Assembly (NCBI GenBank): GCA_902563095.1
Contig: CACEWA010000004.1
Coordinates: 114 to 64,113, forward strand
Source of the DNA: an uncultured Candidatus Poseidoniales archaeon
GTDB taxonomy: Archaea; Thermoplasmatota; Poseidoniia; Poseidoniales; Poseidoniaceae
Reading direction: 5' to 3'
Length of the DNA stretch: 64,000 nucleotides
The translations under genes were made by a program, and so were the position numbers. Position 1 is the first letter of the stretch. The number at the start of each line of letters is the position of its first letter. Below are positions 1 through 64,000 of the stretch, piece after piece. The notes beneath the pieces were generated by a model that searched no databases, was not told where the DNA came from, and saw only the letters and a program-made list of their open reading frames with translations.

Positions 1-137
1 GAGGCCAATTCCTCGAGACTAACTACATCACCTTTTTTTAGGTCGTTAGATTTGACCCATTCTTTTGGCAGTGATACGATTATTGTAGAACCACCGGTGA
101 CCTGGAGCTTACGGAACTCGCTATCTTGGCCTACCAT
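1..137 (-). CDS. AbrB/SpoVT-domain PhoU-family phosphate uptake regulator, N-terminal 45 codons only (gene runs off the left edge)
   Basis: Absent from the ORF track because it is truncated. The reverse complement of 1-137 starts at ATG (137-135) and reads [45 protein letters not shown]. The RKxQxTGGSTxxVSLPKxW motif is typical of archaeal AbrB-PhoU regulators. GGGGGAGA lies 3-4 nt upstream of the ATG, and the gene is divergent from pstS. Confidence 0.6.
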
Positions 138-294
138 AAATCTCCCCCGGTTTGTTGCCAGTACATTCCATGATACATACGCCCTCAATATAGACTACAG
201 TGAAATATATATTAATACATATTGTAATGTAAAATCTAATGGTCAACCATATGGGCTTCATGCCCTACGCACAGGACAACAGGAGAGAACCTGA

Positions 295-1395
295 ATGAGT
301 TTGAAAAGAAACGGAATGGCGTGGACACTTGTCCTTACAATGATGGTTGCTGGATTAGCAGGCTGCCTTGGAGGAGACAGTGACACAGACGAAGAAGTAA
401 AGACGATTAACATAGCTGGAAGCAGTACAGTATACCCTGTGGCAAGTGCTTGGGGACAAGCTTACCAAACTGTGAACACTGATGTGACAGTTACAGTTGC
501 TGGTGGAGGATCAGGCGCAGGTGCATCAAAGGTATGCAGCACTGATACTGACTCTGTACACATCGGCGACATGAGTCGCGATTGGAAGGATTCCGAAGCG
601 ACCAGAAACGCTGATGGATATACATTTGATTGCGTAAACTCTGACGTTACTGTCACACAATTAGTGGTAGCAGTAGACGGATTATCCGTTGTTGTGAAGA
701 AAGGTGGAGCGGCAGACCAGTGTCTGAACTCCATGGGTGGCATTTCAATGGCTCAGCTAAGGTGGGTCTTCTCTGACTGGACAGAGTCCGAATTAGAAGC
801 AGATGGAGTAGACTTGAACTCTACAACTCCAAACAACGACGGCGACGACCTAAGAGAGTGGGGGGACCTAGATGCGTCATGCGATGACACAGAGATTACA
901 CTATGGGGCGCAGACTCCGATTCTGGAACCTACGAATATTTTGGAGAGCAGGTATTTTGTAAGAACTGCTTCTCTGGAAAGGAAGGATATGAATACGAAG
1001 GGTTTGACACAGAGAGAGGTTACCAAAACTCTGCTGACGACAACCAGATTGTCAAAGGAATCGATGGGGATGAGAATGCAATCGGTTACTTCGGCTATGC
1101 TTACTATGAAGAGAATGCAAACAAGTTGAACGTTGTAGCCATTGCTAACAACGACACCCACGGCGTCCAAGACGCCGGAGGTGCTGTAGTTCCCAGTGAG
1201 CAGACTGTAGCAGACAACAGTTACGCACCTCTCTCAAGAGCGATTTACATGAATGTAAACAATGCTAACTGGGATTTAGTTCGTGGCTTCTTTGAGTATG
1301 GTTATTCCGAAGAAGGAATGGAGCATGTATCCGATGTAGGATACGTTGCCCTTCCGGATGACATGATCGAAGATATGCTAGCAAGACTAGGTTGA
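295..1395 (+). CDS. pstS: phosphate-binding lipoprotein, PstS family (ABC substrate-binding protein)
   Basis: Signal peptide with lipobox (MMVAGLAGC). PstS/PBP signature INIAGSSTVYPVASAW...VAGGGSGAGASKV...IGDMSRDWKDSE. AGGAGAG Shine-Dalgarno motif upstream of the ATG. Confidence 0.85.
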   Translation: MSLKRNGMAWTLVLTMMVAGLAGCLGGDSDTDEEVKTINIAGSSTVYPVASAWGQAYQTVNTDVTVTVAGGGSGAGASKVCSTDTDSVHIGDMSRDWKDSEATRNADGYTFDCVNSDVTVTQLVVAVDGLSVVVKKGGAADQCLNSMGGISMAQLRWVFSDWTESELEADGVDLNSTTPNNDGDDLREWGDLDASCDDTEITLWGADSDSGTYEYFGEQVFCKNCFSGKEGYEYEGFDTERGYQNSADDNQIVKGIDGDENAIGYFGYAYYEENANKLNVVAIANNDTHGVQDAGGAVVPSEQTVADNSYAPLSRAIYMNVNNANWDLVRGFFEYGYSEEGMEHVSDVGYVALPDDMIEDMLARLG

Positions 1396-1426
1396 AACCA
1401 ACTAAACCGGGATAGCCGGTAAATTT

Positions 1427-1466
1427 GGCCCACAGGGGAAGTCCTCTCCCCTGTGGGCCTTTTTTT
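1427..1466 (+). terminator. intrinsic-terminator-like hairpin plus T7 run after pstS
   Basis: Perfect 13-bp stem, GGCCCACAGGGGA (1427-1439) pairing with TCCCCTGTGGGCC (1447-1459), with a 7-nt loop. It is followed directly by TTTTTTT (1460-1466). A smaller ACCGG/CCGGT hairpin lies at 1406-1420. Confidence 0.6.
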
Positions 1467-1528
1467 ATTTCATTCTGAGATAAGAAACCATCAAGGACAA
1501 TAGAGTATGCCCCATACATGGTGGAAGT

Positions 1529-4500
1529 ATGAAGGGCCGAGCTTTTCTGTTAGTTTTCCTTATGGCAATGGCACCTTATCTGTCAACAATTGATGTGGTT
1601 GAAGCGACTTCCGGCAGAGCAATGGCATGTGCAGGGAATGTTTGCTTGAATGAAGCTCTACCTAATCCCAATGGCTATGACGACGCTGCATGGCCAGGTG
1701 GAGAATGGATGGAAATATACAATTCAGGAACCACTGCAGTTGATGTATTGAACTGGGAATTAGTCAACAAGGCAAACAAAGTACTGACATTTGATTCCTC
1801 CTCTATTGTTGGTTTTGAGGCTGGAAACTCCAGCACTTGGACAATACAGCCGGGTGATTACATGGTTATTGCAAGAAATGCAAACCAAAATTTCTACCTC
1901 ACAAATACCGCTGATTGGATCACTATGAATGATGCTTCAGGAAATACTGTTGACCAAGCATCTTGGAACTCTACAGCATCTGGAGTCAGCCTAGAGGAAG
2001 ACCCAACCAATGCAATGAATGATTGGATTTCGACTAACAGTCCAACACCCGGCTCAGTGAACAGTGCATCTACAGGACCTGTTCCTTCAGACTTGAGAAT
2101 AAGCGAAGTCATGGCTAACCCTTGGCCATCTGCCGACAATGCTTCTTGGCCAGGTGGAGAATGGCTTGAGATTTGGAACTCAGGTCAAAGTGACATCGAC
2201 CTAACTGGTTGGACAGTGGTTGATAATGCTGGAAACATCATTCCTTTCAATGAAAGTCACCTAATCGGTTCGTCCTCAATCATAGGGCCCGATGAATATC
2301 GTGTAGTTGCAGTAAACTCCTCTACTTCTTGGGGAGTATTCAACAACGGAGGAGAAACACTACGTCTGCAATGGCCGAATGGAACAATGGCAGAATCAAT
2401 ATCTTGGAGTGACACTGTGTCTGGCTTCTCTTTAGTCGAACAGGTCGACTTATCTTGGTCGCATTCAGCATATCCTACTCCCGGTTCTGCTAACCCTGCA
2501 TACTGGGAAGTAATCGTTAATGGAACTTCGATGATCAAGATAACCGAGGTCTTGGTCAATTCAACAACAGACGGAGCGCCATTACCTGATGGGGAATGGC
2601 TAGAATTGCACAATACTGCCAATAGCGATTACGACCTAAACGGTTGGAAATTAATGGATGGGATGGGCAATGTCACACACATTGATGCTCTAACCCTAGA
2701 GAACAACATGACTCAACCAGGCACAATGATTGCTGCAGATGGAAGAAGATTGGTTCAATTTTTCATGGGAACTGAACTTTGGGACAACTACAACCATGTC
2801 ATGCTGATTGACCAAGCAGGTGCAATCGTTCACAAATCGTGGTGGAATAGTGACCCTGGACTAAACGTTTCACTGATTGAATCACCAGATCCAATGGGGG
2901 CATGGGTTCCAGCAAGTTGGCCTACACCTGGCCAACCTGAGCCAAGTACTGTCTCAATGGTCGGTGAAATCGCATTCAACGAAATCCTGCCAGATGCTGT
3001 AGGAAATGATACCTCTTCTTGGCCCAACGGGGAATGGATTGAACTGATCAACATCGGAAACCAGACTATTGACATTGCAAACTGGCACTTCAAATCCGGT
3101 TCTAGAAACTTCAACATCAATCCTCACCAAATGCCACTCAAGAGTGACACAATGGTTAATCCTGGTGAGATTGTCTTAGTAGCTATCAATGGAAGTCAAG
3201 GATTCTATCTAAGGAATACAAACCCTGACACCATCGAATTGAGAGACTCTACAAACCAAATCATCTCTACAATCACCTACAACTCCAGCACCGAAGGCGA
3301 ATCAAACTGGTTCTGGAACGGTGATTGGTCACAATCTCCATGGCCTACACCAGGTACTGCAAACCCACAAACTTCACCTTACACTGGTGATGATTCCATT
3401 GAAATCACCGAGATACTTGCACACTGTTCAGATGGAAGCATCACCCCAGCTGATGATTGGATAGAAGTAATGAACAATGGCACACAGATGATTGATTTGT
3501 CTGCTTGGAGAATGATATCTAGCGATGGTGATTTGATGCATCTGCGCTCAGATAGGGTGTGGAATTCTACCAGCATGATTATCGCTCCTGGAGAAAGATT
3601 TGTTTTCACAACTCCGAACTGGTTTATCAGCGGCTTGGGAGATTCCATCTCCCTCCAAGACCCTGATGGTTTGGAAGTTGATTTCGTTGGCTGGAGCATT
3701 ACTACTGACTGTAAAACCATGAATGGTGATGGAGAAGTTCTACCGTGGCCAACACCGGGAGAAGAAGAGCCTGATACTTCGGATTTTGCTGGACCTGAAG
3801 ACTTGATTTTCAGCCGTTTCATGTTTGAAGAAAAGAGCCAAGACACTAATGATGAATTCTTTGAAATTAGCAACACTGGAGACCTAATGGCTGTCCTAAA
3901 TGGTTGGTCTATTAGGAAGATAACCACTGGTGGAACCACCTTCAATGGGACATTTACTGCAGGTGAAATTAATGCGGGTTCATCGGTAATTATCAGCCCA
4001 GATGCGAATTCCGTAAAGGCGATGGGCGCCACAATGATACTGGATGCAGATGAAGTGATGAATTTCCCTGTATGGATGCCTAACAGTGGAGCAACAATCC
4101 AATTGGTTGCACCTAATGGAGTCATTGCTGATACATTCGTTTATGGAAATGGACCTACTTCTGAAGAAGGTTGGTCCGGCCCTTCGATTGGCGAACCAGT
4201 AACGACTGTCGACCGTATTCTGTACCTGAGAGGTGACGGATGCGGAAGCATGCCGGATACCGATTCATCTAGCGATTGGGAGATGCGTTGGTCGGTTGCA
4301 GGTGCAAGTCATTTCTGTGGCATCAATACATTCACAGATGACACTAGCGTAACCCCACTCATTGGTCCTTCAGCAGGTCTTGATGATGTAGTTACAATGA
4401 TGAATAACGCAAACGATTCTATTCATTTGCACGTATACCAATTACACGACACTTACCTTGCAATGTCACTCATTGAAGCAGCAGCAAGAGGTGTAGACAT

Positions 4501-6226
4501 CACCGTAGTTATCCATGAGCCAGAAAGCTGGTGGGGTGACTACAATGTTGGACAGAGTCTGGGAATAGCATGGGAGTTAGAGAATGTAGGAATTGAAGTA
4601 ATGCAATTTTCATCTTCTTCATCTTCTCCTTACCAGTATGTACACTCCAAGGTTGCTGTAGTCGATTCATCTCAAGTTTGGATTAGTTCAGGAAACTGGA
4701 AGTCATCATCTCTGCCAAGTGATGGAGTTGGTAATCGTGACTGGGGAGTCATTGTAGACAGTGAAGACCTTGCTTCGATTGTTCTTGAGAGAATGGCATT
4801 TGATGAAGACCCAAGTGAACTACATGTTGAAGATTCAACATATACACAACCTGAATCTGGTTCCTATTCACCTCCGGTTTCATACCCTGTGGGACAAACA
4901 ACCGCAGCGATTTCCGGACCAATTAGCGGTGAATTATTGACATGCCCTGATGATTGTATGCAGGGATTATCAGATTTCATCGACTCAGCAGATTCCGAAA
5001 TTCTACTATCCTTGCAGTACTTTGAGATGGATTGGTATTGGGGATGGGGAGAGAACCCACTGCTCGACTCACTCGAAGACGCTGCCGCTAGAGGTGTAGC
5101 AATCCGTCTTGTAATCAATCAACACTACGTAAATGAAAACCCAGGAATTAGAGAAGCTGTGAATTCATTCAATGAATGGGAAGGAGATGTTGAAGCCATC
5201 TTAATGAGCGAAAATGAAACTGTCACTAAGTTGCACAACAAGGGTGTAATTATCGACGGAGAGAGTGTTCTAATCTCTAGCATTAATTGGGGAGACAACT
5301 CGATTCTTCGTAACAGAGAGATGGGGTTGATTATCCATTCACAGCAGGTCACTCAGCCTTACATGGATTCATTCTGGGAAGATTGGAATCGCCTAGATCC
5401 TACCACTGATACCGATATCGATGGGATTCCAGACTTCTGGGAAGTTGCTAACAATTTGTCTAGAACAAATCAAGATTCAACTCTAGACCCTGATGGAGAT
5501 GGTCTTACCAACTTAGGAGAATATTCCTATGGTTCTGATCCAAATTCCAATGATACTGACGGAGATTGTATCACCGATGGTGATGAAATCCTGTGGGCGG
5601 CAACCATGGCAAATGTGACTGCAGGAAGCGCTTTGACTCTAACAGATGCTGATGGAGATGGTGTAGACGATTATACAATCATAGGATGCATCCCTGAGCT
5701 AGATGAACAGCCAAATCAGGACAATGATTCAGATAACAACGGTGATAATAACACCGTAGTCGATGATCTTGATTCTGATAACGATGGAATCCTCAATGAA
5801 TTTGATGATTGCCCAGATACAGAAGCAGGCGCTGCCACAGATACCCAAGGATGTTCAAATGAGCAAAACAAGAATCAGGTCTACAAAGACACTGAAGAAG
5901 ATGGACTCTCAAGTGGAATGACATTCATGTGGGTTCTAATTATCGGCGGAATATTCGTTCTATTCGGGGCTGGTTCCCTCCTTCTGAAGCAAAAGAAGGA
6001 GGAAGATTCTGAAGACGAAATATCTCATATCCCTGAATTAGCTGAAACAAAATCTTGGGATATGCCAGTGCTAGATGGCACATCAGCAGAAGAATCTGAT
6101 GGGCCAGATCTAAGTCGATTCCCCGGTTGGAGTTCGGAACAGGTGCAAAAGTACCTTGATTCCGGATGGAGTGAAGACCAACTTGCAGAGTGGTATCAGC
6201 AGCAAGTAGACAATAATAACGCGTAA
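1529..6226 (+). CDS. surface-anchored multi-LTD (lamin tail domain) protein with dual-HKD phospholipase D-family module
   Basis: 1565-aa ORF with N-terminal signal peptide MKGRAFLLVFLMAMAPYL. Six ~145-aa repeats carry the LTD-type signature (ISEVMANP...WPGGEWLEIWNSG..DIDLTGW) and each ends in WPTPG. Two HKD motifs: HSKVAVVDSSQVWISSGNW (His codon at 4643) and HNKGVIIDGESVLISSINWG (His codon at 5234). Acidic DxDxDG repeats, a C-terminal TM helix (about 5918-5990) and a ~80-aa tail follow. There are more than 20 N-x-S/T sequons in the ectodomain. Confidence 0.8.
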   Translation: MKGRAFLLVFLMAMAPYLSTIDVVEATSGRAMACAGNVCLNEALPNPNGYDDAAWPGGEWMEIYNSGTTAVDVLNWELVNKANKVLTFDSSSIVGFEAGNSSTWTIQPGDYMVIARNANQNFYLTNTADWITMNDASGNTVDQASWNSTASGVSLEEDPTNAMNDWISTNSPTPGSVNSASTGPVPSDLRISEVMANPWPSADNASWPGGEWLEIWNSGQSDIDLTGWTVVDNAGNIIPFNESHLIGSSSIIGPDEYRVVAVNSSTSWGVFNNGGETLRLQWPNGTMAESISWSDTVSGFSLVEQVDLSWSHSAYPTPGSANPAYWEVIVNGTSMIKITEVLVNSTTDGAPLPDGEWLELHNTANSDYDLNGWKLMDGMGNVTHIDALTLENNMTQPGTMIAADGRRLVQFFMGTELWDNYNHVMLIDQAGAIVHKSWWNSDPGLNVSLIESPDPMGAWVPASWPTPGQPEPSTVSMVGEIAFNEILPDAVGNDTSSWPNGEWIELINIGNQTIDIANWHFKSGSRNFNINPHQMPLKSDTMVNPGEIVLVAINGSQGFYLRNTNPDTIELRDSTNQIISTITYNSSTEGESNWFWNGDWSQSPWPTPGTANPQTSPYTGDDSIEITEILAHCSDGSITPADDWIEVMNNGTQMIDLSAWRMISSDGDLMHLRSDRVWNSTSMIIAPGERFVFTTPNWFISGLGDSISLQDPDGLEVDFVGWSITTDCKTMNGDGEVLPWPTPGEEEPDTSDFAGPEDLIFSRFMFEEKSQDTNDEFFEISNTGDLMAVLNGWSIRKITTGGTTFNGTFTAGEINAGSSVIISPDANSVKAMGATMILDADEVMNFPVWMPNSGATIQLVAPNGVIADTFVYGNGPTSEEGWSGPSIGEPVTTVDRILYLRGDGCGSMPDTDSSSDWEMRWSVAGASHFCGINTFTDDTSVTPLIGPSAGLDDVVTMMNNANDSIHLHVYQLHDTYLAMSLIEAAARGVDITVVIHEPESWWGDYNVGQSLGIAWELENVGIEVMQFSSSSSSPYQYVHSKVAVVDSSQVWISSGNWKSSSLPSDGVGNRDWGVIVDSEDLASIVLERMAFDEDPSELHVEDSTYTQPESGSYSPPVSYPVGQTTAAISGPISGELLTCPDDCMQGLSDFIDSADSEILLSLQYFEMDWYWGWGENPLLDSLEDAAARGVAIRLVINQHYVNENPGIREAVNSFNEWEGDVEAILMSENETVTKLHNKGVIIDGESVLISSINWGDNSILRNREMGLIIHSQQVTQPYMDSFWEDWNRLDPTTDTDIDGIPDFWEVANNLSRTNQDSTLDPDGDGLTNLGEYSYGSDPNSNDTDGDCITDGDEILWAATMANVTAGSALTLTDADGDGVDDYTIIGCIPELDEQPNQDNDSDNNGDNNTVVDDLDSDNDGILNEFDDCPDTEAGAATDTQGCSNEQNKNQVYKDTEEDGLSSGMTFMWVLIIGGIFVLFGAGSLLLKQKKEEDSEDEISHIPELAETKSWDMPVLDGTSAEESDGPDLSRFPGWSSEQVQKYLDSGWSEDQLAEWYQQQVDNNNA
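1640..4170 (+). repeat. six tandem in-frame lamin-tail-domain (LTD) coding repeats
   Basis: Repeat cores: NEALPNPNGYDDAAWPGGEWMEIYNSG, SEVMANPWPSADNASWPGGEWLEIWNSG, TEVLVNSTTDGAPLPDGEWLELHNTA, NEILPDAVGNDTSSWPNGEWIELINIG, TEILAHCSDGSITPADDWIEVMNNG, and the degenerate SRFMFEEKSQDTNDEFFEISNTG. The period is roughly 145 aa. The repeats have diverged at DNA level. Confidence 0.7.
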
Positions 6227-6264
6227 GATTGACAAGGGAGTGCTATAATCGCTACCTGAGTCAC

Positions 6265-7011
6265 ATGGTGTACCGTAGTAGCAACCCCGCGCTGAACCCT
6301 CAATACTTCCAAGGTGGAATGGCAGCAGAAAGAATGACCTTAGATGGTACAATAAACAAGACACTAACACTGTTGGGTCTAGTATCAATCGCTGCAATGT
6401 TATCTTACTCGATTGTATCACAAAACTCAGGTTTAGGCTTCTTGATGATTATCGGAGCAGGCATAGGCGGTTTTGTTCTAGCATTAGCAATCATGTTCAT
6501 TCGACCTAATAATCCACAGATTTTGATGAGCATGTATGCTTTATTGGAAGGTCTGTTCATAGGTGGATTTTCTTATATGGTCGAGAATTATTACCTAGGT
6601 GGATCTGAAGGAGTTGTTCTCCAAGCATTAGTAGGAACCGTTGCAGTATTCTTGACTATGCTGGCTGTCTACAAATTCGGAATCATCAAGCCTACAGAGA
6701 AATTTGTCTTGGTAGTCACCTCAATGGTTGGTGCAATCATGATCATCTATGTATTCAATTTCGTACTAATGTTGTTTGGAACAGGAGTGCCATTCATGCA
6801 CAGTAGTGGACCAATCGGAATTGGTATCAGCGTAGTTTTCATCACAGTAGCAGCATTAATGCTGATTGTTGACTTCGGAATGATTGAGAATGGCGTCAAG
6901 TTTGGTGCCCCGAAAAATATGGAATGGTATGGAGCATTTGGATTGGTACTCACTCTAGTTTGGCTATACATTGAGATGCTGAAGTTAATCGCAAAGTTAC
7001 GTGATAACTGA
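6265..7011 (+). CDS. Bax inhibitor-1/YccA family membrane protein
   Basis: MVYRSSNPALNP N-terminus and about 7 TM helices, with a charged C-terminal LKLIAKLRDN typical of BI-1/YccA. The ORF track starts at TTG 6229. I prefer ATG 6265. Confidence 0.75.
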   Translation: MVYRSSNPALNPQYFQGGMAAERMTLDGTINKTLTLLGLVSIAAMLSYSIVSQNSGLGFLMIIGAGIGGFVLALAIMFIRPNNPQILMSMYALLEGLFIGGFSYMVENYYLGGSEGVVLQALVGTVAVFLTMLAVYKFGIIKPTEKFVLVVTSMVGAIMIIYVFNFVLMLFGTGVPFMHSSGPIGIGISVVFITVAALMLIVDFGMIENGVKFGAPKNMEWYGAFGLVLTLVWLYIEMLKLIAKLRDN

Positions 7012-7030
7012 TTACAAGAAAGTGATTAAA

Positions 7031-7963
7031 ATGGCTAGAACACTTGCTGTTTGTAATCTCGCTGACTGGCGAGCAGGAGGCGAAAGGAAAGACGCGTTCG
7101 TCCAAGAAATGGGTGCTGCGCTTCAGGACATTGGTTTCTTCGCACTGACAGGGCATGGAATTGATGTTGAAGCCATAAAAAAATCATATTCTGTTGCAGA
7201 GGGTTTCTTTCAATTGCCACAAGAAGAAAAAGGCAGATATGAACAAGCTGAATTGTTCCGCCAAAGAGGTTACACTCCCTATGGAGTTGAACATGCAAAG
7301 GATAACCCTGCACCAGATTTGAAAGAGTTCTGGCAAACAGGACGTACCATTGATGACCCTGATTTTCACAAGAATATCTGGCCTGAACGGCCAGCAGACT
7401 TTGAGAGTTCAATCGATGGTTTGTATATCGCCATGGAATCTATGAGTTCTGAATTACTTGCTGCTGCTTCACTATACTTAGCAAAGCCAGAAACATGGCT
7501 ACCAAATATGTCCCACAATGGCAATACCATTCTACGAGTTATCCACTACCCTGCCCTTGGTGAAAACGCTCCAGAAGGAGCAGTTCGAAGTGCACAACAT
7601 GAGGACATCAACCTGATCACACTTCTTGTAGGCGCAACTGCAGATGGGCTACAAGTGATGGACCATGATGGAACTTGGATAGAGGTTGAAGGAAATCATG
7701 ACCACATCATTGTCGACAGTGGAGATATGCTACAGAACTTGACAAATGGTCTATTCAAATCGACAACTCACCGTGTAGTCAATCCACCTGATGCAACATC
7801 TGATAGGTATTCGATGCCAATGTTCGTCCACCCTAGAGACGATGTTGATTTGACTCCACTACCAGAGTTCGTAGAAATGACTGGAGGCGAGGCCTTGTAT
7901 GATTCAATAACCGCAGGAGATTACCTCCATCAGAGGTTGGTTGAAATTGGCTTAGCATCATGA
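7031..7963 (+). CDS. 2-oxoglutarate/Fe(II)-dependent oxygenase (isopenicillin N synthase-like family)
   Basis: HxD...H facial triad context (AQHEDINLITLL ... STTHRVVNP) and a DIOX_N-like N-terminus. GTGAT Shine-Dalgarno motif 4 nt before ATG 7031. The track start GTG 7001 overlaps the upstream gene. Confidence 0.8.
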   Translation: MARTLAVCNLADWRAGGERKDAFVQEMGAALQDIGFFALTGHGIDVEAIKKSYSVAEGFFQLPQEEKGRYEQAELFRQRGYTPYGVEHAKDNPAPDLKEFWQTGRTIDDPDFHKNIWPERPADFESSIDGLYIAMESMSSELLAAASLYLAKPETWLPNMSHNGNTILRVIHYPALGENAPEGAVRSAQHEDINLITLLVGATADGLQVMDHDGTWIEVEGNHDHIIVDSGDMLQNLTNGLFKSTTHRVVNPPDATSDRYSMPMFVHPRDDVDLTPLPEFVEMTGGEALYDSITAGDYLHQRLVEIGLAS

Positions 7964-7972
7964 GGTGTTCTC

Positions 7973-9229
7973 ATGAGACTCATGCCCGATATTTTGGCTG
8001 CAAAACGAGACAATCACGAACTTTTATCAAGTGATTTCCAATACATTTGCAACAATATTACGCGCATTCCTAGAGAGCAACTTGGAGCGTTTTTGATGGC
8101 CTGCCAAATCAACGGCTTGACATCCCAAGAAACAAGTGACCTAACTCGTGCAATGTTAGATGCTGGTGAAAAAATGCCGGTAGCACCAGGACGAGTTGAC
8201 AAACACTCTACAGGCGGAGTTGGCGATAAGATGAGCATCGTTTTAGCTCCAGCACTACGGGCTGCTGGGGCAATAGTACCCATGCTGGCAGGAAGAGGTT
8301 TGGCGCATACTGGAGGAACTATCGACAAACTCGAAGCGATTCCTGGATTCAATACTGGACTTTCAATGCAAGAAATGATGGACAATCCTTGTTTCATTTC
8401 TCGTCAAACAAATGATATCGCTCCTGCAGACCGAATTCTGTATTCGATTCGTGACATCACTGCTACTGTTCCTCAAATCGGATTGATTACTGCATCGATT
8501 ATCTCAAAGAAAGCAGCTGAGGGTCTTGAGAAATTGGTTCTTGATGTGAAGTGTGGAAATGCGGCATTCATGCAAACTAAAGAAGACGCTGTTGCACTTG
8601 CAAAATCTATGGTTGCTACCGGTAATAGTCTCGGAATGAAGGTTACTGCACAGGTTACTGAAATGGACAACCCAATAGGATCTATGTTTGGAAATAGCCA
8701 TGAAATCGTCGAATGTATTCAATGTCTAAAGGGAGATGGGCCTGAAGATACCATGGAACTAGTATATGCTCAGGCCGATTCTTTAGGATATGATATTCGT
8801 CCACACATCACCGATGGTTCAGCACTTGCTGAATTCCGAAGCATGTGTGTGCGCCAAGGGGTGTCAGAGAGCGATATCGATGACCTCATTGCAGACCCAT
8901 GGAGCAAACTAGAACGTTCGACACATTCAACTGAGGTACCTGCCACAAATTCGGGCTGGATTTCAGATATACACGCACTAACCATCGGTGAAATATTGTG
9001 CAAGTTAGGCGCAGGTAGAACTGGAGAAAATTCTGAAATTAATCATGGTGTTGGAGCGGAGCTTCTCGTTCGACGAGGAGATTTTATCGAAGAGGGAACC
9101 TCTTGGATTCGGTTTGATACCGATGCCAGAATGACCAATGAAACGATGCACCAAATCCAACAAGCCCTCACTCTTTCGGATTCTGAATTCCAGATTCCGA
9201 GCAGGGTTTTGCAAATCATCGAAGAATAA
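7973..9229 (+). CDS. thymidine/pyrimidine-nucleoside phosphorylase family protein
   Basis: VDKHSTGGVGDKMSIVLAP and LAHTGGTIDKLEAIPGF motifs. GAGGTG Shine-Dalgarno motif upstream. At 418 aa it lacks the extra N-terminal domain of archaeal AMP phosphorylases. Confidence 0.8.
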   Translation: MRLMPDILAAKRDNHELLSSDFQYICNNITRIPREQLGAFLMACQINGLTSQETSDLTRAMLDAGEKMPVAPGRVDKHSTGGVGDKMSIVLAPALRAAGAIVPMLAGRGLAHTGGTIDKLEAIPGFNTGLSMQEMMDNPCFISRQTNDIAPADRILYSIRDITATVPQIGLITASIISKKAAEGLEKLVLDVKCGNAAFMQTKEDAVALAKSMVATGNSLGMKVTAQVTEMDNPIGSMFGNSHEIVECIQCLKGDGPEDTMELVYAQADSLGYDIRPHITDGSALAEFRSMCVRQGVSESDIDDLIADPWSKLERSTHSTEVPATNSGWISDIHALTIGEILCKLGAGRTGENSEINHGVGAELLVRRGDFIEEGTSWIRFDTDARMTNETMHQIQQALTLSDSEFQIPSRVLQIIEE

Positions 9230-9282
9230 TTTCGACGATTTTGATGGAAGCCGTCATATAGGGAAGGCATGTCGGCAGGGGT

Positions 9283-9355
9283 GCCGTTTTAGCTTAGCTG
9301 GTGGAGCGTGGGACTGTTAATCCCAAGGTCATGGGTTCGAACCCCATAAACGGCG
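9283..9355 (+). tRNA. tRNA-Asn (anticodon GUU)
   Basis: Hand-folded cloverleaf of 73 nt. Acceptor GCCGTTT (9283-9289) pairs with AAACGGC (9348-9354). D-stem is GCTT/GAGC. Anticodon stem TGGGA/TCCCA carries loop CTGTTAA, with anticodon GTT at 9316-9318. There is a 5-nt variable loop and a T-arm ATGGG-TTCGAAC-CCCAT. The discriminator is G, CCA is not fully encoded, and TTTT follows. Confidence 0.9.
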
Positions 9356-9367
9356 CCTTTTCCGTAA

Positions 9368-10783
9368 TCACTTGAGTTTCATCTTTCCTAGGCAACTTCT
9401 CAAGCAAGATTCTAATTCGGCGTGAGTGAATTCATAACCGGACTCTAGAAGTCGATTTGGTCTTACATCTTGGCCCTCGAGAACTAATTTCTTACCCATT
9501 TGACCGAATAAGATTTTGATTACAAATCCAGGTAATGGTGCGAATGCAGGTCTTCTGAGAACCTTGCCCAGGGTTTTCGCAAATTGCTTTTGTGAAACTG
9601 TATTTGGTGCGGTTAGGTTGTATGCACCTGTGCTATCTTCCTTCATCATCAAGTGGTGAATTGCGTAGATCTCGTCATCTAAAGAAATCCAAGATTGCAT
9701 TTGCTTTCCTCCACCGACCGGGCCGCCCGCCCCCATTTTGGCAGGGAGCAATAATTTAGCAAGAGCGCCGCCAAAAGGAGACATCACAATTCCGGTTCTC
9801 AAGTGAATGACATTGATACCTGCTTCCTTTGCTGCATTCGATGAATTCTCCCAGTCTTTGCACAAGTCTGCCAGCATGTCATTTCCAGCACTCGAATTTT
9901 CATCAAGGACCTCAGTTCCTCTGTTTCCATAGAACCCTATCGCTGATGAGCAGAGAAGTTTCTTTGGAGGAGTTTCAAGTCCTGCTATAATTTTAGCAAG
10001 GTTTTGAGTAGGAATTATTCTACTGTCTCTAATCAATTTCAGACGCTTCTTGGACCAGCGCTTGTCACCGATTCCTGCACCTGCGAGATGAATAATACTG
10101 TCAAAGCTATTCATATCGCCTTCAAGAATCTCTCCGGACAAATCATTCCACCGAACCACCTTAGACGAATCTACATCGGTTGGTAACTTTGTAGTTGGAC
10201 GTAATAATCGGTGAACATCATGACCTGCTGCTTCTAGAAAAGCACACAATTGCAATCCAATCATTCCAGTAGAACCTGAAACTAGTATTCTCTGCCTAGG
10301 TAGTTCTGCAGTCGCTTGTATCTGTTTCAAATCATTGGCAACCCTAACACTACGGAATTCGAACATCTGCTTCATCCTAGGAAGGACAGTTAATCCTGCA
10401 GACCATCCTGTGAATATGTGCAATGGAAGTTTGTATTCGACATTGTCTATAACTGAGGTAATTCCATTAGAATCTGATTCAAACTCATGGTGGTGATTCC
10501 AGGCTCCAAATGGACCCTTGATCATTCGGTCTGCAAAGGACTCTCCAGGTACAACACTGTGGTGCCTTGCAATCCATTTTTGTCGAAGCGGCCCCATTTT
10601 TACTTTGAATATGGTTTCATCGCCATCGACTAGTCTGCCTGCATTGATTGGTTGAATGCCTTCCCATTCAGGCATAATTCGCCTAAATGCTCCATCACTG
10701 TTGTACCAATCCCAAATCTGCTTTTTGCTAGCTTCAAATTTAGCTTCATGTACAAAGAGTGGCACTCTAATCCCTCCTTTCAT
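9368..10783 (-). CDS. SRPBCC (polyketide cyclase/START-like) domain fused to TIGR01777/YfcH-type NAD-dependent epimerase-like SDR
   Basis: N-terminal ~150 aa are SRPBCC-like (FVHEAKFEASKKQIWDWYNSDGAFRRIMPEW). A Rossmann motif ILVSGSTGMIGLQL follows, and the C-terminal DUF1731-like end is RLLESGYEFTHAELE. I chose the start at MKGGIRV (10783). The longer track ORF (to 10861) would run about 95 nt into the photolyase gene. Confidence 0.7.
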   Translation of the reverse strand: MKGGIRVPLFVHEAKFEASKKQIWDWYNSDGAFRRIMPEWEGIQPINAGRLVDGDETIFKVKMGPLRQKWIARHHSVVPGESFADRMIKGPFGAWNHHHEFESDSNGITSVIDNVEYKLPLHIFTGWSAGLTVLPRMKQMFEFRSVRVANDLKQIQATAELPRQRILVSGSTGMIGLQLCAFLEAAGHDVHRLLRPTTKLPTDVDSSKVVRWNDLSGEILEGDMNSFDSIIHLAGAGIGDKRWSKKRLKLIRDSRIIPTQNLAKIIAGLETPPKKLLCSSAIGFYGNRGTEVLDENSSAGNDMLADLCKDWENSSNAAKEAGINVIHLRTGIVMSPFGGALAKLLLPAKMGAGGPVGGGKQMQSWISLDDEIYAIHHLMMKEDSTGAYNLTAPNTVSQKQFAKTLGKVLRRPAFAPLPGFVIKILFGQMGKKLVLEGQDVRPNRLLESGYEFTHAELESCLRSCLGKMKLK

Positions 10784-12326
10784 ACGAAATGGGGCTAGAG
10801 TTGGCAGCCGCATTTGAGAACAAAGTTTGTTGTTTTGATGGAGAAACTGAGTATGTTTCAATATATTTCTTAGTACTGAATTTACGTTTCGTAGATGCGG
10901 TTGTCATGCATCTAATCTTACCGTAAACTGGTCGCTCAGTCCAACCTCTGTCGAATTTACCTAGAACCCAGCCTATTCCTGTGTATGTATTGGGGTCTCT
11001 ACCGTCCAAAGCCCATTTATCGTTCAATGCAACCATGTATTCCATTGCAATTTCAGGAGTCGGAGTCCACTCGAGTATCTTCTTACCCCACAGCATACGG
11101 AGATAATTGTGAATCATTCCTTCTGAGCGAAGTTGCCTTTGAGCCGCATTCCACAACTCGTCGTGAGTTTGAGCATTCTCGAATTCATCAAATGAATAAA
11201 TGTAAGGACGCGGGTCGTTTTCATGTTCTTTCAGTGTCTTTTGTGCCCACTCTGGAATAGATGCAAATTCGTGATGATTTTGAACTCTCACACAGTGGAT
11301 GAAACCTAAATCTCTCCAGACAATTATCTGGTCTAAGAAAGACTCCACATCATTAGGTAAGCCCCACCATCCTGACCTCCTTCCATTATCAGGAGGAACA
11401 ATATCGGAAATATCCCAATCAAATTTTGAGAAAATTTCGGATAGAATTTGATGAGGGCTAATGTGACCAAAGTGAAGATAAGGAGATAGGCCACTTGAAC
11501 CATTGAGTTCAGGTTGATTTCGATTCTCGGAGTAGTCGCTGAGCCTTTCTTCCAAGAACTCATTCCATCGCAATGATGCAGCCATAGAACCACCCTTAGT
11601 TTGCTGTACTGGAGGCACAGAATGGTCGATTGCTAAAATGGAAAGGGCATTAAGACCAATATCTTCGATTTCACAAATTCTCCAAATGAATTCATACGGG
11701 GTAATCGGTGTATCGCTTTCTGAAAAAATACTCTCAACTTTTGTTTGACTGAATCTAGGTAGTCCGGCTGCGCCTGCAATCGGATCAGCTACGGGAAATT
11801 CTGACATGTGCTGAATAATTGTCTTGTGTAAATGTCTGCGCAATGAATATGCAGTGGTAAAATCGCGGTCTTGTCGCATTGCAATGAATCCATTTGAATC
11901 TACACAATGAACTTCACACTTACCAATCGATACCGCGATTTCTGAGATTCTGCGAGGCATGTAAACAGGGAAATCATCAATCACCATCACATCTGCAAAC
12001 TCCATCCATTTCTCGAGCAAACCCCTAGCCTCGTTAGGCTTGGTTTCCACATATGGGATGTAGGTAATAGGAGAATCCTCCAACGACCTTTTGTTATCCA
12101 TCATACCTTGAATCACAAAAGTGTGAGACCTGTCATTAGCCCACTCATGTGCTATGGCAAGTGCTTCTACCACTACCAATGGAAGATTGCGTTCATTAGC
12201 CAAATTAATAGCGTGCTGAAGACCATGATTCCATTTGGTTCTCCTGGCTGATATCATCCAGTACAGAACGCATTCACCAGAGCCTTGCCCTTGGTTGAAT
12301 ACTCTCAAACGGTTTTCTGGAATCAT
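10767..12326 (-). CDS. phr: class II CPD photolyase (deoxyribodipyrimidine photolyase)
   Basis: N-terminus NRLRVFNQGQGSGECVLYWM and C-terminal block HNYLRMLWGKKILEW...LNDKWALDGRDPNTYTGIGW...GKIRCMT...KRKF. This matches the class II photolyase pattern I recall from Methanosarcina-type enzymes. Confidence 0.8.
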   Translation of the reverse strand: MIPENRLRVFNQGQGSGECVLYWMISARRTKWNHGLQHAINLANERNLPLVVVEALAIAHEWANDRSHTFVIQGMMDNKRSLEDSPITYIPYVETKPNEARGLLEKWMEFADVMVIDDFPVYMPRRISEIAVSIGKCEVHCVDSNGFIAMRQDRDFTTAYSLRRHLHKTIIQHMSEFPVADPIAGAAGLPRFSQTKVESIFSESDTPITPYEFIWRICEIEDIGLNALSILAIDHSVPPVQQTKGGSMAASLRWNEFLEERLSDYSENRNQPELNGSSGLSPYLHFGHISPHQILSEIFSKFDWDISDIVPPDNGRRSGWWGLPNDVESFLDQIIVWRDLGFIHCVRVQNHHEFASIPEWAQKTLKEHENDPRPYIYSFDEFENAQTHDELWNAAQRQLRSEGMIHNYLRMLWGKKILEWTPTPEIAMEYMVALNDKWALDGRDPNTYTGIGWVLGKFDRGWTERPVYGKIRCMTTASTKRKFSTKKYIETYSVSPSKQQTLFSNAAANSSPISYERRD

Positions 12327-12333
12327 TTAATCA

Positions 12334-12825
12334 CTAACCTACATTCTTTGATTGTCTATTTACGCTGTATACGTGATATGTATCTGATTTTGTAATTGGT
12401 CTTGAGGACTTTAGAGACATTCGCTTTCCACTCAGTCCATCCAATGCAAGATTGTGCATAGTTTGGGAAACCCAATCTAAATTTTTCAATTCCTCCAGAT
12501 CAACCCATTTGATTTCATCAATTTCATCACTGGATAATCTAGTTTGATTTGACTCGATGCTAACATCGTAGCACAAGAAAACTGCTGGCTTACTTTTGTA
12601 GAGTGTAGACCTTACGGCTGAAAGTCCTATGATTGTCCCATTGACGCCAGTTTCTTCAGAAAGTTCGCGCAAAACTGCCGATTCGGGTGATTCTCCTTCA
12701 TCGACACTTCCCTTCGGAAGACCCCAAAGGTTCTGGTAGTTTCCTCGTGCCTCTTTCACAAGCAATATCTTGCCCTTGTGAATGGCTCTAGCTGCTACAC
12801 CTAAATCGCAAACTACGCCAGACAT
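12334..12825 (-). CDS. NUDIX hydrolase
   Basis: Nudix box GLPKGSVDEGESPESAVLRELSEETG. The gene ends 7 nt upstream of the photolyase start. Confidence 0.85.
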   Translation of the reverse strand: MSGVVCDLGVAARAIHKGKILLVKEARGNYQNLWGLPKGSVDEGESPESAVLRELSEETGVNGTIIGLSAVRSTLYKSKPAVFLCYDVSIESNQTRLSSDEIDEIKWVDLEELKNLDWVSQTMHNLALDGLSGKRMSLKSSRPITKSDTYHVYSVNRQSKNVG

Positions 12826-12919
12826 GTTGTTATTGAATGATACATGGTATATATACCACCGTTTTCGACCGTTAGGCTTCAGAACAGGTTATTATAAACC
12901 GGAGTTGTGAAAACATATC

Positions 12920-13522
12920 ATGCTCAGCAAGAAGCGAGAGACTAGCATTGTAGAAGCCGATGCGATATTGCCTACCAAGTACGGAACGTTTAGAATTAGA
13001 GCGTTTCATGACCATAAAAACAACAAGGAACATGCCTTGCTGTACCTCGAAAACCCGGAAATAACTCCGCTGGTTAGAGTTCATTCTGAATGTCTAACCG
13101 GAGATGCATTCGGAAGTCTAAGGTGCGATTGTGGTCCTCAACTAGAAACCTCGATGAAAGAAATTCAAGCACACGGAAGTGGTGCTATAGTTTACCTAAA
13201 GCAAGAAGGCAGAGGAATCGGCCTATACGCAAAAATGCAAGCATATGCATTACAAGATCAAGGACTCGATACCTTGGATGCAAACTTACAACTTGGTTTG
13301 CCTGCTGATGCTAGAACATATGAGATTGCAGCTGAGATGCTGAAATCTATTGGATATGATGAACTATATCTGCTCACCAACAACCCTGAAAAAAGATTGC
13401 AATTAACTGAAAATGGAATCGATATCAAGAACAGGGTCCCAATTATTGTAGTACCTAGCGAACACAACCTTTCATATCTCAGAACTAAGGCCTCAAGAAT
13501 GGGTCACATCCTAGAAGTCTGA
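12920..13522 (+). CDS. ribA: GTP cyclohydrolase II
   Basis: VRVHSECLTGDAFGSLRCDCGPQL zinc/catalytic motif and YLKQEGRGIGL. At 200 aa it is monofunctional RibA. Confidence 0.9.
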   Translation: MLSKKRETSIVEADAILPTKYGTFRIRAFHDHKNNKEHALLYLENPEITPLVRVHSECLTGDAFGSLRCDCGPQLETSMKEIQAHGSGAIVYLKQEGRGIGLYAKMQAYALQDQGLDTLDANLQLGLPADARTYEIAAEMLKSIGYDELYLLTNNPEKRLQLTENGIDIKNRVPIIVVPSEHNLSYLRTKASRMGHILEV

Positions 13523-13999
13523 GTGGTTAACATGGGAAACAGTATAATCGGCCAGACTGCTCCAGACTTTGTCTTACAAGCAGATGACGGAAGCATGTTT
13601 GATAGTACAACTTTACACGGCCAATGGAGAGTTTTTTTCTTCTATTCACGCAACAACTCTCCGACCTGCAAAAGAGGGTGCCTAACTTTCAAAGAGCAAT
13701 ATGAATTGTTCAAATCGTCAGGTTGTACAATCGTAGGGATTGGCCCTGGAGCTTATGAGAAACTGAAGGATTTCAAATCTACGATTGGTGAACTTCCTTT
13801 CCCACTGCTTGCAGATGTTGACCGTACTGTAGGAGAATCCTACAATATACCGTTACACTTGGGACAGTTCCCCACAAAATCATCATTCGTGATAGGACCT
13901 GACAACAAAGTGCACTATGTTTACGACTGGTTGTTTAGACCTAGAAGGCATGTTGCAAAAATTCTGGCGGATATCTCAAAGGTTTCTGGGGGATATTAG
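13523..13999 (+). CDS. peroxiredoxin-like thioredoxin-fold protein (Bcp/AhpC-TSA family)
   Basis: APDFVLQADDGS...FFFYSRNNSPTCKRGC...FPLLADVDRTV pattern. The start is either GTG 13523, abutting the ribA stop, or ATG 13532. Confidence 0.7.
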   Translation: MVNMGNSIIGQTAPDFVLQADDGSMFDSTTLHGQWRVFFFYSRNNSPTCKRGCLTFKEQYELFKSSGCTIVGIGPGAYEKLKDFKSTIGELPFPLLADVDRTVGESYNIPLHLGQFPTKSSFVIGPDNKVHYVYDWLFRPRRHVAKILADISKVSGGY

Positions 14000-15400
14000 A
14001 TGTGGGAAGAACTCCTTATCGACTCCGGGTTAAACGAACGTGAAGTACGCTCGATTCTAGTCCTAGGTTCTAATCCAAAGATGAAAGCATCAGAACTGGC
14101 CAAGGAACTTAACACCACAAGATTAGATGCCTACAACAGTTTATCTCGTCTTCAGGAAATGGGAATTGTAACCGTAACAGCAGATAGGCCAATGCGCTTC
14201 TCCAGCATGAATGTTCATCAGGCGATTGAACATATTATTGGCATGAGGAAGCAGCAATTAAATCGTTTAGTTGAAGGATATGATGAGATCTCCAAAGATG
14301 TCACAAACGAGGTTAAATCATCACAGGCTACTACTCGAAATACAGACGATCCTCGTTTCGCTGTCTTGAAAGAAAGAGGAAACATCTACAGCCGACTCAA
14401 GAAGATGGCAGAGGAATCGGAAGAAAGGCTGATTCTGTTGCTTGGACAATATGGAATATTACACCTATGTCGTAATCCTGAAGCCCTAGAAGCAGTCAAC
14501 AACGCTGCGGTGAGTGGTGTAGTTTGTCAAATTATTACTCACTTAGATAAAAGAACGATTCGATTCTTTAATGACTTACATGAATCGATTGAAGTAAGGC
14601 ATTCTGATGAACTTGAATCTTTAGGATTTGTCAAAGATGGCGTAGAGGTTATTCAGTATCTTAACATCGAAGACAATCCTGTTGGGAGAGGTAAAGACGA
14701 TGCTGCATTGATTATCGAATCGCCTGCATTTGCTGAATCTCATGTTAATCTAATCGACACAATTTGGGAAAATGCGGTTCTATTCGATACTGCAGTTGCA
14801 AGATATACGGACAACCAAATTAATGACCCGTTGCGCTTAACAATCGGTGAAGGTTCATTCTTGAAGAATATCTCTTCAGTTTTAGGAATCGGAGAACAAT
14901 TGCCAGATGAAGACACTCCATTCGACCCTGAAGCTTTCTTCGCCGCTGGAAATGAAGTCAACCAAGCTAGGAAAAAACTGACAGAAGGCAAATTATCCAA
15001 TCTCAAAGTTTTGGGAATCGATATTGCATTGATGCTTCGACAAATTGGAAATCGAATTGGAAGAGAGATTGCATTCTCACTTCGAGGCTTTGAACATGAC
15101 ATTGAATTCCTGGATGAGATGATGGATTGGTGGGAATACGCAGGATTGGGCAGATTAGAGTATGATGTAGATCCTCATTTCCATGTAAGAGTTGGATTGC
15201 ACCACCCTCCAGTAGATGACCCAGATGCCCTACCTATGTGGGAAATGGATGATGGAATTATTGAGGGCGCACTTTCTAGTAGGTTCTCCAAGGATTCTCA
15301 AATTGCAATCCAGAGAATCGAAGGTTCTGGAGACCCTGAGGATTTGTGGCACTACATAATCCACAAGCATGCTGGCAGTTCAATGGAATTAACCGAATAG
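14000..15400 (+). CDS. TrmB-family HTH transcriptional regulator with long C-terminal (ligand-binding?) region
   Basis: N-terminal winged HTH LNEREVRSILVLGSNPKMKASELAKELNTTRLDAYNSLSRLQEMGIV. The ATG abuts the stop of the peroxiredoxin gene (TAG ATG). I did not recognise the C-terminal ~350 aa. Confidence 0.7.
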   Translation: MWEELLIDSGLNEREVRSILVLGSNPKMKASELAKELNTTRLDAYNSLSRLQEMGIVTVTADRPMRFSSMNVHQAIEHIIGMRKQQLNRLVEGYDEISKDVTNEVKSSQATTRNTDDPRFAVLKERGNIYSRLKKMAEESEERLILLLGQYGILHLCRNPEALEAVNNAAVSGVVCQIITHLDKRTIRFFNDLHESIEVRHSDELESLGFVKDGVEVIQYLNIEDNPVGRGKDDAALIIESPAFAESHVNLIDTIWENAVLFDTAVARYTDNQINDPLRLTIGEGSFLKNISSVLGIGEQLPDEDTPFDPEAFFAAGNEVNQARKKLTEGKLSNLKVLGIDIALMLRQIGNRIGREIAFSLRGFEHDIEFLDEMMDWWEYAGLGRLEYDVDPHFHVRVGLHHPPVDDPDALPMWEMDDGIIEGALSSRFSKDSQIAIQRIEGSGDPEDLWHYIIHKHAGSSMELTE

Positions 15401-15443
15401 AGTGTATACGGTAATTAATATACTGAACCACTAAACCCAATCT

Positions 15444-16739
15444 ATGCGCCTTGGGACCTTGTTACGTTTCACAAGAGAACTTAGGGGCAAAAAGCCCGTT
15501 GATATCGATAAAATACAATCAATGGGACTACTAGCTGTCAAGTTGGGTCAAATTTGCGCATTGCGGCCTGATTTGCTAGAGCCTGATAGATGTATACAAT
15601 TACAGAAACTATACAGCAGAGCTCCTACGATTCCTTCTGAAAACTTCGACAAGTTGCTCGACATGTATACGGAAGAAAACTTCCGTTCTAATTTCAAGCA
15701 TATCGACCCTAATCCATTTGCTGCAGCCAGCATAGGACAGATACATCGTGCCGAATTAAACGATGGTTCTCCAGTCGTCATCAAACTCATCAAAGGTGAT
15801 TTCAAGAAATCATTCAAAAAGGATGTTCGACGCATGAAACGATGGATGAAAATGGGGTTGCTGTTTAACCCCAAATTAAAGAAAGTCGGGAATCCGATTG
15901 GCCTACTTAATCACATTGAAGATTACACTCTTCGCGAATTAAATCTACTCAACGAAATTTCAGGTAAAGAGAGACTGGAAAAACTGGCCGAACAATATAG
16001 CGAAACATTTCCTATGCCAAAATTGCGATTTCCAAAAATTTGGAAAGACCTCTCAAACGAAAATGTATTGGTAATGGAAGAGATTACAGAACCTACATTG
16101 GAATCTCACCTCAATGCAGGTTCAATGGAATGGGACGATCTATTGCAACTATTCAGAATCCATGGCGCCTACATGTTTGGAATGGGAGTTTTTCACGGAG
16201 ATTTGCATCCTGGAAATGCCATGATGGGGAGCGACAAAAATTTCATCTTCATAGATACAGGTGCCATATGTGAAGCACCGGACCATGTAAGAAAAGCACT
16301 GTTTGGATTTTTCTACTTCCTAGCCAAAGGTGAGTTGCAAAATGCATTCGATGCCATGCTAACTATGGCGGAAGTAGAACCTACGGGCAAAGTTCTAGAA
16401 ACATATTACCAATCAATGTATGAACTCTATGACGGATTCGTTGGGACTTCTGTGAGCGAAGTTTCGCTTACACAGCAAATGATGAAGACTGTCAAAGCTG
16501 CGGTTTTAGCGGGTTGTTCATTCGGAGATGAAGCATTTCCAATTATACGTTCATTGATGTACATGGATGGCATGGTTTTGAAAGGCCACCCTGAGGTAGA
16601 TCTGATTTCATCTATGGGTCCATATCTTGACGAATTTTCTACCTTAATCGACACATCAACTCTACTTGACAGAGAGCCTGATAGTGGGTGGAAAACGGTG
16701 GAGAAAAACCGTCCTTTAATAACTAAAACAACGGCGTGA
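15444..16739 (+). CDS. ABC1/UbiB (AarF) atypical protein kinase family
   Basis: AAASIGQIHRA motif, the VVIKLIKGD lysine region and HGDLHPGN catalytic loop. Confidence 0.85.
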   Translation: MRLGTLLRFTRELRGKKPVDIDKIQSMGLLAVKLGQICALRPDLLEPDRCIQLQKLYSRAPTIPSENFDKLLDMYTEENFRSNFKHIDPNPFAAASIGQIHRAELNDGSPVVIKLIKGDFKKSFKKDVRRMKRWMKMGLLFNPKLKKVGNPIGLLNHIEDYTLRELNLLNEISGKERLEKLAEQYSETFPMPKLRFPKIWKDLSNENVLVMEEITEPTLESHLNAGSMEWDDLLQLFRIHGAYMFGMGVFHGDLHPGNAMMGSDKNFIFIDTGAICEAPDHVRKALFGFFYFLAKGELQNAFDAMLTMAEVEPTGKVLETYYQSMYELYDGFVGTSVSEVSLTQQMMKTVKAAVLAGCSFGDEAFPIIRSLMYMDGMVLKGHPEVDLISSMGPYLDEFSTLIDTSTLLDREPDSGWKTVEKNRPLITKTTA

Positions 16740-18358
16740 AAATTATGTCTAGCGTAAAACAACCATCAGTAGCGATTATTGGAGCAGGACCAGGAGGACT
16801 CGCATCTGCATTACTGCTAGCCAAATCAGGAGTGAAAGTAACCGTTTTCGAAAGGTCTGAACGTGTTGGAGGACGAAACAAAGTTTTCGAAAGAGATGGA
16901 TTCAAATTTGACCTAGGCCCAACCTTCTTCCATTACCCAGAAGTAATCGAAGATATTTTTCAGGCGATTGGTCTTGATGCTCATCAAGAACTCAAACTCA
17001 AGAAACTAGACATCAATTACAGATTGATTTTCGGACAAGGAGGAATGCTGGATTGCACCAGCGATGTTGACCAAATGTGTGAGCGTATCGCTGAGTTATC
17101 TGGCGAAAAGAATGCGCAAGGATTCAGGAAGTACCTTGAAGATAATCGATTGAAACTTGACAAATCAAAACAATGTTTGCAAGAGCCTTGGTTTGGAGCA
17201 TCTGACCTTATTTCGAAAAGAGCAATGCGGGTTGCAACAGTTCTACGCCCTCAGCGTTCAGTAGCTAAAGATTTAATGAAAATCTTTGATGATGACCGCT
17301 TGATGCTGGCTATGTCTTTCCAAACCAAGTACCTTGGAATGTCCCCTTTCAATTGTCCAAGTCTATTCACTATGCTTGCATTCCTTGAGTATGAATACGG
17401 AATTTTCCATCCGATGGGTGGCCTTGGTAGTGTATCTGAAAGAATGGGTCAAATAGCCAAAGACCTCGGTGTAGAATTCCGTATGGGTGAGGCTGTAACC
17501 GAAGTAATCATGGACAAGAAAACTATCAAAGGTGTCGTTACCGAAAATGGTGAATTCTATGCGGACAAAGTTGTAATGAATGCTGATTTCGCCCAAGGTA
17601 TGACTTCTCTTTTCCCTGACAAGATTAGAAAGAAATGGTCCAATAAGAAGATTGACAAAAAGAAATATTCTTGCTCTACATTCATGCTTTATCTCGGTGT
17701 TAAAGGAACCTATGACGAACTTCCCCATCACCAAATCTACGCTTCGAAAGATTATGTTTCAAACCTTGAGGATATCGAAAATCATCACCGCTTAACATGG
17801 GACGATCCATCAGTGTATGTTCAAAACGCATGTGTAACCGACCCGCAGATGGCCCCAGAAGGGCACTCTACTGTCTACGCTCTTGTACCTGTTTCGCATA
17901 TTCATGAAAACATCAATTGGGATGATGAAAAAGACCCATTCCGCAATCGAATCGTTGAGCAAATCGAAACCAAATTAGGATTCAAAAACCTTAGCGAAAA
18001 CATCGTCTCTGAATTGGTGATTACTCCTGAAGATTGGGGTGAACATTGCTATCGTGGAGCAGTATTCAACTTGGCCCATGGATTAGACCAAATGCTATGG
18101 CGTAGACCGAAAAATGAATTTGATGAGATAAATAATTTGTACCTTGTAGGTGGAGGGACTCATCCAGGAAGTGGTCTTCCTGTAATTTACGAGTCCGCAC
18201 GGATAAGTTCAAAATTAATTCTTGACAGCCTTGGAATAAGGCCCGATTGGAATGGTGTCGATACTTGGTTTGCAAGTCGAAAGCGAAGAAGTAAATCTAA
18301 CGGCAAAAATATTGTTACTAATGCCGAAATTCCTACAAGTAATCCAACTCAAACATGA
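16736..18358 (+). CDS. crtI: phytoene desaturase family FAD-dependent oxidoreductase
   Basis: VAIIGAGPGGLASALLLAKSGVKVTVFERSERVGGR dinucleotide fold and C-terminal LYLVGGGTHPGSGLP. GTG 16736 overlaps the kinase stop (GTGA). An alternative ATG lies at 16745. Confidence 0.85.
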   Translation: MKIMSSVKQPSVAIIGAGPGGLASALLLAKSGVKVTVFERSERVGGRNKVFERDGFKFDLGPTFFHYPEVIEDIFQAIGLDAHQELKLKKLDINYRLIFGQGGMLDCTSDVDQMCERIAELSGEKNAQGFRKYLEDNRLKLDKSKQCLQEPWFGASDLISKRAMRVATVLRPQRSVAKDLMKIFDDDRLMLAMSFQTKYLGMSPFNCPSLFTMLAFLEYEYGIFHPMGGLGSVSERMGQIAKDLGVEFRMGEAVTEVIMDKKTIKGVVTENGEFYADKVVMNADFAQGMTSLFPDKIRKKWSNKKIDKKKYSCSTFMLYLGVKGTYDELPHHQIYASKDYVSNLEDIENHHRLTWDDPSVYVQNACVTDPQMAPEGHSTVYALVPVSHIHENINWDDEKDPFRNRIVEQIETKLGFKNLSENIVSELVITPEDWGEHCYRGAVFNLAHGLDQMLWRRPKNEFDEINNLYLVGGGTHPGSGLPVIYESARISSKLILDSLGIRPDWNGVDTWFASRKRRSKSNGKNIVTNAEIPTSNPTQT

Positions 18359-18367
18359 GGTGAAAGT

Positions 18368-19363
18368 ATGCGTGATGAAATAATCGAGGATGCATATTTG
18401 GCGTGCCAACAAATTTGCCGAAATGCCTCGACCACATTTTACAGTTCCTTCTCGACTCTTGGTTACGAAAAGAGACGCGCTGTGCATGCTGTTTATGCCC
18501 TCTGCCGCTGGGTAGATGACATCGTTGACGGAGATGAAGAGCCAATAGTTGAATTCACTGAAGAACTATTGGAGCAAACCACACAACGTGATTTGTTCCT
18601 GCGTGAATTACACTCCAATAGTGAACCTTCCAACCCAGAAGAAGTACATATTCAGAGACTGATGGCACTAGTTGCAATTCGAAACAAGTTGCAGAGAGCC
18701 AGCCTAGGGCAAATTAACGAAAATGATGAACCAGTATTCATTGCTCTACAAGATGTTTTCAAGCGTTATACTATCCGATTACAAGACTTCGAAACAATAA
18801 TCGAAGGAATGGAAGATGACCTATTCCCGGTCATGTGTAATACTTGGGATGAATTGCGATCATACTGCTACAAAGTTGCTTCTGCCGTAGGGTTAATTCT
18901 AATCGAAATCTATGGTTATGAAGATAGAGCTGCAAGATTGCATGCAATCGATTTGGGCATCCAGATGCAATTGATTAATGTCCTTAGAGATGTTTCTGAA
19001 GATTACGAACGAGGTAGAATTTACTTGCCGAAGGAAGTATTGGCATCTCATAACATTTCAATACACGATTTGACTAACCCTAATCTTCCTCAAAATCCTT
19101 CATGGAACTCATTCATGCGAGAATACCTAGAGGTTATTCGTCGACACCAGTCATCAGCAATCCACCTATTCGAATATCTAGATTCACGTTCGCGCATCCA
19201 ACCAAGGATTATGTTGGATGCTTATTCCAAGATTTCCAATGAGATTGTCAGACGCTCAGGAGATGTGTTCTCTACTCCTCTAAAATTATCCAAGAGGTCG
19301 AAATTCTCCTTGTGGATGAAAATCAATTACATGAAATTACGAGCAAAATTCTCAGTCGATTAA
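18368..19363 (+). CDS. crtB: phytoene/squalene synthase
   Basis: YALCRWVDDIVDG and NVLRDVSEDYERGRIYLP aspartate-rich/signature motifs. Confidence 0.9.
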   Translation: MRDEIIEDAYLACQQICRNASTTFYSSFSTLGYEKRRAVHAVYALCRWVDDIVDGDEEPIVEFTEELLEQTTQRDLFLRELHSNSEPSNPEEVHIQRLMALVAIRNKLQRASLGQINENDEPVFIALQDVFKRYTIRLQDFETIIEGMEDDLFPVMCNTWDELRSYCYKVASAVGLILIEIYGYEDRAARLHAIDLGIQMQLINVLRDVSEDYERGRIYLPKEVLASHNISIHDLTNPNLPQNPSWNSFMREYLEVIRRHQSSAIHLFEYLDSRSRIQPRIMLDAYSKISNEIVRRSGDVFSTPLKLSKRSKFSLWMKINYMKLRAKFSVD

Positions 19364-19372
19364 GGTGAAATT

Positions 19373-19600
19373 ATGGAGTGCAACATTGGAGCTAAGGGTA
19401 AAGCAGTACGATTGAGATTAGGGCTTATGGCACTAGCTGGTGCTCTTACTCTGGCCATAATCGTCCTAACTGGTTTTCTTGAAGGAACAATATGGTGGTT
19501 AGGCGTTGCTGGTGCAACCTTTGGAGGACTGTTCTCTATCTGGGAAGCAAGAACTGGTTGGTGTATTGTGCGTGCAATGGGATTCAAAACCCCATTATGA
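19373..19600 (+). CDS. DUF2892 (YgaP-like) small membrane protein
   Basis: NIGAKGKAVRLRLG N-terminus, two TM helices and a C-terminal TGWCIVRAMGFKT motif. I prefer it over the antisense ORF 19360-19587. Confidence 0.55.
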   Translation: MECNIGAKGKAVRLRLGLMALAGALTLAIIVLTGFLEGTIWWLGVAGATFGGLFSIWEARTGWCIVRAMGFKTPL

Positions 19601-19602
19601 TT

Positions 19603-20553
19603 TCATTCCCACTCAATAGTACCAGGTGGTTTGTGAGTTATATCGTAAACGACACGGTTTACTGCACCCTTCACAGTATTCGTGATTCTGGTACTAATCT
19701 TCGCAAGAACATCATGTGGAATTGTAGAATATCTTGCAGACATTCCGTCTAAGGATTGTACTGCTCTAACAACTACTGTTTCCCCATATGCTCGAACATC
19801 TCCATGAACACCCACAGACCTTACAGGAAGTAATGCAGCAAAATACTGCCAAGGAATCTCCATCTTACCTTCAGCCGCTGCAGCCTCTAGTTCTTCCTCA
19901 ACTATTGCACATGCTTCTCTAACAACATGTACTCTTTCCTTAGTCAACGGACCAAGGCAACGAACTGCTAAACCAGGGCCGGGGAAAGGTTGTCGGTCAG
20001 CGACACGAATCTTGAGTTCTCTTGCCAAATCTCTAACTTCGTCTTTGTACAAATCACGAAGTGGTTCAACAACTTCCAAAGTCATATCTTCTGGTAATCC
20101 ACCAACATTGTGATGGCTCTTGATAGTATCACGCACTCCACCTCCAGATTCAATCCAGTCTGGTGCGATAGTCCCTTGAACCAGATACTTAGCCCCGACT
20201 TTTTCTTGCTCTTCCTCAAAAATTCGGATGAATAGTTCTCCAATGATTTTGCGTTTCCGTTCTGGTTCAGTAACATCACCAAGTGCTTCGAAATATCGAT
20301 CTTCAGCGAATACGGTTGTCAAATTCAAACCATGTGCAGCCAACATTTCTTGGATTTCTTTTGTCTCATTTTTTCTCATCAGACCAGTGTCGACATATAC
20401 GCAGTGTAAGCGGTCTCCAATTGCTTGGTTTGCAATAACCGCTGCAACTGTAGAATCAACTCCACCACTACAAGCGATGATTGCAATATCGTCAATTTCA
20501 TCTTTCATTTTCTGAGCGGACTCTTCAATGAATGATGCTGAATCGAACATCAA
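19603..20553 (-). CDS. guaA: GMP synthase subunit B (ATP pyrophosphatase domain, archaeal split form)
   Basis: P-loop ACSGGVDSTVAA, and the C-terminus ends KPPGTIEWE. At 316 aa it has no glutaminase domain. Confidence 0.9.
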   Translation of the reverse strand: MMFDSASFIEESAQKMKDEIDDIAIIACSGGVDSTVAAVIANQAIGDRLHCVYVDTGLMRKNETKEIQEMLAAHGLNLTTVFAEDRYFEALGDVTEPERKRKIIGELFIRIFEEEQEKVGAKYLVQGTIAPDWIESGGGVRDTIKSHHNVGGLPEDMTLEVVEPLRDLYKDEVRDLARELKIRVADRQPFPGPGLAVRCLGPLTKERVHVVREACAIVEEELEAAAAEGKMEIPWQYFAALLPVRSVGVHGDVRAYGETVVVRAVQSLDGMSARYSTIPHDVLAKISTRITNTVKGAVNRVVYDITHKPPGTIEWE

Positions 20554-21032
20554 GCATCCCTACCGTTGACCTCAGCATCCATCTGCTTGACTCTCTCGAC
20601 TTGGTCAAGCTTATTTTGCTTCAGAGCAGCGGCATACTTTTCATTTCCAAGCGCAAGAATCTGTGTCGCAAGGTATCCCGCATTATCACCACGGTCGACA
20701 CCCACTGTTGCAGCAGGGACTCCTGGTGGTAATTGTGCAATTGAAAGCAGGCTGTCATAAGGCACTCTTCCGCCGCAAGGAACTCCAATTACAGGCTTTG
20801 TTGTAAGCGCAGCAACTGCGCCAGGAAGTGCTGCAGCAAGTCCTGCCATTGCGATGAACACAGTGCAACCATCTGCTTCAGCATCGTGAACAATTTGCTC
20901 TACGAAGGCAGGTGATCTGTGTGCGCTAGCAACACGTAGTTGATAGGACACATCGAATTGCTCGAGTATCTTTGTACACTTTTCAGCAACAGGCATATCG
21001 GATTTGGAACCAAGTAGTATAGTTACGTCCAT
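20550..21032 (-). CDS. purE: N5-carboxyaminoimidazole ribonucleotide mutase
   Basis: ILLGSKSDMPVAEK and AGLAAALPGAVAALT motifs. Its stop overlaps the guaA(B) start by 4 nt. Confidence 0.85.
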   Translation of the reverse strand: MDVTILLGSKSDMPVAEKCTKILEQFDVSYQLRVASAHRSPAFVEQIVHDAEADGCTVFIAMAGLAAALPGAVAALTTKPVIGVPCGGRVPYDSLLSIAQLPPGVPAATVGVDRGDNAGYLATQILALGNEKYAAALKQNKLDQVERVKQMDAEVNGRDA

Positions 21033-21100
21033 GACAGTTGCGCCATCGACGGTGGTTCATCAACGTACCGCGCTAAATCGAATTTCAAACTCCTCAGAAA

Positions 21101-21673
21101 TTATCCCGAAGATGTGATTTCATGGGCTCTTATTTGTGAAGCAATATGTGATTTGCTTTCAAATTCCCATAACCAATTGCCTTCGGCCAAAAGATGCCCT
21201 CCCGAAATAATGGAGACTGCTCTACTGTTTACCAATGTGCGGAATCTTCTGATGAAAGAAGGGATAATCCAAGCGGGGGTATCTTGTAAATTCCAAACAT
21301 CTTGGGGCCATTCTCGATTACGATTCAACAGCCGCCTAATCTTCCTTTTTTCATCATTTAACAAACTCAAAGCACGGGCTTCCAATTCGGGTTCTGGTTG
21401 TCGACCATAGAGATGTGTTGTCATGAATAAGTTGGCAAGAGTGATTCTTCCTTGTCTTGCGGCTATTCCTGCAGCACGTGGAATAATTCTGCCATGGCCC
21501 AAACAGTCTACTTCGACTAGAATTTCATATCTCCTCGCAAGGCGGTCACATGCAACATGACTTCTAACATCAAGTTGCTCTTGCCAAAGAAATGGTGCAA
21601 TCCAACGGCATTCTAAATCTGGATAAATATGACGAAGTATGAGGCCTCTTATGTCTAAAGGATAATCACGCAT
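21101..21673 (-). CDS. hypothetical protein (190 aa, basic, no motif recognised)
   Basis: Longest ORF in the region, in the same orientation as and between the flanking genes. I recognised no family. Confidence 0.45.
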   Translation of the reverse strand: MRDYPLDIRGLILRHIYPDLECRWIAPFLWQEQLDVRSHVACDRLARRYEILVEVDCLGHGRIIPRAAGIAARQGRITLANLFMTTHLYGRQPEPELEARALSLLNDEKRKIRRLLNRNREWPQDVWNLQDTPAWIIPSFIRRFRTLVNSRAVSIISGGHLLAEGNWLWEFESKSHIASQIRAHEITSSG

Positions 21674-21712
21674 GTCTTTGTATATACTAGATTAAGTAAG
21701 CAATTATTTTGC

Positions 21713-22246
21713 TCACTCTTCACTGAATGTGAAAGTAATAGGTGCATCGGCTTCCAACATGATTTCGTTATTCACTCTAACACCCCTCACTATGTTATTC
21801 CCAATACGGAAAAGTGGCCTTGCAGCCCATTTCTTGTGCATGTAAGTCGCCCCAGATATCTCGGGCAATGGTATTCTTGGGTCCCATGAACAGCGGTAAC
21901 TCTTACCTGAAAGTGCTGACAAGAATGATGCAGTACGGTAATTAATTGTCCACACAGTTAATGCAATTATTGCTTGAACAAATGCAGGAGGCTGAAAGAA
22001 TAAGGAAAATGCGGCAAATGGTGAAACCAGCAATACCAACATATCGACTCTGCCAGGCATAGAGGTTGCACCTCTCCATACCGCAAACAAAGAAAGCATG
22101 ATCCCCGCTGCCAAAAGGGAGGTGGCTAGAAGATTATCCGATTTGATGAAAAGGAGTAAGCCTGCTACAAGTGGAAGGAGTGACCATGCCATAGGAAAGA
22201 GCATCTTAGGCCCAGGGCCGACAATGTCCACTTCCGTCCACTCCAT
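21713..22246 (-). CDS. hypothetical membrane protein (about 4 TM helices plus a C-terminal soluble domain)
   Basis: Hydrophobic N-terminal 110 aa (LLPLVAGLLLFI, LLAAGIMLSLFAV, LVLLVSPFAAFSLFF, IIALTVWTI) followed by a ~65-aa soluble tail. Confidence 0.5.
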   Translation of the reverse strand: MEWTEVDIVGPGPKMLFPMAWSLLPLVAGLLLFIKSDNLLATSLLAAGIMLSLFAVWRGATSMPGRVDMLVLLVSPFAAFSLFFQPPAFVQAIIALTVWTINYRTASFLSALSGKSYRCSWDPRIPLPEISGATYMHKKWAARPLFRIGNNIVRGVRVNNEIMLEADAPITFTFSEE

Positions 22247-22296
22247 GTATTTGGCTGATAGCCATCAGCCTTGAAACATTTCATGAAATAAAGTCT

Positions 22297-23796
22297 TCAC
22301 TCATCAAAAGGGTATGATAGAGTCAGGTTCCGCGCTGCATACACTTCATCAACACGGCGTACTTTTGTCGTGACTGGTGCATTGTGTAGTACGTCTGGAT
22401 CTTCTTGTAGAACCTCAACAAATTTTTTCGCAAATTCATCAAGAGTTTCCTTAGATTCAGTCTCAGTCGGTTCAACCATCATACATTCAGGAACAATGAG
22501 CGGGAAGTAAACCGTTGGGGCCATATATCCCATGTCAAGTAATCCCTTGGCAATATCCATAGCACCTATTCCACATTCTTCCTTCATCGGAGCCATTGAA
22601 ATCGTAAATTCGTGCTTCACAACATCAACGGGTGCACCATCGGCAAACAGGTGTCTAACTCCTATTTTCTCAGCTTCTTCAATGATTTTGTGACGTAGAT
22701 AGTTTGCATTTAGAACAGCGTGTTCGGACATGGTCTTGAGTTCTCGACCATAACGTCTGTAGTACGCCCAACAACGAACCACAGCACCACTATTTCCGTG
22801 CCATTGCTGAACCTTACCGATGCTATTTTCTGGTTGATGCCAATGGTACCACCATTCTTTATTTACAGAAGTAAGTTGATCTCCTGCTAATATTGGCCTC
22901 CTCTTTACCACAGGACCTGGCAAGAATTTTGCCAAATGCGATTTTACACCAATCGGACCAGAACCTGGTCCTCCACCTCCATGTGGTTGACTGAATGTTT
23001 TGTGAAGATTATAATGCACTGCATCAAAGCCCATCAAACCTGGTGAAGTCCTTCCCAGAATTGCGTTGAAGTTGGCTCCGTCGTAATACATCTGTCCTCC
23101 AGCCTCATGAACAATGTCTGCAGCCTGTGCAATTTCTGGTTCAAACACACCTAGTGTACTTGGATTAGTTATCATCATTGCAGCCGTATCATCTCCCACT
23201 ACTGCGCGCAATGCATCTAGGTCTATACGCCCATCTTCCCGACTAGGAATTTCAATGATTTCGAATCCTGCCATCGCTGCACTAGCTGGATTTGTTCCGT
23301 GTGCAGAATCCGGTACGATAACCTTGGTTCTACCCAATTCCCCACGGCCTCTGAAATACTCTTGAATACAACGGATCGCAGTAAATTCTCCTTGAGCACC
23401 CGCTACAGGTTGCAGGGTAACTGCATCCATTCCTGCACATATTCCTAGCATATCTTGCATCTCGTGGAAAATTGCTAATGTCCCTTGAATTTGGTGCTCA
23501 GGTTGTAGTGGATGTATATCTGCAATTCCGGGTAGTTGTGCAATTACTTCATTGATTCTTGGATTATGTTTCATCGTGCAAGAACCGAGTGGATAAAACC
23601 CTGTATCTATACCAAAATTTCTTGTCGATAGCCAAGTGTAATGTCGAACCATTTCCGGCTCCGATAGACGCGGCCATCGTGGCAATTTCGCTCTTACTAG
23701 AGAAGAAGGAATCTGAAGATTATCAACTGGCGCTACCGGGTCTGGTTGCGAGTATCCTTTTCCATCCGCGCCCTCGTGTTCAAACAAATGACTCAT
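22297..23796 (-). CDS. gcvPB: glycine dehydrogenase (decarboxylating) subunit 2
   Basis: YPLGSCTMKHNP and the PLP-lysine region NLHKTFSQPHGGGGPG. I set the start at MSHLFEHEG (23796), which overlaps the gcvPA stop by 4 nt. Confidence 0.9.
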   Translation of the reverse strand: MSHLFEHEGADGKGYSQPDPVAPVDNLQIPSSLVRAKLPRWPRLSEPEMVRHYTWLSTRNFGIDTGFYPLGSCTMKHNPRINEVIAQLPGIADIHPLQPEHQIQGTLAIFHEMQDMLGICAGMDAVTLQPVAGAQGEFTAIRCIQEYFRGRGELGRTKVIVPDSAHGTNPASAAMAGFEIIEIPSREDGRIDLDALRAVVGDDTAAMMITNPSTLGVFEPEIAQAADIVHEAGGQMYYDGANFNAILGRTSPGLMGFDAVHYNLHKTFSQPHGGGGPGSGPIGVKSHLAKFLPGPVVKRRPILAGDQLTSVNKEWWYHWHQPENSIGKVQQWHGNSGAVVRCWAYYRRYGRELKTMSEHAVLNANYLRHKIIEEAEKIGVRHLFADGAPVDVVKHEFTISMAPMKEECGIGAMDIAKGLLDMGYMAPTVYFPLIVPECMMVEPTETESKETLDEFAKKFVEVLQEDPDVLHNAPVTTKVRRVDEVYAARNLTLSYPFDE

Positions 23797-25175
23797 GCAC
23801 TCACCCCCTGAACCAAAGATGCTGACCACACAGCAAGATGTGCTGCTAGTAATTCGATTTCAGTTGCCTTGGTTTGATCGCTGAACGATACCAACAACCA
23901 ATTCTTTCTCTCAGGGTACCATGCAGATAAATCGAAACCTCCAATCAAACCTTGAGTGTCCAAATATGCAATACATTCTGCCGCACTACCGGGTAGTTCT
24001 ACTACAAATTCATTGAAGTGTGAATTATTGCGGTGTGGAATCGCAATCGTCGAAATCTCAGACAATTTTTGCTTAGCTAGTTGACAAGCAGCCATATTCC
24101 TTTGCGCCAATTTTTCTAGTCCTTCTGGCCCGAGTAATGACATGTGCATCGCTCCCATAAGTGCAATCAATGTTTCATTGGTACAAATGTTCGAAGTCGC
24201 TCTATGACGTCTAATGTGCTGTTCTCTTGTAGAGAGTGTCAGGCAAAATGCCTCTTTGTCGTCAACATCGATTGAGCGACCTACGATTCTTCCCGGCATT
24301 TGCCTCAAGTATGTCTTGGTACAGGCGAAGATTCCATACAAAGGCCCTCCATATGTAATTGGAGAACCGAGTGCTTGGCCCTCACCGACCACAATATCTG
24401 CATTGTAATTACCAGGTGCCTCGATGACACCAAGGCTAACCGGTGCAACACCAACAACAAATGCAGTATTTTCACCAATTATTTCCTTAACACGAGTTAG
24501 ACCGCCATCCAATATGCCCAATGGATTAGGCTGTTCAACGTATATTCCACATGAACCTGCAGCCTGTGAGAGTGAGTCGAGATTTAGAGTTCCATCAGAA
24601 TTATGGTGTAGAGTCTTGACCTCAATACCTCCACCTTGAGTATAGTTGTGAATAACAGACCTCCTTGATGGAGGAACCAATTCACTGACATAGACTGTAT
24701 CCTTTTGCTCAGCCTTTCTGTTGTGTACCCTGACCGCACATGTAAGTGCCTCAGCCGCTGCTGTAGAACCATCATAAACCGATAGGTTTGCAACTTCAAG
24801 CCCAACTAATTCGCTAATCAATGTCTGAAACTCCCACATGGCCTGGAGCATACCTTGGCTTACTTCAGGTTGGTAAGGAGTATACGAAGTTAGGAATTCT
24901 CCTCTCGTAACCAACTGGAAAACACTCGCTGGAACATAGTTCCGGTTAAGACCTGCTCCGAGGAAATTTACCCGGTCTCCGAGTGCCACATTAGCGCCTA
25001 ACAATCGACGTGCATCAGAAATTATTTCCTCTTCGGATTGAGGAGGAGGTAAGGGTAGTTCTTCTGTCATTCTGACGGCTTCAGGAATATCTGCAAATAA
25101 GTCGTCAATCGATGACATTCCCATCGCATCTAGCATCTCTTTTTCGCGGCCCAAATTCGGTAATTGGTCGACCAT
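23793..25175 (-). CDS. gcvPA: glycine dehydrogenase (decarboxylating) subunit 1
   Basis: EMLDAMGMSSIDDLFADIP N-terminus and SYTPYQPEVSQG motif. The start is probably MVDQLP (25175), whereas the track ORF extends to 25214. Confidence 0.9.
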   Translation of the reverse strand: MVDQLPNLGREKEMLDAMGMSSIDDLFADIPEAVRMTEELPLPPPQSEEEIISDARRLLGANVALGDRVNFLGAGLNRNYVPASVFQLVTRGEFLTSYTPYQPEVSQGMLQAMWEFQTLISELVGLEVANLSVYDGSTAAAEALTCAVRVHNRKAEQKDTVYVSELVPPSRRSVIHNYTQGGGIEVKTLHHNSDGTLNLDSLSQAAGSCGIYVEQPNPLGILDGGLTRVKEIIGENTAFVVGVAPVSLGVIEAPGNYNADIVVGEGQALGSPITYGGPLYGIFACTKTYLRQMPGRIVGRSIDVDDKEAFCLTLSTREQHIRRHRATSNICTNETLIALMGAMHMSLLGPEGLEKLAQRNMAACQLAKQKLSEISTIAIPHRNNSHFNEFVVELPGSAAECIAYLDTQGLIGGFDLSAWYPERKNWLLVSFSDQTKATEIELLAAHLAVWSASLVQGVSA

Positions 25176-25238
25176 ATGGTAGCCCCCGAGTGTGTCGTAA
25201 CGCGGAACCAACATGAATGTTGGTTTAGTAGCAAAGCA

Positions 25239-28200
25239 CTAATCTTGCCACTTTGTCCATGAACCATCGGCATTTTGGTACCAATTTTCACCGTTGTTAG
25301 CCCTGAACCAAACAGTTCCTTCTTCATCAGGATCAAGGTAATCACCACCGGGTAAATCTTCCCAAGATCCAACGGTGATTTCACCATCTGATTCTACTGT
25401 ATCTTCATCTTGAGGTTCATTGGATTCCTCTGAAGTTTCTTCAGATTCCGCCATTGGGGTAGAGTTCGGGGCACCAGGAGGTGGCAAATCTGTGAGAGAT
25501 TTGGGACCTGCACGCTTCTTCTTCGGCTGAGGTTTCTTTTTGAGCATGACAACAATAACTCCAACCAAAGCTAGAACCACGACACCTCCAATGATTCCGA
25601 CTAACGTCATAGTCCCCATACCTTCATCTTCACCAGATGCTGATGAATCATCACTGGTACTTTGGCCACCATCACTCGGCTCAGTTAGTAAGCACCCAGG
25701 ATAATTTACATCGTCATCGAAACGACCATCCGGTGCGACCAAAGGACACATGTCTGCTGAAGTTGCATCCTGTACAAAGATACCCGGCCATTCATCTTCT
25801 CGAGAATCGTTCCACTCAGGGTCGCCCCAGTTATCTCCAAATCCATCGTTATCTGTGTCAAACCATTGCGTTGGATCGATTGGGAACAAGTCAGGTCCAT
25901 AGCCAAGTGATTCCCACTTGTCGTATGTCCAGAATGCATCTGGGTCTGAATATCCATCCCCATCTATGTCAGGGCAACCGAATCGATCTATTGTCGAAGT
26001 GCCAGCATCATTAGTACAGAAGTCGACATTAACTCCTTCGAAATTATCACCGTATCCATCTCCATCCGCATCAGCCCATTGACTTGGTTCGTCAACGAAT
26101 GCATCAGCACCTTGAGCAACGCTCCAAGCTAGTTCTGGGTCAGAGTATCCATCGCCATCAGAATCAATACAACCAGTTCTATCAGCACTGGAGTTACCAA
26201 AGAAGAATGGGCAATCGTCGGGGTTGTTTCCTGCTGGGTTATCCCCATATCCATCAGCATCACCATCACTCCACTGTGTTTCATCTTGGAAGAATGCATC
26301 AGCAGCATCTGCCCAACCATCATCATCGAAATCAGGGCAACCCTTCATTCCGCCCTGTGTAGCAGTACCTTCTTGCAGAGGGCAGAAATCGATTATGTCT
26401 GAGAAACCATCATTATCGTCATCAGTATCTTCGCGCTGGTCGATACAACCATCACCATCGTTATCATTGGTTGAGTTCTTTCTCCAATTTGTGATTCCGT
26501 TCTTACACAAGTCAACTTCATTGATTACGCTATCATTGTCGTTATCGTTGTCTTCGTTATCATTTCGGCAGCCATCGCCATCACGGTCATTGGATTGTGA
26601 AGAATTCCAGCCTACCTCTCCTCTTGGACAATTATCGTATTCGTCGAAAATTCCATCGTTATCGTCGTCAGGATCTTCATTGGAGTTTTCATCTTCACAT
26701 CCATCGCTGTCTTTGTCTGTCTGTACCGCTGAAGTCCAATTCTTTGCTCCCTGTTGGCAGTCATCGATCAGGTCATCGATTCCATCACCATCGTCATCAC
26801 CATCACAAACGTCACCGATTCCATCGTCTTCGTAATCTTCTTGCAATGGATTTACAATAAACTGACAATTGTCATCCACATCTAATATTGAATCACCATC
26901 GTCGTCAGTATCTTCGTCGATATCTCTGCACCCGTCGCCATCGAGGTCACTGGAATTGTCGACAACCCAATCCAGGACTCCAGATGGACAGTTGTCATCA
27001 CCATCTAGAATACCGTCATTATCGTCATCATTGTCCTCTTCGATATCTTTGCAACCATCTTCATCATGGTCAAGTGAGGTGTTTGATTGATTCCAATTCA
27101 TAAATCCATATTGGCAATCATCAAGCACATCGTGGAGTCCGTCATTGTCATCGTCAGTATCACAAGCATCTCCTTTGATGTCAGAGTCAAAATTACTTTG
27201 ATTTGAATTCGCAGTGTTTAGGCAGTTGTCTGTATAATCAGTAATGCCGTCATCGTCCTTGTCGTGCTGGAAAACCCAAACGAATATATCTTGGTCTGTA
27301 GCACTTCTAGGAGTGTCTCCAAACCATACTGTCCCGCTGAAATCTCCTCCTGAGACTATCGTTCCATCATCCATTGCAAGTAAAGCACCTACAGTATCAT
27401 TACCGGCGCCACCAATACTCATCGACCATTGGTAGTCGGAGTTATTGTCAACCTGTGCCATGAATCCATCGAAGTAAACGGTTGAACTATTCTTCTGAAG
27501 AGTGTTAGAACCAAACTTCATCACATCTCCGTGCCAACCACCAAATTGGACTTGACCCTTAGGGTTTACAGAGAGTGATTGGATTCTGTCATCACCGTTT
27601 CCACCAGCATTGTAGTCCCATATCTGTGTACCATTAGCATCATAGCGCAACAATAGAACATCCCAACTACCCTGGCCTCCAACTGATGCACCACTCTGTT
27701 TTTTGTAATTCATTAGATAGTTGCCACCGACTACCACTCCACCATCAGGATGGATGACGACATTGTTGAAATAAACGCCACAATTAGTTCCGAAGCATTG
27801 TGTCCCTCCAGTATTTTGTCCCCAAATGAAACTTCCTGAATCTGAGTACTTAACCAAGAAACCAGCATAAGTCGATTGTGGGTTTGAAATGAATGTTCCA
27901 CCCCATTCTTCATTGCCAGTATTGTATCCAACGACGTAAGCTGAATTTGTACTTGTTTCTACTACTACTTGATAAGCAACTGAAACTCCATCACCATACG
28001 AGTTTTTAGCCCAATCCCACTGCTCTGCACTAATATTGTAGTATGCAAGGAAGAATCGCGGGTTCTCTGATCCAGCATCATCGTTCAATTGAGTTGCATC
28101 AAATTCTGTAAAGTTCTGGTAGTATCCTGTAACGTACAAGTTGTCATGATTGTCAGCAGCTAAATCCCATCCTACATCCACATCGAATCCGCCGAATTTC

Positions 28201-28772
28201 ATAGCCCAGTCCCATTGACCAGTGGCATTTACTCGTGCAATCCATCCATCGAAACCAGTTGTGTAAACTGTAGTATTTCCAAAGTTAACTTCTCCTTGGA
28301 AGTAACCCGTTCCATACACATTATCATTAGAATCGATTGTCACTCCTCTACATTCGTCATAGTAGAGTGCGGTACCTGCTGAAACTGCCCATTCCCAAAC
28401 ACCATCTTTTGATAACTTGGCGATTAGAATATCTCCTTCACCTTCGGTGTAAACCTGAATTGCTCCGAATTGAGATGCTTGGTAGATTGTACCGCAAATA
28501 ATGATGTCACCCTGTGAATCAAAAATCATTTCATATATCTCATCGTTACTTTGAGAACCGCCCGCTGTAGACCAATTTGTATTTGTTCCACGAGCCATAC
28601 CTGCTGCATTTAGGGCATTGATTTGTTCTAGTGTCATCTCGGAATCATCGATTAATCTAGAGTCTACGATTGACTCGCCATCTCTCTCCACAATTATTGG
28701 GGAATCAGAAATTGCTGGAACTATCGAAAGTAGAAAACAGGCAAGAATTCCGACGGCTAAGGTGCGGCGCAT
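25239..28772 (-). CDS. large surface-anchored protein: beta-propeller-type repeats + thrombospondin type-3-like acidic Ca-binding repeats + C-terminal TM anchor
   Basis: 1177-aa ORF with signal/anchor MRRTLAVGILACFLLSIVPAISD. The N-terminal half has repeated ...D..(D/G)N(V/L)Y(G/V)TGY... strands (SBBP-like). About 6 copies of a ~45-aa Cys-containing acidic repeat follow (DDDNDGxxDxxDxCPxG..W......DxDGDGCxD..ED), then DADGDGYGDN / DSDGDGYSDP repeats. The TM helix LVGIIGGVVVLALVGVIVVML and a ~100-aa acidic tail end in WFRANNGENWYQNADGSWTKWQD. Confidence 0.75.
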   Translation of the reverse strand: MRRTLAVGILACFLLSIVPAISDSPIIVERDGESIVDSRLIDDSEMTLEQINALNAAGMARGTNTNWSTAGGSQSNDEIYEMIFDSQGDIIICGTIYQASQFGAIQVYTEGEGDILIAKLSKDGVWEWAVSAGTALYYDECRGVTIDSNDNVYGTGYFQGEVNFGNTTVYTTGFDGWIARVNATGQWDWAMKFGGFDVDVGWDLAADNHDNLYVTGYYQNFTEFDATQLNDDAGSENPRFFLAYYNISAEQWDWAKNSYGDGVSVAYQVVVETSTNSAYVVGYNTGNEEWGGTFISNPQSTYAGFLVKYSDSGSFIWGQNTGGTQCFGTNCGVYFNNVVIHPDGGVVVGGNYLMNYKKQSGASVGGQGSWDVLLLRYDANGTQIWDYNAGGNGDDRIQSLSVNPKGQVQFGGWHGDVMKFGSNTLQKNSSTVYFDGFMAQVDNNSDYQWSMSIGGAGNDTVGALLAMDDGTIVSGGDFSGTVWFGDTPRSATDQDIFVWVFQHDKDDDGITDYTDNCLNTANSNQSNFDSDIKGDACDTDDDNDGLHDVLDDCQYGFMNWNQSNTSLDHDEDGCKDIEEDNDDDNDGILDGDDNCPSGVLDWVVDNSSDLDGDGCRDIDEDTDDDGDSILDVDDNCQFIVNPLQEDYEDDGIGDVCDGDDDGDGIDDLIDDCQQGAKNWTSAVQTDKDSDGCEDENSNEDPDDDNDGIFDEYDNCPRGEVGWNSSQSNDRDGDGCRNDNEDNDNDNDSVINEVDLCKNGITNWRKNSTNDNDGDGCIDQREDTDDDNDGFSDIIDFCPLQEGTATQGGMKGCPDFDDDGWADAADAFFQDETQWSDGDADGYGDNPAGNNPDDCPFFFGNSSADRTGCIDSDGDGYSDPELAWSVAQGADAFVDEPSQWADADGDGYGDNFEGVNVDFCTNDAGTSTIDRFGCPDIDGDGYSDPDAFWTYDKWESLGYGPDLFPIDPTQWFDTDNDGFGDNWGDPEWNDSREDEWPGIFVQDATSADMCPLVAPDGRFDDDVNYPGCLLTEPSDGGQSTSDDSSASGEDEGMGTMTLVGIIGGVVVLALVGVIVVMLKKKPQPKKKRAGPKSLTDLPPPGAPNSTPMAESEETSEESNEPQDEDTVESDGEITVGSWEDLPGGDYLDPDEEGTVWFRANNGENWYQNADGSWTKWQD
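25890..27260 (-). repeat. in-frame tandem acidic (Asp-rich, Cys-containing) calcium-binding-type repeats
   Basis: GAT/GAC-rich periodic coding sequence. This composition generates the long Ser/His-rich antisense ORFs seen in the track on the + strand (26224-26835, 26597-26860, 26869-27090). Confidence 0.7.
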
Positions 28773-28824
28773 ATCATACCCTAGCGGTAATCCCTCATCA
28801 AAGCAACGCCCCTAAGGGGCGTTA

Positions 28825-29934
28825 TCAGACAAAGGGTGGGCGAACTACTACTGCCCGTACTTTCTTCCGCGGTGAGGCGACAATCATGACCTCGTCACCT
28901 GGTGAAACACCAGCAATGTAACCCATTCCAATTCCGGTTCTATCTAGCGAAGGAGCCGGTGCCCCGCTAGTAAGTGTACCAATTGAATTTCCATTCAAAT
29001 CTTCAACTATCTTGCCGCCACGAGGCAGAGGTCCTCTTTCGAGTTGCTTTATCCCCCACCACTTTGCATTATCTGGTGAATGAGAAATGACTCGATGGCG
29101 CCCGATAAATTCGTGTTCAATATCCAGCCCAAATGGAACATTGGTTTCCCAAGAATCCCTGTGCAAGAGAGTGTTATCATCCAGATTCGGTGATGCAAAA
29201 TCGACACCTGACAAAAGATATCCCTTCTCTAAGCGAAGCGTATCCCTTGCTCCTAAACCAACTGGAGTTGCTCCCGCCCCGATTAGGTTGCGCCAAAGAA
29301 GTGGAGCATCACTATTTGAGATGAATATTTCATAACCTGGCTCCCCAGTGTATCCTGTGCCTTGGATCCATCCATTTACCCCAAGTGAGTTTTCTTGGAT
29401 TTTTGCCCATCTGAATCTACCGACATGATTCTGATTGCCTAGAACCGCCTCACAATATTTCCTTGCATTTGGGCCCTGTAGAGCAATAATACTAGTTTGC
29501 GGAGATAAATCTTCAATTGTTACTGAGCCATCTTCAGGTAATAGTGAGTTGAACCATTTCCACATCATTGGGACCATACTTGCATTGGGAACTCCCAAAA
29601 TCTCTTCTTCTGAAACAACTGCAAAAATCATGTCATCAATGAGATATCCGTCATGGTCTAGGAAATGGGTATATGCACACCTACCCGGTTCTATTGAGGA
29701 GCATTTCTGAGTTGCTATTGATTCAAGCCAATTCCTGACTCCGCTACCGGAAAATCTGAATGAACCCATGTGAGAAACATCGAATAAACCTGCATTAGCC
29801 CTACAAGCAAGATGCTCTTCAGAGATGTTTGTGTACCAAATTGGCAATTCAAAACCATGGAAATCCACAATGTTTGCATCTAAGGCAAGATGCTCTTCGT
29901 AAAGTGCGGTTCGAACTGGGGCCTGTGATGCCAT
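28825..29934 (-). CDS. gcvT: glycine cleavage system aminomethyltransferase (T protein)
   Basis: RTALYEEHLALDANIVDFHGFELPIWY, GLFDVSHMG and GARDTLRLEKGY motifs. Confidence 0.9.
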   Translation of the reverse strand: MASQAPVRTALYEEHLALDANIVDFHGFELPIWYTNISEEHLACRANAGLFDVSHMGSFRFSGSGVRNWLESIATQKCSSIEPGRCAYTHFLDHDGYLIDDMIFAVVSEEEILGVPNASMVPMMWKWFNSLLPEDGSVTIEDLSPQTSIIALQGPNARKYCEAVLGNQNHVGRFRWAKIQENSLGVNGWIQGTGYTGEPGYEIFISNSDAPLLWRNLIGAGATPVGLGARDTLRLEKGYLLSGVDFASPNLDDNTLLHRDSWETNVPFGLDIEHEFIGRHRVISHSPDNAKWWGIKQLERGPLPRGGKIVEDLNGNSIGTLTSGAPAPSLDRTGIGMGYIAGVSPGDEVMIVASPRKKVRAVVVRPPFV

Positions 29935-29983
29935 ATGCAGATGACATCCGATACAGCATTAAATTGTCACTGAAAAGAGGTGG

Positions 29984-30229
29984 CTATTTTTTCCTGAGAA
30001 TTGACCAATTTTTACGGCCTAATCCCTCTAAGGCAATTCCTGTTACTAAACCCCATGCGATTTCAGATTCGAACTTCATCACTAGCATAACTACCATGAT
30101 AATTGCTGCAATTATCCAGTGATGCAACCAAATCGATTCGTTTCGCACATGAAATTTGAAATTCTCAGTTACCCATCTAGTGAACACGAATGCTGCGATT
30201 ATCGATAATGAATAGTAAGCGAACTCCAT
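29984..30229 (-). CDS. small hypothetical membrane protein (81 aa, about 3 TM)
   Basis: Hydrophobic segments YYSLSIIAAFVF, WIIAAIIMVVMLV and IAWGLVTGIAL. It lies between alkA-like and gcvT in the same orientation. Confidence 0.4.
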   Translation of the reverse strand: MEFAYYSLSIIAAFVFTRWVTENFKFHVRNESIWLHHWIIAAIIMVVMLVMKFESEIAWGLVTGIALEGLGRKNWSILRKK

Positions 30230-30268
30230 TATTTTGCAATGCGGGGTGAGTTCTATTCTAGTTTCGCA

Positions 30269-30880
30269 TCAATAAGCTACAGGGACCGGGTCTAGCATGC
30301 GCCACAAATACCAGCAAGCAGCGGTTTTGTAAGGGCTCCATCTCTCTGCGACTTGAAGAACGTCTTCTTTTGTTTCAGCCTCGGGAACCAAAATTTTGAC
30401 TGCTTTTACCAGCCCAATATCTCCAATACTGAATATGTTCGGCCTCAATAAACTGAAGATCATCAGCATTTCCGCAGTCCATGGGCCTATCCCCTTGAAA
30501 CTAACAAAATGTTTGTGAATTTCAGAGTCGGTCAATTTATCCCAGTTTGGAGATAGAAAACCATCTGGATTTTCTGCAACACCAAGTATGTATGTTGCCT
30601 TAGATTTTGTAAGTCCACATGCGGCAATTTCGGCATGTGTGAAACTGCTTACCTGCTTTGGAGTAATTTCCCCTACCATATCTTTCAGGCGATTCCAAAT
30701 CGAATCCGCTGCGATAACAGAAATTTGCTGGCCAACTATTGAGTTGACAAACGTTGCAAATAAGTCTCCTTTGCCAACCAAAGATTCGCCCTGATGCTGC
30801 TTCACAATAGGCCCTAGGAGGTCGTCTTGAAGAAGAAATTTATTGGCTTCATCCCACCAATGAGGCTTACCCTTCTGCAT
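30269..30880 (-). CDS. HhH-GPD DNA glycosylase (DNA-3-methyladenine glycosylase II / AlkA-like)
   Basis: Helix-hairpin-helix FKGIGPWTAEMLMIF followed by the catalytic-Asp region FSIGDIGLVKA. Confidence 0.8.
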   Translation of the reverse strand: MQKGKPHWWDEANKFLLQDDLLGPIVKQHQGESLVGKGDLFATFVNSIVGQQISVIAADSIWNRLKDMVGEITPKQVSSFTHAEIAACGLTKSKATYILGVAENPDGFLSPNWDKLTDSEIHKHFVSFKGIGPWTAEMLMIFSLLRPNIFSIGDIGLVKAVKILVPEAETKEDVLQVAERWSPYKTAACWYLWRMLDPVPVAY

Positions 30881-30897
30881 ATCGCAACCTCAAATGA

Positions 30898-32307
30898 TTA
30901 ACTAGAAAAGGGAATGTTTCGAATAATGTCGTTACCAATGCTGGTGATTTCATCAACTAGATTTTCGATTGTTTCCCGTGTTACAGCAGGGTTAGCAATA
31001 ACTGGACGTAAAATGATATCATCACCAATGTTTGATTGTGAAATCATGAAATTACCTGATTTAACCAATCGCTCTCTCAATTGCTTATTTACCGAATTAT
31101 GGTCTATTCCTTTTGCTGTAAATCTGATGCAAACATTGGACCAAACTCTCGATGACATCATCTCTAAATTCTGATTTGTTTCTACTAGCGACTGTAAGTA
31201 ATCAGCCAGATCAACATAATTTTCCACGAGTCGTGCCCAACCTGCATCTCCTTTCTCTCTCCAAGCAAGGAATAGTTTCAACGCATCATTACGTCGCCCG
31301 CATTGGAGACTAATTCTTCCAAGATCTACATCTTCTGCATCTCCCAAGAAAAGATAGTGAGCGACATTTCCGTGCGAACATATTTTTCGTAAAATTTCTG
31401 GACGCTTAATCAAGAAAGCTGAACAAACGAGTGGAATACCCATCATTTTGTGAGAATCCCAACAAACCGAATCCGCAAGATCGATGCCATCAATCAATTG
31501 ACGATGTTTGGCACTGAAAAGGCACGACCCACCCCAAGCAGCATCTACATGAAGCCACAATTCTTGGTCTGCGCAAATCTGTGCAATTTCTTTCACAGGA
31601 TCAAAAGCGCCTCTAACCGTAGTACCTGAAGTTGCAACCACACAGAATGGAATCTGATTGTTCAATCTTGAACGTTCAATCTCTTCTATCAACTTGTCAC
31701 ATCGCATTCTACCATCTGAATCACATGGAACTTTAATCACATTATCGAATCCAAGTCCCAGGACATTTGCTGCCATCAATACTGAGTAATGAGATTCCTC
31801 TGATACGAAACAGACTAGGCTATCTCCTCTGAAGCCCCTTTGCTGTCCCAGTGGGTCAACTTGATGTCTTGCACACATCATTCCAATCATATTTCCATTA
31901 GAACCACCGGTAGTCAAAGTCCCATTACCATCAGTGAATCCTACAATGTCACACATTCTTCGTATCAAAGCTTGCTCAATCAATGTTGCAAGAGGTGATA
32001 ACTCGTAAGTGTACATTGAATTATTTGTTAAAGTTGCAATCACTTCTCCAGCGAAAGCAGATAGATTGAAACCCCCCCAAAGGGGATTCATGAATCCAGG
32101 TGAATCTGTTCTCACGCTATACTTTAGGAACTGATCAATATCTTGGAGTGCATTTTCCAAACCCATTCCCTCCAAAGGAATGTTCAAGTCTGCTATTTTG
32201 CGAAGACTCGATTGTGGTATGTGTTCAATTATTTTTTGAGAGCCATCCAAGTGATTACGTATCCTTCTTAGAACTTCATCTAAGAATTCACTTGTCTCTG
32301 AATCCAT
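30898..32307 (-). CDS. group II pyridoxal-dependent decarboxylase (GAD/CSAD/DABA decarboxylase-like)
   Basis: PLP-lysine motif DSHKMMGIPLVCSAFL plus TTGGSNGNMIGM and HVDAAWGG. I chose ATG 32307, preceded by AGGAGAT, over the GTG 32328 track start. Confidence 0.8.
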   Translation of the reverse strand: MDSETSEFLDEVLRRIRNHLDGSQKIIEHIPQSSLRKIADLNIPLEGMGLENALQDIDQFLKYSVRTDSPGFMNPLWGGFNLSAFAGEVIATLTNNSMYTYELSPLATLIEQALIRRMCDIVGFTDGNGTLTTGGSNGNMIGMMCARHQVDPLGQQRGFRGDSLVCFVSEESHYSVLMAANVLGLGFDNVIKVPCDSDGRMRCDKLIEEIERSRLNNQIPFCVVATSGTTVRGAFDPVKEIAQICADQELWLHVDAAWGGSCLFSAKHRQLIDGIDLADSVCWDSHKMMGIPLVCSAFLIKRPEILRKICSHGNVAHYLFLGDAEDVDLGRISLQCGRRNDALKLFLAWREKGDAGWARLVENYVDLADYLQSLVETNQNLEMMSSRVWSNVCIRFTAKGIDHNSVNKQLRERLVKSGNFMISQSNIGDDIILRPVIANPAVTRETIENLVDEITSIGNDIIRNIPFSS

Positions 32308-32712
32308 GGTTATCTCCTTTAGGCCCACTAGAAGGCGGGTTTAGAACCCTGCGCTATAAAGTTCAGAGTAAATGAGTAAATGCAATAGATTTTCTACCAA
32401 AATTACTACTTAGTGCCATTTTCTTACAATGTGCATAATATGATATGCGGATTGAATAACATTGCATCAAAATAACAAAAATAAGGAAAATGAAGACGGA
32501 AAAATCAGTTTAATCTAAATTGCTAATGCGAACTAAACTGGGGAAAATGAGCTAATGGAGATCGCTCTCTTTTATGATTCAATGCAGTGCTTTGTTTAGA
32601 CAAAATATCGATATTTGTCCGCATGCTGACTCAAATTAAATGATGGCAAAACGATATGCACTATGCATTTTTACCTAGTAACATTGAATAGCAAGAGGTT
32701 AGACGAGGATGT

Positions 32713-33558
32713 ATGTTAGGCAATGATGGCTCTGCATGGCTCGAAAGGATGCATATGCAAATTGCTAGAAATTTGAAAGCATCCGATTGGTCTCAGGCTG
32801 AAATCGCAGAAATTTTGGGCTCAACACAGTCAACGATATCTCGTATGGCACACCGCGATTTACCACAAATGGCTGGGACATCTGATGAATCTACAATTGA
32901 TGACTGGGCTCATGAAATTTCTCTAGCACTCAGGCAGTTGGGCCCAGGTGCAAGGCCTAGTAGAACACGTTTTGTAATGGAAATCGCTTTTGCCCCAGGC
33001 CAAGTCCTGAGATTTGACAAATCGCTAACAGGTACAGATTTAGATTCAGATCAAGAGCAAACGGCGCTGCTAAAGAGGCTTGAGTGGGCTGTGTCTAGAA
33101 TAGATGTAAATCGTCTGAAGCCGTTTATGCCTACTGTGGGAATGAACATCGCTTGTTGCCTAGATAATTCACGTTCAATTGCAGAAGTTGCCGCATTTCC
33201 AGGTAAACTATCAATCGTGGGAAATAAATTACGCCACCACGAAACTCCTGCTTTCGGTGCATCTAATTATCTTGCAAACATGTTGATAGATGCAAGGGTG
33301 CATGATAGTTCTAAAACCGCAATTCTAAATATCCACCCTGGAGATAAATTAGAAAATATTGAAATTATTTGTGAAGAGTTAGACTTGAACTTAACTTTTG
33401 CAACAAAGGGTGAATTGACTCCCCACCAAGGCATAGATATTATTCTGGATGAAGGAGCATTTGGATGGGTTCCTTCACTATACATACTCGCTCACAACCC
33501 ACTCGAATTAGTTGATAGAATGCACCAAATCGTTTCACTTATTCATTCTAGAGCATGA
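32713..33558 (+). CDS. HTH domain fused to a ThiN-type (thiamine-phosphate synthase-like) domain; ThiR-like regulator candidate
   Basis: N-terminal HTH WSQAEIAEILGSTQSTISRMA. The C-terminal region has blocks I recognise from the ThiN family: FMPTVGMNIA, IAEVAAFPGKL, FGASNYLANMLI, AILNIHP, DEGAFGWVPSLYILAHNP. Confidence 0.6.
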   Translation: MLGNDGSAWLERMHMQIARNLKASDWSQAEIAEILGSTQSTISRMAHRDLPQMAGTSDESTIDDWAHEISLALRQLGPGARPSRTRFVMEIAFAPGQVLRFDKSLTGTDLDSDQEQTALLKRLEWAVSRIDVNRLKPFMPTVGMNIACCLDNSRSIAEVAAFPGKLSIVGNKLRHHETPAFGASNYLANMLIDARVHDSSKTAILNIHPGDKLENIEIICEELDLNLTFATKGELTPHQGIDIILDEGAFGWVPSLYILAHNPLELVDRMHQIVSLIHSRA

Positions 33559-33585
33559 TATATTCAATAACTAGGTACTCGACGA

Positions 33586-33670
33586 CGATTTGGGGAGCTT
33601 ATTGCTGAGAGGTCGTCTTCGGACGACGACCCACTGACCTGATTCGGGTAATGCCGGCGGAGGGAGAAAT
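33586..33670 (+). promoter_or_regulatory. TPP (THI-box) riboswitch
   Basis: All conserved aptamer blocks appear in the right order: GGGGAGC (33592-33598), uuauu, GCUGAGA, the P3 hairpin GGUCGUC-uucg-GACGAC, ACCC, ACCUGAU, GGGUAAUGCCGGCG and GAGGGA (to 33666). P1 is AUUU (33588-33591) pairing with AAAU (33667-33670), directly abutting the AUG at 33671. A TATA-like ATATATT lies at 33557-33563. Confidence 0.9.
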
Positions 33671-35170
33671 ATGGACACAAATATTGCATATGGATTGATG
33701 CTTGTAACGCTTGGTTTCTTTGGCTACATTGGATACCAAGCAGCGACCGAAAGAAAACTGGAAGCCGATGAATATCTCTCGGCCAGAGGTTCACAAGATT
33801 GGTTGAGAATTGGACTTAGCCTATTTGCTTCAGGTATGGGTATTTGGATTCTCTTTGGCCCCAGTGAAGTTGGATATTATGGTGGATTTTGGGATGTTGT
33901 CGGATACGCCGTATCAGCAGCAACCCCCTTCCTGTTACTCGCTTACGTGGGCCCTATGGTTCGTGATAAATTACCCGATGGTGTGACATTGGCAGACTAT
34001 GTTAGGATGAGAATCGGCAGACCTATGCAAATCTATGTCGGTGTGATTTCTGTAATCTACATGTTTACTTTCTTGTTTGCCGAATTTACTGCAATTGGAA
34101 AGGCTATGAGTGTGCTATCGGACATGGACCCATTGATTCCGATGATTGCAGTTGGTGCAGTCACCGTGGGTTATACTGCATATGGAGGGTTGCCTGCTTC
34201 ATTGCGAACCGATAGAATCCAGGCATGGGTTGTACTGTGGCTTGTCATTGCGCTATTGCTTTTCGTGTTCGCTGGAGACCTCAGCAATTTGATTTCAGAT
34301 GCAAAGGCATACAACCCAGAAGACGATTGGAGTATTGGGAGTATGTCTTATATGGATTCATTCAAATCTGGATTGGCCCTTGTAATTGCGATTACTGCAG
34401 CAGAAATGTTTTCTCAAGGTAATTGGCAGAGAGCTTGGGCATCTGAGAATAATGAAGCGCTCAAGAAAGGAGCTCTTCTTGCAGCCGGCCTTGTCCTACC
34501 TCTAGTCTTCATCATGGGTGTATTGGGAACTGTTGCCGCTGGTCAAGGCGCAGTCGATGACCCTTCAGCAGCATTCTTTACTCTACTGGAAGATGCACAC
34601 ATTTTGATTATCGCTGGATTTGTAGTCCTAGGAATAGCCTTAGTTTGTTCAAGTGTTGATACACTGCAAAACGCTGTTTCTGCTTCTATTACAAGAGACC
34701 TTTCAGACAATAAAATGAATCTGGATCAGGCAAGAATTGCAACCGTGGCGATGATTCCATTGGCCATTTACTTGGCGACAGGGCCTACAATTGGAAACTT
34801 TACTTTCGATGCTGCGAGCGTATTTGGCATATTCCTATTCGCTGATTTATTGGCTGCGGCCACGGTACTACCTGTTCTGCTCACACTCTCTGATCGAATC
34901 AAATCTAGGGCGGCTCTAGCGGGTGCAGTTTGTGGATTGCTTTCTGTTGTAATTTATGGAATGTATACTGCAGATTTGAGTACAGGTATTGGATACCTAA
35001 CCTCTCCAACCAATGAATTTGGCATGGCTAATCTAGAGGTTTTCGTATCTGCACTGTGCGGTTCAGGTTTAGTCACAATCATTGGTTCTGAATTAATTGG
35101 AATGCAAGAATTACCAAATATTCCAAATGAAGAAGTGGCAAATCAAGAAGGCAGTTCTGAATCTGAATAG
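33671..35170 (+). CDS. sodium:solute symporter (SSS)-like transporter, TPP-riboswitch controlled (candidate thiamine/thiazole-precursor importer)
   Basis: 499 aa and about 13 TM helices. The N-terminus YLSARGSQDWLRIGLSLFASGMGIWILFG resembles the SSS family start. It sits immediately downstream of the riboswitch. Confidence 0.55.
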   Translation: MDTNIAYGLMLVTLGFFGYIGYQAATERKLEADEYLSARGSQDWLRIGLSLFASGMGIWILFGPSEVGYYGGFWDVVGYAVSAATPFLLLAYVGPMVRDKLPDGVTLADYVRMRIGRPMQIYVGVISVIYMFTFLFAEFTAIGKAMSVLSDMDPLIPMIAVGAVTVGYTAYGGLPASLRTDRIQAWVVLWLVIALLLFVFAGDLSNLISDAKAYNPEDDWSIGSMSYMDSFKSGLALVIAITAAEMFSQGNWQRAWASENNEALKKGALLAAGLVLPLVFIMGVLGTVAAGQGAVDDPSAAFFTLLEDAHILIIAGFVVLGIALVCSSVDTLQNAVSASITRDLSDNKMNLDQARIATVAMIPLAIYLATGPTIGNFTFDAASVFGIFLFADLLAAATVLPVLLTLSDRIKSRAALAGAVCGLLSVVIYGMYTADLSTGIGYLTSPTNEFGMANLEVFVSALCGSGLVTIIGSELIGMQELPNIPNEEVANQEGSSESE

Positions 35171-35217
35171 CGGCACTATCATATGTGAGTCTGTTCATAG
35201 TATAGTTAGGGAAACCT

Positions 35218-35754
35218 ATGGTCGGAACTCCACTTGATGTTGTACCATACATTCGCGGGGTGCAATTAGTTCTCATAGGATACAATGGTTACACAAAGGG
35301 TTCTCGATTCGAAAACGACAAAATGGTGCGAGATGAAATTGTCCGTGCCGTTGGTAGAGTTCGAAGTCATATGCAGAATATTTTCGATAGTCAATTTAAG
35401 GATGAAAACCTGGAAATTGCACGTGCTGCGAAACAGTGTATGGAAGAATGCGATTACTTGATTGAAGATGTTCAAAAATCTGCATCAGGAATGGAACATG
35501 CATTCCTTTCAGGACAGAGGTCTCCTTCTAATCGTGATTTGAAAAAACTAATCAAACACGACCACGATGTCATTGACATGGTTACTAAAGCCGTCAATAT
35601 TGCAAACAGTGCAGAACTATCTACATCTACATCAGATGGCAATGCCAAGCAACTTACTATGCAAACAACACAGGTTCTTACCAGTTGCAAAGGATTTTTT
35701 GGTGCGAGAAAAAATATTCTCGCAGGATTGAAACAAAAGAAAGTGAAGAAGTGA
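35218..35754 (+). CDS. hypothetical helical protein
   Basis: 178-aa ORF, with an alternative start MVRDEIV at 35323. It looks predominantly helical and charged, and I recognised no motif. Its stop lies 4 nt before the next gene. Confidence 0.45.
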   Translation: MVGTPLDVVPYIRGVQLVLIGYNGYTKGSRFENDKMVRDEIVRAVGRVRSHMQNIFDSQFKDENLEIARAAKQCMEECDYLIEDVQKSASGMEHAFLSGQRSPSNRDLKKLIKHDHDVIDMVTKAVNIANSAELSTSTSDGNAKQLTMQTTQVLTSCKGFFGARKNILAGLKQKKVKK

Positions 35755-35758
35755 TTAA

Positions 35759-36877
35759 ATGACGAACTACAAATGGAGAGATAGCCCCGATATTGTCGCT
35801 AGATTGGTTAATGCAGACAAGATACAAAGCTTTGCCACTCAGCAAGTTTTGCTCAAGCCAAACGAAGCCTGCGCCCTTATTGTCGACGGTAGAATTGGAG
35901 ATGTAATTACTGAAACTCTGCTGAAAAGCATGGCAGGCGGATTTACAAGATGGATAGGAGACAAACTTGGAGTCACCGCTAATGATAGACGTTTACTCTT
36001 TGCAATGACTGGACCGATGGATTATTGGATCCCATTCGAAGGTCAAATCGCAGATGGGGAAAAGGTCACTGGGTTTGCTAACTTAAGGATGCGTTTGGAT
36101 TTGGAAGATGTACCAAAACTTCTGAACTATTTTGCAAATAATGACCCGGTTTTAACCAGAGATGGTGTAATCAAAATCATTGCTGATGAAGTAAAAGCGA
36201 GAGTAGTCACTCCAGCACTATCCTCGTGTGAAAGTGCCGCAGGGCTAAGAAGTGCCTCATTCCTTGAGATGTTCGATATGTCTGCTGAAAGTGGAATGAG
36301 AAATCTATTGTCTAATCTTGGCTTCACCCTATTGAAGGCATTCCCGATTACCAACCCTACGGATATGGAGTTGGTTCAAAGACATCGAGCCGCTGTTCAG
36401 GCAAAAATGTCTGGTGATGAAGCAGATGTTGAAGCACAACTTGCACAATATGCTCAAACTGAAGCATTGACATTGGCAAGAATCGAACTCGAGAATAAAG
36501 TTGCAAGAGCAAATGCTCGAGGTAAAGTAACTGTAGAACTAGAAAGTGAATTGAAAGAACTACGTGCTCAAGAGGCAAAATGGTCTGCAGAACTAGATTT
36601 TGAACGCGGGAAAATGCAAATTAGAATTGATGAATCCGATGCCAAAAACAAGCGAGCAATGGATATGTTTGCCGAGGTTCAGGCAAGAAAGGCGGAAAGG
36701 ATTGCAAACCAGCAAGAATTCCAAAAACAGAGAATGGATTCGCAAAACCAATTGCAAAAAGAGATCATGGAATTGGCAGCAGAACACGGAGCGCTAACAC
36801 CTGAAGTCATTCAAGAAATGCTTCGCCAGCAAACTGCACAGAAAGCAATCGACGGAAACGACGAAGATTCTGCATAA
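35759..36877 (+). CDS. SPFH/Band-7-like domain protein with long C-terminal coiled coil, no TM segment
   Basis: The N-terminal pattern QQVLLKPNEACALIVDGRIGDVITE resembles YdjI-type SPFH proteins. The C-terminal ~150 aa is E/A/Q/K-rich heptad-like sequence (ELESELKELRAQEAKWSAELDFERGKMQIRIDES...). Confidence 0.45.
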   Translation: MTNYKWRDSPDIVARLVNADKIQSFATQQVLLKPNEACALIVDGRIGDVITETLLKSMAGGFTRWIGDKLGVTANDRRLLFAMTGPMDYWIPFEGQIADGEKVTGFANLRMRLDLEDVPKLLNYFANNDPVLTRDGVIKIIADEVKARVVTPALSSCESAAGLRSASFLEMFDMSAESGMRNLLSNLGFTLLKAFPITNPTDMELVQRHRAAVQAKMSGDEADVEAQLAQYAQTEALTLARIELENKVARANARGKVTVELESELKELRAQEAKWSAELDFERGKMQIRIDESDAKNKRAMDMFAEVQARKAERIANQQEFQKQRMDSQNQLQKEIMELAAEHGALTPEVIQEMLRQQTAQKAIDGNDEDSA

Positions 36878-36953
36878 TTTGTTTGAAAATTAATTCGGCT
36901 CTAGGCCGTTATTGTTACCGATTGCATGAAAAGATACAACTTGTCGCCGGTGC

Positions 36954-37697
36954 ATGTTCAAACGTCCGTGGAAGCTTTGGCAACCACACTGGCGTCAAAA
37001 GGAAAATCCTAGATTATTTTGGTACACAATTCTAACTCTAATTTTAGCGATGGCTCTGCCATATTCTGTAATCAATCAGATTATGGGATATTTTGACAGA
37101 TCTGTGTTAGACCCAATAATGCCAATCGATTCAATGGTGCCATACATTGGATGGTCGTTCGTGATTTATTTGAGCCTGTACTTGTATTACCCTGCAGCAG
37201 CATGGTTCGGCAGAGATAGTGATGAGAGAATTCGAGAAATGTTTGCTTTCTATCAAGCATTATTTGTAATGACTTGGGCGGTTAACCTAATTTTCATTTT
37301 ATTTCCTACAGAGGTATACATCCGTGACCAAATTCCTGCGGATGTTAGAGCAGGAGAAGGGTTCTGGGGATTCTGGTTTGGAGATTTGATGCATAAGACC
37401 GACATGCCATACAACGCATGGCCGAGTTTGCATGTTGTTCAATCTCTAATGATTGTAATGCTGCTAAGACATTGGAAAATCGTCACCGGTTGGAAAGAGG
37501 TCTTTTTGTGGATTGCATGGGTTGCACTCTGTATTTCTGTAATGACTACTAAGCAGCATTTTTTCTTCGATTTAGCAACTGGAATAGTCACTGGAATAGC
37601 ATGTTGGTACTGGATGTGCATACCGGCAATGAAAGAATCCTCGAACCAAGAATGGAGTGAAGCGTTCTCATCTAATGACTCTCATTCCGAATCGTAA
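36954..37697 (+). CDS. PAP2-superfamily membrane protein (Aur1/sphingomyelin-synthase-like subgroup)
   Basis: Six TM helices. C2/C3-type motifs AWPSLHVVQS and KQHFFFDLATGIV (PSxH ... HxxxD). Confidence 0.55.
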   Translation: MFKRPWKLWQPHWRQKENPRLFWYTILTLILAMALPYSVINQIMGYFDRSVLDPIMPIDSMVPYIGWSFVIYLSLYLYYPAAAWFGRDSDERIREMFAFYQALFVMTWAVNLIFILFPTEVYIRDQIPADVRAGEGFWGFWFGDLMHKTDMPYNAWPSLHVVQSLMIVMLLRHWKIVTGWKEVFLWIAWVALCISVMTTKQHFFFDLATGIVTGIACWYWMCIPAMKESSNQEWSEAFSSNDSHSES

Positions 37698-38434
37698 ATT
37701 ATCGATACAGTATGAGATACTGAAATGTAATCCTGACCTTCATCATATTCAATACTCAAATCATGAAGAAGATATGTGTTGAAATGAATTGTGTTCCAAG
37801 TGACTGACTCTCCATCGCCTACCTGTTCGCTGTAACTTTGACATGTGTCACCAAGTTCATCAGTAATTTTCCAAGTAAAATCAACTGACCGACCTCCACC
37901 AAAATCTTCTATGATACTTGGATTCTCTACTGTCGATACGATTTCTATGTAAATTGGATGCTCACCACTATTGCTTGGAATAGGATTGAAGGGCATTTTT
38001 TCTGGCTCATTAGTATCGTCTTCAATCCAATTAATGCGTAAATCTACACGGATTTTTTCGGTAGTTGATGCTCGATTATTTTGCTCATTGATTGCGTAAG
38101 CCGTTAAATTGTACATTCCATGTTCACTAAAAGATACAATTATTGATGTCTCATCTTGAAATTCGACTTCAATTGGTTCTCTATCATCATCAAATTCTAT
38201 TCCGATCTTTTTCAGCTTAGTTTCAGATTTGGTTTCTGAGAAATCAACTATGAATTCAAATGACTCAAGAGAAGTCAATTCACCATCCAAGTAAGATTCA
38301 ATCACTGTTCCGTTAAGGGTGTTATAATTGACTTGTAATTCTATTGTATTGGAATCTTCACCAAAAGAAAGGCATCCAGGTAAGCATAAACCTGAGCAAA
38401 AAATCAGAACCACTACGGCCCTAATACCTCTCAT
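37682..38434 (-). CDS. secreted lipoprotein, beta-rich (two Ig/PKD-like modules?)
   Basis: Signal peptide with lipobox MRGIRAVVVLIFCSGLCLPGC, then acidic beta-strand-pattern sequence. Its 3' end overlaps the convergent PAP2 gene by 16 nt. Confidence 0.55.
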   Translation of the reverse strand: MRGIRAVVVLIFCSGLCLPGCLSFGEDSNTIELQVNYNTLNGTVIESYLDGELTSLESFEFIVDFSETKSETKLKKIGIEFDDDREPIEVEFQDETSIIVSFSEHGMYNLTAYAINEQNNRASTTEKIRVDLRINWIEDDTNEPEKMPFNPIPSNSGEHPIYIEIVSTVENPSIIEDFGGGRSVDFTWKITDELGDTCQSYSEQVGDGESVTWNTIHFNTYLLHDLSIEYDEGQDYISVSHTVSIIYDSE

Positions 38435-38553
38435 AAACTAAACGTGTACTTCAAGATATAAAATTGCAATTCCCAAATGTACAATAACAAACATACTCGA
38501 AAAAAAGTAGTCATTCTCTCGATAGATTAAATTGCGTCGGATTTCTAGTAACT

Positions 38554-39123
38554 GTGAGGAAGATGCGTAGGTCTATGGATTCGGATGATGCCAGCCAAGG
38601 CATCAGCGCGATGATCGTATTCATTTCAATCATCCTAGTGAGTTCAATAATATCAGGCGTAGTTATTGGATTCGCTGAAAAAGTATTCACCGAAACCAAG
38701 ACTGATGCAAAAGAAAATGTCCCTAGCGTGAAAGGTATTGTCAACATTGTTGTCTTGGAAATCTTCTCACTTGGAGCAAATGATGAAATCCATATTGTCT
38801 TTGAATTACCCTACATCGAAAGTGCTGTTGCCGACGATGATTTAGCATGGGTCGTGATGTGTAATCCATCTGGTTCCAACAATGTGAATTTCGATGAAGG
38901 AGACTTCGTACTTGCTACCGACCTTGACGGTGATGGTAGAACTGACCTACCATTAGAACAATTTGAACCAGCCGTTACTTACAGAATGATTATTCCCCTT
39001 GAAGACTGCGATTTGAATGATATCGATGAAGCAACATTAATCCTAATGGTCGACAGAGGTAGAACTCAAGAGTGGCAAATGCATATCGGAAGCGCTCCAT
39101 ATCAAGGACAAGATTTGAATTAG
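38554..39123 (+). CDS. archaellin / archaeal type IV pilin-like protein (class III signal peptide)
   Basis: N-terminus MRKMRRSMDSDDASQGISAMIVFISIILVSSIISGVVI closely follows the archaellin pre-protein pattern (basic leader, G/A-S/Q, GI(G/S)xxIVFIxxxLV). GAGGAAG Shine-Dalgarno motif. 189 aa. Confidence 0.7.
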   Translation: MRKMRRSMDSDDASQGISAMIVFISIILVSSIISGVVIGFAEKVFTETKTDAKENVPSVKGIVNIVVLEIFSLGANDEIHIVFELPYIESAVADDDLAWVVMCNPSGSNNVNFDEGDFVLATDLDGDGRTDLPLEQFEPAVTYRMIIPLEDCDLNDIDEATLILMVDRGRTQEWQMHIGSAPYQGQDLN

Positions 39124-39131
39124 GTGATATT

Positions 39132-39755
39132 TTGCGAAGAAATCGAATTATTTCCGATGAAGAGTGCGCTATGGGAATAGGTGCAATGATTATTTTCGTC
39201 GGGATTATTTTATTCACTTCAATAGTCTCATTTACTATCATACATATTACTGAAGAACTTACCCAAAACAGTCAGAACACTGCAGAAGATGTCAGAAGAG
39301 ATGTTGCCAATTCGGTAATTATTACTGGCGCTTGGGTCTATGACAACTATGACGATATGCTATTCATGATGGAATTCGGTGCAACCGGTGACCCATTAAC
39401 TCGTCAAGACGTACATTATGTTCTAACCTGTACTGAAGATGATGGGGATTTCTTTTACCGTTCAGCAATGTTAGGATTCTCCAACGGCGGCTCTGCAATT
39501 TTCGTTTGGGAAGTGGGAACTGAAAGGCCTACAACTGAGGCTGATAATGTCGACAATTTCGAACCTGGTGGAAGATATTTCTTCACCTTAGATGGGGGTA
39601 CACAAGCTGCACCGGGAGGCGATCAATGCGGACCAGTACATCTTGATAGAGAGGGGATTTCTGCAAACCTTTGGCTGCACATTCCGAATGGACCTTCAAC
39701 ACATCAAATATTGACATTATCAAACGGCCGAGAAATAGGTTCTCAGATTATCTGA
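39132..39755 (+). CDS. archaellin / archaeal type IV pilin-like protein, paralogue of the previous gene
   Basis: (L)RRNRIISDEECAMGIGAMIIFVGIILFTSIVSFTII parallels the N-terminus of the upstream paralogue. I propose TTG 39132 as the start because GGTGAT sits exactly 3 nt upstream, the same spacing as at sufB and sufS in this window. The ORF track starts at ATG 39072, which would overlap the upstream gene by 52 nt. Confidence 0.6.
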   Translation: MRRNRIISDEECAMGIGAMIIFVGIILFTSIVSFTIIHITEELTQNSQNTAEDVRRDVANSVIITGAWVYDNYDDMLFMMEFGATGDPLTRQDVHYVLTCTEDDGDFFYRSAMLGFSNGGSAIFVWEVGTERPTTEADNVDNFEPGGRYFFTLDGGTQAAPGGDQCGPVHLDREGISANLWLHIPNGPSTHQILTLSNGREIGSQII

Positions 39756-39759
39756 GAAC

Positions 39760-41463
39760 TTACATCCAACTTGCAATTAGTTCCGGCTGAGTCAAGTAAA
39801 ATGTTAGGGCAATTCCTGCCATCATCATCATCCAAGCACCTATCGCCTTGATTAGTCCTGTAGACCTTCTTAGAATGTTGATGAAGCGTTGTTGTCCTAG
39901 ACCGACAACTGTCGTCACCGTAATCATCAGTAAACTCACAGATAACATTAGTCCTGCTAATCCAGTCCAAGTTGCAGTCCCACCAATCAATGCAAGATAT
40001 GCAATGAAAGGTATTACCGCTGCTGCTGTACAGTCAATGGATGCTGCGGAGTATCCAATTCCCCACAGATACATATTGCGCCTTGGAGTGAATTTTTCAT
40101 CCATTTCAGTTGTGGAATATTTGTCAACTAATTTTTGGACGAAGCCAAGTAAATGCGCAGTACCTCCTGTTAGCATGAATGCTCCAAGAACGATTAGAAG
40201 AATTGCTACTGCAAGAGCGAAATAATGCAGCACACCTGACAAATTGATTATACTACCAAGCCCAAGTATAACAATTCCAATTATGGCGAAGAAAGTTAGT
40301 TGTCCTAGAGCAGCTAATCCACCCAATATCCAATGCGCAGGCATTTTTTTCTCAAGTTTCCCTGCTTCCATTAGTTCATCTTCACGCTGACCAAGGCCAA
40401 CATAATATGAGATATAACCTGGTAAAATTGGGAACGCACAGGGTGAGAAGTAGACCAGAACACCGAGTAGTAACCCCATAGTGAAAATTGCACCTGCTGA
40501 GCGATCGACTTCTGCTAAAGAGAATCTCATGTTTTCTGCATCACCATCTGCAGCCGAAAATACCGCTGAGTCGAATTCATCCCAACCACCAGTGGGTGTC
40601 CCCGAACTCTCTTTAGCAACAATATATCCTTCATGGTCAATTACTAAAACAACTGGAATTGCCTGTGCTTGATATTCTTCCACCATATCGCCACGAGTGA
40701 ATTCGATAATTTCCCAAGTGACATTTCCTTCTAGAGTGGTCTCGATTGTGAAATTGATCGATGTGTTTTCATGAATAGTGACTTCGATTCCTTCAACATC
40801 AACATCCAAATCGTCGTTATCGGTTAGGCCTTGGCCAACATCAAAGCATGAGACTTCTTTTTGCGATTCATTCACTTGTGCTTCAAGACAATAAGTGCCG
40901 TCATCCAAGTCTACTTCTGATGAATTAAAACCTGAATGTATAACTTCTGATTTCAGTACTGAATCTGTGTCTCCAGTCGCTACAATCCAAGGCATGTGCG
41001 AGTCTGAATCAGGGTCGCCAAATGTGTTGTTCAACATATTCAATGATTCGACTGAGTACCACATTCCTACTGAAATAATGACTATCTCATAATCGCCATC
41101 ATATTCACGCCAATCATCAAATTGTTTCTCCAAATGTGCTTGTACTAAATGACAATTAGCGCAATCGATTGCCATGAAATCTAGGATGACAACCTTTCCT
41201 CTATGTTCGGATAATTGGAACCATCCAGTTTCATTAACATAGCCACTTTCTTCAATTGAACGATTTACGGATTCTACCTCAAAATCTGGTGCGAGGCGAA
41301 TGTTATCTCTGTCGACTCCATAACCGGATGATGCTAAATCAAACATCGACAGACCAGCATATCCGATTATTGAAAATAGAACAATACCGATTCCCAATGC
41401 TTTCCAGGTAGTTGAATCTTTGAAAACTCCGAGGTCAATTCCGAACTTTTCCTTTAGACCCAT
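39760..41463 (-). CDS. fusion of TlpA/redoxin-like thioredoxin domain (CxxC) with CcdA/DsbD-type transmembrane electron-transfer domain
   Basis: N-terminal TM segment, then VVILDFMAIDCANCHLV (Cys codons at 41163-41152). The later part of the thioredoxin fold is IPVVLVIDHEGYIV. A multi-TM domain follows with FSPCAFPILPGY and AASIDCTAAAVIPF, the two conserved Cys/Pro motifs of CcdA/DsbD. The start is ATG 41463 or TTG 41502. Confidence 0.75.
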   Translation of the reverse strand: MGLKEKFGIDLGVFKDSTTWKALGIGIVLFSIIGYAGLSMFDLASSGYGVDRDNIRLAPDFEVESVNRSIEESGYVNETGWFQLSEHRGKVVILDFMAIDCANCHLVQAHLEKQFDDWREYDGDYEIVIISVGMWYSVESLNMLNNTFGDPDSDSHMPWIVATGDTDSVLKSEVIHSGFNSSEVDLDDGTYCLEAQVNESQKEVSCFDVGQGLTDNDDLDVDVEGIEVTIHENTSINFTIETTLEGNVTWEIIEFTRGDMVEEYQAQAIPVVLVIDHEGYIVAKESSGTPTGGWDEFDSAVFSAADGDAENMRFSLAEVDRSAGAIFTMGLLLGVLVYFSPCAFPILPGYISYYVGLGQREDELMEAGKLEKKMPAHWILGGLAALGQLTFFAIIGIVILGLGSIINLSGVLHYFALAVAILLIVLGAFMLTGGTAHLLGFVQKLVDKYSTTEMDEKFTPRRNMYLWGIGYSAASIDCTAAAVIPFIAYLALIGGTATWTGLAGLMLSVSLLMITVTTVVGLGQQRFINILRRSTGLIKAIGAWMMMMAGIALTFYLTQPELIASWM

Positions 41464-41517
41464 ACAAAGCGCTAGAGAATGCGAGTTAAGAAACTCTCGC
41501 AAGGTTTGTGTTCAGGG

Positions 41518-41745
41518 TTATCGCAAAACCTTCTTGCCTTTTCCTGCCCAAAGAACAATTCTGAAACAAATCCCGCCAATAATAACCCCAATTGCGCCGG
41601 ACAAATACATCCAAATCACTTCATCTGCTCCAGCAATGGCTGCATCTATCAAGACATAAAGAAGGAGAACGGCGGAAATAGCGCCAATTGCACCACTTAT
41701 GCCTAGACCGGCAGCGATGACCCCCATTTTCTTGAGCAAGTTCAC
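41518..41745 (-). CDS. small hypothetical membrane protein (75 aa, 2 TM, Gly/Ala/Ile-rich)
   Basis: GVIAAGLGISGAIGAISAVLLLYVL and LSGAIGVIIGGICFRIVLWAG. Its orientation matches the flanking genes, and the overlapping + strand ORFs look like antisense artefacts. Confidence 0.4.
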   Translation of the reverse strand: MNLLKKMGVIAAGLGISGAIGAISAVLLLYVLIDAAIAGADEVIWMYLSGAIGVIIGGICFRIVLWAGKGKKVLR

Positions 41746-41789
41746 AACCCTACGTATACTAAGTCAGTGATAAGTCTTGAGGGGAAATT

Positions 41790-42320
41790 TTAACCTACGT
41801 GTTCTAAGTCTCTGGACATAGAATACAATCGATATAATGCATCATTTTCAATTAACCAATCTACTACACAAGATGGTATTGAGGCCAACATCACTGTTTT
41901 CTGTGCATCGGTTTCGTAAACTGTAGAGAGCATTTTCAAAGTGGCTCTGACTCTCCATCCTTCAAATGATTCTCTATTTGAGAGATCTACCCAGTCAACT
42001 GTAAATCCACTTTCCTCGTACAATTCCTTAGTAGATTCATCACTAGTTACCAAGACCCCTTCTCCATGAAACTTGGTGGCGTGCTCGACCCAGTTTGGAG
42101 GGTCATTAATGTCAGGGATTTGAACGATTTTTGCTTCACGGCCATCTAACCAAGCTCGAATCATTGCTTCGCGCTCATCGGCATTCCAAGGATTGCTCAT
42201 ACTCAGTTCTGCTTCACTTGAGCCAATTGCGATTATTGTTGGACCTTTACCCAGTGCAACTTCGACCAAGTGTTCATGGCCTCTATGAAATGGTTGAAAT
42301 CTACCTAAAACAATGTTCAT
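41790..42320 (-). CDS. nicotinamide-nucleotide adenylyltransferase (archaeal NMNAT type)
   Basis: GRFQPFHRGHEHLV nucleotidyltransferase motif at the N-terminus. ATG 42320 is preceded by GAGTGAT. Confidence 0.8.
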   Translation of the reverse strand: MNIVLGRFQPFHRGHEHLVEVALGKGPTIIAIGSSEAELSMSNPWNADEREAMIRAWLDGREAKIVQIPDINDPPNWVEHATKFHGEGVLVTSDESTKELYEESGFTVDWVDLSNRESFEGWRVRATLKMLSTVYETDAQKTVMLASIPSCVVDWLIENDALYRLYSMSRDLEHVG

Positions 42321-42325
42321 GCATA

Positions 42326-43510
42326 TCACTCAAAATACGATTCAACATCAAGTTCTGGTAATCCTAAGCCAAAGTCATTGAAACAAGCAATCATTCGCTT
42401 GCATCCCTCTACCATTTCAGAAACCGGTGTTTCTCCCATACTGCCAATTCTAAACATCTTACCTTTGAGATGGTCCTGCGCACCAATAACTTGAGTTTCA
42501 TATTCATTCTTTAGTCTAGTGCGCCATTCGTCATTTATTCCCTCAGGGTACATTATTGCAGTAACTGTAGCAGAACGGAAAAATTCGTCCGCTAATAACT
42601 CAAAGCCTAAATCTGTGAATAAGGCTCTAACACCTTTAGCCATCAAAGCACATCTTGACCATCTTTCTTGCAACCCTTCCGACTTGAGAGTTTCCAGAGC
42701 AGCTGCCCAACCCATTGCAGGATTTATTGCAGGAGTCCAAGGAGTTTGATCATCATCTCCTTTTTTCATTGCTGACAAAATATCTAGGTAATATGTAGGA
42801 TTAGAATCGTCTTGATTTCTTATTGCATTACACCTATCGATGAAATGTTGGTTGACTGCGATTGCAGCGATGCCGCTTGGACCCGCAGTACATTTTTGTG
42901 CACCAACTACTACTGCTTCTGCACCCCATTCTTCGGGATGGACGGGCAGGCCTCCAACACTGGTTATGCCATCGATGATGAAAGCAACTCCGTGCCTTTG
43001 GCACATCTCAGCCAACTCTAAAGCGTCCTGGGTAATTCCAGATGATGTTTCGTTGTGACAAACCGCTAAAGCTTCCCAGTTTCCTCTAGCCAATTGTTCT
43101 TCTATTTCACCCAAATCAAAAGAACGGCCCCATTCATATTTCAAATGCTTAACATTACAAAATCTTGAACCCATTTCAGCTACGCGTTCTCCGAACTTTC
43201 CATTTGTAGGAACTAAGACACGGTCATTCGGTCTGAAACGATTAGCCATCACCATCTCCATAGCAGCTGTGCCCGAACCTGAAACAACAATTACTCTGTA
43301 TCCATCTTCACCAATCCAAGACTGGTTTTTCCTTTCATCAGATGAAGGTGATAAATTGAAAGCATAGCGCAATCCACTGTTTAATCGTGCCATTACGTCT
43401 CGAAACTCAGTGCCTCTGGCCGTAATTGTTGGGCTGGCTAAAGCATCTAAACATGCTTGACTCATTCGAACTGGACCCGGGACCAAAAAACAGTCACCAT
43501 CATGAGCCAT
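42326..43510 (-). CDS. class V aminotransferase (serine-glyoxylate/alanine-glyoxylate/phosphoserine aminotransferase-like)
   Basis: LVPGPVRMS N-terminus, VSGSGTAAME and PLP-lysine region VVGAQKCTAGPSG. I set the start at MAHDGDC (43510). The longer track ORF overlaps pdxT. Confidence 0.8.
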   Translation of the reverse strand: MAHDGDCFLVPGPVRMSQACLDALASPTITARGTEFRDVMARLNSGLRYAFNLSPSSDERKNQSWIGEDGYRVIVVSGSGTAAMEMVMANRFRPNDRVLVPTNGKFGERVAEMGSRFCNVKHLKYEWGRSFDLGEIEEQLARGNWEALAVCHNETSSGITQDALELAEMCQRHGVAFIIDGITSVGGLPVHPEEWGAEAVVVGAQKCTAGPSGIAAIAVNQHFIDRCNAIRNQDDSNPTYYLDILSAMKKGDDDQTPWTPAINPAMGWAAALETLKSEGLQERWSRCALMAKGVRALFTDLGFELLADEFFRSATVTAIMYPEGINDEWRTRLKNEYETQVIGAQDHLKGKMFRIGSMGETPVSEMVEGCKRMIACFNDFGLGLPELDVESYFE

Positions 43511-43589
43511 GGTACTGCGAAGCGCGCTCGGTTCAATAAGTGAACTACAAACCGTCGCTGTGAAGAACCCTATGCCCTTAGGACAACAC

Positions 43590-44156
43590 ATGCTGACAGT
43601 GGGCGTTGCAATGTTGCAAGGTGCTCGCCATGAGCATATGCATTCAATACTGAAAGCCGCTGAAAATATTGGCACAGATATTGAGATTCGTGAGTTACGT
43701 AAAGCAAGCGACGTCGAAGGTGTCGATGCTATAATTCTCCCAGGGGGAGAATCTACCGCTATGAAAATCGCTAGTCGGTCTGAAAACCTCTATTCGAAAA
43801 TTTGGGAAATGATCAAAGTAAACGGCACACCTGTTTTGGGGACATGTGCGGGAGCCATACTCTTGTCCCAACAAGGATTAATTGAAACATCGATTGAAAG
43901 AAATGCCTTTGGAAGACAGAAAGAAAGTTTTCAGGCTGAAATAAAAATCGACATGGATGGTGAAAGTAATTTCCCAGGTGTGTTCATCAGAGCACCACGG
44001 TTTTTGCAGGGTAGCAATCACCCCGTTGCTTGGCTTGATGAAGAGGTCGTTGGAGTTCTTGAAGGAAACATAATGGCATTGACATTTCATCCAGAATTGA
44101 CTGAAGATTACAGATTCCACATTTGGTTACTAAACCGTGTAAAGCAACTTGATTGA
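43590..44156 (+). CDS. pdxT: pyridoxal 5'-phosphate synthase glutaminase subunit
   Basis: VGVAMLQGARHEH, LPGGESTAM, GTCAGAILL and FHPELT motifs. I set the start at MLTVGV (43590). Confidence 0.85.
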   Translation: MLTVGVAMLQGARHEHMHSILKAAENIGTDIEIRELRKASDVEGVDAIILPGGESTAMKIASRSENLYSKIWEMIKVNGTPVLGTCAGAILLSQQGLIETSIERNAFGRQKESFQAEIKIDMDGESNFPGVFIRAPRFLQGSNHPVAWLDEEVVGVLEGNIMALTFHPELTEDYRFHIWLLNRVKQLD

Positions 44157-44204
44157 ATGAATCGCACCGTTGAATTGAAACCATAGATGTAAGACCGAAT
44201 TCAT

Positions 44205-45284
44205 GTGCAACTGCAAATGGCTAGCGAGATTGCCCCCCCGGAAGAGGGTGAGGCCGAAGGTTGCATACAATGCCAACGAGGTAGCAAATTAGTGTTATTC
44301 GTCACAGGAAAATGTCATTGGGGTTGCGACTATTGCCCGCTTTCAGATAATCGCAGAGAGTCTCCCGACATGTTTGCAAATGAAAGACGTTGTACAAATT
44401 TCGATGAAGTGATAGAGGAAGGTAAGGCGATGAGAGCTACTGGTACTGGCATCACTGGCGGCGACCCAATGCTAGATTTCGAAAAAACTGTTGAGGCGGT
44501 AAAGGCACTCAAAGCAGCATTCGGAAGTGAACACCACATACACTGCTACACCTCAATTCCAATAAAACCAGAACAAGCCCAAGCCCTTGGAAATGCTGGA
44601 CTTGATGAACTGAGATTCCATTTACTTGACCTTAGTTTGGATAGATATCAAGAATCTGTTATGGCTGCACACCAAGCAGGAATATGCGTTGGAGTTGAAT
44701 TGCCTGCTGAACCAGACAAAGAAGAAAAATTGCTTGCATTATTAGATGAATTAAACGATTCGCCTGTACAATTCTTGAATCTTAATGAGTTAGAAATAAC
44801 TGTTGGAAATCAAGAAAATATGGACGTCAGAGGATTCAATCTTGCAGGGGGAATAACCGCTGCTGCTGCAGGTTCAGCAGAATTGGCGATTAGATTGAAG
44901 CAAGTTGCCAAGAACATGGATTTCCATGTTAAATTCTGCACAGCCACATTCAAGGATGCCGGGCAATTAAGAAACAGATTTAGACGCCGAGCAAAAGCAA
45001 CTTTACGACCATATGAGATTTTGTCTAATGATGATACCATTCTGTTCGGAGCAATTCCTTGCTCTCTCGAAGATGCTGCAGACGATGTGAAGGAGTTGTC
45101 TGAAAACTTGGGGTTGATTGATGCATGGATAAGGTATGATGCCTCAACACAGAGAATCGAAATCCCCCTATCTGCCGCCGAAGAGATTGCGGAACAACTC
45201 AATGTCCCAGTGCTGATGATTGAAGTCCATCCCACACATGAAAGACTCGAAGTGGGTTCGGTTTATTTGAACGAGGTTCGTTGA
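44205..45284 (+). CDS. radical SAM protein (archaeal COG2108-like, PFL-activase-related)
   Basis: CxxxCxxC cluster motif GKCHWGCDYCP followed by GTGITGGDPM. The start is GTG 44205 or ATG 44217. Confidence 0.7.
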   Translation: MQLQMASEIAPPEEGEAEGCIQCQRGSKLVLFVTGKCHWGCDYCPLSDNRRESPDMFANERRCTNFDEVIEEGKAMRATGTGITGGDPMLDFEKTVEAVKALKAAFGSEHHIHCYTSIPIKPEQAQALGNAGLDELRFHLLDLSLDRYQESVMAAHQAGICVGVELPAEPDKEEKLLALLDELNDSPVQFLNLNELEITVGNQENMDVRGFNLAGGITAAAAGSAELAIRLKQVAKNMDFHVKFCTATFKDAGQLRNRFRRRAKATLRPYEILSNDDTILFGAIPCSLEDAADDVKELSENLGLIDAWIRYDASTQRIEIPLSAAEEIAEQLNVPVLMIEVHPTHERLEVGSVYLNEVR

Positions 45285-45295
45285 TTAGTAAGCAA

Positions 45296-45829
45296 TTACT
45301 GGTCTGACGCCACAACAACTCTTGCAGGAGTTAAAACTCTATCTTTGTACATATAACCGGCCTCTAGCTCGTCGATTACTGTGTTTGCAGGATAATCATC
45401 TGAAGGCGGAAGTGTGGTAATCGCTTCCATTTTTGTAGGATCGAATTTACCGCCTTTAGTCTCGATCTTTGACACTCCATCACTGGTTAATTCAGACCAC
45501 ATCTTTGTGCGAATAAGTGTCAATCCTTCATCCTCATTTACCGCTAATGCGCGGTCAATATCTCCCAAAACTGTGAGCATCTTTCTGGCTATTCCCATTC
45601 CACCATACTGGATTGCTACAGCCTTTTCACTCATCAGCCTCTTTCGTACATTTTGGATTTCAGCATCCCGATATGAAATTTCTTTTTCTGCGGCTTCTGC
45701 GCGTTGGAGTGCTTCGACTAAGGGGTCGACTTCCTCGACAACTTCCGGTAGTGCTTCCTCTTCAACCGGAACATCAGTACTTGTTTCCTCTACAACTACC
45801 TCTTCCTCGTCCATGTTATCTCCAACCAT
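45296..45829 (-). CDS. grpE: nucleotide exchange factor GrpE
   Basis: Acidic N-terminus, the coiled-coil segment EISYRDAEIQNVRKRL and a C-terminal beta domain YMYKDRVLTPARVVV. Confidence 0.85.
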   Translation of the reverse strand: MVGDNMDEEEVVVEETSTDVPVEEEALPEVVEEVDPLVEALQRAEAAEKEISYRDAEIQNVRKRLMSEKAVAIQYGGMGIARKMLTVLGDIDRALAVNEDEGLTLIRTKMWSELTSDGVSKIETKGGKFDPTKMEAITTLPPSDDYPANTVIDELEAGYMYKDRVLTPARVVVASDQ

Positions 45830-45845
45830 CGGTCATTTTTCAATT

Positions 45846-46493
45846 TCACGAATCTAGGAGCCGCCCTAGATTCCAATCTCCGTGTCCCCATAGTTTTGCA
45901 TCCAAGTGTTCTCGGCCCAAAATTTGGACAAACCCATTTTGATTAACTGCATGATGAAGTGTTCTTGAATTCCTATCATGTGCTTCAAAGGTTGGAATAA
46001 TTCTTGGATCTTTAGATTCATCTAAAGTTTCTCCCATATCCTTTCTACGTTGCATCCAATCAGCACATACTCTCTCTGAATATTCAGATTCACCCAATTG
46101 GGACAAAGATTCTCTAACCTCGTCCCACACATCATGCGAATACATGTCATCTACATGTTCTAACTCTCTTCCAATCGCATTCTCAATGTAAATGAAGCAT
46201 CGACCTTCCCAGGCTTCCCAATGGCCGATGCTTGCCCATTCAACAAGCTTCAACAAAGCCTCATATGCACCATTTGTGGATAACACGTGACGAACGGTGC
46301 CCTGTCCTGAAATTTCATCTGCAAGGTCTAGGAATTCCGCTTCACAATCAATATCGAAATCTCTGCTCAACTTTGAATCTGGAGAAGGACGTAAAGAGCG
46401 AAGAGAACTCTTCTCCATCTGCGAAATGAATTGCTCCCAATCCATTTCGAGGATTTCATTCAGGCATTCTCCATCGACCAGATGGAGGCGCAT
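45846..46493 (-). CDS. hypothetical acidic cytoplasmic protein
   Basis: The ORF runs to 46640, but that start would overlap the divergent DRG gene. ATG 46493 (MRLHLVDGE) is preceded by GGGGAT. I recognised no family. Confidence 0.4.
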   Translation of the reverse strand: MRLHLVDGECLNEILEMDWEQFISQMEKSSLRSLRPSPDSKLSRDFDIDCEAEFLDLADEISGQGTVRHVLSTNGAYEALLKLVEWASIGHWEAWEGRCFIYIENAIGRELEHVDDMYSHDVWDEVRESLSQLGESEYSERVCADWMQRRKDMGETLDESKDPRIIPTFEAHDRNSRTLHHAVNQNGFVQILGREHLDAKLWGHGDWNLGRLLDS

Positions 46494-46626
46494 CTCAATC
46501 CCCATGGATGTGGCGTGCAAGGCAATGCACATCATTCCATCGGGACTAAGTTTGCATAGATTTGTACTAAGGAATAGATAGCATTCAAGAATGCCCATCC
46601 GTCCGTTGTGACTAGGAGGGTGTGAT

Positions 46627-47742
46627 ATGGCTACAATCAAAGAGCAAATCCAAGCCCTCTATGATGAGATTAACAAGACTCAAAAGAATAAAGCAACAAA
46701 TGCACATATTGGTAAATTAAAAGCAAAAATTGCGCAACTCAAACTCAAGGAAGAAAAAGCAGCCGCATCTGCCAAAGCCGCAGGACCTGCAAAGGGTTTC
46801 GAAGTCAAGAAATCCGGTGATGCATCGGTTGCATTGGTCGGCTTTCCGTCTGTAGGAAAGTCTACTCTTATCACACAGGTAACTGATGCAAAGTCTGAAG
46901 CGGGAAATTTCGCATTCACAACTCTAACATGTATCCCGGGTCTGATGGAACATCGTGGTGCTAAAATCCAAATTTTAGATTTACCCGGTCTAATCAAAGG
47001 TGCTGCTGAAGGAAAGGGACGCGGTAAGGAAATCCTTGGAGTTATTCGTTCATGCGACATGGTTCTTTACATCGTGGATCCCTTCCAAGATTCTCATTTC
47101 AGAGTACTCCATAGAGAGTTGGAAAATGCAGGAATTAGACTTAACCAAACTAAACCTCCTGTTTTCGTCAAAAGGGTTGACAAGGGCGGAATAGATGTGC
47201 GTACAACTGTAGAACAGACGCACTTAACACCTGACGAAATGGGGGATATTATCCGCTCATTCGGATACACTTCAGCCATCGTTACACTTAGAGTTGATAC
47301 CACGGCTGAAATGTTAGTAGATACAATGGTGGGGAGTCGAGTCTACTCTAAGTCTGTAATTGCAGTTAACAAGATAGATATCGCAACAGAAAAAGAAATA
47401 GTTGCTGCTGAAAAGGCTCTACCTCAAGATTGGCCTATCATGAGAATCTCAGCATTCAAGGGAACTGGGTTAGATGAACTGAAAGATTTCATTTACGACA
47501 ACCTTGGTTTCATGCGTGTATTCTTGAAGCCCCAGGGACAAGAAGCCGACCTTGAAGAACCGTTGATTGTAAAGGACGATTCAACCGTGGAAAATGTATG
47601 TAACAACCTTCACCGAGATTTCGTTAGGAAATTTAGATTCGCACGTGTAAAAGGGCCATCAGCGAAATTCGATTGGCAGCGAGTTGGCCTAGATCACCAA
47701 CTGAAAGATGGCGATTTACTTTCCATTATTATCAAGAGATAA
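46627..47742 (+). CDS. OBG-family GTPase, DRG type, with C-terminal TGS domain
   Basis: N-terminal KNKATNAHIGKLKAKIAQLK, G1 motif GFPSVGKST and DLPGLI. The C-terminal TGS-like region is FARVKG...GLDHQLKDGDLLSI. Confidence 0.85.
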   Translation: MATIKEQIQALYDEINKTQKNKATNAHIGKLKAKIAQLKLKEEKAAASAKAAGPAKGFEVKKSGDASVALVGFPSVGKSTLITQVTDAKSEAGNFAFTTLTCIPGLMEHRGAKIQILDLPGLIKGAAEGKGRGKEILGVIRSCDMVLYIVDPFQDSHFRVLHRELENAGIRLNQTKPPVFVKRVDKGGIDVRTTVEQTHLTPDEMGDIIRSFGYTSAIVTLRVDTTAEMLVDTMVGSRVYSKSVIAVNKIDIATEKEIVAAEKALPQDWPIMRISAFKGTGLDELKDFIYDNLGFMRVFLKPQGQEADLEEPLIVKDDSTVENVCNNLHRDFVRKFRFARVKGPSAKFDWQRVGLDHQLKDGDLLSIIIKR

Positions 47743-47752
47743 ATTCTACAAA

Positions 47753-48064
47753 TCAATCCCAAATACCCATATCCATCCTAGCATCCTCGGATGCGTGGAC
47801 TTTGGGATCCCATCTTGGAGACCAAACAAGATTGATGTGCACACTCTCGACAGCGTTTAATGCAGCACGATGAGCTGCAGCCATAATTTCAGCAGCAGCA
47901 GGGCAGCCAGGACTGGTTAAAGTCATGTCCACTTCGGCATGCTGAACCCCGTCCTTATCTTCAAAACGAACATCATAAACTAAACCTAACTCAACTATTG
48001 ACAGACTTAATTCTGGGTCTTCAACCTCGTCCAGTGCAGTCATTACCTCTTCTTTAGTACTCAC
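47753..48064 (-). CDS. DUF59/MIP18-family Fe-S assembly protein (SufT-like)
   Basis: VEDPELSLSIVELGLVYDV and MTLTSPGCPAA motifs. Confidence 0.8.
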   Translation of the reverse strand: MSTKEEVMTALDEVEDPELSLSIVELGLVYDVRFEDKDGVQHAEVDMTLTSPGCPAAAEIMAAAHRAALNAVESVHINLVWSPRWDPKVHASEDARMDMGIWD

Positions 48065-48474
48065 AATATTGCCTCCTTTACTCTATTTTGAACCATATCA
48101 AACATAGTTCTGAATCCATTCGAACGTGATGGAGTTAGACTTACCAAAATACCTGCTTCTTCAGCAAAATCCGGGGTTAGTTGCAGCACAATTTCAGGCG
48201 ATGCGCCGTTGACAGCAATCGAAAGAATACCCTGTAGTCCTTGGACCATTTTTGCATCTGCTGCAGCGCGCAACCATACCAATTCGTCACGGATACTTAC
48301 TTCGAGATGGGCTACAGATTGACATCCTCTTACCAAATTAGAATCATTCCATTCTTCAACAGGTAGTTCATCCACTTCTTCGGCGAAATCCATCAGGACT
48401 TCCAATCTTTCAAATTGGTCTTCGATTTCTTGGAATTCTTCGATTATCTCTTGTATTGAATCCGGCCAATTCAT
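48061..48474 (-). CDS. sufE: cysteine desulfuration protein SufE
   Basis: NLVRGCQSVAHLEV active-site cysteine context. The gene overlaps its neighbours by 4 nt. Confidence 0.8.
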   Translation of the reverse strand: MNWPDSIQEIIEEFQEIEDQFERLEVLMDFAEEVDELPVEEWNDSNLVRGCQSVAHLEVSIRDELVWLRAAADAKMVQGLQGILSIAVNGASPEIVLQLTPDFAEEAGILVSLTPSRSNGFRTMFDMVQNRVKEAIL

Positions 48475-49655
48475 GCCATTGCCTCCAAGACTCGATCGAT
48501 TCCAGTTAAGAAAATCTCTGCATCTGAATCATCATTGTAGATGTAGAAAGATGCCCTAATTGTGCCGTTGACTCCCAACTTTTCCATCAAAGGTTGAGCA
48601 CAATGATGTCCTGTTCTAACCGCTATACCTTGAGCGTCGAGAAGTCTAGCAAAATCTTCTGGGTGAATTGTAGGGTGGGTGAATGACACTACTGCTGCAT
48701 CACCGGGATTGAGCGTAGAATAAACCTTCATTCCTTTTTCCTCAAGTTGGCCTGCAACATTCTTAGCTATCTTGAGAAGGCGTTTGTGATGACTTTCTAA
48801 ATCGATTTGTGACATCCATTCTAAAGCGGCAGCCCAACCAACTCCTTCAGCAATTCTAGGAGTTCCAGCCTCAAATTTGTGTTCATTTGTCTGATATGTT
48901 GAACCTTCAAGAGTTACTGTTTGAATCATGTCACCGCCACCCATGAAAGGGTGCATTTCACTGAATGCAGAATCACTAATCAACAAAGCACCAATGCCTG
49001 TTGGCCCACACATCTTGTGAGCACTGAACGCCATGAAATCGGCTCCAGTCTCTTTGAAGTCAATCAATTCATGTGGCACTGCTTGGGCCGCATCGATCAG
49101 TACTCTAGCACCGGCTGATTTCGACATTGAGATAATCTGTTCTACAGGGTTCCTTACCCCTAGAACATTCGAGGTGTGAACTACGCAAACTAATTTTGCA
49201 CCATCTAAAGCAACTTCTAGAGCATCTAAATCAAGTTCTCCATCTTCAACAGGTACGAATCTCAATTCAATTGCGATTCTTTCTGCAAGCATTTGCCATG
49301 GCACAATATCGCTGTGATGTTCCATTTCAGTTAATACAACAACATCTCCTGGTTGTAAATTGTGTTCTCCCCAAGCATGGGCAGCGAGATTGATCGCCTC
49401 AGTAGTACCACTAGTAATAACAACATAATCTGAGTTATACCTCTGCTTTAGCAACTTCCTGCATGCTTCATATCCCTCAGTTGCTTCTCCTGCTAGAGTA
49501 TGAACTGCACGATGGACATTCGCATTTGATAAGGAATAGTACTGAGTCATTGCATCGATAACACATGCTGGCTTTTGTGTTGTAGCTGCGTTGTCAAGAT
49601 AGACCAAAGGACGGCCATTTACTTGTCTAGAAAATATTGGGAAATCCTGCTTCAT
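48471..49655 (-). CDS. sufS: cysteine desulfurase SufS (class V, group II)
   Basis: DFPIFSRQVNGRPLVYLDNAATTQKP, the PLP lysine in FSAHKMCGPTGIG and RTGHHCAQP. ATG 49655 has GGGTGAT 3 nt upstream. The alternative ATG 49667 overlaps the sufD end. Confidence 0.9.
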   Translation of the reverse strand: MKQDFPIFSRQVNGRPLVYLDNAATTQKPACVIDAMTQYYSLSNANVHRAVHTLAGEATEGYEACRKLLKQRYNSDYVVITSGTTEAINLAAHAWGEHNLQPGDVVVLTEMEHHSDIVPWQMLAERIAIELRFVPVEDGELDLDALEVALDGAKLVCVVHTSNVLGVRNPVEQIISMSKSAGARVLIDAAQAVPHELIDFKETGADFMAFSAHKMCGPTGIGALLISDSAFSEMHPFMGGGDMIQTVTLEGSTYQTNEHKFEAGTPRIAEGVGWAAALEWMSQIDLESHHKRLLKIAKNVAGQLEEKGMKVYSTLNPGDAAVVSFTHPTIHPEDFARLLDAQGIAVRTGHHCAQPLMEKLGVNGTIRASFYIYNDDSDAEIFLTGIDRVLEAMA

Positions 49656-49659
49656 AGAA

Positions 49660-50670
49660 TCACCCATTCATCAAACATTCTAGATGTACTAGCAGCCTAG
49701 TCCTCATCACAGATACAACTTCTTCACTCTTAATATCTCTAAACGCATCCATCAAAAACCCTTCAACGATTAATGCAGATGATTCATCAGGAGAAAGTCC
49801 TCTAGATGACAAATAGTGAATTTGGTCAGCATCAATTGGTGCGCTAGCAGCGCCATGTGCTGCTTTTACATCATCTGCTAGAACCTCTAATTCAGGAATT
49901 GCTTCCGCACGTGACTTCTCGGAAAGCAATAAATTGCGGAAAACTTGTCCAGCATCGCTTCCATCCGCCCCCTCGCAGATAGTCAGCAGTCCTGTACCAA
50001 CGGAATGTGATGAGTCACCGCAAGATGCATGCATGACTAATGAGGAATCTGTATGCCCTATACTATGCCTAATTTCGATATGGTGGTCATCATGTCTTGA
50101 AGCATAACCATTCGATGCAATACCTGCGCGGATTTGCGCCCCTTTGTTGGTAAGATCTACTCGAATATCGGATTTGTTGAGGAATCCTCCTGCGGATAAT
50201 GTAGCAAATTCAAGTTCTGAATCTCTACCAACATCCCAATCCTCGCAGCGCAAAAAATGTCCATCTTTCGACAAATCATTTATTGTAGCCACGGAAAGTT
50301 GCCCCTCTACAGCCCCATGTATGCGCAATCCGGTCCAACCGGCATCACCTGAAAGTCTAATGATTAGCGTGGACTTGCCCGATGATTCAATGTTCAATTC
50401 CCCTGAACAAATGTGGCCTGAGCAGCGTAGGTCTAGTTCCAATGTTTCGTCTTTGAGTATAATTTTCTTGCAACTTTTAGAAATTGAGTGAATGAATGAA
50501 CGGGCAATCTCATCGCTGTCATCCATCTTTGAATCTTGGCCAGATGAAAATTTAATCGGATCTGAGGCTGGCATTTCAGTGACATTGGTAGGATGTATTC
50601 TCTTCCAAGGGGTGTAACGCCAGAGATGTTGTGAACGAGGAGGGATACTAATTTGCGGATACTGCATCAT
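49660..50670 (-). CDS. sufD: Fe-S cluster assembly protein SufD
   Basis: C-terminal [45 protein letters not shown], typical of the SufB/SufD family, and its position between sufB and sufS. Confidence 0.8.
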
Positions 50671-52076
50671 CCAATTGCACCCTCCATCTCCAATTCAAGA
50701 AGACGATTGAGTTCAACTGCATATTCCATAGGCAATTCTCGTGTAAACGGCTCAAAGAAACCATTCACAATCATACCCATCGCTTCTTCTTCACTGTGTC
50801 CTCTAGACATCAGGTAGAATAGCTGGTCATTGCTAACTTTCGAGACACTTGCTTCATGTTCTAAATCAGCACTCGAATTTCCTACTTCCATTGTAGGATA
50901 TGTATCAGATTGACTATCTGCATCGAGCATCAAAGCATCACAAATAACCTTTGAACGGCATCCCTTTGCTTTCGGTGTTACCTGTAACATACCGCGATAA
51001 GATGAACGTCCTCCATTTTTGGAAATCGACTTGGATAAAATATTGGAAGTAGTATTCGGAGCAAGATGGTGTACCTTTGCACCTGCATCTTGGTGTTGAC
51101 CTTTACCAGCATAAGCAACTGAGATTACCTCAGCATGAGCGCCTTCACCTTTGAGAATTACTGCTGGATATTTCATAGTCAACTTGGAACCAATGTTGCC
51201 GTCTACCCATTCGATGGTAGCATTGGAATGTGCGATCCCTCTCTTGGTTACCAAGTTATACACATTTGCGGACCAGTTTTGAACTGTAGAATAGCGGATT
51301 TTTGCTCCCTCCATGGCAATCAATTCTACTACTGCAGAATGCAGAGATTCGGTAGAATAAGTAGGTGCTGTGCAGCCTTCAACATAGTGGATTGAAGAAC
51401 CTTCATCAGCGATGATTAGTGTTCGTTCAAACTGACCCATGTTTTTTGCATTGATTCTGAAATACGCCTGAACTGGCATTTCTACATGAACACCTTTTGG
51501 TACATAGATGAATGAACCACCTGACCAAACTGCTGTATTAAGTGCAGAGAACTTGTTGTCGCTTGCAGGGACTACTGAACAGAAATATTTCTTCACGATA
51601 TCCGGATGCTCCTTCAATCCAGAATCCATGTCAAAGAACAAAACTCCTTGTTCCTCTAGATCTTCTCTAATGGAATGGTAAACAGCCTCGGATTCATACT
51701 GAGCAGTTACTCCACCAAGCCATTTTTGCTCTGCTTCGGGAATTCCAAGTCTGTCAAATGTATTCTTGATATCATCGGGAACATCGTCCCAATCTTTCTC
51801 TGTACCTTCGGAAGAGCGCAAAAAGTATGTCACCGCATCGAAGTCGATTTGGTTTAGCATGTCACAGTTACCCCATGATGGCATTGGCATTTCCATGAAA
51901 CGGTGGTAAGCCTTTACACGAATCTCAGTCATCCATTCAGGTTCGTTCTTCAATTCCGAAATATCTCTGACTACTTGTTCGGAAAGACCCTTATCGAAAC
52001 GAATCGTTGCATTCTCAGGATCATGGAATCCATAGCGATAGTCCCCTACCGCATCCCTTGCTATATCTCCAGACAT
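50667..52076 (-). CDS. sufB: Fe-S cluster assembly protein SufB
   Basis: [44 protein letters not shown] 52076 is preceded by AGGTGAT at 3 nt. The track start TTG 52097 overlaps sufC. Confidence 0.9.
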
Positions 52077-52086
52077 ATCATCACCT

Positions 52087-52815
52087 CTATGCTTCAATCC
52101 AATCGTAACCTTGCGCTTCGAGTTTTACTGCCAAATCAGCGCCACCTGTTTTAACGATTTTTCCATCGATCATAACATGCACATAATCTGGTTTCACATG
52201 GTCCAGTAATCTCTGGTAATGAGTAATCAAAAGGCAACCTGCTCTTGGAGTGATACTGTTGATACCTTCTGCAACTACTCGCAAAGCATCGATATCAAGT
52301 CCCGAATCAGTTTCATCTAACAGGGCAAGAGTAGGGTTTAGCAACAGCATCTGAAGTATTTCCAGACGCTTCTTTTCTCCTCCGCTAAATCCATCATTGA
52401 CATAGCGTGCTAGGAATGATTTGTCCATCTCTAACGCATCCATGTGCGATTTCAATTCCTTTCTGAATTCTCTAGCAGTAGGTGCTTCATCGCCTCTAAC
52501 CGCTGAAACAGACTTTCTCAAAAAGGTTCCAACTTGAACGCCTGGAATCGATGAAGGGTATTGGAATGAGAGGAACATTCCGGCTCTTGCTCTTTCGAAA
52601 ACTTCCATTTCTTTCAGAGGTGTACCTTTAAATTTGATATCGCCAGATGTGATTTCATAGGCAGGGTGCCCCATTATGACATTAGCTAATGTTGATTTCC
52701 CTGAACCATTTCGTCCCATGACAGCATGTACTTCGCCCAGATTAATTCTCAAGGAAACGCCCCTGAGAATCTCGGTGTCATCCACGCTAACATGGAGGTT
52801 CTCGATGCTCAACAT
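52087..52815 (-). CDS. sufC: Fe-S cluster assembly ATPase SufC
   Basis: [11 protein letters not shown] start, Walker [10 protein letters not shown], the signature FSGGEKKR and Walker [13 protein letters not shown]. Confidence 0.9.
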
Positions 52816-52920
52816 CTCGTCTCCCATGTCTAACCCTAGAGTCACCCCTTTATCAATGACTGTACGGACTTTAGGGTATTCAAAGCGAGGGTTCTTGAAC
52901 GGAAAACTGGACGCGTTACC

Positions 52921-53358
52921 ATGGATGACGACATTCTAGAACAGTATCGCCTTGAAGCGGCGGCTGCAATGGAAGTCGAAGCCAAACGAAGAATTGCAGA
53001 GTCGACAGACGTTGAAAACGATGAAATTCTACGAAATACATCCCTATCAGATGTTGAGGATTTAGTGCCTGCATTGCTGGCACGACTTGGTCAAGTTAGG
53101 GCCGCTCTCGACGGCCATGGAGGCGGGATTAAGGTCACATCATCTGAAGTTGAAGATGATGGATTCAATCTAGTTCTTGATTTGACCGGTGCGTGCCTAT
53201 CTTGTGGTGCTGCTCCAGGAACACTGCAAGGAGTCAAGACTGATTTAGAAAATGATGATGAAATCGCAAAAGTCAGTTTCTGTTCCAGTTTGTTAGACAC
53301 TTTTGATGACTTGGGCCGAGAGTTTATTCTAGCCCATGGACAAGTAGATTTTGTATGA
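52921..53358 (+). CDS. NifU C-terminal (Nfu-type) Fe-S scaffold/carrier domain protein
   Basis: GGGIKVTS...[20 protein letters not shown] carries the CxxC motif. It is divergent from the suf operon. Confidence 0.7.
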
Positions 53359-53371
53359 GTAGGGTGAGAAT

Positions 53372-55543
53372 ATGAAATGGCAAAATAGCACCCGAGAGAA
53401 CCCCGTCTCCTGTCGGGAAAAAGATAGGGGGAAATTTGAGATCACTGCCCGTGATGGCCAGGCTAGACTTGGCCGATTACATACAACACACGGAATCGTA
53501 GATACGCCTTGCTTACTACCTGTGATCAATCCCAATATTCGAACAATAGAACCACGAGAAATGTGGGATAAATATGGCATTCAAGCTCTAATTACCAACT
53601 CATATGTAATTTGGAAACATGACAAATTGAAAGATGAAGCCATCAAAAATGGCGTGCACTCATTATTGGATTACCCCGGCATGATTATGACGGACTCCGG
53701 CACATTCCAATCATATGTATATGGTGATGTAGAAGTCGGTGTTGAAGAAATTGTACAATTTCAAAAAGACATAGGCGTTGATGTTGCCACCATGCTCGAT
53801 GTATTCACAAGACCCGATATGAAATTCTCTGAAGTAGAAAGTGCTGTTATGGAAACGCTAGACAGAGGGCGGATTTCAGTTGATACATCAAAGGATGTAA
53901 TGCTTAACGGTCCGATTCAAGGTGGATTGTTTTCCGATTTGAGAGCACTAAGTGCTAAAGAAATGAGTAAACTTGATTTCAGTGTCCACCCTATTGGAGG
54001 AATTGTTCCAATAATGGAGCAACAAAAATACAAAGATTTGGCAAAAATCATGCTAGCATGTAAATCTAATCTAGCACCAAATCGACCAGTACACATGTTT
54101 GGATGCGGCCATCCGATGCTATTTCCTATGCTAATCGCCATGGGCGCCGACTTGTTTGACTCAGCAGCATATGTTCTATTTGCTAGAGATGGGAGATTAT
54201 TGACACCATGGGGAACAGAAAAGATAGCCGATATCGAAGAATGGCCAATTCTTATGCCTTCAATTACCCATTTTTCTCCGTCTGATGTTCGTAAAATGAA
54301 CAAAGAAGAAAGAACGATTTTATTGTCAAAATACAACTTAGAAGTAACACTCCAAGAAATGTCGAGATGTCGACAAGCTGTCCGGGATGGAACAATCTGG
54401 AGGTTGGCGGAAAGGAGAAGTCACGAACATCCCGCACTTCGTGAAGCGTTTCTTTGGCTGACAACTAATCCCTCGAAGATGAAAATGCAACCATTAATTC
54501 TAGACGAAATTTCAGCATCCAAAGAAACCGGAAAAGAGAAAGGACGCTGGGAAGAGAATTGGGACTGGCTAGTTAATTCGCAACTTACACCTAGAGGAGG
54601 AGGGGAATCATGGGGAGGGAACGATACTCTAAACAGACCGCACATAGACATGGCAAAGAGAAAAATACTCTCAAGATGGTTATCAAGAAAATCAGGTGAT
54701 GTGATTCTGTTTCACGGAACAAGTGCCCCTTGGCGAGACAAAATTGGAGATTTAGTTGAACGGATTTGTTGGCTTGATTACGAGTTATTTATCCAGACAC
54801 CGATTGGAATTGTCCCTTGGGGTCTTGAAGATCTCAATCCATGGGCACATATCGAAGGCCCAAGCTGGTTGTGGAATAGTAAGCCAGATTTCAACAAGGT
54901 ACAAAACGAACTGGAACAATATGGCATTCATAATAGGAAAGTCATCCCTGTAGATATCTCAGACACAGAAGATTTGCACAAGCGAGTTTTCGAATTATTG
55001 GAAATCGAACCTACTGAGCGTAACCCAGATGATAAGAAGCGTTCCCAAATTGTTGACAAGTTATGCGTGTTGTGTAATGTCAAACAAAGTGAAGCGATTT
55101 CGATGTGTAAAGATGCTACATTTGTTATGAGCAGAACTGGAAGAATTAGAAATATGTTTGATTCAGAAGGCGAGCATTTGTTTTCCCCTAGATTAGCAGA
55201 AGGTGGGATTTCACTTACAGTAAATGGCGCTCGGAAATTACACCAATTACGAAATGAGAAAATACCTCAAGGATTCTCATCTGGTAAATTGATTAATCAT
55301 GTAGGCAAGGGGCCTGCGTGGATTGTTGTCGATGATGATGCGGCGCCTTTCGTCAAAGATGGTAGGAATGTAATGCATGGTTTCGTCATTGCATGTGACG
55401 AATGGACAAGACCGGGTGAAACTGTACTAGTGGTAAATTCATCTGGAGAACTTCTAGCAATTGGACGCTCCCAATCTACTCCGCAAGAATTTGCGACCTT
55501 TACAAAAGGAATTGCAGTAAAGGTCAGAGAAGGTTGCCCCTGA
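53372..55543 (+). CDS. tgtA: archaeosine tRNA-guanine transglycosylase homologue with C-terminal PUA-like domain (atypical, see findings)
   Basis: FEITARDGQARLGRLHTTHGIVDTPCLLPVINPN, MTDSGTFQ, HPIGGIVP, VHMFGCGHPMLFPMLIAMGADLFDSAAY. The C-terminal PUA-like end is GETVLVVNSSGELLAIGRSQ...GIAVKVREG. Confidence 0.8.
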   Translation: MKWQNSTRENPVSCREKDRGKFEITARDGQARLGRLHTTHGIVDTPCLLPVINPNIRTIEPREMWDKYGIQALITNSYVIWKHDKLKDEAIKNGVHSLLDYPGMIMTDSGTFQSYVYGDVEVGVEEIVQFQKDIGVDVATMLDVFTRPDMKFSEVESAVMETLDRGRISVDTSKDVMLNGPIQGGLFSDLRALSAKEMSKLDFSVHPIGGIVPIMEQQKYKDLAKIMLACKSNLAPNRPVHMFGCGHPMLFPMLIAMGADLFDSAAYVLFARDGRLLTPWGTEKIADIEEWPILMPSITHFSPSDVRKMNKEERTILLSKYNLEVTLQEMSRCRQAVRDGTIWRLAERRSHEHPALREAFLWLTTNPSKMKMQPLILDEISASKETGKEKGRWEENWDWLVNSQLTPRGGGESWGGNDTLNRPHIDMAKRKILSRWLSRKSGDVILFHGTSAPWRDKIGDLVERICWLDYELFIQTPIGIVPWGLEDLNPWAHIEGPSWLWNSKPDFNKVQNELEQYGIHNRKVIPVDISDTEDLHKRVFELLEIEPTERNPDDKKRSQIVDKLCVLCNVKQSEAISMCKDATFVMSRTGRIRNMFDSEGEHLFSPRLAEGGISLTVNGARKLHQLRNEKIPQGFSSGKLINHVGKGPAWIVVDDDAAPFVKDGRNVMHGFVIACDEWTRPGETVLVVNSSGELLAIGRSQSTPQEFATFTKGIAVKVREGCP

Positions 55544-55550
55544 AAGGGGC

Positions 55551-56543
55551 ATGTTCAAAGGCCCACCTTCATCTGTCTGTTTCATGGTAGAGGAGTTGAT
55601 TATCGAATCAACTGCTCTTACCAAATCTTACGGACCACATGTCGCACTTGATTCTCTGGACATCAGAATCGAAAGAGGCTCAACCGGTTTGCTTGGCCCA
55701 AATGGTGCCGGAAAATCCACATTCCTGAAAACAATGCTAGGATTAATCCAACTTACTTCAGGAGAAGGAAAGGTACTCGGGTTCGACATCCGAACCCAAG
55801 GCGATCAAATTAGACAGCGTATTGGTTACATGCCAGAATATGATGCATTGAATCCGAATATGGATGCGATTCATCAAGTGAGGTATAGCGGAGAATTGAT
55901 TGGAATGAACCCCAATATCGCGCTACAAAGAGCGCATCAAGCACTGGAGTATGTGGGATTGGGCGAACAGAGATATCGCGAAGTTTCTTCTTTCTCGACC
56001 GGTATGAAGCAAGCCACAAAATTGGCCTGTGCATTAATCCACGACCCTGCTCTGATTATTGCCGATGAGCCAAGTAACGGATTAGATGCACAAGCAAGAG
56101 AATTCATGCTGAATACTCTTGAAACCACCGTAAACCAAGGACAGAGGTCTGTTTTGATGGCATCTCACTTGATGGATGATGTAGAAAGGGTTTGTGAAAA
56201 TATTGTCTTGCTACACAAAGGCAAACTTGCTGCTCAAGGAAAAATTGACGACCTCAAAGCGATTGACAAAGAAATCGAAATTCACGTTTGGGGCTCTCCT
56301 GGAAAAATGGAAGAAACACTTACTGACAGAGGAATGAAGGTCAGGCGTGAAGGCCGAGTAATGAGAGTAGGGCATAATGGAGAAGGCAGCTATAATGAGA
56401 TCCTACAAGCAGCTGCGGACATAGGAACTCAAGTTCGCAGAATGCACGACCACGAGGCTAGTCTAGAAGATTTATTCTTGGTCATAATGGAACGACTTGG
56501 ACATGACGTCAAGACCAGTGATGACTTGTTAGGGGGTGCGTGA
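55551..56543 (+). CDS. ABC transporter ATP-binding protein (pair 1)
   Basis: Walker A GPNGAGKST, signature FSTGMKQ and Walker B LIIADEPSNGLD. The alternative start is ATG 55584. Confidence 0.85.
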   Translation: MFKGPPSSVCFMVEELIIESTALTKSYGPHVALDSLDIRIERGSTGLLGPNGAGKSTFLKTMLGLIQLTSGEGKVLGFDIRTQGDQIRQRIGYMPEYDALNPNMDAIHQVRYSGELIGMNPNIALQRAHQALEYVGLGEQRYREVSSFSTGMKQATKLACALIHDPALIIADEPSNGLDAQAREFMLNTLETTVNQGQRSVLMASHLMDDVERVCENIVLLHKGKLAAQGKIDDLKAIDKEIEIHVWGSPGKMEETLTDRGMKVRREGRVMRVGHNGEGSYNEILQAAADIGTQVRRMHDHEASLEDLFLVIMERLGHDVKTSDDLLGGA

Positions 56544-57593
56544 ATGTCTGAATCGGATACCGATGCAAATACGCCTTTCGAGCCTGTTGAATCTAAGGAA
56601 GAAACATTCGGAGCAGAAACACCAGTAACTGGACAAACCAAGATGCAGGCAGCTTGGTCTGCAAGTGATGACGACGCTAACTCGGCTCAAGTTGCTTCTG
56701 TGCCACAAGGACAAATTTTTGAGCAGATATACAAGCCATGGGAAGGCACTTTGAACCCGCGCTGGATGCGAAATTGGGCAATTTTGCGCCATCACATTTT
56801 AGGAATTTTCGCCAAAGGTCACCGGCCTTGGAATTTACCAACCAAACTTTTCATTTTCTTCGTAATTATTGCATCGATGACCGATGTGGCACTTGCCTTA
56901 TTGTTTGGCATGATTGGGGAACCTACCCTGTATGATATTTGGGGGGTCAATCGAGATAACTTGTACGGACATGTCATGGGATTTTTCCCACGAAATATTC
57001 TGTATTATCCAATCGTAGCTGCGTTATTAGTTGGAGGTATGATTTCTGAAGATAGATCGCATGGCACCAGCGCACTATACTTTTCTAGACCAATAAATAG
57101 GTTCGACTATGCCGCCATGAAATTCCTCTCTGTAGCATTGATTCTACTGTTTATTATCAATGGAACTTTGATGATATACTATTTCGTTGATATCTTGGTA
57201 ATGGGCAAAGGTTGGGCATGGATTATCGACACATTTCCAATGTTCATGGCTACATTTGTTTGCGGGATGATTCTGGCTTTTACCTACACATCGATTGGGC
57301 TTGCACTATCCAGTATTTCTCGAGGTAGATTCTTCCCCGCAATAGGCCTAATCGCGATTCTGATGGGTACACGTTCCATGGCAGCAATTATCGATGCACT
57401 ATTCGATAAATCATTGTTGTACATCATATCACCTTACGATGCAGTTGCGCATGTTTGCCAAGCACTAATCGGCACAGAAATGACATATGAGCACCCATGG
57501 GTTTGGAGTTTAATTTCAGTTGTCATCATGAATGGTTTGGCACTATACTTACTTGCAAATCGAGTTTCTTCGCTGGAGGTGACTAGGGAATGA
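56544..57593 (+). CDS. ABC-2-type permease-like membrane protein (pair 1), with ~75-aa acidic N-terminal extension
   Basis: The ATG abuts the upstream stop (TGAATG). There are six predicted TM helices after a hydrophilic N-terminus. Confidence 0.6.
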   Translation: MSESDTDANTPFEPVESKEETFGAETPVTGQTKMQAAWSASDDDANSAQVASVPQGQIFEQIYKPWEGTLNPRWMRNWAILRHHILGIFAKGHRPWNLPTKLFIFFVIIASMTDVALALLFGMIGEPTLYDIWGVNRDNLYGHVMGFFPRNILYYPIVAALLVGGMISEDRSHGTSALYFSRPINRFDYAAMKFLSVALILLFIINGTLMIYYFVDILVMGKGWAWIIDTFPMFMATFVCGMILAFTYTSIGLALSSISRGRFFPAIGLIAILMGTRSMAAIIDALFDKSLLYIISPYDAVAHVCQALIGTEMTYEHPWVWSLISVVIMNGLALYLLANRVSSLEVTRE

Positions 57594-58579
57594 TGCCCGA
57601 TGTAACACAGCATGGAACTGCAGAAACTACAGAATGGAAGCCTGTAGAGAACACTCCCGTAGTCATGTTCGACCGTGTTTCAAAATCATATGGTAGAATC
57701 AATGCAATGAATAGTGTTTCACTTGGAATTTCAGGTGGAGTAACAGGGATTTTGGGAATGAATGGTGCAGGTAAATCTACTCTTTTCAAATTAATGATGG
57801 GTAAAATCAAACCAAGTTCAGGAGCAATTAGGTTATTCGGCACGGACCCGTGGAAAAATCCTGCACCTTACTCACGCGTAGGATTTGTTCCTGAGCACGA
57901 AAAAATGTATGATTGGATGACTGCATTCGACTTCATTGTAACTTTCGCTAGACTTCACGGAATGACAAGAGAAGAGGCGAGTAAAGAAGCAACAAGAGTA
58001 CTGTCATTCGTTTCATTAGCAGATGTTATGCACAAAAGAATCGGTCAGTTTTCCAAAGGTATGAGGCAGAGGGTGAAAATTGCGCATGCATTGGTAAATG
58101 ACCCTGAATTGATTATTCTTGATGAACCATTACAAGGTTGTGACCCACTTGCACGAACCACTATCATGAACGTGATTAAGGAACTCGGGGCGATGGGTAG
58201 AACGGTTTTGGTTTCTAGCCATATTCTTCATGAGATTGAGAGAATCACAGAACAAATTGTAATTCTTCATCGGGGACGAATCCTTGCTCTAGGTAACTCT
58301 CATGCAATTAGAGAAATGCTGGACCAGCACCCACACAAGATTGAATTGGAATGTGACAATCCTCGAGAACTAGCCAAGAGTATGATCAATATCGGTGAAG
58401 TGACAGGAATGTCATTCGCAAGCTCTGACAAATTGCTAATCGAGACTCGACACTTGGGTGAAGTTCACAAAAAACTGCCACAAACAATCATTGATAGCGG
58501 CAGTAATGTCACAGCAATAGACAACCCTGATGATGACCTTCAATCGATCTTGATGTACCTTACAGGGGGTTCATTATGA
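57590..58579 (+). CDS. ABC transporter ATP-binding protein (pair 2)
   Basis: Walker A GMNGAGKST, signature FSKGMRQR and Walker B LIILDEPLQGCD. It overlaps the upstream gene by 4 nt. Confidence 0.85.
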   Translation: MMPDVTQHGTAETTEWKPVENTPVVMFDRVSKSYGRINAMNSVSLGISGGVTGILGMNGAGKSTLFKLMMGKIKPSSGAIRLFGTDPWKNPAPYSRVGFVPEHEKMYDWMTAFDFIVTFARLHGMTREEASKEATRVLSFVSLADVMHKRIGQFSKGMRQRVKIAHALVNDPELIILDEPLQGCDPLARTTIMNVIKELGAMGRTVLVSSHILHEIERITEQIVILHRGRILALGNSHAIREMLDQHPHKIELECDNPRELAKSMINIGEVTGMSFASSDKLLIETRHLGEVHKKLPQTIIDSGSNVTAIDNPDDDLQSILMYLTGGSL

Positions 58580-59895
58580 GCAATAGAATGGATACTATCT
58601 GGTCTAAACTTGACCGTAAATCCACTGCCATAGCAGAATTCACTATGCGGCAATACCGCACTCGGATTTCTACATGGGTTGTAATGATTGCATCCACTCT
58701 CGCATTATTCTTGATGCTATTATTCTACATCGAAGCCATGAACACTGAAATCGAAGCGATTGATAATGACGGTGATTCATTCGATTCTGATGGCGATGGT
58801 TACCCGGATGGCCAAGAGAGATTAGAAGGTACTAATCCGGATTCAGACGCTTCATTCCCTGATTGGGTCGAACCCGATCCTCCTGAAAAATGGATAAATG
58901 AAGATGACATTAATTGGGATGTATTAGGCGAAGGGGAGAATTATGTTGGAGAGGATGATGATGGCGATTGCACAAATCTCGATACTTCTAGTCAAAGGGA
59001 CAGTAATGACAACGACATGGAATGCGACATTATAGTGACTGTAGATTCACTCAATTCATCAATAACAGTAGATGCTGATTCGAATGTTGATGAGGACCCA
59101 GATGAAGAAAAATACGGCAAAGAAGCAGGACACAGGTCGTTCATTTTAGGCATCGGTAAATTTGGAATTGTATACCTCCTGGGTATTTTCCTCCCCCTTT
59201 TCTTAGCTACCGGATTGATTAGAGAAGAGATGTCTGAAGGTACAATTCACTATATGCTTGCTAAACCAATAGCAAGGGGTGAACTGTTGCTCTACAGAAT
59301 GCTAGGATACATCGGAATCACTTGGCCATTCATAATTTCAATCTGCGTCATTTTATGTTTAATCACAGGTTTCACTGGCCCAGGCGATGGATTCTTCCGT
59401 TGGTCTGACATTGGAGTTTGGATGTCGATAGCATGGGCTACGATGTTGGTTTCCTTAGTTTACGGTACCATATTTTGCGGGTTTGGAATAATTTGGAAAA
59501 ATGGCGTTATACTTGCGATAATTTTTGCTGCATGGGAGTTAGGTATGGCATTCGTTGCAATCTTTTCTGGAGGAGATTCGTCAATACGGTACATGTCGGT
59601 AATTGGGTGGGGAATGATCATTGTAGACGCAGGTGTAGCGATTAGTTGGCCCGATAATTGGCAATTAATCGAGATCGGTTTATGGGGCGGAGGACACGGA
59701 GAAGAAAACTGGCTAGGAGAAATTGCATATGTCGCACTTCCTGCAGCAGAGCCATTGGCTGGATTCAGTGGAAGTCCAAATCTCGGAGTTAGCAATTGGC
59801 TATCCTTCCTTATCTCAACATTAGTATTGGTGTTCCAAGGTGCCATGTCTTGGTTTATTGGACAGTCCATTTTCAAAGGCAAGGAAGTGGATTAA
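58576..59895 (+). CDS. ABC-2-type permease-like membrane protein (pair 2) with ~130-aa acidic extracytoplasmic insert
   Basis: It overlaps the upstream gene by 4 nt. TM1 (VVMIASTLALFLMLLFYI) is followed by DNDGDSFDSDGDGYPDGQE and further Asp-rich sequence, then about 6 TM helices. Confidence 0.6.
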   Translation: MSNRMDTIWSKLDRKSTAIAEFTMRQYRTRISTWVVMIASTLALFLMLLFYIEAMNTEIEAIDNDGDSFDSDGDGYPDGQERLEGTNPDSDASFPDWVEPDPPEKWINEDDINWDVLGEGENYVGEDDDGDCTNLDTSSQRDSNDNDMECDIIVTVDSLNSSITVDADSNVDEDPDEEKYGKEAGHRSFILGIGKFGIVYLLGIFLPLFLATGLIREEMSEGTIHYMLAKPIARGELLLYRMLGYIGITWPFIISICVILCLITGFTGPGDGFFRWSDIGVWMSIAWATMLVSLVYGTIFCGFGIIWKNGVILAIIFAAWELGMAFVAIFSGGDSSIRYMSVIGWGMIIVDAGVAISWPDNWQLIEIGLWGGGHGEENWLGEIAYVALPAAEPLAGFSGSPNLGVSNWLSFLISTLVLVFQGAMSWFIGQSIFKGKEVD

Positions 59896-61022
59896 TGTCA
59901 GAATCGCAGAAATTCACAGGCGATTTGTCAAGCCTGTGGAAACTGCAAAACCTACCACCTATCCATCATTTGACTTGGGATTGGTGGTGGTGGCTCGTTA
60001 TGTTGGACGATGAGGGAGGGAATCCTGCTGGGAAGCAATTGATGGTGCTATGGTCTACCAAGGATAACCCATTGGTTGAAGTCAATGGCCATCCATGGAA
60101 ACCGGTTGGAAGACCAGGTTTTGATGAGGATGGAGGCATAGCAATGGATGGTATGGTTGCAGCATGGTGGTATGATGGACACAAGTTGATTGAGCCATTA
60201 ATTTTGGAAGAAAGTAGGATTATTGTCGTCTCTGAAGAGCATTCTGATTGGCCGTATCAAAAAGGCGGAATCGTAGCATCGCACACCGAAAATGAATATT
60301 CGATGGGGCTTAATCCTGAAGAAAATGAATTTTGGCTCAAATTGGAAACTGAACACGGCGACTTTAATTTGAAAATGCAACCTTGGAATGACGCAATGTC
60401 TAGCATGAAGGTCGCACAAGCTGAATATGGACTTGGAATGGGATATGGGATCTCAAGATTACATGGAGCATTATGTACCGGAGAAATCGATGGGAAAGAG
60501 GTTGAAGGTTCAGCATATTTTCAGAAAGTGTGCGTTCAAGCACCTTCACCTCCATGGTTTTGGGGCATGTTGCATTTGGACGATGGCTCATATATCGACT
60601 GGTTTTTGCCACATCTTTCTCCAACACTTACAGCCAAAGATTCGCGCCATTGGAAAAAAAGGGACATTACGCATTATCCATTGTCTATGGGCGGATTGTT
60701 CCATGATGTAAATCGTCAAAGAAGTGAAAGATTTAGTGAAGTAAGAGTTGAAAGAACTTGCAATGAACATGGGCTTCCAACTTTTCATGTGCACATGTGG
60801 AATGGCGTAACTGAAATCCGGATTGAAGCCAAAGCAGTAACTAGAGCTCATTGGACATTTGACCAACCAACAAGGGGTGGAATGAAATCACACCTAACTT
60901 ACAACGAATATCCATTGGAGGTCACTAAATTAGAAATTGATGACGAACAAGGGATACGTACTCGCAAGGATTGGGGTACTATCCGAGGGAATGCAGAACA
61001 CTCTTGGGGCCTACTACATTGA
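59895..61022 (+). CDS. Trp-rich soluble protein, AttH/CrtC/tocopherol-cyclase-like (lipocalin-type fold) candidate
   Basis: ATG 59895 overlaps the upstream stop (TAATG). The motifs HHLTWDWWWWLVMLDDEGG and EGSAYFQKVCVQAPSPPWFWGMLHLDDGSYIDWF resemble the G.aY.EK.W....P..WFW / WdWf..hLdDG blocks of these families. This is recognition from memory only. Confidence 0.45.
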   Translation: MSESQKFTGDLSSLWKLQNLPPIHHLTWDWWWWLVMLDDEGGNPAGKQLMVLWSTKDNPLVEVNGHPWKPVGRPGFDEDGGIAMDGMVAAWWYDGHKLIEPLILEESRIIVVSEEHSDWPYQKGGIVASHTENEYSMGLNPEENEFWLKLETEHGDFNLKMQPWNDAMSSMKVAQAEYGLGMGYGISRLHGALCTGEIDGKEVEGSAYFQKVCVQAPSPPWFWGMLHLDDGSYIDWFLPHLSPTLTAKDSRHWKKRDITHYPLSMGGLFHDVNRQRSERFSEVRVERTCNEHGLPTFHVHMWNGVTEIRIEAKAVTRAHWTFDQPTRGGMKSHLTYNEYPLEVTKLEIDDEQGIRTRKDWGTIRGNAEHSWGLLH

Positions 61023-61078
61023 GAAAATCGCCGTAAGGTTCATCATCGACTAGGTTCCGTTACTATTTAGGAGAGGTA

Positions 61079-62098
61079 TTGATGTCCGACGAGGAACTAT
61101 CATCTGAGACCGCTGAAGAAAGTAATTCAACACTAGAAACCGAAGAACCTACAGAACCTGTTTCAAACAGTAATTCACTGATTGAGAAGTTCCGACTTAC
61201 TGGTGACGAAGAGATTTTGAAAGATGTTAAACCATCAATTTTCGCCTTTGTACCAATGTATATTGTTTCACTAATTATTCTCGGAGCGCATATGTTGTTT
61301 GCAATAGATTGGGATGCCAGCAGTGATGATAATTTCCTTGTCAAAACTATGGTTTTCTTGATTGAGTTATCGGATATTGGCGAGATCGGCTTCGTTCTAG
61401 TAATGTTGGGTGTTGCTTGGTTTAACAGAATGTTGAATGGAACTACTAGCGGCAAGTGGACCACTATTTTCTTGTTGATAGTTGCTTTAACTCCACCTGT
61501 GTTGAGGCTGGATGATTTCATCGCATGGATCATGAATAAAGATTCTGGATTTATTCCACTAGATGAATTCAGTTACTCATTATTCGGAATATTCTGGGCT
61601 GCACTCTTCACTTTGTTCACGGTGTTCTACCAAAGAAGTTTCCACTATGCAATCACAAACCACAGAGTGATTTTTACTCAGCACTTAATCATCCCAGGAG
61701 ATGGAAGAAGGATTCTTTTCGATAATATCAACGAGATTAGAACTCAAAGAACCATGCTAGGTGCGATGTTTGGATACAACACAATCATTTGCGATACTGG
61801 AAGCCAATTGGGAATTGGCGAAGACGCAATGTCTGTCTCAGTAGGTACTGCCGGAGGTAATTCAGGGGAGAGCACTAATGCTGAAGGTCAAGTCACTAAG
61901 AGTTTGTTCAAGAAAATGTTCGCATTCATAACTTATCAGAGGTCCAGAAAGATCGATCTTCCCGACCCAAGATTCTCTTTCTTCTGCATCACAAACTGGA
62001 AGTCTATCGAGCAACTTTTGAATGAAATGCATCAAAGACATAGCCAATCTGGAATTCTAAACGATTTGAAAGACCAAATCGCAGAATCTCAAGATTGA
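61079..62098 (+). CDS. hypothetical membrane protein with bacterial-PH (YdbS/DUF304-like) segment
   Basis: Acidic N-terminus and about 5 TM helices. The segment QRSFHYAITNHRVIFTQ...ILFDNINEIRTQR is typical of bPH_2-type domains. Confidence 0.45.
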   Translation: MMSDEELSSETAEESNSTLETEEPTEPVSNSNSLIEKFRLTGDEEILKDVKPSIFAFVPMYIVSLIILGAHMLFAIDWDASSDDNFLVKTMVFLIELSDIGEIGFVLVMLGVAWFNRMLNGTTSGKWTTIFLLIVALTPPVLRLDDFIAWIMNKDSGFIPLDEFSYSLFGIFWAALFTLFTVFYQRSFHYAITNHRVIFTQHLIIPGDGRRILFDNINEIRTQRTMLGAMFGYNTIICDTGSQLGIGEDAMSVSVGTAGGNSGESTNAEGQVTKSLFKKMFAFITYQRSRKIDLPDPRFSFFCITNWKSIEQLLNEMHQRHSQSGILNDLKDQIAESQD

Positions 62099-62136
62099 CA
62101 CATAGGTTTCAAAAACCTGTTCTCTAAGGCGCTGTC

Positions 62137-62652
62137 ATGAGCGACCTAATCCAGCAGGCTGGCATGGCCCTTTCAAGTGGACAATTTACTGATGCTATGG
62201 AATTATTTGACAAAGCTAGAGAAGCAGAACCTGACAATGCAGTAGCGCATTATGGTTGGGCTGAATCGGCATTCATGCGCCTTTCAATGGACATGGAAGA
62301 AGATGTTCCAGCGGGTAAAATCATGCAGGTTTACAAGAAAGCTATGCAACTTGATGAAGAGAATCTAGAATATGTTGCTTCTTTCGCTAATTTTTGTCTA
62401 GACTGCGGCAGAATTCCAATGGCTATCAAAGAATATCAACGCCTTGAAAAAATGGCAGACCTAAACGAGATTCCTGTTGAGGATACTCTTTTTGATGCTA
62501 GTAGACTGATTGTAGATGCTATCGAGCGAGTTGGGCAACCTATGGACAATCCAATGATTCAGCCTTGGCTAAGACAGGCATTGGTCTGGGCAGTTGGTGG
62601 CCTAGGATATTCTGCTGAAGATGCAGTAAAGATGCTTTCTTCTGATGAGTGA
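62137..62652 (+). CDS. TPR-like helical repeat protein
   Basis: GQFTDAMELFDKAREAEPDNAVAHYGWAES fits a TPR consensus (A..lf.kAle.dP.na.a.yglg). 171 aa. Confidence 0.5.
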   Translation: MSDLIQQAGMALSSGQFTDAMELFDKAREAEPDNAVAHYGWAESAFMRLSMDMEEDVPAGKIMQVYKKAMQLDEENLEYVASFANFCLDCGRIPMAIKEYQRLEKMADLNEIPVEDTLFDASRLIVDAIERVGQPMDNPMIQPWLRQALVWAVGGLGYSAEDAVKMLSSDE

Positions 62653-62662
62653 GGTGCATCAA

Positions 62663-63523
62663 ATGCGGAAGGCGCGTATCGCCTTCCGTTTCGGACATTA
62701 TGGCGATTGCTTTCACGGCAGTCAAGTCCAACCAGATGTTCCTACAGTGCAGGGGACATTCATGCACATTTTCAAGAAGAAATTGAAGTGGACTCAAGAA
62801 AGGATGCCTGTAGCATTCTCAAGCCGTACAGACTCAGGAGTCCATGTGAGACTGAATGGAGGATTCATTGATCTCGACCAAGACCGTTGGGAGGCGATGG
62901 GTGAAGCAGGATTCATCAAGGCTGTAGGCCATCAAATTCCGGAAAGTATCTCATTGGTAGATGCTAGACAGGTCGCTGATGATTGGAGCCCCCGAAGAGC
63001 ATTATATCGAACTTACAGATACAGAATGGAATGTATGGAAGGTTGGGTTGAGCCTGAATTGGAAGACTTTACTCAGCTGTGTTCATTGTTCAAAGGGGAG
63101 CACGATTGGTCCAATTTCTGTAGAAGAGAGCCTGGCCGAACAACTACTCGAGTGGTAGAAGATTGCAAACCATGGGTAAACGATGGTCGCATCATTGGAT
63201 TCGAAATTGTAGGTGAAGCATTTGTCTGGAACCAGGTTAGAAGAATTGCAAATGCCATGCTGGCCGTGATTACTGATTCTCGAACCATAGAGAGAGTTAT
63301 CGAAGCCAGAGATAATCCGCAGACTGAAATCGATTTAGGATTGGCTGACCCTGATTGGCTAATCTTGTGGTCTGTCACATGGGAAGGAATACCAGATATT
63401 GAAACACCAGACCCAGCAATACCTGCGCCAGATCATTCTAGTTCAAGATGGCAAGACCTTTGCAGGCAGCAACAAAAAGAGATTCTAATTCGTCAATTCG
63501 ACTTCATTCAAGGACGATACTGA
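62663..63523 (+). CDS. truA: tRNA pseudouridine synthase A family
   Basis: IAFRFGHYGDCFHGSQVQPDVPTVQG and the catalytic-Asp motif SSRTDSGVHV. ATG 62663 is preceded by GAGGTG at 6 nt. The track start 62645 overlaps the upstream gene. Confidence 0.8.
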   Translation: MRKARIAFRFGHYGDCFHGSQVQPDVPTVQGTFMHIFKKKLKWTQERMPVAFSSRTDSGVHVRLNGGFIDLDQDRWEAMGEAGFIKAVGHQIPESISLVDARQVADDWSPRRALYRTYRYRMECMEGWVEPELEDFTQLCSLFKGEHDWSNFCRREPGRTTTRVVEDCKPWVNDGRIIGFEIVGEAFVWNQVRRIANAMLAVITDSRTIERVIEARDNPQTEIDLGLADPDWLILWSVTWEGIPDIETPDPAIPAPDHSSSRWQDLCRQQQKEILIRQFDFIQGRY

Positions 63524-63971
63524 CCATATCTCCATCGACTAGAGAACATGATTCTCGCAGGAAAACGTCTGCGATGACCTCAACCACATCTTCGTGTCTG
63601 GTTAGATCTGGAATTAGGACTGCACAATCATGAATTGATTCTTTATATTCAATTGTAGCAAGAAATGCTGTCGCTCCTCCGAATGAAACTCCATCCCTGT
63701 CGAATCCTTTGACACGGTGCAACTCGATATCGCTCCCTTCGCCTTCTTCCAATCCTGCACTTACTCTCAACTTCTTGTACTGAATCAAAGATTCACCTTC
63801 GACCTTAATGTTCAGAGTACCTGGCCATGCTCCTTTACCAATGATGGTTTTGAATTGGTTTTGGTAATGTTCCTGGGACATGAAAATATGAGCTCGTCCG
63901 AGACCAGATGATACAATTCCATGGATTCGCATTGACCGGCCGAGAAGCCTCTCACTCATGACTGTTTGCAA
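63504..63971 (-). CDS. ribK: archaeal CTP-dependent riboflavin kinase
   Basis: GIVSSGLGRAHIFMSQEHYQNQFKTIIGKGAWPGTLNIKV matches the archaeal RibK pattern (G.V.sGlG.g..f.....Y..qf...lG...yPGTLN). It lacks an N-terminal HTH. Confidence 0.75.
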   Translation of the reverse strand: MQTVMSERLLGRSMRIHGIVSSGLGRAHIFMSQEHYQNQFKTIIGKGAWPGTLNIKVEGESLIQYKKLRVSAGLEEGEGSDIELHRVKGFDRDGVSFGGATAFLATIEYKESIHDCAVLIPDLTRHEDVVEVIADVFLRESCSLVDGDMVSIVLE

Positions 63972-64000
63972 CGGAGCAAAACAACATGTAGAACAACCAC

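Follow-up and report, generated by a model that had tools for sequence, protein, structure and literature searches.

AttH of Agrobacterium fabrum C58 (WP_010974398) is encoded on pAtC58 by the last gene of attEFGH, behind an ABC system to whose genes it is joined by overlapping or abutting junctions. It carries an N-terminal hydrophobic signal sequence, is named a 'predicted secreted hydrolase', is partnered by ABC_tran and FtsX/MacB_PCD genes, and matches the CrtC (PF07143) and Lipocalin_9 (PF17186) models with 210 and 141 bits (1e-62 and 1e-41). The AttH structure of NE1406 from Nitrosomonas europaea (PDB 2ICH) is a double beta-barrel. Hydration of lycopene by CrtC (Rubrivivax gelatinosus, Thiocapsa roseopersicina; PF07143) needs no cofactor (PMC3145076, PMC4717167), and Asp268 of the Y266-x-D268 motif of RgCrtC is essential (PMC4717167). 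Among archaea, the soluble AttH-like hydroxy-GDGT synthase Hgs, from a Guaymas Basin scaffold related to Ca. Bathyarchaeota (GBSed_1000338311), hydrates GDGT double bonds (bioRxiv 10.1101/2025.10.20.683597); it acts on the isoprenoid chains of membrane lipids, and the AttH fold thus serves archaeal lipid tailoring. The hgs gene overlaps ted, the gene of a B12-radical-SAM desaturase, and Hgs homologs are reported chiefly from Methanobacteriota and Bathyarchaeota. The fungal decalin-forming Diels-Alderases Fsa2, Phm7 and CghA and the 7DMO pericyclases (PDB 7E5T, 7E5U, 6KAW, 7DMO) are also two-barrel proteins, and Diels-Alderase catalysis requires no CrtC-type acid residue. On the transporter side, the phenol-soluble-modulin exporter PmtABCD of Staphylococcus is a heterotetrameric ABC-2 system with the gene order ATPase-permease-ATPase-permease; a cytoplasmic AttH-like partner is known neither there nor in NosFY, DrrAB or the eukaryotic ABCA lipid exporters.

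Here we describe a block of five + strand genes within a 64,000-nt stretch of DNA (the window) from a Poseidoniales (MGII) archaeon, a member of an uncultured order that counts among the most abundant archaeal groups in ocean surface waters. Genes 1 to 4 encode an ABC-2 exporter and gene 5 a protein, X, with an AttH-like predicted fold. On balance we lean towards the view that the five genes form one unit, in which X, of AttH/CrtC lineage, was recruited to a heterotetrameric ABC-2 exporter and acts on a hydrophobic chain.

Protein X and its relationship to AttH and CrtC

X (59895..61022, + strand) is a Trp-rich protein of 375 aa (21 Trp, 5.6%; pI 5.5) that is predicted to be soluble and to form two beta-barrels. 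Hydropathy analysis of all 375 residues reveals no signal peptide, transmembrane or hydrophobic segment, in agreement with the preliminary description of this DNA. No Pfam or NCBIfam family matches X. When it was compared by hmmscan with the CrtC/AttH, lipocalin-like and tocopherol cyclase families, as the preliminary description had proposed, no CrtC, Lipocalin_9 or tocopherol-cyclase match appeared even at E<=10, and the Pfam-A scan at this threshold returned a single chance zinc-ribbon match. None of 29 close and 70 diverse members of the X family matches PF07143 or PF17186, and a scan of the whole genome with these two models was negative while controls responded. X accordingly lies outside the AttH/CrtC family as Pfam defines it (PF07143 CrtC plus PF17186 Lipocalin_9), whereas AttH itself matches both models.

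The AlphaFold2 model of X (pLDDT 87.9, pTM 0.89) is all-beta, and its best Foldseek match is AttH 2ICH (E 2.1e-9, probability 1.00), followed by the fungal Diels-Alderases Fsa2, Phm7 and CghA. All 13 matches at E<=1e-3 are AttH 2ICH or AttH-fold Diels-Alderases, although the TM-scores of the model to known structures are low (0.45-0.52). The Diels-Alderases and pericyclases are similar to X in length (E 1e-6 to 1e-4, TM 0.43-0.52) but are only 8-10% identical to it, are eukaryotic and belong to PKS-NRPS clusters. Profile-profile comparison by hhalign of 70 X-family sequences with 28 verified CrtC+Lipocalin_9 proteins (12 rhizobial AttH and 16 archaeal CrtC-domain proteins) gave a probability of 96.8% and an E-value of 2.8e-10 over 179 columns; against one lone AttH sequence the probability was just 8%. 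The two motifs that had been singled out from the sequence, WDWWWWLVMLDD at residues 28-39 and GSAYFQK...PPWFWGMLHLDDGSYIDWF at residues 205-237, are those that align with the EWWY and GxAWLDREW...GWDWFxLHL blocks of AttH, and the paired consensus segments are GTAYFQKV with GxAWLDREW, PWYWGxxHFxDGS with GWDWFxLHLxxG and YNEYP with PYWEGP. The proposed kinship of X with AttH and CrtC thus holds at the level of fold and of profile-profile similarity. Because the predicted fold is AttH-like and the profiles match, we place X in the AttH/CrtC superfamily, of which it is, judged by model and alignment, a remote homolog and an uncatalogued archaeal branch. The X family comprises 286 clusters at 50% identity; every match with a named source is archaeal, and members also occur in Aenigmatarchaeota and Diapherotrites MAGs.

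X differs from its relatives at the residues associated with catalysis. In the AttH/CrtC alignment D226 is nearly invariant, and it is aligned at high column confidence with Q210 of X, which is at least 90% conserved in the 70 X-family members. AttH D226 would correspond to D268 of RgCrtC; X thus has Gln210 in place of the conserved Asp of the aromatic-x-Asp motif that marks CrtC-type hydratases, while the Tyr of the motif is kept as Y208. E60 of the AttH EWWY motif is likewise replaced, by Trp or Asp. Given the substitution of the conserved Asp by Gln, any catalysis must rely on other residues, and the conservation of this Gln makes CrtC-type acid catalysis doubtful, so that X could be non-catalytic. 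About 18 positions, many of them polar (Q48, D94, Y208, Q210, Y336, E338, N366 and E368 among them), are nevertheless at least 90% conserved among family members that are 20-30% identical to each other, and the near-invariant D94, Y208, Y336, E338, N366 and E368 are candidate catalytic residues. X shares with CrtC an aromatic-rich barrel and, like that cofactor-independent enzyme, has no cofactor-binding domain; unlike CrtC it lacks a carotenoid gene context.

The exporter genes and the five-gene unit

Domain matches bear out the earlier reading of two ABC ATPase/ABC-2 permease pairs. ATPase 1 (55551..56543, with its start probably at 55584; ABC_tran 4.6e-26, drrA-subfamily-like) and ATPase 2 (57590..58579; ABC_tran 1.3e-28), both on the + strand, score 92.5 and 100.8 bits and are 38% identical over 208 aa by BLASTP. 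Each has an intact Walker A, signature and Walker B motif (GPNGAGKST, FSTGMKQ and LIIADEP in ATPase 1; GMNGAGKST, FSKGMRQ and LIILDEP in ATPase 2). Permease 1 (56544..57593, + strand; ABC2_membrane_2 5.4e-9) and permease 2 (58576..59895, + strand; ABC2_membrane_2 8e-13) exceed the cut-off of 27.2 bits with scores of 36.1 and 48.7, and ATPases and permeases together have the hallmarks of an ABC-2 (type V) exporter. By hydropathy permease 1 has an N-terminal cytoplasmic extension of ~95 aa and 5-6 TM segments; its close orthologs (50-65% identity) are found in Poseidoniales only, and distant ones in four-gene clusters elsewhere. The acidic ectodomain that had been noticed on one permease is the TM1-TM2 loop of permease 2 (~140 aa, nt about 58732-59163), which contains 32% Asp+Glu, has a pI of 4.05 and matches a TSP3_bac repeat with 25.2 bits against a cut-off of 25, features that suggest a loop of Ca-binding type. 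Permease 2 of ABC clusters outside Poseidoniales is just 250-345 aa long and, from this length, lacks the acidic loop.

Among solved structures the nucleotide-binding domains of genes 1 and 3 are nearest to the eukaryotic lipid exporters ABCA4, ABCA3 and ABCA1 (~1e-53 for ATPase 1), NosF and Rv1218c; no solved chain matched the permeases. In NCBIfam the ATPases match PmtA/PmtC, drrA, GldA and NodI models, with a weak match of permease 1 to PmtD and GldF; all scores are far under the equivalog cut-offs. An identity as PmtABCD was rejected (PmtA 105-109 bits against a cut-off of 350, PmtC 92-100 against 375, PmtD 18 against 220), and the likeness to this exporter is limited to the alternating gene order.

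The five genes run from 55551/55584 to 61022, and all ORFs and junctions were found as first described. Consecutive junctions measure 0, -4, -4 and -1 nt: the stop codon of ATPase 1 (TGA, 56541-56543) is directly followed by the ATG of permease 1 at 56544, ATGA overlaps join permease 1 to ATPase 2 (57590-57593) and ATPase 2 to permease 2 (58576-58579), and a TAATG (59893-59897) joins permease 2 to X. A G-rich Shine-Dalgarno-like element (GGGGGTG, GGAGGTGA, GGGGGT and GGAAGTGGA, respectively) lies 5-8 nt before every internal start. Such junctions had been taken to imply tight stoichiometric co-expression, an argument weakened by their being the norm in this genome: coding sequence fills 94% of the window, where 22 of 42 same-strand junctions (52%) are <=15 nt. 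The four successive junctions of <=0 nt are, even so, the tightest run within the window. Permease 2 and X are separated by a median of 9 nt (range -4 to 27) in 17 Poseidoniales loci, and the spacers flanking the block are wider. On the upstream side lies tgtA (53372..55543, + strand), an archaeosine tRNA-guanine transglycosylase gene with TGT, TGT_C2 and PUA domains (TIGR00432, 442.6 bits, over the model's cut-off), whose distance to ATPase 1 has a median of 72 nt and a maximum of 286 nt in 16 Poseidoniales loci; judged from this spacing, tgtA is outside the unit. Downstream, a gene for a membrane protein with four hydrophobic segments by hydropathy and a weak bPH_2 match (61079..62098, + strand; E 4.6e-4, 20.8 bits against a Pfam cut-off of 22) follows X in most Poseidoniales loci at a median of 66 nt. 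It was not found at ABC clusters outside Poseidoniales and is probably a separate unit. The tight internal junctions, together with a conserved promoter-like motif upstream, support a single transcription unit spanning 55584 (55551) to 61022.

History and possible roles of X

All 20 Poseidoniales loci compared, from both families, carry the block ATPase-permease-ATPase-permease-X, so that the five-gene order is indeed kept in other genomes, and X itself is present in 64/64 Poseidoniales genomes. By contrast, X adjoins no ABC gene, and has no recurring neighbour of any kind, in 25 loci from other archaea, while in the sister family f3 and in f18 the four ABC genes cluster in the absence of X, and in f6, f13 and f16 the cluster and X are unlinked. 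Poseidoniales X proteins group in one clade (support 100/100), whose stem is long, at 1.58 changes per site. Since Poseidoniales X is monophyletic and the ABC cluster also occurs without it, the comparison indicates that two independent modules were joined once, in the Poseidoniales ancestor; by the same gene distribution the ABC module predates the order, and the pairing is fixed across the order and was not found elsewhere in the loci examined. The suggestion of an ancient AttH-ABC linkage does not survive this distribution, nor the differences between the two systems: AttH is secreted and its ABC partner is of FtsX/MacB type, whereas X is predicted to be cytoplasmic, its partners are ABC2_membrane_2 permeases, and its locus is thus not of the att type (a secreted protein or lipoprotein with an FtsX/MacB-type ABC partner).

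From these features we infer a substrate class, a possible catalysis and a cooperation of X with the exporter. According to the model, genes 1-4 would provide a heterotetrameric ABC-2 exporter (type V, ABCA/DrrA/NosFY-like) of two unlike ATPases and two unlike permeases, of which permease 2 would have gained its acidic external loop, of Ca-binding type, in Poseidoniales; the X gene would have been inserted once behind the exporter in the ancestor of the order and retained in every sampled genome. At the cytoplasmic membrane face, the aromatic-lined barrel of X would receive a long hydrophobic chain, isoprenoid or otherwise; X would then either alter a C=C bond (by hydration, isomerisation or cyclisation) or just pass the lipid to the exporter, which would move it to the outer face. 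The most likely role of X would be to bind or modify an isoprenoid lipid on the cytoplasmic side of the exporter. A more specific version, a Poseidoniales-specific pathway in which X remodels an isoprenoid lipid at the cytoplasmic face by chemistry unlike that of CrtC, Gln standing in for the catalytic Asp, and the exporter with its Ca-binding loop delivers the product to the cell surface, seems unlikely to be right in full. The lipid of such a pathway could be a membrane lipid, a polyprenol carrier or an envelope lipid.

A reading with a real though lesser chance of being correct is that X works alone in the cytoplasm, as an enzyme or binding protein unrelated to the exporter, and that a streamlined genome packed its gene beside the exporter genes in an arrangement that was never broken. 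The separate lives of X and the ABC cluster in other lineages and the short junctions throughout the window agree with this, as does the fact that the entire tgtA-to-truA neighbourhood is equally frozen in Poseidoniales, with unrelated housekeeping genes (nifU-like, tgtA, truA) as syntenic as X in all 20 loci. Against it, the permease 2-X junction is <=27 nt in 17/17 loci while both flanks of the unit are promoter-sized, the start of the unit is marked by a conserved promoter-like motif, X became fixed after a single insertion with rapid divergence on that stem, and permease 2 acquired its external loop in the lineage of the insertion. If this reading is true, the locus would be a clean example of order-level synteny mimicking functional linkage.

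The remaining alternatives concern X itself. It is rather unlikely that X is a non-catalytic, lipocalin-like carrier that shuttles or presents a hydrophobic molecule unchanged: a carrier would be in keeping with the calycin-like double barrel of the model, the missing acid that the family otherwise conserves and the lack of a cofactor-binding domain, but ~18 strongly conserved residues, many of them polar, fit an active site better than a greasy pocket. A true CrtC-type hydratase, adding water to a terminal C=C of a carotenoid or other isoprenoid, is less likely still; retinal-pathway lycopene, or an unsaturated archaeal lipid as with Hgs, would be examples of its substrates. The fold and remote homology, the retained Tyr (Y208; Y266-x-D268 in CrtC, PMC4717167) and the archaeal precedent of Hgs (10.1101/2025.10.20.683597) speak for it. 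The position inferred to be that of the essential CrtC D268 (PMC4717167) is however a near-invariant Gln, the EWWY glutamate is not retained, PF07143 does not match, and crt genes or radical-SAM ted-like genes do not recur as neighbours, no radical-SAM gene being present in the block at 52.9-63.5 kb or recurring near X in the 25 other loci; the X family occurs, moreover, in Aenigmatarchaeota and Diapherotrites MAGs. X therefore differs from Hgs, compared here by its description only, in lacking a radical-SAM partner and in its distribution. That X might be a tocopherol-cyclase-like chromanol cyclase was an early impression from a Trp-rich motif only, and it is exceedingly improbable: the Pfam-A scan at E<=10 yielded no match to PF14249, and structure and profile comparisons both match X best to AttH/CrtC.

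Marine Group II cells have almost no detectable archaeal ether lipid (PMC8473941), and a pathway of X and the exporter, if true, would offer a first handle on the lipids of this group. The order-wide AttH-fold gene tied to a lipid-type exporter can be cloned and is a concrete candidate for a part in tailoring or exporting lipids in Poseidoniales. X also marks out an archaeal family (~290 clusters at 50% identity) that goes unrecognised by current domain libraries, and the replacement of the presumed catalytic hydratase Asp in this family may widen the known chemistry of the AttH fold.

The leader of the unit

The promoter-like motif GGGGCATGTTCAAAGG (55546..55561, + strand) emerged from comparison of Poseidoniales leaders. 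Its consensus across the order is approximately RGCATTCAARG, at a median of 39 nt 5' of the ATPase 1 start, and the core TT[CG]A[AT][AG][GA] is found 20-75 nt before the start in 42/57 Poseidoniales leaders as against 3.0 in shuffles. A genome search indicated that the motif is not a repeat element, and the leader matches no Rfam family. ATG 55551 is ATA or ACA in two same-genus genomes, whereas ATG 55584 (MVEELII...) is kept in all those compared, so that 55584 is probably the true start of ATPase 1, which would make the tgtA-ATPase 1 spacer 40 nt rather than 7. The hairpin GCCCCT-gaa-AGGGGC across the tgtA stop codon (55536..55550, + strand) is present as first described, but it does not lie immediately 5' of this probable start codon. 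Its 41-nt context has a dG of -14.7 kcal/mol (z -1.7), and it is unremarkable by count, as perfect 6-bp hairpins with loops of 3-5 nt number 75 in the window and 51 in shuffles. It was not found in the other genera compared but is unchanged in 4/4 same-genus genomes; its 5' arm consists of the Cys-Pro-stop codons of tgtA and its 3' arm runs into the G-rich head of the leader motif.

A remote AttH/CrtC relative at the end of the unit

The last of the five genes, X (59895-61022, plus strand), encodes a protein of 375 residues with 21 tryptophans and a pI of 5.5 that, as the preliminary description had stated, has neither a signal peptide nor a transmembrane segment. That description had also likened X to the AttH/CrtC group. 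The likeness does not extend to curated models, since X together with 29 close and 70 diverse relatives gave nothing meaningful against Pfam and NCBIfam (HMMER), but it holds at the level of fold and of profile-profile homology. An AlphaFold2 model of X is all-beta (pLDDT 87.9, pTM 0.89), and its top match in the PDB is NE1406, a putative AttH (2ICH, E 2.1e-9), followed at positions 2-13 by the AttH-fold fungal Diels-Alderases Fsa2, Phm7 and CghA and the 7DMO pericyclases; no other fold appears among its PDB matches at E<=1e-3. Profiles of two X-family alignments (A1 and the more diverse A2) found no match among PDB sequences. Homology was also examined at sequence level by comparing the family with an alignment of the attH product of the Agrobacterium plasmid pAtC58, in which CrtC and Lipocalin_9 domains were confirmed, its rhizobial homologues and archaeal CrtC-domain proteins from Thermoplasmatota genomes. 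hhalign returned a probability of 96.8% and an E of 2.8e-10 over 179 columns, and the aligned blocks (GTAYFQKV/GxAWLDREW, PWYWGxxHFxDGS/GWDWFxLHLxxG and YNEYP/PYWEGP, X family first) include the very motifs picked out beforehand by eye. On the strength of this match, X is a remote AttH/CrtC homologue in a branch beyond the reach of curated models.

The family is small, with 286 clusters in a full HMMER scan of 1.84 billion representatives (E<=1e-3). All hits with a source name are archaeal and labelled 'hypothetical', and they come from Poseidoniales, other Thermoplasmatota, Diapherotrites, Aenigmatarchaeota, one Halobacteriota MAG and Hydrothermarchaeales. One locus (L064, genome G080, contig C22, 9115-11385) carries a tandem pair of X paralogues, and six Thermoplasmatota genomes (G003, G011, G015, G022, G026 and G089) have 2-3 X matches each, some of them fragments. 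Canonical CrtC-domain proteins of two Thermoplasmatota families (f15 and f21; loci L077, L081, L084, L091 and L096) lie in open frames of 750-890 aa, far longer than AttH, and probably have another domain fused to them.

In CrtC, His239, Trp241, Tyr266 and Asp268 are essential, the aspartate being the proposed proton donor to the double bond (PMC4717167). The sole nearly invariant aspartate of the AttH/CrtC alignment is AttH D226, which lies within an aromatic-x-Asp motif and by motif and position would be the equivalent of RgCrtC D268. In X this residue aligns with Gln210, which is at least 90% conserved across the family. Likewise, where AttH has Glu60 (motif EWWY), the WWWW motif of X has Trp or Asp, whereas the glutamate of YNEYP/YWEG is common to both. 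The X family has a conserved polar set of its own (Q48, D94, Y208, Q210, Y336, E338, N366 and E368), and this, together with the exchange of Asp for Gln, leads us to conclude that X is probably not an Asp-driven hydratase of the CrtC type; it would then rely on a different acid, or not be a hydratase at all.

The exporter genes and the limits of their unit

The four genes preceding X encode an ABC exporter of type V whose two halves differ. Downstream of tgtA (53372-55543), and like it on the plus strand, they are ATPase 1 (55551-56543 as the longest open reading frame), permease 1 (56544-57593), ATPase 2 (57590-58579) and permease 2 (58576-59895). The ATPases match ABC_tran and are drrA-, GldA- and NodI-like, with every score under the equivalog cut-off; they share 38% identity, and Walker A, signature and Walker B are intact in both. 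Their nearest solved structures are the nucleotide-binding domains of the lipid exporters ABCA4, ABCA3 and ABCA1 (~1e-53), followed by NosF and Rv1218c. The permeases both match ABC2_membrane_2, bear scant likeness to each other and gave no match to solved chains. An acidic ectodomain had been noted on one of them, and it proved to be a loop of ~140 residues between TM1 and TM2 of permease 2, 32% Asp+Glu, with one TSP3_bac repeat marginally above the Pfam cut-off. Because permease 2 is only 250-345 aa long outside Poseidoniales, the simplest history is that this loop was gained in the Poseidoniales lineage, the same in which X would have joined the exporter.

Among other Thermoplasmatota, loci of families f13, f6 and f18 (L107, L109 and L113) have a permease 1 of 560-630 aa and a permease 2 of only 280-345 aa, so that a large extra segment sits on the opposite permease to that of Poseidoniales. 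The order ATPase-permease-ATPase-permease is common to the cluster and PmtABCD, and membership of the PmtABCD family was considered and fails on score. At one non-Poseidoniales locus (L110, genome G015, contig C47, 4635-11239) the four-gene cluster has immediately behind it genes for a GHMP kinase, mevalonate-kinase-like at its N-terminus, and a UbiD-family decarboxylase, both of them candidates for the archaeal mevalonate pathway; it is a single instance of the ABC module in an isoprenoid setting.

The junctions between the five genes (TGA|ATG, ATGA, ATGA and TAATG) are as originally described, a G-rich Shine-Dalgarno-like element stands before every internal start, and the four successive junctions of <=0 nt form the tightest run within the window. 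They had been taken to imply stoichiometric co-expression. However, the window is 94% coding and 22 of its 42 same-strand gene pairs are joined within 15 nt, and because of this base rate tight junctions alone do not imply such coupling.

The limits of the unit are suggested by spacing and by a motif in its leader. Over 17 loci the gap between permease 2 and X has a median of 9 nt and extends from -4 to 27 nt. On either side of the five-gene unit the median gap is 72 nt towards tgtA (286 nt at most) and 66 nt downstream, these estimates being unreliable for permease starts in the Poseidoniales family f2, where longest-ORF coordinates show overlaps. A motif, ~RGCATTCAARG (55546-55561), precedes the start codon of the first ATPase by a median of 39 nt and occurs in 42 of 57 leaders as against 3.0 in shuffles; it is order-wide (leaders L116-L156, L001 and L043-L057). 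It was not found as a dispersed repeat of this genome, and the leader matched no Rfam family. The motif may be a promoter, being sited as one of BRE/TATA type would be, or a regulator-binding site. Spacers and motif together would mark a unit running from the first ATPase to just after X.

Proposed joining of the two modules and a possible role for X

Names of close homologues of X, together with the genome survey, place the window in a Poseidoniales (Marine Group II) archaeon. The block nifU-like, tgtA, ATPase, permease, ATPase, permease, X, (bPH), TPR, truA is present at 20 of 20 Poseidoniales loci, spanning both families, and X in 64 of 64 sampled Poseidoniales genomes. The five-gene arrangement is thus conserved well beyond the genome in which it was first noticed, and the unit of exporter and X is fixed across Poseidoniales. 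Outside the order, all eight genomes examined from sister family f3 lack X, and among the remaining Thermoplasmatota 25 of 229 have it. None of 25 non-Poseidoniales X loci, among them DPANN and Halobacteriota MAGs, has an adjoining ABC gene, and clustering of their neighbours gave no family common to more than three loci. The ABC cluster, with orthologues of ATPases 1 and 2 in the same order, occurs without X in f3 and f18 and lies apart from X in families f6, f13 and f16, which carry X as well; relatives detected with a permease 1 profile are present in 137 of 301 genomes. Whole families have one module only (f18 the ABC cluster, f22 and f7 X). A maximum-likelihood tree places all Poseidoniales X proteins in one clade (100/100), split by family and on a long stem. 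Most simply, these observations would be explained by a single joining, in the ancestor of Poseidoniales, of two older modules that had been independent.

The suggestion of an ancient linkage between AttH and ABC transporters does not survive these comparisons: AttH of pAtC58 is secreted and encoded behind a system of FtsX/MacB type, whereas X is cytoplasmic and lies behind an ABC-2 system, and intermediate lineages are without the linkage. Co-occurrence was also considered as evidence of partnership. Outside Poseidoniales, a permease-1-like gene is present in 14 of 25 X-bearing genomes and 61 of 212 others, a modest difference, with phylogeny and genome size as confounders and the families f18, f22 and f7 as exceptions, and we set it aside. 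The gene that follows X in the window (61079-62098) encodes a membrane protein whose N-terminus is acidic and which matches bPH_2 weakly. A relative was detected behind X in most Poseidoniales loci and in none of the older ABC clusters, so this gene may also have been added in the Poseidoniales lineage.

X, encoded at the end of the exporter unit, is a cytoplasmic protein modelled as an AttH-superfamily double barrel. Among its relatives, CrtC acts on carotenoids, kievitone hydratase on a prenyl group, the hydroxy-GDGT synthase Hgs on GDGT chains and the Diels-Alderases on polyenes; to our knowledge, binding of an isoprenoid or other long hydrophobic chain is common to all that have been characterised. 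Because of this, X would be expected to bind such a chain, and it might then alter it or present it to the exporter. We hold this combined reading to be slightly more likely than not. That X is instead a bystander, simply co-transcribed with the exporter, we hold to be a tentative alternative of limited probability.

Hgs (bioRxiv 10.1101/2025.10.20.683597) is the only archaeal AttH-like function described, and its gene context and distribution differ from those of X. No paper in the literature searched links Poseidoniales with AttH, CrtC or lipocalin-like proteins. New here are the sequence-level homology test of X against verified AttH/CrtC proteins and the Asp-to-Gln difference, the demonstration of the ABC module without X, the single-origin tree of Poseidoniales X, the operon-boundary statistics, the leader motif and a corrected start codon for ATPase 1.

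Start codon and hairpins of the leader

Two genomes of the same genus (L116 and L117) have ATA or ACA in place of the ATG at 55551, while the ATG at 55584 (MVEELIIE...) is conserved in same-genus genomes; this makes 55584 the most likely start of the first ATPase, whose gene would fall 11 codons short of the longest open reading frame. The hairpin GCCCCT-gaa-AGGGGC (55536-55550) is present, but rather than lying just before the first ATG it sits at the tgtA stop, 34 nt upstream of the start at 55584 and not at its ribosome-binding site. Perfect 6-bp hairpins with 3-5 nt loops number 75 in the window and 51 in shuffles. This one is identical, with varying flanks, in four of four genomes of the genus and was found at this place in no other genus, which rules it out as an order-wide element. 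Its 5' arm coincides with the Cys-Pro-stop codons of tgtA and its 3' arm with the G-rich head of the leader motif, so its conservation may be a by-product of constraints on these two.

In f2, many leaders (L046-L048, L050, L134-L139 and L156) carry a hairpin, GACTCCC-NNN(N)-GGGAGTC, between motif and start codon, and in other genera of this family stems of differing sequence enclose a 3-nt loop at the corresponding position (GATTC-ATA-GAATC; CGCGTCC-TAT-GGACGCG), which looks like covariation of a putative 5'-UTR structure. One comparison locus (L002, 3418-3666) has tgtA split into 610 and 82 aa, a frameshift or assembly error, the gene being intact (688 aa) in two other near-identical contigs (L003 among the comparisons). 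At another (L049, genome G258, contig C10), the 286-nt spacer between tgtA and the ATPase contains ~70-nt direct repeat copies of the tgtA 3' end (GGGGCGGCATCAGTAGTTGA...GAAGGTCA).
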